Shown: in pieces, positions 1-64,000 of the stretch | Position numbering within the stretch: the first letter of the stretch is position 1 | How the letters are laid out: the number at the start of each line of letters is the position of its first letter | Assembly (NCBI GenBank): GCA_040954595.2 | Contig: CM082581.2 | Span: 13,217,921 to 13,281,920, forward strand | Direction of reading: 5' to 3' | DNA: 64,000 nt | Origin: Balanoglossus misakiensis | Lineage: Eukaryota > Animalia > Hemichordata | Program-made: the position numbers and the translations under genes | The notes under the pieces: generated by a model | Told to the model about the DNA's origin: nothing | What the model saw: only the letters and a program-made list of their open reading frames with translations | The model's database searches: none

Positions 1-1823
1 ACTCATTATCAATGGTGAATATTCATGCACCTCAGATTATGCATTGTACATGTATTATATAAAGACATGGAATCAATCACTGAAATGAATTCTTACCTCA
101 ACACCACCTTTGATATAATAACATAGATCTGACAGGTGGAAGTCATGTTTGACTTTCTTTTGGATGGATCCATTTTGTCCTGCCACAGCTTCTGTTAAAC
201 TTTTTGGACCATTCCTCTCTATCAGTTCTGGAAATGAGAAAAATAGTGCAAACTTAGACAAAAATCTTTCGTCATACACATGTATACAAGGCATGAAAAA
301 TTCATGTACAGACAAAATATGAGAGCCAAAGCAACAGTTATACATCAGTACTGCCTGGCACTTATAGAACCGTAATATCTTACCTTGTGCAATGACCACT
401 GTTCCATTTTCAACAGCACCATTGCCATTTTTCTTTTCATTTGCACGAGCAATTCTTTGTTTACCCCACTGCAGATTTGAAAAAAAATCATGTATTTAAT
501 TTGAGAAGTATTCTGAGTTCAGGAGGAATTGGAAAAGAAATCAAGTGATTCAGAAGGCATAGTGAACTGAAGACTGCCAATCCATAAGTACATGTATATG
601 TATCAGGTAGCAAGGTATGCATGATAAAAGTGCAATGACTGGTAAATATATTGTGACTGGGCAACTATCACACAAGGACTTTGCCTTTGATGTCCTACAA
701 AAGGGTAATCAAATTCAGGTCAAGTGGACAGATACACAGTCACACAAGCAAAAAATCAGACCAAAGAGGAAGAATAGTACATTTGTGGGAAGTCTCAGAA
801 GAGAGTGGCTGAAATTAAACACTGCATTACTCAAAGGTGTGCTGTTAAGTCAAGCACCCACAATGATATTTACGTGGGGCTGTGGTTTGGAAACTGGCCT
901 GGTGAATTTCCATTCATCTGCATGCCAATGTAAACATATATGGACATGTGCTAATATTTTCGCATTAAACCCTTACATGTTACAAAATATTATCACAAGA
1001 GTCAAAACATATATAACCATGACAGTTAACCATACCCCATAATTGATTTAAAATCTGTCTAAAGGGCATCCCATTCTTCATAAATCATAGAGCCCTCATT
1101 AAAAACTTTGTTTGCAAGCTCTGTGATAAACCCTCTGACAGAAATACTTGGTTGCATAACACCTACAGCAAGTGATATATTTGATTAGAGATAACAGCAA
1201 AGCTCCACTTTGACAAATTGATTTTTTCCACCAAAATAGTGTCTTTTTAGGAGTTTTCAAACTTCTCTGAAAACTGCCTTAAATCCCTATACACGGTTCC
1301 CTATTGGTTTTTTAGTTTAAACAGATGGAAATGGCATAATACATGTACTAATAGAATTTTTATCCTGACAAATACTGGTATCTAGTACTTGCATCTCTGT
1401 CTCTGCTTCTCGATACGATATGAATCAACAGGGCTGGGGTGAAATAACTAGGGCAGCGCCTAGATTATCTCCCAGATACAACTGTTTACCACGAGGACCA
1501 ATCAGATGTAACAATACAGCTTCTCTGTTCCCTACCAACAATCACGGCAGTGGTGTGACTGCAGATTTGCAGTTTTCAGGGTCATCGTTAATACTAGGCC
1601 ACCATTTTCAAGCATTGGTTCAAAATTATCAGTTTTGACCCACTAATCTGTCAAAATGTACCAGAAAAGACTTTACCTCAAAAATTGTCAATAACGAGTT
1701 CACATAGAGTCTCCGGACGCCAACTTCAACGCCAAGAGCAGCCGGAATAATAATCATGGCATAGATCGCTATGAGTGGCGTGAGAGTAAAACCCAGAATC
1801 CGGAAGACCAGCTGTTGATCCAT
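1..1823 (-). CDS. GPAT4: Glycerol-3-phosphate acyltransferase 3/4 (AGPAT9/AGPAT6 family), 5' exons only; continues beyond the window start
   Basis: ATG at 1823. Exons ~1823-1677 (MDQQLVFRILGFTLTPLIAIYAMIIIPAALGVEVGVRRLYVNSLLTIFE), ~468-384 (WGKQRIARANEKKNG...) and ~227-97 (...HDFHLSDLCYYIKGGVE) match the recalled GPAT3/4 N-terminus (IIVPAIFGVSFGIRKLYM..LLKIF.W; FELSDIFYFCRKGME). Boundaries are GT-AG. Probably the co-ortholog of both vertebrate GPAT3 and GPAT4. Confidence 0.85.
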
Positions 1824-2573
1824 TGTGTCTGGCTGTAAAAATTGACTATGGTTGAAATTGACTATGGTGCAACAAGTCACAAATATATCAGTTGCACGAA
1901 TAATGAATGTTTCTACATATACGCGGTTGGAAAGATTCCCAGCACTTGGACGATTTGTCAATCGACTGGTTTGTCCTGGTTTAACCTGTAACGTGTCCGT
2001 AGACCATTAGCACTTCATTCACAACTGTTGGGTCAAAGCTCTGAGGTCAATAGCCGTTGTGTCGCGCCGACCCGATTCACACAATGCGAACATGTAAATA
2101 CAGCTGATCAACGTTAGGTGATGATGTTCGCTGAGTTATATTACATCACGGCCACTCAAGCTCATTTACCAGAAGTCTTCTTGTGATACCTCTACAAGAA
2201 ATGTCTTGTACCGATGTCGAGAATCCACGTCTCGGCCCTACACTGTCTTCTATGCATGACCACCGATGAACCACACAGCTGACGAAATCGTTCCTACACA
2301 GGAAGTTGCTTCATATGGGGACAGCATTGAGTGCATTATGGTACTTACAGACCGTGGATACGTGTAATAGTTGTGAGACAAAGGAGCGCATTATTTACAG
2401 TGAAAAAATGCTTCGAAAAGTTATATACTAATTTTAGGATATTACAAAAATGTTTTATGATCACATTTTTCCAAATGGAAAATTTCCAACGACAGTTTGC
2501 GAATTCACGAATACATATCATACGGGGTTTCCTTTGATAATTCGAAGGGGTTACAAGTGAGATAGACGACAAA

Positions 2574-3430
2574 ATGGCTCCTGCACCGGTCGCCGTTTCA
2601 CCTCTTATAAAGGTAAAGCCTCCCTAAAATTCAATCTTTTGGGAAGGGCACAAATGTATGTTGACTGTCAAACATGTAATGTCGTTTAAAAACCACTACT
2701 TTGCACATGATGGCCCATAAACATACTTGACTTGACTTGAAATTGATGTGCGACCTCACCGGTGTCGTCTGTTAGCGTTAGTGTTACAGTGCACGTACAC
2801 ACCAAACTTTTTAGTTGTCAGTACAGTTGCAACTGAGTACAAGGGTGAAAGTCAGCTGTTCAAGCAAATAACGTTATCAAACTGTTTTATACTCGTTAGG
2901 CAGCAAGATACACTGCTCTTCTGGGAGGATTATTCTATGGCGGCAGGCGACAGGGTAAGCTCTCACTGTATTTAGATCATCACAGTTAGTTTCTAGCAGG
3001 ATTGTGTGTGCATCATTATTTTATTTCTACCACCCAGTACATCTTCAAAAAGTAGAAGATAGAAAGAAAGCCTTTCTGGAAAAAGAGAAGGCCAAGAAAG
3101 AAAAACAGGAAGCAGCTGCCAAAGCAGGTGAGGGCCTGTAACTCTGATGTTACCATTGCTAAATATGCTGGCTTTGGGCAGGCAAGTATGCGTAGGATAC
3201 TTAGATATTAACCCCTGCTGTGATGTGCTTCCTACTGTGCTGTGATCTTACCGAGACAGAAAGGTGTGTGTGGAAATTTCCACTTATCACCCAGTGTCTT
3301 GTCTATGGGTGGTATTCTTTTTTTTTCATTCACTTCTGCATCGTTAACACACGTGCCATAGTAATGCAAGTGCAACACTCTATGTCTGTTGTAACGTTCA
3401 CCAATTAGTTTTACAGCATCGCTTAAGTAG
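2574..3430 (+). CDS. ATP5ME: Mitochondrial ATP synthase subunit e
   Basis: Exons 2574-2612 (MAPAPVAVSPLIK), 2900-2954 (AARYTALLGGLFYGGRRQ), 3038-3127 (HLQKVEDRKKAFLEKEKAKKEKQEAAAKA) and 3417-3430 (ASLK*). Matches human MVPPVQVSPLIKLGRYSAL..G..YG...SILK. Missed by the ORF track. An alternative last exon at 4014-4018 is possible. Confidence 0.9.
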
Positions 3431-4741
3431 TTATACAGTAGCTATACACAACATGACTGTGTTCATGCAGATTAATCCCTCAGTAAGCTTCATCTTTGCT
3501 AGGCATGTTCTGAATGAAATATATGTCGCTTCCCATTTTCACACCGTTGTATTTTTGCATAACACACACATTATGAGGATGTCAATAATTTGTATCATTT
3601 GTCTTTCAGAGGGTGACTCTATACTACAGTAATTATTAAATTGACTGGAACTTTTTTGGAGAAGTACCTGTGGTGGTGTGAGAAGAGATGAGCCCTTGAT
3701 TAACTGGTGTTTTTGGCCCAAGAGTTATGATTGGCTACAACATGACGTGTGTTTAGGGAGTAGCGTTGTATATTCATTTGAACTGAGTGGAAATCTTACA
3801 TTGTACAACCCCATTACAGCAATTGTTAATATATTTGTACCTCTCATCTGAGTGACAGTGGATGATTAAATGTTTGAGATTTTAAACTGTTGTACATGCG
3901 TTTCATTTCTACATATGGTGTGTGATGTACTTGTGAACGTATGAAGTGGTGTCAGTTATGGAAAATACGCAACGGTGCAGTTCCTTTAATGCTAAAGTTT
4001 ATTGCATCTCTAGCATAAAAAACTGAACGACAACTTCACTTCCTAAAACAGTGAATAGTTAACAAATAAAATGAACTTCAACTGAAAACACAAGTTTAAG
4101 TTAATACTTTGCATAGAAATGTTAACTACTAAACTTTATCACAGGAAATCTTACCGGCATAAATTTCAAGTCAAACTTGGATAATTTTCATAAAAATAAT
4201 TGAACACTGCATGAGAGTAACATATTTTTGTACAATTATCAATATAAACAAATCAGTTCTTTACAAAGTCAATCTATTCAAAATCAACTCTAAATACAAA
4301 TTTTTATTGGAATCATTTGGACGGAGCAAAGATTACTGGTAATCTGCACACAAAACCAGAAACTAGTTTATTCTCTTGAAAACATGAACTCTTTCTACAA
4401 CAATAACATTGTCTGGAAATGAAATATTGCAGATTGAAATAATGGTAAAATGTTACAATGTACAAGAACATTCTGAATGAGTAGGAAAGCTCATATTAAA
4501 ACTCACAGAAATGTACTCAAAATCCACTCCAGTAATAAGTAGACTCAATCTCCAATCAGTGGCAACCCTACATTGTGCAAGTGCAGAAACCATTACCACT
4601 TACAATCAACTATTGACCCTTACATTATAACCCTCTCTCCCCATTCCCCTGCATATGGACCCACCTCAACTGACAACAACAATAAGGTTGGGCAAAAACT
4701 GGTTGGAAAAGGGGGAGGGGTGTTACTCCTATCAGCATCAG

Positions 4742-13837
<9,096 letters not shown>

Positions 13838-14492
13838 GCTGAAGGAATTCAAATGCAAACAGTTAAAACGAAACGACAACTTGTTTTCAAGCAATCGACG
13901 CCATGTTATTTTGGTCACGTGACATTTCTTCGGGGTCAGAGTGCACGAGGGCACGCCCCATCGCTTCGCTGAAAGACACCTGTTGCATCTACTTGTTTCC
14001 AAACCTTATCTTTAATTTCATAAAGCCCGTGATGGAAGACTTGGATTTTCATTGTTTCAAGATTAATTCTTCCATTCCCTACAGTATTTTTTTGTAAATG
14101 ACATTACGCCTAATAACATGAAGAAAGACGAACAGAATAAAAGATGCGCTCTCAGTCTCACTGTTGGTGCGGAGAACAGTGGATGTTCCCATTTGCTATG
14201 AATGTAGGGATAAATCAACGGTATACAACTGTCAGCTGATGCGTCAGCTATTTCAAGAAGTATCAGGGCAGCAGTTGACGGCAAATTCACGTGATATCCA
14301 GCAGGTGGCCCTGTCTCACATTTGGCAGGTGCAGTTTGTTGAGGCGCGTCTCTGAACCAACCCTCTCTGAAAACATCTCCTACCAGAGGCCTTCAACTAG
14401 AAGTAGCTTAGGCCCAGAAGTGTAAGCGTTTGCAAGTCTTGGCCGGGTTATTCGCCGAAGATTAGTATTTGACAAAACAGACCAGAGTGACC

Positions 14493-16694
14493 ATGGCTGG
14501 CGCTTTCCCGAAAACAGAAACATCCGGAGAAATAGACGACGCCTTTCTTACTTGCGGGTTCTGTTCTGAACCGTACAGGGATCCAAAACTTCTTCCCTGT
14601 CTACACACTTTCTGTGCGGAGTGTTTAGCCGAGATAGCTGAGAATGCTGGAAACCTGACCTGTCCACTCTGCCAACGAGGGCACGAAGTTCCCGACGAAG
14701 GTGTTTCTGGTCTGGCATCTAATGATTTCATCGGCGGACTGGTCGCCAGCAGTCGTTACCAACCGACTGGACATTCGTCTGCTCCTCAACGCTGTGAGAC
14801 GTGTAACTCAGGTGACGTGACCAGAGTGTGTTCAGAGTGCTCGCTTGGACTGTGCGAATTTTGCGTGCGTGTGCATGCCCGGATTCCACTGACCCGATCT
14901 CACCGCCTGATGCCACCTGACGAGTACAACCGTGCAAAGACGGAGAACCTCTCATTGGCACAGCCCCCACTCTACTGCACGAAACACCAGGTAAGCGAAA
15001 TCAAACTCTACTGCCAGACGTGTCAAATCTCGGTGTGTCCAGAATGTGCGCTTATCGATCACCAGGGCCACACCAACAGATATCTGAAGGAAGTGGCTGA
15101 TGAATTCTGTAAGGATTTGAGTGACATGATGAACGAACTGAAATTTAAACAAGAAGAAGCCGCCGAAACTCAGAAACGCTTGCAAGAATTAACAGCGGTT
15201 CTCCGAAAAAATATCAAGTCTGAAAATACCAAACTCATGGAACGCGCTGAGTTTGTCAGTGGTATGATACGGAAAAGTGCGCAAAATGTCAGGGCCGCCA
15301 TGAAAAAAGCATACCACAAGAAAAAGGCAAGCCTGGACACGTGTTTTAAAGAGTTGGAATGCATGACGAGTGACATACAAGGGGTGCGAGAATTTTCTGA
15401 AAAAATCATGCGCCACGGTTCGTCCGCGCAGCTCATGTCCGCAAAGATGGGAATGACGTCGCAAATCGGGGAGTTGCTGAAAACAGATATCCGTGAGATA
15501 TCTGAAGATGACGGCTTCATTAAGTTCCGACCAGCAGCAGATGTGCTTAAAGACTCCTGCATTGGGGAACTGGTTACACGCAAGCCTATTGGCTACCAGT
15601 TGGAATTTGTTCCAGAGTATGTGACAGTCCGCAAATCAGCACTGGTTACTCTGAAGGCAAAAGGTAACATGATGTCGTCTGCGGGAAAAGTGAGCGCTCT
15701 TGTTAAGAAACCGGACGGCACCGAAGAAGCGGTGAGTCCGAAGGTGACAGACGAAGAAATAGGAATACAGTCTTTGGAGTTTTTTCCAGTGATGGCAGGA
15801 AATCACCAAGCTTTCATATCCGTGGACGGTGACCCGATTGAAGAGTCGCCGATACTTATACCAGTGGTCTCTGAAAAAGGTCTTCTCTTCGATTTTGGGG
15901 GAAGGGGGACCGCTGAAGGCTTGTTGAATGAACCCTACGGTGTCACTCAACTGCCAGACGGCAGCGTGTTGGTCTGTGATTCTGCTAATCATCGTCTTCA
16001 GAGGTTCACTTTGACCGGCAAATTTCAAGGTCTGCTCCAGCTCCCTGCTCTCGAGAAGCCCGCAAAGCCAATGTACGTCGCGTCAGATGAGGAGAACATC
16101 TACATCACTGACATCGGCAACAACCATGTTATCGTCTGCGATGAAAATGGTCAAGTCGTCAAAACCATCGGGAAGGGGGATTTGAAATCTCCAGTCGGCA
16201 TCGCAGTGAGTCCGACAAATAGCAGGGTCTATGTCGTCGACAGTGATCATTTCTGTGTTAGGATTTACGACCGAGACGGGAAATTGCTATCATCCTTTGG
16301 AAATAAAAAGACCTTTGGGAAAAAGCCTTCTTGCATCTCCATAAGTGGTGAAGGAACTGTCTTCGTTTCTTGCCGCCACCACGCCGCTGTAAAAGTCTTC
16401 AGCTCGGATGGCAGGTTTCTCCACGACTTTGGGAAATTTGACGACGCGGAAGATTTGCATGTGGATAGCCACAATCACGTGTATGTATGTGATTACAAGA
16501 ATGGAAGGGTTAATAAATTCACTGCTGAAGGAAAGTCATCTTATCGCTTAATCGGTACATTTGACGGTTTTGAAAATCCGACAGGAGTCCATGTCACCAA
16601 AGATGAGCCGTACGGAAAGGTGATCGTTGTTGATTACATGGATGCACGTATCAAGGTGTTCGCTCAACAAGATAAAGTTGAAGGACAGGTATGA
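14493..16694 (+). CDS. TRIM-NHL E3 ubiquitin ligase (RING, two B-boxes, coiled coil, filamin/Ig, NHL repeats), TRIM2/3/71-like, single coding exon
   Basis: RING CGFC...LPCLHTFCAEC...CPLC; B-boxes C..C...C..C...C..C...H and CTKH...LYCQTC...CPECALIDH..H; coiled coil; filamin-like VKKPDG...G.H...SVDG.PI..SP; NHL repeats (P.GV, VCDSANHRLQRF, ITDIGNNHV). First ATG at 14493. Confidence 0.92.
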   Translation: MAGAFPKTETSGEIDDAFLTCGFCSEPYRDPKLLPCLHTFCAECLAEIAENAGNLTCPLCQRGHEVPDEGVSGLASNDFIGGLVASSRYQPTGHSSAPQRCETCNSGDVTRVCSECSLGLCEFCVRVHARIPLTRSHRLMPPDEYNRAKTENLSLAQPPLYCTKHQVSEIKLYCQTCQISVCPECALIDHQGHTNRYLKEVADEFCKDLSDMMNELKFKQEEAAETQKRLQELTAVLRKNIKSENTKLMERAEFVSGMIRKSAQNVRAAMKKAYHKKKASLDTCFKELECMTSDIQGVREFSEKIMRHGSSAQLMSAKMGMTSQIGELLKTDIREISEDDGFIKFRPAADVLKDSCIGELVTRKPIGYQLEFVPEYVTVRKSALVTLKAKGNMMSSAGKVSALVKKPDGTEEAVSPKVTDEEIGIQSLEFFPVMAGNHQAFISVDGDPIEESPILIPVVSEKGLLFDFGGRGTAEGLLNEPYGVTQLPDGSVLVCDSANHRLQRFTLTGKFQGLLQLPALEKPAKPMYVASDEENIYITDIGNNHVIVCDENGQVVKTIGKGDLKSPVGIAVSPTNSRVYVVDSDHFCVRIYDRDGKLLSSFGNKKTFGKKPSCISISGEGTVFVSCRHHAAVKVFSSDGRFLHDFGKFDDAEDLHVDSHNHVYVCDYKNGRVNKFTAEGKSSYRLIGTFDGFENPTGVHVTKDEPYGKVIVVDYMDARIKVFAQQDKVEGQV

Positions 16695-17711
16695 AACATA
16701 TGCTTGTCTGTGAGAAACACATGTTACATTTGTGTCAAAGTAACGTCATCTGCCCCGATATACCAGTCCTATATTTCATGGCACTTTACTGGGAAATGTG
16801 AACAGTTTTTCGGCAAGTGGTAAAAGTAAGCCTGTCGTAAAGCTGAAAGTCGACACATCTGGTACACGGGTGTGTCCGAGGCTGTAACAGAAGCGTGCAA
16901 ATCGCTGGTGCAGGGCTAGTAATTTACGGGTGGCTGAAGGGATTAAACTGTGTGATTTAGCAGATTTTTTTATACTTTTTATTTCGAAATTATTATAATT
17001 TCTCATGTGTACTTTGTAAATATTACATACAGGTACATATACTTCTTTAAAAACACTGTATCATTTCTGTGGATTGCAATTCACAACAAGTGAGCATGAC
17101 CGTCTGCAGATCTAAAACATTTATAAAAACATTTAGTCAGTCATAATCCGTATCAAGTAAAAATAAATTTATCACGCTTGGTATAGCTAAAATTATTGCT
17201 TCGAAAATGAGAAATGGTGGTAAAAAACTATGTCATTTAAAAAACCGTACGTTGGCAGAGCCCCTCTCGAGATTAAACACATTACTGTGGTAGTAAATAT
17301 TTTGTAGAGTTTTGTTTAACATTATTTTCGTAACTTACAATGCTGTTTCGTCGATTTTATCAGTAAAATGTATGGCTCAATGTAAATTTATACATATACT
17401 CAGTATGATGTTTAGTCTATTGGGTTCAGAGTTGCTGGACATTTCTACTCTTGGTTTTAACCAGTGAAGTATAGCTAAGACTTAATAGCTAAGAACCAGT
17501 TTGCCCGAATCGTTGTAAAAGTATTGAGTTGACGGTGTTTAACTTTAAAGGTCTGGCCAATGTATATTGCTAACAGTAAACAGCAATACTCTGAAATAAA
17601 TGTGACAATCAGTACATCATGAACGTGATGGTATTCGAATACCAATGTGGGCTTTGATAAGGTTCTAGGCACTCGAAAGTCAAAATGATCAAAATGTAAA
17701 TGGCAGTCGTC

Positions 17712-20700
17712 TTAGTCTTCCGTGACTTCCTTTTCTTCATTCTGTCTCTTGATGTCCTTGACCTTGGCCCACTGTCTTCGCTTCTCAAGTCTCTGTCCAC
17801 TCTTATCTGACGTGTACACAACGTCTTCGTTTTCTGATTCTCTGGAGATCTGCTGCCGGACGCTAATTCTCCGCTTCATACCTTGGTTACAAATAGGAAA
17901 AGGGTCATTACAAATCCAACTGTGACTGACAAATGTTGTGTAACGTTTGCAAATACTGACCAACATGGATAAACATTACCATAATATCATTTTATATACT
18001 GACGAAATGCCATACCTGGGTCAGCTCTCTGTAGTTTGTCCAATGCTGCTCTGCGAATGTCAGATTCACCAGACGTTCCTTGATGGGACGATTCACTCAC
18101 GTAGAATGCCGATTCCACAGCGCTGTCACCAGCAATTGAAGAAGTGTCTTCTGTGTACCAAATACAAAAACAGATATGCAAGGAATAACTTTCCTTAGTG
18201 CATGTACTTTCCTTGTTCTGTAAATGTGCAATTGAAAGAAGCAGCCTGCCTTTGTTTGATACCATTTCTGCAACCCGTTACCAGAATATTGAAACACTTA
18301 ATTTTACTTCTTTATTTCTACCTGTACTGCTGTCGTCGCCATCGTTTTCCCAGCTGTATTTCCATGGCAACCCCTCGGCGATGGCTTTCTGTCTGATCAT
18401 GAGTCGGACATACCGTCCCTTTGTACGCTCACTGTCCCTCTGTGAAGCTCTGCTGTTAAGCTTTGCCCATGGCCTTTTCTGGAGAGTGAAATTCAAAGTG
18501 TGAAAATGCAAAACACTTTCGGATAAGAAAAGAACCCTGGCCTTCTGGCATTTTCAAATGGCATTTCAATATATTAATTCAAACGAATGCAAATATATGC
18601 AGACCAACCTTTCTCATTTTTTCCATTTCTTCCTTGATTTCCTTGGCTGTCCTGTACTCTTCTCTGATTTCATCAATTTCTTTGAGGACTGACAAAATAA
18701 AAGACAATATCAATATTTTATTATTTAAATAGGCGTAAAGTTTGGTGAAAAATCTAGGACTATAGTGCAATACTTTGATAATATTTTCTAAATTTCGTTC
18801 TCACCTTTTGGATCTCTCATTTTCTGTCGGAGTGCCCGCAGCACAATGATGGAAACCCAACATGGCGTCCTGTCGTCATCGTCAACATTCTTGATAAAGC
18901 TCAGTGACACCGCACTTGTGTGCTGAATTAATCTCCTGTTGGTTTTAGGGTCACTGTGCATGGCGATGCGAACTTTGAACTCATTTATATCAAAGACCTG
19001 ACGGAGAAGTAACAGAAGTGAAAATCTTTTTGTCGTTTTATCGAATCATGATGCACAACTGAGTGTACGGCATATAGCAAAATGTCCAGGATTTAGTACA
19101 TGTGGAAAGGTCTCGCTGATAATAAAACTTACCCTGACCGGCCTTCTGTATGGAAGCAGCCCGCTATTTTTGATGATCTCGGCTGAAATAGAGTGATACT
19201 GTGGTTGTTTCCAACCTTTGACATAGATGCCGTTCTTACTGAGTCGACTGGCCCACACGTTGCCCTCCAGATCCATCTCAAGTTGCACTCCTTTCCCTAT
19301 GAAGCCGCGTATCCGCTTAGACTTCTCATCACTCTTGGCATCTGGCATCGATGAAAAGCCAACTCTGGAAGCAGTCACAAACGAACCAAGCAAAGAAATT
19401 ACTTTGAGTCAGGTGTTAGGATAATTGCATTGGCATTAAAAGTAATAGAACACAGTTTGTGCTCACGGGCATGTACAATTACCATTGCCACACTGAGAGT
19501 TGTGTCTTGCCTTACCTGCCACGCTGTTGCCTTGACGACCCATCAATCAGAAGAGTTGGGGAGGCAATGCTGAAGCCGTCAAGAGCATGGGATTTCTCCA
19601 TCAAATAGAGGCGACACCAGACACTTTTATCTAGTTCTGGAATCAAGCTCAGTGCATCTTTCAAGACAAACTGCGAATTTAAAAAGAAGTGCATGATTAT
19701 TACAAAACGAACAATTTCCATTAACTTCCTGTATGCTTTACAAAGTTTAATCAAATGCTGTAAACTTGGCAATACACGAGTCATACTAATACCACTATAT
19801 GAGGAAAACAAATTCAAGCTAAATTACTTTAAGTAGGCAAAGCAACTCAATAATCAAATGCATACCGATTGAATTTCACTTGGTGTAAATATCTCATTGT
19901 TATTGTCGGTCTCATCAATAACTGACGAAACTCGTTTAGTGACCGCAACGGTTGTTGCAGTTGCCAAGGCTACAGATCCAACTTCCGGTTTCCTTACTGG
20001 TCCTGGTGCCTTTGTCTTCTTTTCAGTCATCCCCTTTGCCACCAACATTCTCTGCAGCGCATCCGCCTGCATGCAAAACATCATTCGATTTAGAAGACAT
20101 TTGTACCGCAGAGGGAGCTGTTCCATCGACCTGGACATGGCAGCCATCTTGAATTTTCCATTACTGTCCACAACACAATGAACGCACAGATGAAAGTTTG
20201 TACCTACCTGTTGATGTCGTTTGGCATCATATTCATTCTGTGCTTTCACTCTCTCTGCAAAACTCTCTCCCAGTTGTTGAATTTGCAGCAGAAGACGCTG
20301 GTAGGCTGCAGTCTTGGCCCATGACTCCTGACGGAGGCGTCTCAGCGTCAGCTTTGCAAGAAATCCCCTCACGATACTCTGCACCGTGATTACTTTGGTC
20401 GCCATGGCGTCCATCATGGAGTCCAGCTGTTCAGTGTGCCAGTATTTCAAGAACACCTGAAGTACATTTACCGCATTAGAACTTTGTAGGGTGGAACTCT
20501 CGTCACTTTCTTTACACAAATGTCATTACAACTGTTTCACTGGGCAGCAGCACAGATCAATAAAACAAAGCAATGTCTGGACCACATCACAGAATTGTCC
20601 CACATTTGACGGTGCATATTTCGATCATGGACATACTTTACACGCGAACTGACTTACCTTTGTCTTTCCGACTTGCCAATTAGCAAGCCCTGTAGACTGC

Positions 20701-23700
20701 AACAGGTCATGACAATTCACAGAATTAAATTGGATTTGGGCAGACATTGGAAAACACAGAAATTTGTACCTGGAATTGAACAAATTTAACCCATCATATA
20801 ACATACATATATCAAGGAAGACAAGCACTGGTATATAATAAGCCCATTTTGGTATGATATTATTTTACTTGAATTTGGTTTGGTTTGGTCGAAATTCATC
20901 TGCGAAAGGATATCAGTGGACAGAAAGCCGCCGATGACTTTTGACCTACCTTTGGAGAAAGTCTTGGAATGGCAATCTCACTGAATATCCCATACGTCTT
21001 ATTCTGGTCGTCTCCAAGACACCAGTGTATCTGAGTTGATTCAAGACCATCTGGTCTTCAAATCTTCCAGGCTGTTTCTGATGATTTGGTTTGATGCAGC
21101 GGACAAACTGTGGCTGCGCTGTCAACATCTTTTCCATCAGGTCGGTCAGTGACTCCTGGTGTGGGAGGGGAGACAAGAAAGTCTATTACAGTAAATCGGA
21201 TCGCGTTTATGAAATGACTGGAAAACAGTCATTGACCCCCAACGGGGGGGGGGACTGCTAAGAAGGGGTTAATCAATCCATCCACCGAAAACTCACCTTG
21301 AAGTAGGCACCAACAGTTAACCCTTGCTGGTTATCTTCTTTTGGTCCACTGCTCAATCTGCGAAGACAAAACCATGGATATTCATTCCAGCAACACCATC
21401 TGTGAAAAGTTGCCTCTTCATAACAAACAATCATGGTGTGAATTTTATGAATCGCTCAATTAACATTTTCTAATATAAGAACAGTGATGTGTTTGCTTGC
21501 TTACCTGTGATTCTGTTGGTTGCTGGCTTTCAGATCAGGTTGCTGGGCACACAGCAATATGGCTCTCCTGTCTCTGGCTCGGCTGCTAGACCTGTTCAAA
21601 GCATAACACGCATGAAAATCATGATAGTAATCAGTCAAACAGGCAGAGACATAGAGCACATATGTCTCACACTTATTATCATGTTTAATATTGTGACTTG
21701 GCGAAGCGGTCGCTGTCCTTACCGTCTGTTCATTGATCCAGTTCTTGATAGTTTAGCTTTGAACAATTTACAGATCAAGGCATTCTGAGAATTCTTCATG
21801 CAATCAACAAGCGTCTTGTTCAGCGTGTCTCGGTTCTTTTCTAGGAACCCCACAGCATTGTACACAACCTGTAGGAAATACGAGTTCCATGAAATCACTG
21901 ACCCGTCAATCTGTATATACCTGTATTATGACTTCCTATACTTGAACATACATCAACCTAAAAGCGTAATGAACAATCCAATTTGTCAACATGATACCCT
22001 TAAAGAATATGATTCTTCCTAACACATTAACCCACCTGCCCAGCATAATGGTTGATGCCAAACAGAGCGCCTCTATTGATTCCAGAGGCTGCAACGTAGG
22101 CTGGATTTCGACCACACTTGTTGTTGAACTTGAGAACCAGAGTGTCATCCGTTGCTTGTGGAAATTTGCTTTCCTCATCCAGAAGAGATAGGATCCCAAC
22201 TGGCCTCTGAAACGAATCGCACAATTTTAACATATAATTTCAATGCGTTTGTCACAGTTTCCAGGCCTTAAAATTAGCATAATAACATCGCGTCTTTTGA
22301 CTACAAATTTCTCAATATGTAAATTGGTAGCCAGTTTGAATACTATTACAGGTCTGACACCTGGCAAGCCTTCTGCAGTTTGTTGTATGCAAAACGCAAA
22401 TTACATAACCCTCATAGTATTGTGGATCTTCAAAATCCATCGTGTGTGTTTTTAACTCATTACAGCATTTAGCCTCTGGGCAATACTTACAGCCATGAGT
22501 AATTCCAGCAAGTGTTTGTTGTTCGTGAACTTGATTTCTTTCATGGAGACGCCTTCCTGCGCATACTCAGCTTGTTCCCAGGCGAAGATGTTCTGGTTGA
22601 AGTAGTACTGGAGTTGTTCATTCGTCATGTTGATGCATAGCTGTTCAAAACTGTTGTGTTTGAAATTCTCAAACCCTGAGATGTCCAGAATGCCCAAACT
22701 GCTGCTTGGCCCACCACTGAAATAAACGATGGTACATATATTAGGCGGACTAGCCCAGTCAGTTTGTCGTTTTCTGAACACTCTGATGAAATATAGATAC
22801 ACTGAAAATGCTAGTTTTCATTTTCTTTTCAACCACCTGGTTGTCTAAAACTAATAATGTTGATTCAATACCTGTATTCATTGCCAGATGCAAGCATATC
22901 ATTCACTTGGCAGACTATCCACCCGAACAATCGGCCATACAGAGCCTTACACAGTGCATCTCTTCCATCATTGGCTTGGTCCACGGTTTTCAGCATCACT
23001 ATCTGCTCACCTCTTGTGTAAGTTGTGTTAGAAATGAGGGCAGCGGCAAGGTCAACCGGATCAATGCTTAAAAGGTTACTCACTACATAAATAAATAAAT
23101 AAATAATAATCATTAGTTTAGAATATGTTGAGATCATCAACAACGTCTGTTGTCTTTGGTAGATAACTGAAGAGAGATAATTGATGATTTAGCGAGAAAA
23201 CTTACCAACTTTAAGATAATATTCATCAGCAACGTAAGCGCTGTCAAATTCGTTATCAAGTTCAAATTCAATATCAGATACGTTCAAGATGGCTGCTATG
23301 ACTGACTGTATGGAGTGCACATCCTAGCAACAAAGGAGAAAGAAAAATAATGGTTGCCTACCGAAAATGTATGATTTAAAAAGGTTGGACTTAGTGAACA
23401 ACAAAATGTTGCCGTTCCGTTCTTTTCAGGGTGATTCATCCGTGGTTTTCATGCAGATATATCGATCATGCATATGACTTGTCCTGTGCAAACATTCAGA
23501 ACTTACATCGTGTGAAAATCCAACAGTGGACATCAATTGTCTCAGCTCGTCATACTTTGTCTGGCAAAAATTAAAATGGTCACCACTTGTGTACACTTCA
23601 TTCACTGAATGAGTGCCACTTAAGATTCTGAAAATTAGAAAATAATATCACCATGTAAGACAATTATCACCATAGCAACATAACAACAGCTTGAGCATTT

Positions 23701-25733
23701 GCATAGTCTTATTATAATGACATCAATTGTGAAAACAAAAGGAGTTTTAGGACTTTAAATTTTACCTGTGTTTGTCTGGTGATAAGAGATAATATTGCAA
23801 CAGTTCGTTTTCGGTCAGACCAGCAAACATGTAATAAAATATATGAAAGTTTCTCTCTCCCGGATTCTGGGATACCACTCTAGATTTCTCCAGTAAATAT
23901 TCTTCAATATTGGCTGAAAGAAGATAAAACTGGTCAATCAGACTGTCTAATGTATTGACCAAATTGACAATGCTCTTCTGGGAGCTGTTCCTTTGTAAAT
24001 CAGTGAGGTCACGTGTCCATCAAACTATCATTTACACACATTACAAGAAGGATAAATTTAATGCCGTGTCCTCACCTCCTATCACTTTTCCATCAGATGT
24101 AAATTTTAAATCCACGAATTTGCCAAACCGACTTGAGTTCTGATTCATCACAGTCTGAGCATTCCCAAATGCTTCTAATAGAGGATTCACCTGGACATGG
24201 AACAGATAAGTTATTGTTAATATACCATTTAGTATAACATTGCCATGGTTAGAGCTAGTTGCTACCTATATAGTCTTACCTGTAGAATTTTGTCTTGGAG
24301 ACCGCGCTGCTGAGAATGACAGTGGTTCATCACATGCTGAATGATCAGTTTAGTTGTCTCTGTTTTACCGGCTCCAGATTCTCCGCTGATGACGCAACAT
24401 TGATTGACCCCCGTGCGCTTCATCTGCTGGTATGCCTTGTCGGCCACGGCGAATATGTGTGGCCGCATGGATCGCCTGTACTTCAAATTAACATACTTGC
24501 TCGAGATCTTCCAAGAACAAAACAGATAATATTGACAGTCTTATTATTTGAACAATTTTATGCTCAGAATGAAACTCATCAACAATAGCAACAAGATGGA
24601 AGTTGTAATACACCAGGCAATTAACGCCGAAAATTGTATGCAACCAAAACATATTTCTTGTCACTATACGCCTATATATAGTGTGTTTGATTTATGACGG
24701 GAATGTGACCGAGTCAAATATCTTGGCTACCAGGCGAGTGACATTTTGAAATAAGTTCTGCCCGGTAACGTTCTCAAAATATGGTATGGTTTCTTTTCTG
24801 CTCTTCGCCTAAAGTGTTCTCGTGTATTACCTACTGACAATTTGACATCTGGAGACTGAAGTTGTTTTAAAGCGACTTAATTTCTTTTTCCGAGACTCGT
24901 TCTGGGTCTTTCACCCTTCCTTTTCTTAATCGTAATCAAAGCATCGCGTAATGACAGAAGACAGCGACTCTTTGGCGCTAGAAAAGTACACCATCATGCA
25001 CTTCGGCTTTGTTATATCCAGGGCTGTCAATGATACGAAAGCCCTCTCTGACCCAAGTTAATGGATTTTGTTTGCTATTCATACCTCGAAAGTATAAATT
25101 GGCAGAGCACGGCACGGGTTGACCGCCAGTAATATATCACCGATGTATGTCTGCAAGATAAAAAACACACACGCAGGATTGAAAACGAAATAAAATGCAA
25201 CAGAAACGAAACCGAATTCATGATACAAAATTCATGATACAAAAATGTAGTTCGACCCTCAATAGAAATGGCGATATATGAAGACCAATTTTCAAAGAGG
25301 TAGTCAACCAAAACATTTGGTGGAACGACAGATTTTCCTTTCTCTGTATCATAATGCAAATATCAAAGTCCATATTTAAAACGATAATCAATCTACTGGT
25401 GTGTTGAATGTGTGACCAACCTTAGCCGCCATGCATCATATTGATCATATGCTTTTTAAATTAAATACAACACTGTGTGTTTTACCATTTCGTTCACTTT
25501 CTGTACCCAAAGAAACTTGCCACAATCCGCAAGTGATACTTATATTTACTGAAACGACGAAAAAGCGGAACTTAAACCAAACGCCTATGAAATGATAGGA
25601 ATGTATTCTTGCAGAGTAGACCACTTACATAGATATGGTCTTTCTTAAACCTGGCCTTCAACTGTTCTAAGATTGTCTTCTCGTCCAGTACGCTCAGTGT
25701 GGCCAGATCGTCGATGAGCTTGCCGTCCGCCAT
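17712..25733 (-). CDS. Unconventional myosin (class III-related motor, no kinase) with IQ motif and C-terminal SMAD MH2-like domain
   Basis: ATG 25733 ([18 protein letters not shown]). Motor motifs: [12 protein letters not shown]-loop [77 protein letters not shown] motif [11 protein letters not shown]. Then MH2-like exons and a charged tail; stop at 17712-17714. Confidence 0.92.
18805..19630 (-). other. MH2 (SMAD/DWB)-like domain encoded by three exons of the myosin gene
   Basis: [10 protein letters not shown]...SPTLLIDGS...[12 protein letters not shown]....[15 protein letters not shown]...VFDINEF...SLSFIK....TPCWVSI parallels SMAD WCSIAYYE...SLTVDGF...RRHIGRGVRL...GEVFAECLSDSAIFV...IFNNQEF...RMSFVK...TPCWIEL. 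Confidence 0.88.
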
Positions 25734-28700
25734 AATCGCTCTTCCCTTCCTTGGTTAATACTCTCCGTTAAACCACTCCCCCTTTACTCCCTTCTGTTGA
25801 GTAGAAAATACATCAATCTTGTCAGAGTTAAGTAAATAATGCATATGAAAATATCGGGTTGGTCACTGCGGTGATACGTACCCAACGTTTGAATTCAATA
25901 CGGGTCCCCCAACTGGTTTGGTACAGTAAGTCACGAATCTATGATCAACTAGGCCATTTAGTGCCAGTCAACATCAAAACTTCGCCAGTATCGTGTGTAA
26001 GCGTGTCTGGTCTCACATTGGCAGTGGTGCAAGGCTCGCGGGCATGGCTCAGTAACCCCTACACATACTTAAAAATCAGTTTGATGCCGGCGCCATGGAG
26101 CTCGTGTCTGTACTGACGTTTTTCAGAGATTCGCGGAAGTTAAAGTCTGTCGTCTGAAACCCCACCAACGAAAGTCCTCTGAATGTAAAACGCCAAAGTC
26201 AACATTTACCATTCACACATTTTAACTGGTAAGAATTGAATCTCAAGAGATGTCCCTATAAAAATATGCAAGTTATGAGACGTCGACACACAAGGGGGTC
26301 TGCGCATGGAAGTACGAGACCCTGGGAAGATATGTATTGTTTTAGTCTTTTGTTAGATTGTAATTAAAACGGCATAATGCAAATGATGGCAGAATAATAA
26401 GCTATTTATCGTTGATATTTAAATGGTTAGCCATTGTTATGCAATGTTACCTATCATTGGGAGTGGTCGCCTCCGGGATCAACAGTTAGCGAATATGAGT
26501 CATCGTTCCGGGGTCATCGTCGGGATGGTGGCAACTGAACCTGCCGGTAGCCACAAAATTCTGCGTATTTTTTGTGTGGACACACTTCAAATTCTAGTAC
26601 ATCGGTGCACAATTAGCGTCTGTTGGCCATAATTGCAGTACCACATGTACACACACCTAAGCTTATACCTTCAAAACCAGGATTATTCCAGAAGTCTTAT
26701 GGACACGTGATGCTCAGTGTTATGGGGGGAATTAGAGAAGGGCCACACGAGACGGTCGTTGCCGATATAGAGAATAAACAAACTATAAAAATGTCAAGAA
26801 ATCCATACTTTATATTCGAGTATTTTTATTGCGATACATAATTCTACGATAATCGGAGCGCCTAGCCACACGCACGCTGCAGTGCAATCGTGGGATGGCT
26901 GAAGCTACACAGAGACTCGGTGGAAACAACCTGTTGATCAGGCCAGGCCCGCTCCGCGCGCGTATACGCATCTCGTCTTTGAGGTTGGCGATAACTTGTC
27001 CACCCATAAGCTTACTTCTCTGTCTGGTATATGATAGAACCTATGCTGTAGTGTTTACGGGCATTGTGTGACGAAAGGCCAGCCGTGTTTGAAGGCATAG
27101 TTTGGTGTCTACTTACTGGTAACCAAAAACCATGAGCCTTTTAGTGTGTCCTTTTCCAGTCCACCACTTTGTAAGATTTGTGACACAATGCCGTTTGACT
27201 GAAAAGAACTATACACTTGCCTCTGGGCCTTTAGTGTTAAATGCTAGTATCCTTGCCAGAAAAATACACATTTAAGTCCTAATTAAAATGAGTCTGTTAC
27301 GACATTTGGAAGCTTTTGGTCATATTTAAAGTCCTACAGACCACAATGGTATCCTCGGGATTGAAGTAAGCAACTGGTACTATGAACGTCGCGTCAATCT
27401 TCATCAGCAAACATTAAATGATTAACTCATTACATGTAATCCGGGTCAGACAAAACTATATATAACTGTAACAGATAACTCAGATACTGACCAAGATAAA
27501 ACTCACGTACTTTGCTGCTCAAATTATGCACTGTCTGGGGGATGGTACAGGTGACCTTCGTTTTGGTAAAAATTTACACGTAAGGCTGTTGTCGAATCCA
27601 CACACCGAGTTTGCTCGGTTAGAACGTGGACGTATCGATGTGACGTTAGTAGGAAACAGGTAGCAATGTAAGCATATATGTAAATAATGGACAATTGTTA
27701 TATTCGAGACGTTTTCAAACTGCTAATGGATACGTACCCGCTGCTTAAAATCGAAAGGTATCGTGTTTCCACAACTCTACTTCGTCTGATTTTCGGTCGT
27801 GCCAGGGCGTGATGTCGCTGTCGTCTCTCTTCTACCTCAACTGTTGGACGTGGTATATTACACGTAATATGCTCGTAGCTCAGGGACCAAACAAGGTGTG
27901 ATGACCTTCACGCTTTCACTTTAGTGAGGGGCCATTTCTTACTCCACGACTCCCTGGATAGGTCAACCCCAATCGCCGAACTTCTCTACTATTTTTTGTT
28001 TGCGATCTTTGCTCCGAAAACTCGGGGACACTGCGAAAGATCCGAACGCTGACTAGTTAACTGACTTCTGCGCGCATACCGTTAAACAAACGCTACAACC
28101 CGGAAACGGCTAAGTCCTGCTGAATAATAACGCGATATCGCCGTGAATTACTCGGAACTGTGTGACGTAACGACTAAACCGCCCGCTCACATACGCCTGA
28201 GTCCTGCTGTACTTGTACCATGACCGATACGGGGGTAGTACAATTCATCTGGGAGGTTACACAACGTTGATGAGGGAGGGCGCCCGCGATTTATGCACAG
28301 ACGCTTCTCTGTTTATGATATTCTTGGTGGTTTCTTGGCAACGCAACGATGAATCGTAGCAAAACCCTCAGACTCTGGAACTATTTCGGACAGTGTTCAA
28401 AATGTGGACATATCTATTTGCCATGATGATCATCGATGTGTTTTTGCTCTTAGGTATTACAACTTGGACCAAAAGAGCGACGTGATGACTCTGCATTGGA
28501 AGACAAGGTCGAAATAATTATTTTTCCGGGTTCAATGTTTCACTCTGGGTGAGCACAGCCCCTGAAAGAAAAGCGCGTCCGAGAAAACATACAAATGAGC
28601 GAGAAAAGCCCGACCATGACCCCCTATGCATGGTTTGGTAATTACAATTGACAATTCTTAGCCTTTGTGCCTCAATGGTGTCGAAAGCCAGAAAACTTGT

Positions 28701-28997
28701 TGTCTGACTGTATGGTAATTACTTTCTCAAGTGGTCAATTGGCACCAGAAACGAGTCAAATGACAGTACATGTGAGAAGACTGTGTTTTAGCTGACACTT
28801 ATCGAGTCGTTTACAGATGAGCGCGACATGTAAGACGCTTTCGATGCATAGGAGAAGTTGGACCAGAAGTATTATACATAAGCTATACTGTCATGCAGGT
28901 TTTAAAAAAGATTCTGTTACAGAGCATGCGCAAGGTCATACGTGTGCAGGGAGGTGAAATGACTATATCTGCATAATTGGGTAGGGCGATGCAGCGT

Positions 28998-29050
28998 GAT
29001 TGGCTGTTGGCGACAGACCCACCTGGTGACTGGGTCAGACGCTATAAAAA
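28998..29050 (+). promoter_or_regulatory. Core promoter (inverted CCAAT plus TATA box) of the FREM-like gene
   Basis: GATTGG at ~28998 and TATAAAAA at 29043-29050, about 125 nt upstream of the ATG at 29174. Confidence 0.55.
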
Positions 29051-29173
29051 CCGGGTAATCTGATACACCACGTCAGTTGAGTCGTTTGGTTTTGGTGCCG
29101 TCAGTTGAGAAGAAGGGCTTTGAACTGCGCAGACGGATAAGCAGCTCCACATTTTCCACCAACCTTACTCGCC

Positions 29174-32100
29174 ATGCGGCTGTTCTTCGCCCTATCTTCG
29201 TGCGTGCTTCTTCTTTTTTGTTCCAGCCCCGTCTTCGGTGCGTTTGGAGACGATATTTCCACCGACAATGCCGATAACCGGTTCTCTAACATGGGTCAGG
29301 TCTACAAGGAAGACTTCAACGTGACGATGGGCCAAGTCGACATTTCACTTGTCGTTCAAGACACTGCCGGCATACAGGAAATCTGGATTTTGGATTTTCA
29401 ACCCTTTAGGTTCATTCAGAACGCTTTGCCTGTAGATGAGACATCTGGTAAGATGGTTTAATTTGTTTATTCAAGTACAATAGAAGCAAACAAGTTAGAT
29501 TTTGAAAAGAACCATGACATTATGCATGCAGCCTTTTTATTTCACAATTTGCTAAATTTAGACGAGGATGAACAAATGTAGTCATAAAATGCCAGCACTC
29601 AAAATTTCTTGACAACCTAAACGCAGTGACCAAAATATATGCCTTTGAAAGAAAACGGCACTTATTTTCAAGTAAACTATTTCAGTGAGCAGTCCGTGCA
29701 AAGCTCGCGGATTGTTTGTCGTCCATTTTGATTTTTGACACGCTCACTACAAAACGGTCACCTTGGCAGGTGTATATCATCACAATGCATCCAGGCGGCC
29801 AGATTGGCCGAGAGCAGTTATTCGGAAAACTGGTACACGTGCATGTGAAATTCGCTGATCTCTTAATTATTTATCAGGTCTGCTGGACATGTCAAGAACC
29901 GGGGAATGTTCCAGCGTCTATGAAGATTCCACCTTTCCAACATTTCTGCAAGACGATTACTTCACCAGTAAGACTGCAGCAGAACTGACTAGCAAAAAAC
30001 TATTCACGTCATTCGAGAGAAATGATGTATTGGACGGTAAGTTTTAAAATCGGTAAAGAAACTAAAACGGTGAAATTCTAGTAGTTTGCTAACGTCGTAT
30101 CCTCGGAACAAATTTCAGAAACACGACTAGTGGAATTAGAAACTACGGTTCACTTGAAGTAAGACTATTTTCTCGTATTTCAACCTCCAGGCGACAACCG
30201 AAGAAACCACAAGGTAGTTTACAGTGGTGATTTGCAGACTTTCTTCGAGTGCAAAAAATCCGATGGCTTGACTTCGATCTGGGATGTGACAGCGGACACG
30301 GCCGACGAGATAGAATATCGCACCAAATTGTACGCCACCAATGTTCGACCAAAGGATACGGCAGATGCCGCAGCGGGAATCTCCTTCGTCCAATCACATA
30401 TAGAACTAATCTGGAGACTTTCTCGTACTGCTATTGGAAAGGTAAAATATATCTTCTGTAAAATACGATAACTTGTAAGAAATGTAATGAACGTACCAGC
30501 GTTGTCGCCACTTCTGGTTTAAATTTGCCGGTCACCGTACGTATGAAACATGGTGTGCTCTTGGAAACTGAAGATTCGTGTAGGGCGAGGCAGTTTTGAA
30601 ATCGCCCATCTTGATATAACATTTAAAACGTTTCCTTCACAGTTCATCATTAGTTCAACCGCCATCTTGCAACCTATCTTCGAGTTTGCCATCGTGGGCA
30701 CAGTATACGACGAAAATGACCAGCCGGTGCCAACACAAGCAAACTTGCATCTCAGGTGTGTGGAACTTTATATATTTAGAACTTTATTGTTAATTCCTAA
30801 CCAGGGCAAAGTTTACGTTTATAAACTTTCACCAAGAGTAAAGTTGGAGATTTCACATTTTAGTCGATTTGCAATGTGCGCACCGCATTGTATGCTCTCA
30901 AAACAAAATAGGATATAATCTGAATCTGATTGCTTTGTCAGGCGTGTTCACATAGATGTTGGACACGTGCGTGATTTCGTTAACTTTTCGTATCCATCCT
31001 TTACAATTGCTCAGGTTCACAACAGTGTTTGATTCGGACAGTGCGATGGTGGTCTACGTACAAGACAGCGTGGCCTACATCCCGGACAACACGAACCACG
31101 ACATCAACAAGACGGTGTTGGAACCCCCATCAACCCTGGTGGGAACGCCAGTTTGCTCTATTGAACTCGATGTAGGTACTGGGTCACAGTTGCAATGTAG
31201 ACAGGTAGGTAATGTATAATATCTTTTATTGAGTGTTCCATTAGCCTAGTCTTTTTCATTGGCATTAACCCAATCTCATTTCCCCCACAGACATTCGATT
31301 TCAAATTTGTCTTGGATATAGACACGTCCCTGGCGACCAACAGTGTGCCGGTCGACGCAAGCGGTGTCTTTGAATTCCTCTTCAACACGTATACCTGTGA
31401 GACTGTTAATAACCAAACTGTGGTCAGTTCGTGTCTACTGAACACGGGTCAAGACCCCATCAAGGTTGCCGCAGCCATCACTCTTCAAACGACAGTGTTG
31501 CTTGAAGATGCTGAAGACGACCAGATTACCATCACCCTGGTCTCTCTCAGAGGTATGTTTTTTTGCTCGTTGTTTTTCGGTGTTCTGACCAATCGAGGAA
31601 ACTGTCGCTTCCGTTGACCGATAAATGGTCCAAGTGTATGGTACAGGCTGGCGAGCACAGCCATGTACTAGAATCCCGAGATTCGGACAATTCAATTCGC
31701 CTGTGAAGCTCAGCTATACATTTTTGACGGAACTGCAAGTTCTCGCTGCTCACCTGACTTCCAAGCAGTGCTATATTTAGCAACGTTTTAATGATTTCTA
31801 ATCAAAAAGGAGTCAACAACGTCGAATTCAGTGTCCCGGGTAGCAGAGGAGTTTTGCACAAAGAAGAGGTGACATTGGAGGTGAAATTTTCGCCAGCTTT
31901 GTTGCGAGAGGACTTCACGCTGGAACTACTGCTCTTCATGGTGTGTAGAGGCGAGGAATTTGCCGGCGATGGACGCCCTGATGTAAGCATATCTAAGAAT
32001 GATAACCTCGTGATATTACTTCGTTTAGAGGAATAACCACGACCATGATCAAATTGGCCGGGATCATCAAATTGGCCAGGATCATCACGATCGCTGAAGC

Positions 32101-33167
32101 CTCATCAACCTTTAGAATTGAGCGGTCATGGACGTCAGATGATCAAACCCCATGCAATTTATGAAAAATATACAGACATTTTTTGCACATGTTGGCATTC
32201 CATTCAGGTTTGCTAGTTGCAAAGACATTCATTTGAAACATTTATATACCATCTTAGGTGAGCACTTGCATGCCCGAATTCCAGTGGTTATGTTTTCTCA
32301 CTAGTTCCACCTCCTTTTCTATTCATAGGGTTGCCTTGAAGCCCCTCTGCAAGACAGATACGTCGCTCACGTTAACGACGCCTTTCGACTGCCCAGCGCT
32401 TATGGAAACGACACCTACAATGGAACGCACTTGGAAAATGACTATACCCAAGCCCTGGAAAGTCACAATTACGTGCAATTATCAACCGATGGATCTTTAC
32501 TTGCTGGTAAGTCTACTAGCATTTTCTCCATACATGGGAGTGATACTGGTGAACAAGAACTGATAATTTCACCACTAGAAAACAATGCATCATTTAGTGA
32601 CATTCGGCCTTGATATTCCGACATTTCTTGACATGACATTTCAATTTGCTCAGAAGACTGAATTTTTCCGTCATTGCGTCAGTCTCACCTCGCTTTTCTT
32701 TAACTTTTCCAGTTCCAATCCACCAGTCCGTGTTCATAAACAGGGCCCTGTCTGGCGAGTCGAACACTTACACAATTACAACCGTGTACAGACTACAAAA
32801 CAAAATCAGAAGGAAGCGAAGCGCCGAGACGGAGGAGGAAGAAATCGTATCGGAAGACATCGTCCTCCATCACGCTGTCCAAGACAACAGAATCGTCCAC
32901 ACCCGCCGTGCTCGCGCCATTGACGACAGTATTGGAGATCACCACAACGAGATTTATGCCTTTCAGGCGGCTGGGTGTCCAAAAGACGCTATCCACGACC
33001 GCGACGATTTGGAATGCATCTGTCCGAAATGGACCTACCTGAATGAGGACTTGTATCAGTGTGAAGCGAGCGTTTTCAAAGAAGTTCCTGTTGGCAGTAG
33101 CGATGTTATTAGGTCTTCAGTTCTTTCAGTTTGCTTAGCAATTTTGATGTTCCTCTTGTTTGGGTAG
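29174..33167 (+). CDS. Secreted, membrane/GPI-anchored protein made of a stand-alone FRAS1/FREM2/ECM3-like C-terminal domain; about 9 exons
   Basis: Signal peptide MRLFFALSSCVLLLFCSSPVFG. In-frame GT-AG exons start near 29174, 29878, 30191, 30643, 31015, 31290, 31810, 32329 and 32713. RRKR furin site at 32808-32819, a small Cys-rich module (C..C.C..C), and a hydrophobic C-terminus VLSVCLAILMFLLFG*. The gene itself is well supported; the family assignment comes from motif recall. Confidence 0.8.
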
Positions 33168-34481
33168 ATCTTAGCCTAGCTTGTCACCAACTCGTAATTT
33201 ATAGCTAGGAAAGCCATTTTGTTGAATAATCATTCACAAATGTATAGAATTAATGTAATCTGTCTATATGTAAATGTGTATATTTATCAAATCTAATTAA
33301 AAAAATAATTATTTAAATTTGGTTACTACCGAGTTTTATTCAAAGCGGATAAAGACGAAGTCTTCAAATCCCTTACTTGTAACCTCGTACTTGTAACTTG
33401 CATCCTGCTATCCCGAGAGGAATGTCAAAATTCGATGTGTCGGGTAACGAAACGTAACGATGCTTGGAAATGATTGTACATTCAGTTCAGAATCCAATGA
33501 ATTTGACTGAAGTTGGCTTCTATGTAGACGTGTAAGGTTACGAAAATGTATATTGCGGATTATAAAACTCTTAATACTTTTGGAACACCTACCGCTGGCG
33601 TTGAGCTTTGCAAAGGCCTTCTTTCACCCTAAACGACCTGGTTAGGTTTAGTCCACTACGTATTGGCGTCTATCCTCTACTATATCAAAAATCTTCAGCA
33701 GTCCACATCGACCTTTGTTGGTGTATTCAGGGACTGGTCGGAAGTTTGAAAATTTAGAATTTCAGTCGGTATCAAAAGAAACAAGGCTCATCATTCATGT
33801 CAAACTTGTTAACCCAGTGAAGATATTGTGAAAAGCCATGCTCCTTTATAAAAATGGAATGATTTATTGAAAAAAATAGGTAGACTTTACAGACTTTTTT
33901 GCACAGAACATAAATGTCAACAGGTGAACATATGATTTCAGTTTGAGAGAGGAGGTGCAGAATACGTCTTCTACGTAATTTTCAACATTTAAAGGAATTA
34001 CACATCACATAATTGTAGGAGAGACTACTTGTCCCCGACTCTGTTGCCAGTTAGGAAAGGTGACACATTATTGTCTGTCAGTCTTTGTAAACAATCCTTG
34101 TTGTGGATTCTCGCACTTGAGCGGCACTTCTACAGAGCACTTTGTACTTTTTGTGTAGAAAACGAAGTCGAAAACACTGGTGGCTCAGCACAGTGGAGAA
34201 ACCAGTAATGGCAGTATCCCAATGAAGCTGGCTGAACTGTCTGGCCACGAATCGGTCAACAGCTACACACTGGTGGTCTTCCATGTATCTATCATTACAT
34301 CTTAAAGATGCCTAGTATTGTACACTGTCGACGACCATTTCAAGCCCAGTGTCCTATGTTGCATCAGGCATGCACTGTGATGCCTGCCAGACTTCCAATT
34401 TCAACTTTTGCAGCCATATCATCCCACACAGTTCATCCCTACTGTCAGTCTCAACATCAAATGCAGGGCACTATTCCCAGT

Positions 34482-36343
34482 TTATTCTGATGGCATTCCA
34501 AATAATTTGACGGTGCCCGCATCTCTGTTCTCGTATTTATCCTTATCATCGCACGCAAAGGCCAAGAGATTCCTCTTAGGGTGCCACGCCACGGTGAAGG
34601 TGGGTGACTCACACTGGACTTCTGTGATCTTCTCTCCTGTGGAGAATCAAATAGTAGTGGCAACCATCAGTAAATGTTTTGGATCAAATCAAGCCTTGGC
34701 CACATGGGATTACATTCATAAGCAGCTATAGACTTTACCATTGTGTTGTATATATAGGTGGCCTAACAGCACTCACATGCACACCATTAGTTTCTGACCT
34801 CAACCTCCTATGTTTTATTATGTCCCTAAATTATGCATGGAAAGCAGTGAGTGGGATCCATACCTGATTCAACTTCTGCTATATCAATGACAAGGTCTTC
34901 AGATGCTGAAGCTAACATTTTACCATCGTGACTGAAACTCAGTGTCCTCACAGGCCAATCAAGTCTGAAAAGAATGAAGAAAACCACGAGTTGAAACCAA
35001 CTGTAATACAGCAATGGGATTAATCCAAAACCCCGTACAAACATCAAATATAAGTACCAGTTTGCTGTCCACGTTCAATGCATGGCAGCTATTGGCCCAT
35101 GAGGAAAGACCTGAAATGTTTACAAACCTGGAAAAAGTTCTGACACAGACAAGTTCTTCCACATTCCAGAGACTGACCAAGGCATCTGCACTGCCGGTGG
35201 CAAAGTATTTCCCCGTCGGGTCGAACTCAATGCAGATGCAATTGGCTGGGTGTGCATTGAGAGTTTGCAGGGGCTTTAACTCAGGATAGCTGGAAGTGAA
35301 TAGAGTCACATTACATGTTATGAAGGAACCTACAAGCATGTACGCATGGAGGTGCTACTTGGGATTGGAGCGAGGGTCAACTTTCTACATTTGGTCTTCA
35401 CTGTCACCCAGTAAAGGTCAAGCAGACATTAACCAATCCCAAGTCATCCATTTTTGTCTTTTACCTGAGAATATTTATGCATCCATGTCCGTTGGTCAGG
35501 AAAAACAAATCATTGTCATTGTTCCATGATATTTCATTCACTTCGTATTTAAACTGTTCTTCTGCCCTGGCCTTGTGTGTCCTTGCATCAATGAAAGTGA
35601 CCAAGTCTTCTTTGTTTCCCACAGCTATAGTGTGTCCATCAGGACTCCAACATATGTTGATGTTTTCACCTGCCGAATACAATCAGAATGGGAATCTGTA
35701 CCACTGATTCCATAAATTTACGAAATGCATGTGTTTTGGATTACTCCTGTCTATGATCCAACTTCAATCTAACCGACCCACCTTTAGTGTTTACATTTGT
35801 TACACATTTATTGGACCTTGCATCCCATATTTTGATGCTTTTATCACCGGACGCCGTGACCAGAAGGTCTGGATTTGATGGATGCCAGCACAGCTGATCA
35901 ACACTGTCACCATGGCCACGATATACGTGGTCTCGTCCCTGTGAATGAAGGCAAACAAGATGCATCATTTGTATCATCAGTGATGCTTAGGATTTCAATC
36001 AGTTCAGACTATGGCAGGTATTACAATGTTTGTGGAAAGGTCACAGTGATTGCGTTAGAGAAAACAATGCTGCGATCTGTACTACCACGTTCTATTACAA
36101 TTTCTCCATTGACAACAGCATGTATATACAACTGCAAAGACATTAGCATCATCACTTTGCACATACCATTCTGTCTTTCTCCAGAACAAAAACACTGACG
36201 GTTTTATCAAAAGAACCTGATGCAAGTTTTCTGCCATCACAACTCCAGGCTACAGAATGGACTTTTGAGGAGTGGGCACGAAACTCTTCCGTGCGACCAA
36301 AACTCTGGAAATATTTCCGCATGTCTTCTGCGTACGTCGCCAT
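34482..36343 (-). CDS. THOC3: THO complex subunit 3 (TEX1), WD40 protein
   Basis: AHSSKVHSVAWSCDGRKLASGSFDKT, GHGDSVDQLCWHPSNPDL, GENINICWSPDG, AHPANCICIEFDPTGKYFATGSADALVSLW, LDWPVRTLSFSHDG, AGTVKLFGMPSE*. Confidence 0.95.
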
Positions 36344-37035
36344 TTTGTTTGTAGAAGCGCCCTCTGCGCTTATTGGAAGAATCCATTTTTGAGGAGGGTA
36401 GTTTGCGGCACAGTCCCTCCACACACGGATCTGCCTATGTATCATTTATATTGTGAATTGCGTATTTTCTTAGTAATGGGACTTTTTAGTACTTATTAAT
36501 GTATGTCCCTGATAAAAGATTGGTGATACAAACTGGCGGCCTATATGTTTATGCTTGTGTATATACACAGATATAAAAAAAATAAAGAGAAAAAACGTGT
36601 AAATATTAAAATATCTCAAAATCTTTATTGAATTCAAGCTGTAAAAGCAGACATCCATTAAGTTCTATAAAGACCCAAGATCTCAATAATTTATCAAATG
36701 TTCATGGTTGCCCTTTCAATGTTTTCTATCTCTATTCAGTTCACTCAAAGCTTGTAATTATTCAACTCATTTAGTACCTATCTGTCACAACAAAGTCCAT
36801 TATGAAATACATCTTACTGGTCTTGTTTCATGGATAAAATGCCATCATCATAAATTATCCATGGAGCACTGAAATCCGCCAAATGAAAATTCATATATGT
36901 AGACATATGTACAATTTGTGCTTATATATACACTGGACACTAATGAATTGGTTCCACAGGTAGATGGGTTAGTTTTTGTAATTTTTCACATGGTGCATTC
37001 AGTATCACTGGACATTGGACACTGATGTGAGATTA

Positions 37036-39279
37036 TCAGTCAAGGAGAATTGTTTCCACTCTACGCTCTCTCTGCATTTCTGGTGAAGCTCCTGGTATTC
37101 TTGTTGGAACACCTGGAAAGTTGTAAGTCAAATCATTCTCCTGTTGTGGCAAAGTCTGTGGAGGCGTCGGATAACTGGGAAAGCCTTCCTGGTGAGGCGG
37201 TAAGGAATCATTTGCATCTGGAATGGAATGGAAAAGTGGTATGGTTATACCTATGCATTATATGTTGGCTCCATGGTAACTGCACTGTCTAAAAAGTGAA
37301 AAGAAACTTGAGAAAAGAGAGAAGAAATATTGTTCTGCAAAATCACTTCATTAATTTTCATGACTTTGAATTTTTTTTATTGAATATACCACATTATGTT
37401 TCTTAGTTCGGTGCTGTGGAGTCTCATGTTTAAGTAAATTCCTATTTATTACAGTACAAAAACACCTCCCTCTTTCATGGCTTTACCTGTATCACCAAGA
37501 CTAATTTTTCCGAACTGAAGACCAAGATCACTGATATCATGCATACTTTCCCTCTTGTCTTCAGCCATCAATTCATCCAGTTCTCTTTCAAGTTCATCTT
37601 TATCAATGCCAACCATATCATCCACTGCAGCACTGCTTTGTGCCATGACATCTGATACCTCCTGATAATCTTCAAGAACCTGAAGGAAAGACCCACAGCT
37701 GAGTGTCTTAGTTCAAAGCATCAAGAACATTTAATCCAAAATTTCAAAAGGCATAACCACATCCATGTGACACCATCTAAATAGTAAAATTTATCTAATT
37801 TGATTTTTGAACACATGTAGTTACATTTGGTGTACAGTAGTTGGACTTAAATCACAGTAAAGGTTGCCACTTACATCCTGGACATCTCCCATGACATCAT
37901 CAACAGCATCTGGAGTAAGTTCGTTGATGTGTAGAGTCTGTTTCAGTGCAGCAGAACCTGCTTTGTAGGCATCAATGATCTGAAAAGATGTGATACATAC
38001 ATTATCATTGCTGTCTGCATTTTGCAGTCTGTAAATACAATTCACTGATTTGACTGAAACCCACCATTTTGTCTGTTGCAGCTTCCTGTATTCTCCGCAG
38101 GAGTGTTTCCATGGTTTCAAGGGCCACTTGTTTATTTTCCATTGTCCTCTGAATGCTGCGTTTTTGGCGAAGCAAGTTTTTGGCCTGCAACAAATCAATG
38201 AGTAAGAATGATAGAAAAAACCCACATATTTGCAAATATTTTAATCTAATACTAATCCGAGGATAAATACTTACAAATGTTTTAAGTCCTTTCTTCAGAT
38301 TAACAATTGTTTCGTGTCGGTACCGTTCCATCTCACTGTTCAGTCGATCTATCTGGAGTTTAAGAATGTTCATACTCTCTTTCAACCTGTGGCAAAACAT
38401 ACATCATTTACTGCAACTCTTCTTGTGTTACATGTACTTACAAAGAACACTGTCTTTGTATTCATGAAATGTCTCCACTTCTGGTGTGTATACGCAGTTC
38501 AAGTTGATTAATTTATGCTTATAAATAAAAGTACTCACCTGAAAATATCAAGATCCACTTCATTAAAGGATGGATAGGTGGGACTATTTGAGCTTGCAAA
38601 TTTCAACAGCTGTCATTGAAACAGAAATTTGGTTAATTAATATATAACAAAACTGAACCATGAAGACTACTCAAGAAGTACATTATATTGATTTCATATC
38701 TTACCCTGAGTCCATCTTGAGTCTTTTGGAAACAAACTTTCTTCATTTTTCTCAACTGAAGCAGTGCCAGTTCAAAGGTCATTTCATCCTTGCATAAGTG
38801 TCCACATCTCTCAAAGAGAGTCGAGTACTCGACCACATTGTCAGTTGATTCAAATTCCACTGTTGTGTAATGATGACGAAGAATGGATTCTGCTCTCTCC
38901 TGTGAATGGAAACAATGCTGATATTTTCAATCTCACTTGTTAAATTTCACAACTCGAATAGTACAACACTGGTACACTGTTGGACAGAGTCATATATCAA
39001 ATTGGTTCTGTTAAGTGTTACCTGCAGAAGATCACTAATCACATATGTGCCTCGAAGATCTCTGCTGTTTCTTCCTGTCAGAGCGCCAACTGTCCACCAG
39101 ACTGGTCTCTTCACCAGAACACCAAAACCCCACGAGAGCCAACCACTTTCAACACTGGACTGGAAATCAGTCACATTCTGAATTCTCCCCTGTCTAAAAA
39201 ACAAAGTGAAACAATTATAGTACCCTTGTCTGAATAAAACTTGACACAGTTGTCTACACGTCAGGAATATCTGTTTTGT

Positions 39280-39376
<97 letters not shown>

Positions 39377-39755
39377 ACCAGATAGTCTCCCCCAGATCTA
39401 GAAATAGCTTTTTGTCACTGATCAATAACAATGTCAATGCATCATTGAGGTATAGATATATGGACTACATGTATTTGTACACTGCATGTATTAACCTGTG
39501 CATTTCCTTCAGCACTGTCCCAATTCCAAGTGGTCTTCTGTTGTTCATTTGAAAGCGTTCTTTAATCTCATCGCAGTCAAAGCAGACTTCGTTCTGCTCT
39601 ATACAGCTTTCAATCACTCTTTCCGACCAGAATTTGAATTTGTTGTCCCAGTCCTGCGGATTGACTTCCCGGTTGGCACGAAACGGGGAATACAGGAAGT
39701 TCATTCGCATTTCGTCATGCCAACCCTTACGTAAAGTCTTTGGAGTACGATCCAT
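37036..39755 (-). CDS. CHMP7: Charged multivesicular body protein 7 (ESCRT-II/III hybrid)
   Basis: W.DEMRMNFLYSPFRANREVNPQDWDNKFKFW, PLGIGTVLKEM, GWLSWGFGVLVKRPVWW, then a Snf7-like region (AKNLLRQKR, IIDAYKAGSAALK, DELERELDELM); TGA at 37036-37038. Confidence 0.93.
39281..39376 (+). repeat. Perfect (GAT)32 microsatellite in a CHMP7 intron
   Basis: An uninterrupted 96-nt GAT run. Confidence 0.97.
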
Positions 39756-40066
39756 CTTGACTGACAACCAAATCAAACTAAGGAATTGTCTGCAACAGCA
39801 AGAAACGAAATCACCATCTGTTCCTGTTCGTTTCCGTCATCAGCTGATCGCCATTCTGGGAACATGCAGCGCCACCAACGGCAAAAGCTGTCTTGAACTT
39901 TTCAAGATGGCAGCCTCCACGACGACGACGACGACGGTGGCGTACGTGTAAACAAAGTTGGGCGGGGACGTTCTCGGTTGAAGATACTGCCCAGAGATAG
40001 ACCAAAATAATAGCCTTAAGTACTTCAGACCGAACGATACCCCGTGACTGAACGTCATTTACGCAC
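39756..40066. promoter_or_regulatory. Bidirectional promoter region, CHMP7/KCTD9
   Basis: Divergent start codons are only ~310 nt apart. The interval is CpG-richer and carries a YY1-like AAGATGGC (~39904) and a GC box GGGCGGGG (~39960). Confidence 0.6.
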
Positions 40067-43017
40067 ATGTCCAAGAATAACGTAGTGCGTATAACTTTGA
40101 TGAGGAATGGCCGCAATGGTGTGGGCCAGGTAAGTTTCTCCTCAACTTCTAGTTCCACCAAACGACATGACGTGGCTAAGGAGAGTTGCACGCGTGAAAG
40201 AAGATATATGCGATGAAAATTATCGATTATGTACACGTCTGAGACGTTTTAGTATTATAGGTACAACGGCCAGCGTCTTGCTGGGTGGGTGGGTCTTAGA
40301 GCTAATTTAACCAGCTGACTCATTCATAAACAATGTGCGCTATGGAGTGTCTGTACTTTCACCCATGGTCATAACACAACATACAGGGTGGACTGTATGG
40401 GCAAAATGGGCACATTGTAACTCCACGAAATGTTCCACACACAGCACAGCAGTTTTTAACCATTGTTTGTTAATGTTTTGAAATTATTACTGACAGGTTA
40501 TTGCACTGCCTGAGACGATAGAGGATCTCCAAGGCTCAGCAGGTTCCATATTTGATATTGAAAGGAATGGTATTGTTCTGTACACAGAGAAAGGTGCCAA
40601 AATCAGTGACATCAGACTCATCAGGTAAACTACTCTGTTAATACAGCATCATAATCTTAGTTTTGTATAGAAATTCTTCCATTAGTTTAATCTGCTGCTT
40701 TAAGGAAGAAAAATCTGTTGGATTGGAGATATCACATTAAATGTCTTTTTCCCCCATGAACAGGGATGATGACCTATTTTATGTAGCAGAGCAGAATGAA
40801 GCATTCAAAGGTCAGTGGAAAAAATGCAAATGACCCTGAGAGAATGTGCTGTTCATTCTCCAGATTGCACCAAAGAATAAGATGCAAGATTTTGCACACC
40901 CAGTACATGTACCTGTAAAATGTCAGACAACCTAGTGAAATTTAAAAATCCCCCCCCCCCCCAAATACTTGTACAATTAATTAATGCATATGATTTCTCT
41001 GTGTCATTGCAGATCCACAGGCTGTCTTGTCACAAGGTCTGTTGACGTGCAATGAACTCTCCGGCACAGCAACTGTGGCATCCAACCAGTGGGTCACACT
41101 TAATGTGGGAGGGAAATTGTTTACCACTACAAGGTAAATATCAGTCATGATCCAGACTCCATGTCAAAAGATGACATCAAAGGTTTTGAAGTGAGAAGTG
41201 CCAGTTTTGTCTTGCAGATTATCCCCAAATATGTTACTTGTTGCTTTTCAGGAATACTCTTACATGCAGAGGTGCCGACAGTATGCTGGCAAGGATGTTT
41301 GGAGACAGAGGTAAGATATGATTAACAGAGCTCTGTTTTACTAAGTTTGATTTCATATTATTTTATGTCTTTGCATTGTGAAAATTGATTCAGCCTAAAT
41401 ATCATTTAGACACTCTCTACCCACCTGTGCAGATTTCCAATGGAGCAGTGCCGTGGATAGTTCAGGGGCTTACCTGATAGATCGCAGTAGTCGTTATTTT
41501 GAACCCATGTTAAATTACCTACGTCACGGTAGACTCATACTGGATGAAGGACTAAATCCAGAAGGTAAGCAGCATGTTTGATGCATAATCAAACTTAAAA
41601 TCGGGAACATTCATGTAATTTATTTGTATATGCTCATGCACAGCTGCTTTGAGTGACCAATCTTCCAGTCTCACGTTTGTAGGAAAACAGTAAAACAGTT
41701 CACAAATATGTGATTGTGGTATTTTTACAGGAGTTTTGGAGGAAGCCAAGTTCTTTGGTTTGACTTCTCTGATAGAACAATTGGAAGAAATCATCAAAGC
41801 AAGCGAACCTGTCACCGATCACACGCCAATAACGAGGCGAGAATTTGTCATGATGTTGATGAGAACGCCAACAACATCACAGTTGAGATGCCAGGTAGAC
41901 CACTGTTTAATAACTCATTGAGACCTGTCTAAACTGACCCTTTTTTGACTTGGAAACTTGTCCGCACTGAACAACTTTTGCCTTTTACCATAATCTAAGA
42001 TAATCCTACCATTTTTCTAGGGTGTAAATTTTCATGGAGCTGATCTGTCAAAACTCGATCTCCGATCCATCAATTTCAAGTCGGCTATTCTGAGTAAAGC
42101 AGATTTATCCGGAGCCAATCTATCTTTCTGTTCATTGGAAAGAGCCAATCTTGCTGGTGCTAAACTTGATGTGAGTACACATACAGTCATTGGATGTCAT
42201 TTTCTGTGTTGTTCTTTATCTTGAGTGTTCCGAAGTCCCTTACACTGACCTTTGTCTTGACTCTTACACTTCACATAGACACCTCTGAGACTGAGACAAA
42301 ATCAAATCACTTATTTGAATGATTCTGATGATTTCATATTCGTCCACAGGGTGCTGATCTTCAGGGAGTGAAGATGGTGTTGGCCAACTTGGAAGGGGCG
42401 TCGCTGAGAGGGTGTAACTTTGAAGACCCGGCTGGAAGCAAAGCCAATATGGAAGGTGATAATTACCGTCTCTCATGACCTCATATTGTTATCAAGTTAG
42501 ATTTCTGGCTGCTGTATTACTCTTCTGGTTACTAGCCCACAGGTTCATTGCCTCTTTCAATTCGGATTCTGGATTCTGATTGCTGGTTCTTGCGTGATTT
42601 TTCAGGCGTGAACATGAAAGGTGTTGATTTGGAAAGCAGTCAAATGGCAGGCGTGAATCTGAGAGTAGCGACACTGAAGAATGCAAACCTTCAAAACTGT
42701 AATTTACGTTGGGCAGTCCTGGCAGGAACTGATCTTGAGGTGGGTACTTGTAGGAGGTGTCTCATTCTGTAATATGTTTATTGAACCTATGTTAAGATGC
42801 AGCAGTGATTGGTTTCATTTGTGTCAATGGAGGTTTGTTGAAAGCCCAGAAACTGTATGACACGAGATTGAATTTCTTCCATTCTCTTCTTTTCCTGCAG
42901 AATTGTAATTTGTCGGGTTGTGATTTACAAGAAGCAAATTTACGTGGTGCCAATGTAAAGGGAGCAGCCTTTGAGGAAATGGTCACTCCATTACACATGT
43001 CACAGTCAGTGAGATAA
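40067..43017 (+). CDS. KCTD9: BTB/POZ domain protein KCTD9 (KHA + BTB + pentapeptide repeats)
   Basis: MSKNNVVRITLMRNG..., ISDIRLIRDDDLFYV, WVTLNVGGKLFTTTR, GAYLIDRS..YFEPMLNYLRHG, EEAKFFG, LRCQGVNF.GADLSKLDLR, pentapeptide repeats, TPLHMSQSVR*. Confidence 0.95.
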
Positions 43018-46000
43018 GAAAAGGTTGTTACTCTTGTCATTAGATAAGAAATTGTTACATTGTTACAAGAAGTTAAAAAAAACTGCTATAGCATAATAAT
43101 GAGGCAATAAATTGCTAGACTTTTTACAGTCTGCAAGGGACAAATATGTCACTTCATTGTATGCATTGAAAACTATGACAGTGATGAAAGGATGCAATGA
43201 GATTGATGGTTGGATTAGCAATATTGCTTTGCCTAAAATGTCAACTCACTTAGAAAAACTAACCAAGGAAAAAAGTTTTTAAAAAATTTCAAATATCTGG
43301 CTTTTAAATGGTATAAGTAAAGAACAATTGATACTTTTGGTATTACTGTAAATGGTACAAACACAACTCAAGTTGGAAGAGACGATGTGGATAGCGCCAT
43401 CAATGGCTAAAACAGTGAAACTGCTGTCTTTTTCAATTTCATGAAAAAGATCTTAATTGTCCCCCCACAGGATCACATGTACAAGGGGGGAGAATCTGGT
43501 TAAATACTGGGTAAAAGCAGGATGTGGGTGTGGTAGTGTTGGGGGAGGGTAGGGTCCCTGGGTAGGGTGTAGGACTTGGCTGCTGAAATGTTTAGTAACA
43601 GTTCTCTGGGGTACGAATAATGAGAAAGGCTGACTTGCACAATTGACTTGTGATCTTAAACTATGCAAACACTGACAAAATAAAATAGGAATTACATGAA
43701 ACAATAAAGGGGGTTAGCTATCTTTTATATCTATTGCATCTCAGATTTCCACAATTATTTTTTTCATTCTACATTATATTTACAGTCTTTTTATTTGTGC
43801 ATTGTGGTATATAGCTGTCACAGTGCACTTACAACAATTAATTTTTGTTTTCTTAGAATGTAACTAGAAATAGTTTTCAAGAATGTTATTTTTCATGCTG
43901 GGCTGAAATGCTGAATAAATTTGCATAACTTCTTAAATGGTGAGTATGATTTGTCATGACTATCCCAAAGTCATAATTTAATTTTATTGCTTTGTATTGT
44001 ACAGACAGGCCTTAGATAATTCAAAGTCAGTGAGAAATTATAAATGCAAGGAGTAAAGAAGACCCACTCGTAGAAATATTAGGAGCTGAAGGTGGCAGCC
44101 TCAAGAAAACCCTTTCCTCAATTCGGAATTCATAATGGTAGCTGAACCATGATGTCTTTGCAGGTAAATTTTCACCTTGACTGGAATGCGTTTTTTTCCA
44201 TGGTTGTTTCCAAATGCCTTATCCGTGTTTGTTCAACTGCGACAATCATTGCAGCAAGTTACACCCCTATTAACACACACCTACCCCTGACAAAGGTACT
44301 CTGCGCGTCAATCCCACGTGTGCGAATTTGCCACACTCATCAAATGCAGTGCTAGCGGCTATGCTTTTGGCAGTGACCACCCAAATACAAACCTGAGAAT
44401 TTCTCTAGTCACCTGTGCCCAGTTAAACTAAAGAAATGAGTCCCACCGACCACCTGGGTGAACATGTACTCCCGACTCGGTCCAGGTGTTTTCATCACGT
44501 GTGCCGACTAAAGCAGATCTTTGCGCAAGAGGTTTTATACTCGTAATGGTCACAGGGAAGCATATTTCGCCTTGTCTGTTGGTTCATACCGCGCCAAATC
44601 CCGGTGTTTTCGCGTTTTTTGTCCCGATGTCACCCATGGCCCACTCGGCTTTGCTGTACCCTCTTCCCTGGGAGACACAGGATAGCGGTACAAGAATGGA
44701 TAGGATAGACTTGATGCTTCATGGCATGCCCCCCTCCCCTTTCGGCAGACCCTCAATCTAATCTTTTTGGGGTTGGGGAGGGGAAGGGGGGGGGGGTCCG
44801 CCCAGGAGCGTCGTTTTCCTGGAATTCGATGTGTACATGGCTTTCCTCGGAGATATCGTTTCAATCTCAACCGGAAGGAGGCTGGGAAAAGTCAACGGAC
44901 GGTGATCACCCGTGTCATCCTCTTGCACAACAACACACAGACCGTGCGCTGTGTGAATTATTGCACTTCGATGACGGGTTTATGACAGCGCTAGTATTAT
45001 GAACAATCACGTAATTGTTGACACGCGTGGTCGTGGTTGTTATGGAGGTGTGGGAAAGACAAGCAAAAGGAGATGAAAATTTCAACCAATTACTGTGTTT
45101 ACAACACTCGTGTCAAGATCATTCACACGTCATGACAGCCATGACTAACTTTCTGATATTCACACTTAAAGTTTTCCATCGCAGTGATGACACCGCGACT
45201 GCTCAAAGTGATAACATTGACATGTTGCATTTTAACTTTCAATATTTTGTTATCGAAGAGCAATTTCTGGACCAATCTTATATACTCCCTTTAGATTTGG
45301 TGACCAGATATAACATAAGTCGTGCTCACTTCCCAAATCGCAGAAACGTGAGTCAAGAGCTGAAGGTTGCTCTCAGCAAACACGCAAATACTTTTGAGTT
45401 GAATACGTTTAATAGTCGCATGGGCGATTTAACATGATCCGGCGGAGATGAACAACTAGCTAAGACAGAACGACAAAAATTGCTTAAAACGTTTACAATC
45501 GAGATCGTTTTAAAAGTGCACATTAAACCGAAGGGGTGGAAGTATATTAAGTAAAAATCTCCGTTGCGGCGAGTTCTTGAAAATGATTCCCCTTTCCTTT
45601 GGAATCTCACGATGTCGAAGAACGAAGGATTCACGTATGAATGCTCCCGTCCCTATATGACTGTCTTTGCATGCCCGAAGACGTTGGCCACTGAGCCCTG
45701 TGTTTATTTTTCTTTCTTTGATCCGGCATTCTATAGTGTTTACCCAGCGAAATCTGTCAACCCCCTTGAAAAGAAAAGACGCTTTCTGTATCAATTTCTC
45801 GTGCCAGAGTGACAGAAATTCTTTTCCTACAAAAAAGTGGGATTCTATTCGTTTTGGCCCACTAGTCGTTTTATACGTTAGTGGGTGTGTAGCCCCAGGC
45901 AAAGACATGCTGTCAGCCTTCGGACAATCAACAAGCATATTTAGATCGAAACTTATCGGAGACCACTTGACAAGCTGAAAATAACAAGACAATTAAGACT

Positions 46001-47121
46001 TATTAGAGGCTGTTTATTGTAAGCAGACCATGTGATTCGATCTTACTGTTGGCATAGGGTTGGTAGCAGCGTCGTATTCTAATTGGTATCCGATACGGCC
46101 ACAGTGGGTCCTTTCGTGCAGTGGCCCATAACATACAATTCTGTCTGTGAGCAATACCGTGTCGCTTACTCTTAGATCCTAACATAAACACTCGGCCAGC
46201 CAACTGTGTATACAGCACTCTGGTCGCGGCTATTCACAGTCACAAGCGACATCTAATCATCTTGTTCCGGCAAATATACTCTTCTACAGACTCTTGGACC
46301 CCTAAACCCACAATTCTTACCCAACCACCACCCCTCCCCGCTTTCACTGTTTTTCTAGCAACCAACTTGAACCTAACGACGATATCCAATACCATTGCCA
46401 CTTGGCTGATATTACAAATTAAACTACTCGCATAAAAAATATCATCCGTATTGTTGTTTTCTCCGTGTTTAGCATCGACAGGCGACACAAATAAACTACC
46501 GTCGCCCGAAAGTGATGATTGTTTTGAGTACCACGAGAAAATGTTTTGGATTTCGAAATCAAGTCGCAAGAACGATGTCAAACTTCTTACACGCGCCAGA
46601 ATTTCGGACAAGTTGGTTGTTCTGGATCTGAACAGCTCTGATTTGACAGCAGTTCAGACTGTTATCCCCAAAATATTCGGAGCAAAGTGATTCGGAATGG
46701 AGTCAGTCTGTGAATCATATTTCGAAGTTAAAGGAAAATGAAGGAACGTTGTGATCCGTTTTTGAGCCAATTCTGCGAAATGCGATTAAAAAGTACTATG
46801 AAAAACGTTGGTTTCATTCACTTTCACTTACGCATAACAGAGCTACAGTCAGCCAAAAACTGCGCGAACCCGGAAGTGAGTGACGTCAGCAACTGTTGTC
46901 CGCTGCCGACGCGTTGGAGCGAGCTTATGCTTATACACGCCTGCACTCACGCGACCGACGACGTTAGCACGGCAACATATTCTCGGGTAGTAGGCTACAA
47001 TTTTGAACCAGAGATTCCCTTCTACGACCAAGCGACTGAATTTTACAGAGGACAAAAGTTCATGCAGTTCTGATCTCCGATGTGTCCCGTTTGTCAAGGC
47101 TTACACTTGGTGTGGTTTCAG

Positions 47122-47153
47122 TGAAACCATAGACCCTAGAGTCTATGGTGAAA
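47122..47153. mobile_element. 22-bp palindromic micro-insertion with 5-bp target-site duplication
   Basis: TGAAA | CCATAGAC-CCTAGA-GTCTATGG | TGAAA. Confidence 0.55.
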
Positions 47154-50100
47154 CAGACAATGCTGCAATTAAACAATACCCTCCCTCGTTGTCACCTTTT
47201 CGAACCACTTTTCTTACAAAAATACTTAGTCACCTTTTATGGAGTTGAAAAGAACGCAGGTGCATCGTCCTGCTCTCCAGGTGTAGTACGTCCGTAGTAT
47301 AATGGAAGCCAATACTATAGTTATTGTATGCATGTTTCGTCTCTTGAAATGTATTAAAACTGCCCTTTTTAGTTGCTTTCATTTGATAACTATGCGATCG
47401 TCAATAAATGGAAATTAAACCCAAATACGTGTACCAAAAAACGTGCAGGAAGGATTTAAAACGGTACGTTTATTATTATCAGCGGCAGTTAGAACAACTT
47501 TGTATAGGCCTTACGGTTTGTTCATAAACGTCGACATGCATGGCATCATGGACATTGCAGGGTCTATGTCTGCACGCATCGACAAATACAATACACGAAG
47601 AGCATTGCCTTTGAAAGAAACTTATCCCCGTCGATTTTCCGAATATGTTTTTAAAATCATGAACTTGACATTTCGCCATGTCAGATCCGCGCAAAATGTG
47701 TCTGTTTATTGGAAATGACACGTCGAACGTGTAAGTTGCTGACGTCACTGTAGTATTTTCAAGGCGCGTCTTCTGCTTGCACAGGAAGTGAAAGTGAATT
47801 AACCCATCGGAACGTTGCCGTTTTTGACACCCGGTTTGTACTTTGAAGCCCAAAATTGAGGGTGTCGTTCCACTTTAGATCCAACAACGACATTTAGAGA
47901 AAAAGTTGAAGATAACAAACAAACACAAAAAAGTGTCTAATCTTGATAGATACAATTTCTATCGCACTGTACCACAACAAAGCACAATGAATCATTTGAA
48001 AATCCACCCTCGTCATTCACGATTTTCCACGGTGCGCAAAACCTCGCGACGCCTACCAACCCCACAGTCCAATTTGACCGCGCACGCAGTCGTCGCCTTG
48101 TTACGATCACTTACCAGTACTTGCGGCCTGCCACTGAGAATCTTGTGTCGGCAAAATGTCGTGTCTACAGTTCATGGGCGGCAAGTATGCACACTTGTGA
48201 TACGCTCCGTAACTTATTCGGATACTCCACCCTTTCTCAGAGTTTACAGATATCAGCCCCAAAGTTTAGTCACCAAACAGACGCGATAGACAACTGAGCA
48301 GCGACCTGTGACATTTTTCACTTCATTGGATTGCTCTGTGGCTAATCTGCTTAATCTCAGTATCTCCGCACTACGTATTTTAGCATTTATTAATATGAGT
48401 CGCAAGACCATATCGCCCGATTTCGTTCGTACAAATTCTGTTAGACCTTATTGTAAACAAATATTACCAAGACGGATAGTCAGATCCGTGCGGTATACGC
48501 GCCGTGGCCGGCAGTGCATACTACGGATAGATGAGTATTTCCTCAGGCTAGACTGCAACATATTTTAATGTAAAGTATTAAAATAAAAAGAATTGACATA
48601 TAACGATATTGTATACAGATTTGCTTTAGAGTCGCCCTATACATAAATTTCATGAACCTTGTCGCGAGATTGGAAATGACTCTTCGCGTCGTTACTGGTT
48701 GCGCCTCCAACCACGGGTTGGTCGGGAGGCCACGCAGAGCTGGAGTCGAAACGGCTTTCTGTATTTATATTTTCGTATCGACAATGTCAGGATTCGTTAT
48801 CAGAAATGCCCGGCGTGTGGCAAGACGTCCGGTCCGACTCTGATGCGAGCCAGTAGTGCGGAATTATGGCTCTTCTGCTTCGGGCGCTGGGGCGTTGGAC
48901 GTCGCGACCGGAAAAAATTTAAAGGACGCGTCCTGGAATGTTTTGCCAAGTGCATGTAACGAGATATTAAGCTGTTTAACCGTAAAGACTTACAGTTTCA
49001 GAAGTTGAACTACCGGATGATCAACGCTGTTAAGTATCCACATGGGGCTTTAAATAACAACAGTCAGACGACGCAATGTTATGTTTCAAAATAAGTATCT
49101 TTGTTGGGTGACATGACCGTAAATCTATTTCCGATCTGTCTTGGCTTTCTGAAAAAATACTCCAAGTATTTTAATTCATCGAGAACGTATTCTGTATCGT
49201 AATCACTTGGCTGGAATCGGTCGATAGCCACGACTTGCTGCTAAAAGTCGTGAGTATGACACCCGACTGTCCTTCGACACCACCGTAAATATGTCGTTCG
49301 GTATTTCTGAAAGAAATTCTCGTCTGGTGACGGTTTTGTCCAAAAGCGGTCCTTAGTCACGCTCGCGAATTATATTCGGAAATCGGTATTGATTTTGTAG
49401 ACCGTATAGATCACCAGATAAATCTATTGAGCAGATAACTGCTAAATAGTTAATTGGGGAGTTTATTACTTTTAATGAATTTAATAACTTCTAGTGTTTA
49501 TAATTTCCAGAAATCGCAATCCCCCCGTTTCAGTGCGTGTGGGGTCGGCATTACCGGGATTTTAACGACGGCAATTAACCTCATATGCCCTGTTACGATA
49601 ACAGTCGTAAAGACACTCAACATGATCTTCACTGAAGCCACACTGATTGCTAGCTAGCGGGGTCAAAACTCGTAGGTTCTTCATTTTTTTTCTCCTTCTC
49701 AAAACACCGTAAAACAATAAATTAGTCACACGAAGCCATTCCCAGTCAATCTCTGATCGCCCCCACGGGAGATGTCGCGGTCATTCCAATTAAATGTACC
49801 CTTGTGTGCGTGCAAATAAAACGCGGTTTCGTTTACATACACAATCATACCAACAAACAAATTTACTACGGAAATGATTCATCAGAGAAAGCAAAATCCA
49901 TATAACTTTTTTAATTTTATATACAAGCACAATTGGCGGTCGTTACAACTTGAACCCGGCAAAAGTTTACCACAATGAAGCGTGATAACTGAATACATAA
50001 CAACCCTGTGATCGAATTAAAAATGCCATATTTATAAATGCATGTAATAACACAATTCATAATCATTTTTCGAATCGAAAACATTTTTACTGAAAATACA

Positions 50101-51476
50101 AACTTTGCTCAAAATTCTAACCTTCTAAAGGAACAGCGTGAATATTGACGGGCATTGTCAAAGCCCGAGTACTACAGAAACATCCAAATACATTGCGTCG
50201 TTGGACATACTGACCACTGTCGAAGAAAAACCGGCGACAACACTTTGTTTGTTATGAATATAAGTGGTATTGTACTTCAATGAATGATTAAGCATCTTCG
50301 ATGGGAGCCTTTGCAGTCGCTGCCGTATAAAACCCCCGTGTCAACAGACATAAAATTAAGTTTTACAAGTGGAGATTTGCCGACGAACCAACAACCGCTT
50401 GCGGTTTCTTAGTAGTGTCGAAGCTGGTAGCCGACATTCAAAGCACCGCCGACGTTTTATCGGAACATGACTACATTCATAAATGGTCGATTATCTTCCT
50501 CTGTGCATGGTCTTCACTCCACAAGACAAACATTTAACAATTTCGCTGCGGGCCTGTGTGGTCACTTATTTTTCCCTTCGGAGTCAGACTTGCCCTTGTC
50601 ATATTTCGGGACCGTCCATTTTATTTGTCGGTGGCCGTGGCCGGTCTCATTCAGTGCGGGCACGTCGACTCCTTGACTGTCGTCAAACTGCGCGTGGTAA
50701 CAGAACATACCTCGGAGATAGCACAGTTTATCCGTCAACACGTAGAATATACAGGAACTATTTACAATGTAAAGAAACCACGTATCTATATAGGGTGTCC
50801 CACACTCTATAGCCCTGAGAAAAAAGCTATTTTTGCAAATATTGAACTCTTATTTACGTAATCAAAACCGTCGCCGGGGAATAGCATGTAACACAGTCAC
50901 TGGAAGACAATCCAAAAAATCTTATAAATCTTGAAATAATTTAAGCTTACAAAAAGATTTCGTTAAAACATTATTTAATCCCAATATTAGAGACAAAATA
51001 GCAGCCTGCCTATTGCGTTCTTAATGTATTTACTCGAAGAACTTAACATGGTCGATTCGAAGGAATATTGTCAGATTACGACCACAGAAAATGTCGTTTA
51101 AATAGATTACAATATTTAACAAATAAAAGTTATCACGAATAAAAAGGAAATCACTGCTTTTGTAATCCATCGTGTTTGGTTATAAACTTTGCCTTGAGTA
51201 CCAATTTCGTGTACAGCCACCTGTTCTTGGAAGTTCTATAATAGCAGCAGCATCATCAACATTGAAAAGTTCAAAATCCTAGTCTTTTTATGTGTTTTCT
51301 CATTTTGTCCGTAAAATAATCTCCCTGGAAAGCTAAAACTGTACATACAAAGTGTCTTCTGATTATTTTGTATGGAAAATACATAATAAATTAAGTTACG
51401 TTTTGTAATGTCATATAGATATTTTTTCGGATCGAAGGTTCTTGTGATTATAACAGCTAAAAAGTTCGGTTTTGGT

Positions 51477-52361
51477 CTAATGTTCCGTTGCCGTGGTAGC
51501 CGTTTGAAGCAGACTGCTAACGCTAAAGTTACAGCAGTTTGTGGTGGCGCCCGGCATTGAGTAATGACTACGGCCACTCACCGGGTACGTGTACGTCGTC
51601 GACGACGTCGTGCTTGATTCCCCATCGGCACACGGAGTTTTCACCATTTCCCTGTCGGTCTTCGCACTCGCTGTCGGCACAGAGTCGACTGTCGGGTTCG
51701 AAGAGACGGCAGCGGTACTGTTCGTGGATGTTGCTGCATTGTCGCGGCGTTTGCGCTTACGTCGGAAGTTACCGTTGTCGAACATCTTCTCGCAGTTCGG
51801 GTCCAGCATCCAGTAGTTGCCCTTGCCCGGGTCATCCTCACTTCTTGGTACTTTTTTGAAGCAGTCGTTCAGCGACAAATTGTGACGGATAGAGTTCTGC
51901 CACCCGGCTTTGCTCTTCTTGTAGAACGGGAAATTGTCCGACACGTATCTGTATATGCCGCTCAGGGTTATTTTCTTCTCTGGGGCGCCTTGTATCGCCA
52001 TGGCAATGAGTGCAGAATACGAATAAGGCGGTCGGACCAATTTAAAAAGTTCTTGCTGTGTTGGAATCGATAGCCACCCGAAGTCCGTCGGGCTGAAACT
52101 CGGCGCCGGCAGATAGTGACGTTGAGTCGGCGGCGGGGGTGGGGGACATGACGGTGGTGCGCTGTACGTCGGTGGCATATAGGTAGCATTGAAGGGATTG
52201 GCAGCGCTCAATGTTGAAGTGTTGAACCACATCGAAGCAGTTGGATAGCCCGGATTAGTATAATCCAACGCCGAAGGATTACCAATGTAGCTCGGTGGTG
52301 ATCGCGGTACGGTATGTTGATACATGATGTCACGGGTTGTGTCAGTCGCCTCCTGTGTCAT
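51477..52361 (-). CDS. foxI: Forkhead box protein I, single exon
   Basis: [29 protein letters not shown]...[59 protein letters not shown] is diagnostic of FoxI. C-terminal eh1-like FSVSSLL. Confidence 0.95.
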
Positions 52362-52435
52362 TCATGTAGTGCAACATACACTAAACTCACTATCAACTTT
52401 TAACAGTGATCAGATATAAACGAGCTAACTTTCTG

Positions 52436-52458
52436 TGACGTCACGTGTGTCTGCCAAT
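52436..52458. promoter_or_regulatory. FoxI proximal promoter motifs (overlapping CRE and E-box, plus CCAAT)
   Basis: TGACGTCA 52436-52443 overlaps CACGTG 52442-52447, and CCAAT lies at 52454-52458, all within 100 nt upstream of the ATG. Confidence 0.5.
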
Positions 52459-54531
52459 CAGCTAACGAGGCAAAAACTCCCCGACTCACAGACCAGCTCC
52501 CAACCCAGTCCCCCTAAGCAGTTGACGATTTCAAATATCCGGACGAAGTCAGTTGTAAACTTCGCCCTACATGAAAGTCTTTGTCGTCGAGGGTTTTTTC
52601 GCCCGCTTTTCAGAGCAATAGTATTTTCTCCTCTTCGCAATGGACCGATAGCTGCATTATTCAGTAACCGTATTATTTTGTATCCATTTTATTGAAGCGA
52701 CGGAAACTCCGTACCTGGGTTACTGTAAACAAATCGGTCGACTTCAATGGAACTTTTATTGGGTATTGAATATCTATGGTGGTAGCATGGCACTTGGCTG
52801 CCTTGCTTCCAACTAGTCTGTAACGTTAGAACATTGAAATGGCCCGAGCAATATGTTATTATTATAGTCTTGTTGCAGTGCAACGAACCCAGCTATTTTT
52901 AAACGTTGGCTTTGCCCAAAAAATCTTCTCGTTTACTGGTTTTAGTTTTTCTGTTGACTCAGATGGTAAAATGATAATAAAGTAGGCGTGGTAAAATAAT
53001 TAATCAAGAGATAGTTGATTTGGTCACACCTTCGCAATGTTTATATTCCTTTAAAGTACTCCAAGTACACATATGATGCATGGCCCGCGCCTCTTACCCA
53101 ATACTAGAAAAAGATGCAACGGCACAAATATATATGAAAACGACAACCGGGGATAGGATGGTTGATGTTTTTTATTTGTTTAAGATATCTTTCGACTCGT
53201 CACACCCTGTCTTGTCCCAGTATCCCACGCTGATAGAGTAACTCTTCCCCCGACGACGCGACGTGGTTCGATAAAATCAAAGCAACGGCGGTCAGATTTT
53301 GGGTGGGTATATACCCCATCAAATGAGGCGGGCCACGGGTGTTAGTTCACAAGTACACGCTAGGGAAGCTCCGCGGGAAATCATAAGACTTGATGAGAGT
53401 GTACAGTAAACGCTGGACAAACAAATAAAATAGCAAATAACACTAACAATCCCGTGACAAAACTGCAAACATGTACAAAACAAAGGAGATCAACGAAAAT
53501 CAATTTCCTCGGTTTGGGAGTTTCTTTTGTGGTCGGAATTCTTCTCCAAGAAGAGTGAAATTACACGAAATGAGACTTTTTTGTGACGGGCCGACCTATG
53601 ATTACTGGATCGAAGAGAGTATAGACAAAAGAGGGAAACTTTTTATGCATGATATCTTGGCGGGGAGGGAAAGGTAACACCGGGATGGGAGACTACATTT
53701 ACGCGGTGGTATGACAATCATCTCGGGTAACTGTTTGCCAATGACACTGGCGTGGGCTCTAGTGACAATGCTCAGTCAGCTTAGGGCACAATGCGATCAA
53801 TGGGAAAAGTAACTCAAGCTTGTTTTGACAACGAAACCAATAGCGCACCGTAATCACACCTGATTGTGTTTCACAAGCCGCATTGACTACAAACAAAACT
53901 TGGAAAAACAGAGATTCATCCAAGTGTGACAACCCCTGCCTACTTCCCATACAATACATTCCTGTATTCATGTTGAAGTGAACTAAATAATACAAGCAAG
54001 TTTATACACTTGTCAAAATTGACCACATTTTATGTATAAACAATAGTTTATATGCACCCACGAGTTCGATTAACAAAAACTACGGGTCGTAATTTTTTTC
54101 CGTACAGAGTTTTCTTTTGTCTCGTAGCAGAGAAGTTCGTGATTTAGTTTTAAGTCAGTTAAAGCCTAGTTCTTCAGCAGTGTCGCTACGGGTTACTTCT
54201 CCTGTTCAGACCGCATATAGCAACTGCGCCACATGGTGACTTCTGAACAAACATGTAATCACAACAAATTATATATTAACAATTTAAGTATAATTAAACT
54301 TTTTAACAAAACCATATTTCAAATTTTCTAATATGTACAAAATAATACAAATCATATCGTTCAATAAATAAGCCGGTTCATTCCAAAAAGCAGACGCATA
54401 TTGGTTTTAATGGTCATGTCTTCTGGTCGGCCGTCACGGTAAAAAAATACGCGGCCCACAAAATCTCAGAATCGTTCAGAAGACGAGAACATGAAAGTTC
54501 GGTATTTAGCATTATGATCGGCTGTTATATG

Positions 54532-55218
54532 TCACCACAATAATGTCGGTAGTTTATCAATGTGGTCATCTTCATCGCCATCATCAAGGTCCGAAAAGTC
54601 ATCGTTCAGACTATCACGGGGACTTGGTCGCAGGGTGACGTTCTGAAGCCATCGCACGATTCGTCTCGTCCTGTTGAACGGAGTGTCTTCCTCCTTCTGG
54701 TTTCTCAGATACATCTCCTTCAGAGGAGCAATCCTGATTTTCTTGGTTTTTGTTTCTTGACTGCTGTCTTTGTCTTTGTCCGACCTGTCGGCTTGTTTGG
54801 TTTTTGCGTGCCCGGTGTCCTCCCAAGCGAACCTGGCTCTTGCCGCCTTCTTCCTCGAACTTTCCGCTCCCGTCGTTCGCTGATTCGTCGCCGCTGGGTC
54901 CTTTTTCCCGTCGGCGTCTCTCTTCTGGAGCGGCCGGTCGCACGTCGGGGCCGGGAACACCCGTATACTCGGTAGATTCTTGCCGAATTCCATGGTGGTG
55001 TCGCCCGAGTTATCGAACCTGAACGACGGAAACGCCACGCCGATTCTCTTCCCTCGTCGACCGGGCTTGAAATGCAAGTCTTCTATCTTGGACAGGTTCA
55101 ACAGATCCATATTCTGAACCAAGTGGCGGGGTTGATAGTAACGAAGCTTCTCACCGTCTCTGTTGATGTTTGGTGTGTGGCTAGTCAGCCGTGGAATGCG
55201 CTCTCTTCTCCGATCCAT
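54532..55218 (-). CDS. Uncharacterised 228-aa basic, largely disordered protein
   Basis: GC-rich open frame with coding-like composition, a splice acceptor just upstream of the ATG (~55232), and a C-terminal amphipathic motif RTRRIVRWLQNV. Family not recognised. Confidence 0.65.
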   Translation of the reverse strand: MDRRRERIPRLTSHTPNINRDGEKLRYYQPRHLVQNMDLLNLSKIEDLHFKPGRRGKRIGVAFPSFRFDNSGDTTMEFGKNLPSIRVFPAPTCDRPLQKRDADGKKDPAATNQRTTGAESSRKKAARARFAWEDTGHAKTKQADRSDKDKDSSQETKTKKIRIAPLKEMYLRNQKEEDTPFNRTRRIVRWLQNVTLRPSPRDSLNDDFSDLDDGDEDDHIDKLPTLLW

Positions 55219-56801
55219 ACCCTGTCTTCAGCTGCACACAGAGGCCATTTTAACACCTATGCCCCAACGGGATCTTGTTTCTCAGGAGCATATCGTGAAG
55301 TAAAATATCATCTCATATTTCCCGTTGCCTTGGAGTTCATTACAATCCAACAGTAAACAACTATGGAAAGAGCGGCGACCAGCATTTCTTCAACCGGGTC
55401 ATATGTGAAAGAAGAGTTTTTCCAAGCCCGATGCCAGTGCACCTTTGAAGATTTTTGGAGATTATTATATTGATATAATGTGATTCCCGTGCAATATTCG
55501 TATCTTCCTGCATTTCATCCCTCTACTGACGTCACTTTGGATCCTGGCATTCTATCATTTCCGTCTGACTAGACTGATGACACCATGAACAAATTCAAGA
55601 AGACAGTAGCTGGGTGAACCTGTCACACCAATTTCGTTAATTGCGTCAAATTCTATTTGCCAGAGATGGCCCGATGTGATATCATGAATGGTTTCGCAGG
55701 ACTGTCCATCAATTAACGTTATGAGCGGAAACACCACCTCGACATGGACAGCAAACTTTGAAAACTACCTTATAATATACAGCCGAATTGTTTTAAAAGG
55801 CAATTCGCTGCAATTACGAAATGGAGAGAAGGGGTGAGGGGGTGCAGAGAGAGAGAGAGGGAGAGTTGTTGTCGTTGATTCATGTATTTGGTCATTGGGG
55901 AACTGTTTACAAAACAAAGTAACACGCTCACGACGCTTTCACTGAACTAGTATCGGCTACTTTCGTCAAGCACGCTATCGCTATGGTAACAGTATCATAA
56001 GCAACCGTCGGAGGATGCCACCGGCCCACAACTTAAAGCGCGCTTAACGCAATATTTCAATAATAACTTTAAGATCGACAATTTAAGAATGTATAGCTAA
56101 AATGAAAATGAAGGGTTGTGTTTGGCAGACATTTCCAACTGTGCTGTTTTTCATGATATGGCTCCGCTACGCTCGACGCTGACGGTTCTAATACATACCC
56201 CCTACAACCGCACAATCCACAGAGCCAGAACTCGATCAGACCCCCTTATATCAAATAGTAAGTATATCAAAGCTTATCAGTTCCACGGATAATATGTTTT
56301 CTTTTAATTGCATACCAACGGTATTTTGTCACGTTAAATTGATCGGCTGCTGCGAAGCACTTGGGCATTTCAAATTTTTTGGTCTTACCATGACCACTAT
56401 CTCGATGGTATCAAGCAAGCCATAGACAGTAGAAGGGGAACTTAAGGACGTGTGCGCGTGCGCGCGTGTGTATCCGGATCCCAAGATCAGTACCCCCCCC
56501 CCCCCCCCCCCTCTCAAACACGTGTTCTCCACAGCAACGATCTTAGAAAGTACCTCCGGCATAGGTTGGTTAGAGAAAGGGACTTGATAAAACAACGTTT
56601 CCATTTTGTGGTCAATTTATGTATCTCTATTTCTTGAATACTGAGTAATTCCTACATGTAAACAGTTTGTGGTGAGGACGCCATAGATCTTGCAAAGTTT
56701 TGTCAAATGTTGTGACTGCAAAGGCTGTGCTTGCAGAACTTTAGGGTTGCTTGCCAATAGAATGATTCTTCTCGAAGCTTCAAATTACAGTTAGAACGCA
56801 T

Positions 56802-56864
56802 GGCAAATGTCAATCTGATTAAAATCAGATGTAAAATCTGATTTTAATCAGATTGGGCAAATGT
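56802..56864. mobile_element. 45-bp nested palindromic insertion with 9-bp target-site duplication
   Basis: GGCAAATGT | CAATCTGATTAAAATCAGAT-GTAAA-ATCTGATTTTAATCAGATTG | GGCAAATGT. Confidence 0.75.
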
Positions 56865-57514
56865 ATGCGTGGAAAATTCAGTGTGGCATGTAAGAACTGT
56901 ATTTTGTCTGTAACAAACATGACAAAATTTTGCATTGAAAGTGGTGGAAAGTTTTATTCAGTTAAAAAATACAACTGGAATGATCCAAAGCAAAAAAATA
57001 AATACAAGTAAAATTAAATTCTCCTAAATAAATCTTGACAATATTTCTTCACTGAAATATAACTTGATTTGAAATCAATGCAATCAAGTGTATGTGTGAA
57101 AATTGGAAGAACTATGGATGACCTTTGACCTTTTACATTTTCATCCGGGCCTGGGTCTGGACATACTAGTAATAATGGCTATATTTCCTGGGTTTCTACA
57201 TTTTAACTGACAACTGTGTTTTTGAAGTCTCACGAAGTCTCACGGCAGTTATGAACACTTCACTCCCAGCCTCTGTAACTTTTGAAATAATTGTTGTCAC
57301 TACACGTGGCCCACGACAACATGTCCAACACTGCAACGTTGTCCACCAATGCATCTTAGCGGCATCGAAACTTACAGCAATTGGGTACCATATACATTGA
57401 TCAGCACTAGAAAACCAAAAATACATGCGTGCGACAGTGCTTTCTCTCATAATTTAGGGTCAATAAAACTATCTCTACCTAGAGACTGTCCATAATCTCT
57501 CTAGACATCCTACA

Positions 57515-60500
57515 CTACACTATGTGACTACTACAAAGCGTGTACCTGTCGATTTCTGACAGTGACTTTTTCGATTTATCAACATCTCCTTCACTACTTT
57601 GTTTTTCTTGAACTGCACCTGGTAGGACAACGAGACTTTCCTCCTTCCCAAGACTCTGTAAACTCACAGAGCTATTTGACTGAAGTGTCTCTTTCGAGTA
57701 TAGCGACACAGACTCCGTCTTGTGGACATTGGTGTCTGATTTTGTGGGCAATCCGCTGAAACTTTTACTCCGGCCGTGCTCTGTTTTCCTCTTCGGTCGG
57801 GCGGGTTTCTTCTTGGCCGACTTGACGTGCTGGCAGGCTTTGCCGAAAAGCACGATGCTGTTGAAGACCTTGAATGATGTCAGCCTGCAGGAGATATTGA
57901 GAAACAATTAAAAGATGCAAAGCATGCACCACAATGATCGCATCTATACTTCACTGTAATTCCACAGAAAATGTGTGTTATGCCATTACAAGTAATCAGA
58001 TCACTAATTCTTGGCACAGTACTAAGGGAAGTACTTACGTGAGATAACAGAGGATAACTATGACAGCACTGACAGTTGTCTGAGGTAATTTGATAGACTG
58101 CCATACAGTGCGGAACAGCTAGAGAGAGGAACAGAAATATCAATCAACTAGGGGGTCTCTCATTGGTAGGCTTGGCTAAAAGTCTATGGATTCACAGTAT
58201 TACGTAGAATTCTTCAACAGGTAGTCCTCAGTATGACACTGCAAATATGACAGAGTTTCTTTACATTTTTGTGTTCTAGGTGGATGTACTTACCAAGCAG
58301 CTTAGTGGAAGTGGTACGAAACCCATGCGTCTTGAAACCAGATCAGAATGATCAGAAAATGCCTGGTGAAGAATGAAGTGAGAGAAACAAGTAGGTATCA
58401 ATCTTGAAGCACTGTTATAAATGTACATGTAGCTTAGACAAATATATCATAGTAACTTACATCCTTCTGTCGACTACTGACCATGTCCTGCGCAAGACTT
58501 GTTCTATACTCTTGATAAACCTGTCAAGTGAGAAATATAAGAAAGTGATGAAAAGTTGTAAGCTGAGACAAAGACAAGAGCAAAGACTGACAAACATGGA
58601 TACAGAAACACACACATGAATTTCAATTGAAACTTACATCTGCTGGTATTTCGTTAAACTTTGTGATAAATGCATGTTTGACCCAGTCAACAAAAACCTC
58701 AGCCACCAGTACTGTAATGACATCAGGCATTAGCTCCCATAGATGGTCTGAAAATGATCAAAAGGTGATTGTTATAGAGACAATGTGAGTTGACTTTTGT
58801 AATGACAACACAAATGTAGTCTTATAGAGTGCCAACTCACCCATATTCCAATTTAATTCTGTCATATTTCTTAGTACTACTATCGACAGAAGTATACAGT
58901 AGTGATAACGCTCTCTCACATCTGCAATCAAAATAAGAAACACATATTACTGTACTTGTACAGTGTGTTCCTGTGTGTTACTATCGGTGACCCTTGACGT
59001 CAGTGGACAATTCCAAAAAGAAGAGGGTATTTAATAATGATATTCAAATGATTATTTTACTCACCACTACAGGACATCTGATATAAATTATTTTTACCAA
59101 ATTTCTTGAAAACGCTTCCTTTTAATTCCACAAACTGAAAAGGCAAGGCAATCACGTAAATGCTAAAATTAGCAGGACAAACGAAACAAACAACACTGGT
59201 ATAATCAAGGATCCTCTAGATATGTGGTACAGCTGAGCTTTTTGTATCAATATTGGATGAATGAGAGCAAGTTTGTCACAGGCAACCATCCAAAGAAAAT
59301 AATGAATACTTACATTATTTGACATCATAATAGTTAACAAAGCTTTGTTGTGAGAGTTGAATGCAACATTCAGAGTTGTGGCTTGAAACAGTATAAGAAC
59401 ACAATGGCCAACTGAAATCAGTGTCAAGGAATATATTTCACTCAATGCTAAATATCAATGTTCACAAATTCATGGTATTTCATAGAATGATCAAAGAGTG
59501 ACAAGGATACAGACATAAGCCATAGCTAGCAACAGATGAGGTACAATGCCGATGTGTTCTCTCTTCTTGTTTCTGGGTTCCGTTGCTGTCCAGAATAGCG
59601 CGTCTAGAATATCTTGACCAAACGATGAAAACAGTCTATCTGCAACCTGTAGTTAGGGGATTTATTTCACAATTCAAGTCAGGTTTCATGTTCTACTCAA
59701 TTATGCATTTCAAGATTGTATTTTACACATTGCTGTCATACATCTGGTGCTATGTTTCCACAGCTGGCCATCTTACAGGTGATATAATTCAAATACTGTG
59801 CACCAGCTTTGTCTTCTATACAACCCTTACCTCCAACATATTATATATAATATACAACTTGATGACTGCCTGTCCTCTGACTATGTGATACAACATCGAG
59901 AAATCGAGGAAACACATCAGATAGGTACACACCACCAGGATAAACATTTTCAAAAGATCGCATATCTGGGCTGGCTGTAGAATGCGCCCCCTACTGGAAG
60001 TAGAATGAGAAAAGAAATACATGCATCTTCAATTTCATATTTTGAATGAAGAACAATTGTTAAACACAGTAATTTTGAAAACTATGCAGTATAATGATAA
60101 CCTGGTGACCCAGCATAGAACGCAGCTCAGCTGTGATGCTTTGGTGACTGGTTGCTATTTCCAGGATGTATTCCTGAACTGACATTTCTGCTGGTTGTGC
60201 TTTTAAACAAGCCAGGGAGTCAGCCATGCTTATACCAAGGTATATTAACAATCTAAATTTGGTTTAAAAAGAGCAATTTCATCTGTTAGAAGATAAATAG
60301 ATTTATAGGTTTTTCTGTCACATTTATAATTCCCAGCCATACAGCAATTTCTGATCTATTTTTATATCATAATAATATCTCTTACCCTGTTGTAACAGTA
60401 CATGGTCTGGTCAGTACAGCAAAACATGCCAATAACACTCTCAGTGGAAGAAATGTAAATAAAAACAGGAATGCATCCATACACAGGAAGAAGCCATATG

Positions 60501-61628
60501 TCATTAACTGCAAAATAGGAAATTAGTAAATCTTCAGAAGTTTTTATATATGCAATTGATAATTAATATGCTTGATGTAAGCTGTATAGTCGGATTCAAG
60601 AGAGTCATGTGAACTGGGTGACATGACTTGCAGGCCAGCATTAGATATTAATTATGTTAATTTTAATATCAGCCTATTATTATATGAAAAATACAAATAT
60701 AACAATTAACTGACAAATCAGTAAAATTTTAGATTGTAACTGTGATTGCATTAATCATCCAAAACTTACCTTTTCCAGTTCTTTAGGGATATTAAGGAAG
60801 GCATAAACCCTGTCTCTTTTCTGTGTGTACTTGGCTTCATCATGTTCTAAATAATATCCTCTGGTGACCTCTGCTGATATGTATTTGAAGAGTGGCAGAT
60901 CTGTTCGCGAGAAAAAATCTATTACTCCGGATAGATAGATGGACATACAGATGGAGAGCAATCTATTAGTCCCTTCCCCGGACGTCGTCCTTGGGGACTA
61001 ATATTAATATTGGGTAGTCATACACTGAAAGATAGATTGAGATGTCATAATACAGTACCAGGTCCTGAAAAGATGGGTCTAACCACATGGAGGTAGTTAG
61101 GTCTCGTGCATCTGTCCAGATCCTCCCCAAGAAATATTTACTGATAATGATATGGCTAGGTCTAGGTCATCGTACATCATTCATATGTTTACACTTCCAT
61201 TGTTTAGTTCATTACGTCATTTGTAAACAACATGAACATAACACTTCGACTTCTTTTTCATAAAAGAAGATCTGATACAAATGTGCCCTGTAGCCGTTCG
61301 GGGGGAATGTTCTTACGAACTGGAAATTCATGAAATTTGTAAATGCATCAATGATCATACACCACAAACACTACGATGAACCATTCCCCATTTGTACACA
61401 TCATCACATGGGGGTGTGTACGTGTATGAACGAAGGCTCAGCTAGCTCTGCGGCACTGACGATTTCGATATGGTTGAGTTTATACGTACTGGGTTTACTT
61501 TCTTCGAATACACCACTTCCGTCTTCTGTTTTGTCGTCCACGTTGCCTATGGTCTCAACGTGTGAGGCATCGTCCGCTTGAACGTTTCGGCGATGGCATC
61601 GCTCAGACTTCTCTTCGTCTTCCGCCAT
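57515..61628 (-). CDS. TAPT1: Transmembrane anterior posterior transformation protein 1 (EMP65/DUF747 family)
   Basis: AEVTRGYYLEHDEAKY, IPKELEKLM.YGFFLCMDAFL, LQPAQICDLLK, HIVRGQAVIKLYIIYNMLEVADRLFSSFGQD, FQATTLNVAFNSHNKALL, RRMGFVPLPL, FKVFNSIVLFGKAC, LSEIDRYTLCSSHIV*. Confidence 0.95.
59412..59510 (-). other. U12-type GT-AG intron in TAPT1
   Basis: Minus-strand donor GTATCCTT and branch site TCCTTGAC about 9 nt before the AG. The frame is preserved (MAYV-F-GHCVLIL). Confidence 0.88.
60925..61001 (+). mobile_element. Fragment resembling the 3' end of a Helentron-associated (HINE/DINE-like) non-autonomous element
   Basis: A degenerate tetranucleotide tract (GATAGATAGATGGACATACAGATGGA) followed by a terminal hairpin ATTAGTCCC...GGGACTAAT in AT-rich context, in TAPT1 intron 1. 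Confidence 0.5.
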
Positions 61629-62507
61629 CTTTTCAAAATAACTTTCAAGATAAAGGGCCTTGTCATGACCTCATTTGCCTTGCAGCGTTTAGGTCAAAAA
61701 CAAAAGTAGTCCCTGTATCGTTTATAGGCGGCGCGCTTCAACTTCCATTCCTCGCCTCGTGAACTTGAAGTTGAGCAGACTGGGGCAAAGTGTCACGAGT
61801 AGGATTGGGCAGATTGGATGAAAACAAACATAGGCGCCCGTATTGTGTGTAGTAAACTGGAAATATTCGGAAAAGGTTGGTTTTTGGGTTTGATGTAAAG
61901 TTTACATACACAAGTGCACGCCGAAAGTGATTTATGGCTAAGTTAGGTGGTCACTCACCATGGTGACTTGACTTCCCCGTACGCCTGCGCTTTGGGACTC
62001 TTCTCCAAAACAGAAGTGTACACAGTGTGTATGTGAGGGTTACCATCGAAATTATTGTTTTGATTCAAGTGCTGGGAGACATTCCGAACATGTATGAGTA
62101 GCTGTCATCCAGAAATCGTAAGTTGTGCATGAACTTTTAGCTGTGGCAGTTTTGTGACGAGGCAATATACGCGGACCGGGTCGTCAAAACTCACCGCTTG
62201 TGTTGTACACGTCCCACAATAGTCATATAATTGCCCTGTCACAGAGGATAGAATACCCCTGTTTGTTATGTTTGATGCTGCGTCCCATAGGATCTCGTTT
62301 AATTTCAATATGCCACAGTATCCCGAGGGACTGTATGTACACGAAATAGTTACAAAGGGCACTAGCTTGTCGAGGCAACCAACTCTAACAAGTTGTGATC
62401 GGGAGGTGGCGCTGTAATGTTACCCCAAAGATGAGATGTTATTGCATGTGACATGTTTTCCTTTGCCACCCACAACTTTGACCTTTGGTCTTGTGCATTC
62501 CCAGATA

Positions 62508-64000
<1,493 letters not shown>

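What the first reader, a model, noticed from the sequence alone, without database searches (positions are those of the whole stretch)
17712..25733. Myosin motor fused to a SMAD MH2 domain: a motorised MH2 protein
Seen: an intact motor (P-loop, switch I NSSRFG, switch II variant DISGFE) and one IQ motif are joined through in-frame GT-AG exons to a full MH2-like domain and a charged tail. Established: MH2 is normally the receptor-binding and oligomerisation module of SMADs and also occurs in insect Expansion/Rebuf proteins; I know of no vertebrate or Drosophila myosin carrying one. Inference: an actin-based motor that moves or anchors SMADs, receptors or matrix-synthesis machinery through MH2, or that trimerises through it. 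The architecture may already be catalogued in myosin phylogenomic surveys, but I know of no functional description.
Basis: partly seen in the sequence, partly recalled or inferred. Interest (0 to 1): 0.9.

Follow-up and report, generated by a model that had tools for sequence, protein, structure and literature searches.

The report
Class-80 myosin with Expansion-like domain
This gene joins an intact myosin motor to an MH2 domain, a fusion already catalogued as class-80 myosin; its MH2 matches the insect chitin-export factor Expansion better than the SMAD signalling proteins, so it likely positions matrix-secreting machinery at the cell surface rather than carrying SMADs.

Summary
Observation confirmed: 24 GT-AG exons (25733-17712, minus strand) give an unbroken 1230-aa myosin head + IQ + MH2 + charged tail, 73% identical end to end to a Ptychodera flava protein. 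The architecture is not new: it is Kollmar and Muehlhausen's class-80 myosin (2017), also seen in a sponge and a choanoflagellate (2014); relatives run from sponges to molluscs and echinoderms. The SMAD reading is not supported: the domain has Expansion's N-alpha helix and short L3 loop and no SSXS; profile and fold searches rank Drosophila Expansion (4R9P) first (Z 28.0 against at most 20.6). In MH2 trees ecdysozoan Expansion groups with lophotrochozoan myosin MH2s (99/98, 100/98), suggesting Expansion is this myosin's tail without the motor; AU tests (p 0.06-0.07) do not exclude other rootings. Likely function: an actin motor that places a partner complex at the apical cortex, perhaps for matrix (chitin) secretion; untested. 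I found the Expansion kinship in no paper searched; this scan noted it before in two annelid windows. No RNA evidence for this genome.

The parts
17712..25733 (-). Class-80 myosin gene, 24 coding exons, 1230 aa. Exons (high-low): 25733-25629, 25150-25085, 24507-24280, 24190-24076, 23913-23766, 23627-23507, 23323-23206, 23082-22872, 22716-22491, 22206-22036, 21868-21723, 21591-21505, 21357-21297, 21155-20950, 20769-20658, 20456-20208, 20066-19866, 19670-19516, 19364-19133, 18997-18805, 18688-18609, 18478-18322, 18150-18016, 17881-17712
   Evidence: end-to-end match to P0001
20445..25715 (-). Myosin motor domain, aa about 7-711; no kinase, ankyrin or SH2 exons in the window
24361..24384 (-). P-loop GESGAGKT (aa 99-106)
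   Evidence: coordinates worked out
24119..24139 (-). Switch I NSSRFGK (aa 151-157)
   Evidence: coordinates worked out
22668..22685 (-). Switch II DISGFE (aa 382-387)
   Evidence: coordinates worked out
20325..20393 (-). Single IQ motif (aa 729-751), below Pfam cut-off
19632..19877 (-). Predicted N-alpha helix (aa about 854-870), split by intron 17 (19865-19671): its first turn lies in the motor-side exon
   Evidence: (model of the Ptychodera orthologue)
18815..19625 (-). MH2 domain, Expansion type (aa about 873-1047), with two internal introns (19515-19365 phase 2, 19132-18998 phase 0)
18854..18895 (-). Short, acidic L3 loop (aa 1021-1034), 6 residues shorter than in SMADs
18455..18811 (-). 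Long charged helix after MH2 (aa 1049-1085) ending in the first [RK]xWAK[LV] motif (18478-18458)
18350..18358 (-). Conserved YSW motif (aa 1118-1120)
17760..17783 (-). Second KRRQWAKV motif near the C terminus (aa 1208-1215)

Best explanation
This is an intact class-80 myosin (motor, one IQ, MH2, charged tail) whose MH2 matches Expansion's N-alpha-MH2 better than any SMAD's, and which likely works as an actin motor that holds or delivers a partner complex at the cell cortex, probably for secretion of apical matrix, outside TGF-beta signalling. Steps: (1) shown: gene, domains, class, wide conservation. (2) shown by sequence and predicted by folding of the orthologue: N-alpha helix, short L3, no SSXS. 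(3) inferred from Expansion's crystal structure: the domain is likely monomeric and unlikely to bind phospho-SMADs or type I receptors. (4) inferred from intact P-loop, switch I, switch II, a Glu at the TEDS position and a basic loop 2 (12 K+R, 4 D+E): an active, short-lever, probably single-headed motor suited to tethering or local delivery (motif meanings recalled). (5) inferred from trees and complementary distribution: ecdysozoan Expansion/Rebuf is the same gene's tail after loss of the motor. (6) least sure: the partner belongs to the apical matrix machinery, chitin synthase's helpers in chitin-making animals. My odds: class-80 member 0.95; Expansion-type domain 0.9; not a SMAD carrier 0.75; Expansion is the motor-less orthologue 0.65; role in apical matrix secretion 0.35-0.4.
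For: Gene and orthologue. Class: motor tree (47 rows, quick search, SH-aLRT only) puts the window in an 8-row ambulacrarian clade (95) inside a 19-row bilaterian clade (97) apart from Myo3, Myo16 and SH2-tailed myosins; literature. Expansion type: a profile of three ambulacrarian MH2 regions scores 4R9P 98.8 bits in one ungapped-at-L3 stretch (profile 10-198) against at most 71.1 for the 24 SMAD chains; the window's own exon 19 ranks 4R9P first of 12 (E 7e-06; SMAD4 3e-04); the window model scores 130.9 bits on a 14-row Expansion HMM and 44.5 on a 5-row SMAD HMM. AlphaFold model of Ptychodera 836-1114: helix 10-25, pLDDT 89, the same helix with an alignment of 13 ambulacrarian rows only; Foldseek ranks 4R9P first for both (E 3.5e-19 and 3.8e-18); VIA Z 28.0, rmsd 2.2, 199 aligned to 4R9P 33-236, SMADs Z at most 20.6 and starting at model residue 24-29. 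L3 span 21 in 5 of 5 SMADs, 15 in 8 of 8 ambulacrarian, 9 of 10 lophotrochozoan and 12 of 14 Expansion rows. MH2 trees (LG+C20 PMSF): Expansion clade 98/93 and 97/92; Expansion + lophotrochozoan myosin MH2 99/98 (58 rows) and 100/98 (55 rows); the branching follows animal phylogeny with Priapulus, nematodes, a tardigrade and arthropods in the Expansion clade (names). None of the named myosin+MH2 proteins is ecdysozoan (29 of 120 rows, 16 of 51). Expansion-type gene-call fragments break where the window has its two MH2 introns (3 at profile position 65-66, 2 at 143). Gastropod members show decayed motor motifs with intact MH2. Literature: Expansion N-alpha-MH2 is a monomer, outside TGF-beta, needed for chitin translocation; lophotrochozoan MH2 myosins group with the class-36 myosin-chitin synthases.
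Against: AU tests do not reject trees that keep Expansion outside the myosin MH2s: p 0.065 and 0.062 (all myosin MH2s as one clade), 0.067 and 0.064 (bilaterian ones), 0.066 (Expansion + SMAD). The root moved between the two trees (90/75 for Bilateria, 50/19). The short L3 is also in Monosiga, sponges and cnidarians, so it is ancestral and no special link. Majority-residue columns are nearly even: ambulacrarian = lophotrochozoan 15, lophotrochozoan = Expansion 14, of 82 (9 of the 15 and 3 of the 14 equal the SMAD residue). Window MH2 identity to Expansion is only 22-30% (SMAD 20-21%). Outside the MH2 the tails differ: Expansion's CM2 (DDPYY) is in 0 of 54 motor-bearing proteins, and the myosins' WxK motif in 5 of 79 motor-less ones, 4 of which look like myosin-tail fragments. 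The SMAD set is thin (4 SMAD4-like, 1 R-SMAD, no I-SMAD), which handicaps the SMAD HMM and the root. SMAD's loop-1 Asp and Arg and the Lys before L3 are kept in the window. De Giorgio et al. found no physical Kkv-Reb interaction. Whether acorn worms make chitin or have a chitin synthase was not established; folds were made from the orthologue, not from this protein, and AlphaFold may know 4R9P.
Confidence: 0.6

Rival explanations
1. General cortical adaptor motor: the N-alpha-MH2 binds an unrelated cargo (membrane proteins in microvilli or cilia-bearing epithelia, as tails of myosin III, XVI and XXVIII relatives do); the chitin role is a later specialisation of ecdysozoan Expansion.
For: The fusion is older than Bilateria and present in sponges and cnidarians whose MH2 lacks the amphipathic N-alpha pattern; CM2 is absent; no chitin synthase could be shown for acorn worms or echinoderms (passages do not address it).
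Against: Two separate links of this lineage to chitin synthase: Expansion's phenotype and the grouping of lophotrochozoan MH2 myosins with class-36 motors. Neither concerns ambulacrarians directly.
Confidence: 0.3
2. SMAD or receptor carrier: the MH2 trimerises or joins SMAD4/R-SMAD trimers or type I receptors and moves them on actin.
For: True MH2 fold (SMAD Z about 20); loop-1 Asp900 and Arg909 and Lys1022 kept; myosin-borne MH2 was proposed as the ancestor of SMAD MH2.
Against: L3 lacks the GWGxxY-R segment (it holds the Arg changed in the SMAD4 L3 mutant 1g88) and is acidic; no SSXS; the SMAD helix-5 Asp position is not Asp (its role recalled); predicted N-alpha helix superposes on the one that blocks trimers in Expansion; Expansion does not transduce TGF-beta.
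Confidence: 0.07
3. Two adjacent genes, or a main isoform that stops in intron 17, so that the fusion is a gene-model artefact here.
For: No transcript of this genome was seen; exon 17 read-through meets a stop at 19854 and an ATTAAA lies at 19751.
Against: 195-nt GT-AG intron in phase, continuous 73% match to Ptychodera across it; the predicted N-alpha helix begins in exon 17; the same fusion in 29 of 120 rows; whole ORFs lie on Logan contigs of 3.8, 4.2 and 6.0 kb (P0013, P0026, P0049), which fits spliced transcripts (inferred).
Confidence: 0.03

Closest known systems
Class-80 myosins (Kollmar and Muehlhausen 2017, PMC5583752) and the lophotrochozoan MH2 'orphans'
   Same: Motor of the class-3/16/28/36/80 group, C-terminal MH2, ambulacrarian clade; 73% identical to Ptychodera flava 'myosin-IIIa-like'.
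   Different: No structural difference found. The passages read give no function and do not relate the MH2 to Expansion; the large supplement could not be read.
Drosophila Expansion/Rebuf, N-alpha-MH2 (PDB 4R9P; PMC4388265, PMC4305360, PMC9894549)
   Same: N-alpha helix, short L3, no SSXS, best sequence and fold match, tree neighbour of lophotrochozoan myosin MH2, apparently the same two intron positions.
   Different: Expansion has no motor or IQ, carries the domain at its N terminus and has CM2; the myosin has WxK and YSW tail motifs instead; identity 22-30%.
SMAD MH2 (SMAD1/2/3/4/7)
   Same: Same beta-sandwich and helical bundle (Z 17-21); loop-1 Asp and Arg kept.
   Different: No MH1, no GWGxxY L3 insert, no SSXS, extra N-alpha helix.
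Myosin III-like + MH2 of Salpingoeca rosetta and Oscarella carmela (Sebe-Pedros et al. 2014, PMC3942036)
   Same: Same head + MH2 architecture; sponge members recovered here (Sycon, Corticium, Dysidea).
   Different: Non-bilaterian MH2s lack a clear N-alpha pattern and their motors do not join the bilaterian clade in my quick tree.
Class-36 myosin-chitin synthases of Lophotrochozoa
   Same: Reported to group with lophotrochozoan MH2 myosins by motor; link actin to chitin secretion.
   Different: Tail is a chitin synthase with membrane helices; none was among my sequences, so the kinship was not tested here.
Myosin III (the automatic database name of the orthologues)
   Same: Related motor, 45-48% identity.
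   Different: No kinase domain; separate clade. 'Myosin-IIIa-like' is a misnomer.

Membership tests
Class-80 myosin | Myosin head with C-terminal MH2 domain | tested here: met
Class-80 myosin | Motor groups with the ambulacrarian MH2 myosins, apart from classes 3, 16, 28 | tested here: met
   (SH-aLRT 95; quick tree). Rows labelled by taxon and architecture, not by Kollmar's own class-80 sequence list
Class-80 myosin | Separation from class-36 motors | not tested
   no myosin-chitin synthase among the 120 rows
Class-80 myosin | Class-specific intron pattern in the motor | not testable with these tools
   the pattern is in the paper's supplement, too large to read
Expansion-type N-alpha-MH2 domain | N-terminal alpha helix packed on the beta-sandwich | tested here: met
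   profile match from position 10; predicted helix in two models of the orthologue; superposed on 4R9P from residue 33
Expansion-type N-alpha-MH2 domain | L3 loop six residues shorter than in SMADs | tested here: met
   also ancestral, so not diagnostic of kinship
Expansion-type N-alpha-MH2 domain | Monomer in solution | not testable with these tools
   needs SEC-MALS
Expansion/Rebuf protein family | N-terminal domain, no motor | tested here: not met
   domain follows an 850-residue head and neck
Expansion/Rebuf protein family | CM2 motif | tested here: not met
   DDPYY in 0 of 54 motor-bearing proteins, 19 of 79 motor-less ones; motif located from the primers and P0057
Expansion/Rebuf protein family | Orthology of the MH2 (Expansion nested among myosin MH2s) | tested here: inconclusive
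   99/98 and 100/98 but AU p 0.062-0.067
Expansion/Rebuf protein family | Required for chitin translocation | not testable with these tools
   needs genetics
SMAD | MH1 DNA-binding domain | tested here: not met
   none in P0001; SMAD queries hit only the MH2 exon or nothing in the window
SMAD | Long L3 loop with GWGxxY and basic phosphoserine pocket | tested here: not met
SMAD | C-terminal SSXS (R-SMADs) | tested here: not met
   MH2 runs into a long helix; protein ends KEVTED
Myosin III | N-terminal kinase domain | tested here: not met
   Myo3 queries hit the window only from their motor on; orthologues start at the same Met

The most novel reading that the evidence does not exclude
MH2 myosins are the ancestral, motor-driven form of the chitin-export factor Expansion/Rebuf. 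One old motor that positions chitin synthase or its helpers at the apical membrane gave rise both to motor-less Expansion in moulting animals (tail kept, head lost) and to the myosin-chitin synthase fusion of molluscs and annelids (head kept, tail swapped for the cargo). The acorn-worm gene would then mark an unrecognised apical-matrix secretion system in deuterostomes, and Expansion would be expected to need a separate actin link in flies.
Probability: 0.3. Interest if true: 0.8.

Novelty: new member of a known kind. Interest (0 to 1): 0.5.

Why it matters
The fusion itself is known but has no described function in the papers searched. Placing its MH2 with Expansion gives the class a first testable function and gives Expansion, described as an invention of ecdysozoans or protostomes, a deeper origin on an actin motor. 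It would tie three things now treated apart: how Exp/Reb arrange chitin synthase at the apical membrane without binding it, where the motor of lophotrochozoan chitin synthases came from, and what MH2 did before SMADs. Domain-swap rescue in Drosophila and knock-down in sea urchin or annelid embryos are ordinary experiments.

Tried and rejected
No whole genome is held for this window, so paralogues, SMADs and chitin synthase of this animal could not be sought. No RNA holder was listed; no reads were laid; this is no evidence on expression. Homotrimer job (3 copies of Ptychodera residues 841-1080): no verdict, score 0.00, alignment not used; counted neither for nor against. The tail-only word search found only 3 true relatives among 5 hits; a profile search was needed. 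ESM Atlas on the MH2 region returned arthropod and nematode MH2 clusters first (0.91) and a SMAD6 cluster at 0.90: a lead only; the search on the distal tail did not complete. A VIA second look at the ambulacrarian-only model was not obtained; Foldseek was. The idea that the WAK motif is Expansion's CM2 was rejected. An EDPYS string shared by three sea-star genera and Expansion is absent from other myosins and was not used. The likeness of [RK]xWAK[LV] to calmodulin-binding helices is recalled and untested. Rows left out of trees: 46 of 161 profile hits as fragments, then 65 kept after redundancy and gap filters; searches used hand-picked sets of 58 and 55 rows (without long rows P0244, P0205 and duplicate P0199). 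Searches for chitin synthase in acorn worms or echinoderms (passages) gave no statement either way. No neighbour in the window points to a shared pathway.
Full report
1. The observation. The minus strand between 25733 and 17712 holds 24 exons that splice into 3693 nt and 1230 residues with a single terminal stop. All 23 introns are GT..AG, 89-577 nt, and poorer in GC than the exons (36% against 46%). Pfam finds Myosin_head in each of five motor ORFs given, MH2 above cut-off in the middle MH2 exon and IQ only below cut-off. The model is 73% identical over 1247 columns to a Ptychodera flava protein, from the first Met to the last residues and across the motor/MH2 junction; that protein carries Myosin_head and MH2. 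The animal is therefore probably an acorn worm (inference). One ATTAAA lies in the junction intron, 1 of 3 in the introns.

2. It is a catalogued class. Kollmar and Muehlhausen 2017 (PMC5583752; passages; the species table searched; the main supplement too large to read) define class-80 myosins by a C-terminal MH2 in echinoderms and hemichordates, with lophotrochozoan orphans of the same architecture that group with or beside class-36 myosin-chitin synthases. Sebe-Pedros et al. 2014 (PMC3942036; passages and section 26) report myosin-MH2 in Salpingoeca and Oscarella and propose that MH2 began on a myosin. My searches found head + MH2 in 29 of the 120 rows listed and 16 of 51 proteins scanned: hemichordates, all five echinoderm classes, a brachiopod, an annelid, chitons, bivalves, gastropods, cnidarians and sponges (names); none named is an ecdysozoan or chordate, within the limits of those lists. 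In a quick motor tree of 47 rows the window sits among 8 ambulacrarian rows (SH-aLRT 95) within a bilaterian clade (97) apart from Myo3, Myo16 and SH2-tailed myosins; no class-36 sequence was in hand. There is no kinase, ankyrin or SH2 exon in the window.

3. The MH2 is of the Expansion type. The window's middle MH2 exon ranks Drosophila Expansion (4R9P) first among 12 solved sequences. A profile of three ambulacrarian MH2 regions scores 4R9P 98.8 bits over positions 10-198, against at most 71.1 for SMADs, which start at 20-31 and need a 6-residue gap in L3. The window model scores 130.9 bits on an Expansion-only HMM and 44.5 on a thin SMAD-only HMM. Folding used Ptychodera residues 836-1114 as a stand-in. 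Both models, one with 53 mixed rows and one with 13 ambulacrarian rows, have a helix at 10-25; Foldseek ranks 4R9P first for both, and VIA gives Z 28.0, rmsd 2.2, 199 residues to 4R9P 33-236, against Z at most 20.6 for SMADs. Beich-Frandsen et al. 2015 (PMC4388265; parts 2-4 of 6 read) show that this helix (34-47) covers the trimer interface, that L3 has 11 residues instead of 17, that the domain is a monomer, and that Exp/Reb do not transduce TGF-beta. The window's L3 is short and acidic, there is no SSXS and no MH1. Against this: identity to Expansion is only 22-30%, the loop-1 Asp and Arg of SMADs are kept, and AlphaFold may have learned 4R9P.

4. Expansion as the tail without the head. In three MH2 trees the motor-less proteins of Priapulus, nematodes, a tardigrade and arthropods form a clade (98/93, 97/92 under LG+C20) that joins the lophotrochozoan myosin MH2s (99/98, 100/98) to the exclusion of ambulacrarian, cnidarian and sponge myosin MH2s, SMADs and the Monosiga MH2. 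Since the motors of the lophotrochozoan and ambulacrarian proteins group together, the simplest history is vertical descent of one head + MH2 gene with loss of the head in Ecdysozoa. Supporting hints: the amphipathic N-alpha pattern is shared by bilaterian myosins and Expansion but not by sponge, cnidarian or SMAD rows; five Expansion-type gene-call fragments break at the window's two MH2 introns (inferred from proteins, no DNA seen; I recall that SMAD4 also has the second intron); gastropod members have decayed P-loop or switch motifs with intact MH2. Against: five AU tests gave p 0.062-0.067 and reject no alternative; the root is unstable; the short L3 is ancestral; majority-residue columns are 15 against 14; the Priapulus record is partial; tails differ, CM2 being in 0 of 54 motor-bearing proteins, while WxK (26 of 54) and YSW (27 of 54) mark the myosins. 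I put orthology at about 0.65.

5. How it likely works. The head has intact nucleotide motifs, a Glu at the TEDS position and a basic loop 2 (meanings recalled), so an active motor is likely. One IQ suggests a short lever; no dimerisation element was shown; a long charged helix follows the MH2 and two basic Trp-anchored motifs, conserved from sponges on, may bind calmodulin, actin or the head (untested). The N-alpha-MH2 would recruit a partner complex. In flies that domain is needed for chitin translocation and for the apical pattern of the chitin synthase Kkv, without a shown direct contact (PMC9894549, passages; PMC4305360, passages). With the reported kinship of lophotrochozoan MH2 myosins to myosin-chitin synthases (PMC3942024, passages), the best single mechanism is a motor that places matrix-secretion machinery at the actin-rich apical cortex. 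This last step is inference (0.35-0.4); whether acorn worms have a chitin synthase was not established (searches; passages of PMC10216261, PMC4595640, PMC8180256, PMC5995198, PMC12460157). A general adaptor role is the main rival, SMAD transport a minor one.

6. Novelty. The architecture is known. A functional study of class-80 myosins, or a link between them and Expansion, was not found in searches of the held library; 'myosin' has 0 occurrences in the four Exp/Reb papers counted and 'rebuf' 0 in the two myosin surveys. Subscription papers and the unread 2017 supplement may hold it. A choanoflagellate preprint (10.1101/211789, passages) notes only that MH1 and MH2 occur on separate proteins. 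Two earlier notes of this scan on annelid windows reached the same Expansion kinship; I had reached it, before looking, and they are no independent support.

7. Verdict. Interest 0.5; 0.8 if the motor-to-Expansion-to-chitin-synthase history holds (probability 0.3).

Noticed in passing
window 14466-16694 (+): Intron-free 742-codon ORF with RING, B-boxes, filamin and NHL repeats (TRIM-NHL protein), convergent with the myosin gene, about 1 kb between the stops.
   Followed up: partly
window 34959-35354 (-): Exon matching the THOC3 beta-propeller (E 6e-24).
   Followed up: no
window 51477-52361 (-): 294-codon ORF with a Forkhead domain (E 3e-39).
   Followed up: no
window 63045-63422 (+): Exon with a Sel1 repeat.
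   Followed up: no
window 29141-29461 (+): ORF that reads like a signal peptide followed by a secreted-protein start; no Pfam family; divergent from the myosin's 5' end.
   Followed up: no
P0009, P0011, P0013, P0093, P0095, P0178 (gastropod-type myosin-MH2): Motor motifs decayed (altered P-loop, switch I or II) while MH2 and tail motifs are kept: possible pseudo-motors.
   Followed up: partly
window 18478-18458 and 17783-17760 (-): Twice-repeated [RK]xWAK[LV] motif, in 26 of 54 motor-bearing MH2 proteins from sponges to bilaterians; function unexplained.
   Followed up: partly
P0133 (Monosiga brevicollis): A motor-less 512-aa MH2 protein with the short L3, so the SMAD L3 insert looks derived.
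   Followed up: partly
P0006, P0183, P0184 (sea stars), near the C terminus: An EDPYS string also seen after the MH2 of Expansion; absent from other myosin-MH2s.
   Followed up: no

Follow-up and report, generated by a model that had tools for sequence, protein, structure and literature searches.

An acorn-worm gene that joins furin-type sites and an anchor-like tail to motifs reminiscent of FREM2 raises the question of what kind of matrix protein it encodes and how that protein might assemble. We analysed it within the window, that is, the whole 64-kb stretch of Balanoglossus misakiensis DNA.

Gene model and sequence features

The window gene lies on the plus strand at 29174-33167; its 9 exons, with introns all GT-AG, join into a 684-aa ORF with a single terminal stop. 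Ptychodera flava XP_070539874.1 is identical to the window protein at 520 of 662 aligned residues (79%, 3 gap positions), and tblastn with homologues covered the nine exons and gave no further significant match in the 64-kb window. The predicted nine-exon model is thus confirmed independently by both alignments. Two contig sets proved to be unspliced DNA, and two RNA runs had no reads of this organism. The signal peptide, RRKR and RRAR motifs, short Cys module and hydrophobic tail named in the original prediction are all present in the 684-aa translation, as are, in order, the eight motifs that it quoted from this gene.

29043-29048, plus strand: TATAAA, candidate TATA box by sequence, 131 nt before the ATG
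29174-29447, plus strand: exon 1, aa 1-91, signal peptide included
29174-29242, plus strand: predicted signal peptide (hydropathy), ~aa 1-23; family conservation begins directly after it
29878-30036, plus strand: exon 2, aa 92-144
30191-30441, plus strand: exon 3, aa 145-228
30643-30755, plus strand: exon 4, aa 229-265
31015-31204, plus strand: exon 5, aa 266-329
31291-31552, plus strand: exon 6, aa 330-416
31810-31982, plus strand: exon 7, aa 417-474
32329-32506, plus strand: exon 8, aa 475-533
32713-33167, plus strand: exon 9, aa 534-684 and stop
32808-32819, plus strand: furin-type site RRKR, aa 566-569, directly after the last domain-3 strand; conserved, putatively cleaved
32904-32915, plus strand: second furin-type site RRAR, aa 598-601; conserved
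32976-33062, plus strand: four-Cys module, putatively EGF-like, aa 622-650; conserved
33117-33164, plus strand: C-terminal hydrophobic tail, ending in a hydrophobic 15-mer with no cytoplasmic residues
33296-33301, plus strand: ATTAAA, candidate polyadenylation signal

The cysteines of the C-terminal module stand at 622/635/637/650, and Pfam had no match to aa 622-650. The hydrophobic tail is likely a GPI signal. Unlike FRAS1, FREM2 and ECM3, the window protein has no CSPG or Calx-beta repeats, and none was found in the 126 upstream ORFs on both strands; the window gene is therefore not a member of the FRAS1/FREM (12-CSPG) family. That it encodes a stand-alone module, as predicted, is borne out by this absence, by minus-strand myosin matches upstream and by the alignment, in which orthologues begin at the same signal peptide.

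Membership of the egg coat matrix protein family

The search with exon 3 retrieved 7/182 candidates, three hemichordate and four echinoderm proteins. Clusters of the exon-3 matches include BAJ41224.1 (Asterias amurensis), BAJ41227.1 (Apostichopus japonicus) and BAJ41230.1 (Patiria pectinifera), all deposited as 'egg coat matrix protein' and respectively 51%, 49% and 48% identical to the window protein over ~660 aa (E 0.0). They have in common with it the signal peptide, cysteines, two furin sites, Cys module and hydrophobic tail. The window gene differs from the echinoderm ones in being from a hemichordate, with P. flava (79%) as its nearest relative. Searched against 1.84 billion representatives at E<=0.001, the family profile gave 70 matches, the named ones from echinoderms, hemichordates and amphioxus, together with distant members and one EukProt entry. 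A tree of 34 full-length rows, obtained by a quick search and leaving out fragments and near-duplicates, resolved three paralogue groups, each with amphioxus and ambulacrarian sequences, and placed the window gene with BAJ41224/27/30 in a clade of 11 rows (SH-aLRT 98). Membership of the egg coat matrix protein family is virtually certain. The suggestion of an undescribed ECM family falls with this orthology to deposited echinoderm proteins, and the window gene is best read as a newly added member of an already known egg-coat family.

To judge from the citing literature, proteins of the BAJ41224.1/BAJ41227.1/BAJ41230.1 type are likely ARIS proteins. We take these three accessions to be, in all likelihood, the ARIS core proteins of Naruse et al. 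2011, which reportedly describes the ARIS proteins. By accession order only, the window gene would be of type ARIS3, the third of each accession triplet. The family's two conserved halves are presumably those named ARIS-N and ARIS-C, with optional inserted domains between them; the window gene has both conserved halves and no insert between. Its paralogues P0023 and P0028-P0033 bear inserts at one site near aa 320 of orthologue P0001 (F5/8C, kringle, fibrinogen C, SRCR) and at a second fixed site near aa 514-528 (TSP1, C-type lectin, LamG), and insertion at two fixed sites suggests that the module serves as a scaffold for display. The F5/8C and kringle inserts of the BAJ41228.1-type paralogue are absent from the window protein. 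Pfam gave no match on the 9 exons and none at a useful E on 6 orthologues, and PDB sequence searches with two family profiles gave none; by these searches, ARIS proteins are without a Pfam family and without a solved relative.

BAJ41225, 41226 and 41227 are ovary-enriched (log2FC 7.4-8.6) according to PMC11361572; PMC9759900 gives egg coat matrix proteins as upregulated in starfish ovary and, on the subject of ARIS domains, cites Naruse et al. 2011 among others. ARIS is described, in excerpts of PMC3528131, as a sulfated pentasaccharide carrier that induces the acrosome reaction (general ARIS biology is also treated in the accessible text of PMC9265791). We consider an egg-coat role of the gene in B. 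misakiensis quite probable. Among eight distant members (P0053, P0059, P0072, P0099, P0066, P0076, P0083, P0080), most have no furin site, and four have a transmembrane segment and cytoplasmic tail. With such members, the range of the module may reach outside deuterostomes and possibly outside animals.

Predicted domains and comparison with ZP modules

Structure models were built for P0001 and read across to the window protein. The P0001 model comprised three beta-sandwich domains and a strand, E624-634 (P0001 numbering); the expected ~550-aa domain is thus beta-rich, as predicted, and modelled as three domains, not one.

29300-30420, plus strand: domain 1, ~aa 43-221, predicted beta-sandwich with one conserved Cys pair; ZP-N-like as a lead only
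30667-31491, plus strand: domain 2, ~aa 237-396, predicted Ig-like beta-sandwich with two conserved Cys pairs
31528-32801, plus strand: domain 3, ~aa 409-563, predicted ZP-C-like Ig sandwich with one Cys pair
32943-32975, plus strand: post-furin strand, ~aa 611-621, predicted last strand of domain 3, EHP-like

Domain 2 bears most of the FREM2-like signal and is the site of the F5/8C, kringle, fibrinogen and SRCR inserts of paralogues. Foldseek with the whole model and with domains 1-2 gave low-TM generic matches only; an Atlas structure search was disregarded, its model reaching a pLDDT of only 0.40.

In the fold search, four different ZP proteins aligned over 123-136 residues, and the aligned ranges ended at 633-636, taking in modelled strand 624-634 as the last strand. 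In the model this strand comes after RKRR/RRAR and is followed by the anchor, and the furin motifs are conserved in the family. The post-furin strand very probably completes domain 3, if the model is right, and descent of domain 3 from ZP-C is a somewhat favoured reading of the same model. The window protein would then resemble ZP-module proteins (uromodulin, ZP2, betaglycan, endoglin) in its predicted ZP-C-like last domain and egg-coat setting, and in having a cleavage site ahead of the predicted final strand of domain 3 and a membrane anchor behind. The proposed ZP-like layout thus extends, in the model, to the last domain, through the ZP-C alignments and the post-furin strand; domains 1-2 had no ZP-N match among the top 50 rows, which bear little on domain 1.

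Several features set the window family apart from ZP-module proteins. It has no detectable sequence similarity to them (0/36 members matched Pfam Zona_pellucida or ZP-N at E<=10), and its two N-terminal beta domains were unmatched to ZP-N, ZP-N chains being absent from the top 50 rows of the fold search with domains 1-2 and a Cys1-Cys4-type pair not being found in the end strands of domain 1. The canonical ZP-C disulfides (Cys5-Cys7, Cys6-Cys8, CysA-CysB) are absent, domain 3 having two cysteines 14 residues apart; the accessible text of PMC7456536, which gives the canonical ZP-C cysteine set, also records losses of it. The window protein further has an EGF-like module after its EHP-like strand.

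These differences would suit an ARIS-family glycoprotein that is simply a row of ordinary Ig-like domains. Such a protein would carry glycans and not polymerise in the ZP manner, furin would serve only to shed it from the membrane, and the match to ZP-C would come from the Ig fold that both have in common. Besides the missing ZP-N match, Pfam match and canonical cysteines, ZP-C and unrelated Ig domains tie in Z in the fold search, and according to PMC3528131, ARIS activity resides in the sugar chain. However, a furin site before the last strand would dismantle a plain Ig domain and is the defining ZP arrangement, the matches over 123-136 residues come from four different ZP proteins, and the egg-coat role is common to ZP proteins. 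We regard this alternative as rather unlikely.

Probable relationship to FREM2

To reach FREM2, a DNA pattern made from one of the FREM2 motifs of the original prediction (the bait) was scanned against metagenome loci. It matched 13 loci, 10 of which were chance matches and were reused as controls. The other three, L005, L008 and L012, hold a conserved spliced gene with joined exons of 230, 209 and 341 residues. These exons contain, in order, five of the FREM2 motifs quoted in the original prediction; three match exactly, and the bait accounts for only one. We take the loci to be FREM2. Neither Pfam nor the literature search, nor the accessible part of PMC11843905, supplied a name for them. 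Because the three loci are close homologues, they were counted as one test, not three. The donor of one FREM2-like exon (L005:4967-5074) is apparently GC, where L008 and L012 have GT at the corresponding introns.

An alternative, which concerns the FREM2 link only, is chance similarity between beta-rich proteins. HMMER comparison of the window family with the FREM2-like loci gave scores at shuffle level; HHalign gave P 0.016, but its local score was reached by 3/90 shuffles (not significant). A BLOSUM-average local alignment reached z ~3, but reversed sequences equalled it for two of the three loci, and the semi-global version had no signal. FRAS1/FREM2 went unrecognised among the 70 family profile matches and, as weaker evidence, among 4092 long candidates. 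Against this, an end-to-end log-odds alignment, the fourth scoring method tried, gave z 2.6-4.7 over block-10 shuffles (three gap settings, three loci), whereas reversed sequences gave -0.7 to 1.4 and 39 unrelated proteins a maximum of 1.66. The L012 score was reached by 0/1000 shuffles (1/1000 with the bait motif masked), and a wrong profile region gave z -1.5. The signal lay in the domain-2 part (z 3.7 for L012); the domain-1 part alone (z 1.3) and a profile of 7 close orthologues (z 1.2) speak for chance. In the traceback, four family cysteines fell on four FREM2-like cysteines and four of the motif pairs stood in the proposed register, the first pair being shifted. Chance is, overall, improbable, and homology of the window family to FREM2, for domains 1-2 only, is the probable reading of these alignments. 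The FREM2 similarity originally proposed is moderately upheld in domains 1-2 (five motifs in order, four pairs in register), with HMMER and HHalign not significant.

The comparison with FRAS1/FREM/ECM3 rests on the FREM2-like exons that face domains 1-2. The weak similarity is collinear over ~320 aa of these exons and aligns four cysteines; the window family has two domain-2 cysteines without a partner, and no intron position is common to the window gene and the FREM2-like loci. In FREM2, the membrane-proximal part that lacks annotation is likely made up of this same module. As in the window protein, furin sites stand just ahead of the anchor in Fras1 and Frem2, which undergo furin-dependent shedding (excerpts of PMC2855323); where FREM2 has a transmembrane domain, the window protein has a GPI-type tail.

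That the window gene serves somatic matrix (epidermis, basement membrane), as FREM2/ECM3 do, instead of the egg coat is suggested by the likely homology with FREM2-like exons and by paralogues whose TSP1, lectin and LamG inserts point to wider roles, but is very unlikely given one-to-one orthologues deposited as egg coat matrix proteins and strongly ovary-enriched.

Proposed assembly mechanism

Taken as a whole, the explanation that we slightly favour is an egg-coat orthologue that is cut by furin and forms egg-coat fibres through ZP-style strand release. The oocyte would likely make and display a GPI-anchored precursor, in which the modelled post-furin strand would act like the ZP external hydrophobic patch and hold the precursor unassembled. 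Furin cleavage would free the ectodomain, the capping strand departing with the EGF-like module and anchor, and loss of the strand would open a groove in the predicted domain 3. This groove could be filled by a strand that a neighbouring subunit supplies, possibly its conserved linker behind domain 1; the neighbour would probably be a paralogue, the family having three ancient types. Subunits of the three types might thereby assemble into glycan-bearing egg-coat fibres, whose sulfated glycans would be the ones to which starfish sperm respond with the acrosome reaction. For the window protein itself, polymerisation by strand exchange is a tentative proposal from the model, a little short of even.

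The three-domain module is apparently a version of the ZP design not described before. If they have a ZP-C-like domain and an EHP-like strand, ARIS proteins would gain a concrete assembly mechanism, and the egg coats of echinoderms, hemichordates and amphioxus would be connected to ZP biology. FREM2 is the Fraser-syndrome protein; if its link holds, a fold would be assigned to a stretch of several hundred residues that domain schemes of this human disease protein leave blank, furin processing would have a reason beyond shedding, and the field would gain a small stand-alone model protein on which to test it. More doubtful is that ARIS proteins and the unannotated FREM2/FRAS1 tail form one hidden ZP-superfamily branch, three-domain, cysteine-poor and polymerising once furin removes its own last strand. 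Were this true, the egg jelly of starfish and acorn worms would follow the building principle of the mammalian zona pellucida, and skin would be anchored by ZP-type filaments that the Fraser complex forms. The full-text portions retrieved from the literature link ARIS or egg coat matrix proteins neither to ZP domains nor to FRAS1/FREM2, and the accessible parts of PMC13361971, PMC3543715, PMC11670116, PMC12749355, PMC8390315 and PMC11843905 contain no ARIS-ZP or ARIS-FREM2 link; the primary ARIS papers (Naruse 2011, Hoshi 2012) may mention FREM2 similarity.

Genomic neighbourhood

Upstream of the egg-coat gene, Myosin_head matches lie on the minus strand at 21.7-25.8 kb, and an MH2 (SMAD-type) match at 19049-19408 is on the same strand; 19049-25754 (minus) is probably a single myosin-MH2 fusion gene. 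Further upstream, a TRIM-NHL gene is a single ORF at 14466-16694 (plus) with RING, B-box, filamin and NHL matches. Downstream, a THOC3-like WD40 gene (~34500-36000, minus) is convergent with the egg-coat gene. A forkhead gene, which we take to be FoxI-like, is a single ORF at 51477-52361 (minus), and an exon of a Sel1-repeat protein lies at the window end (63045-63422, plus).
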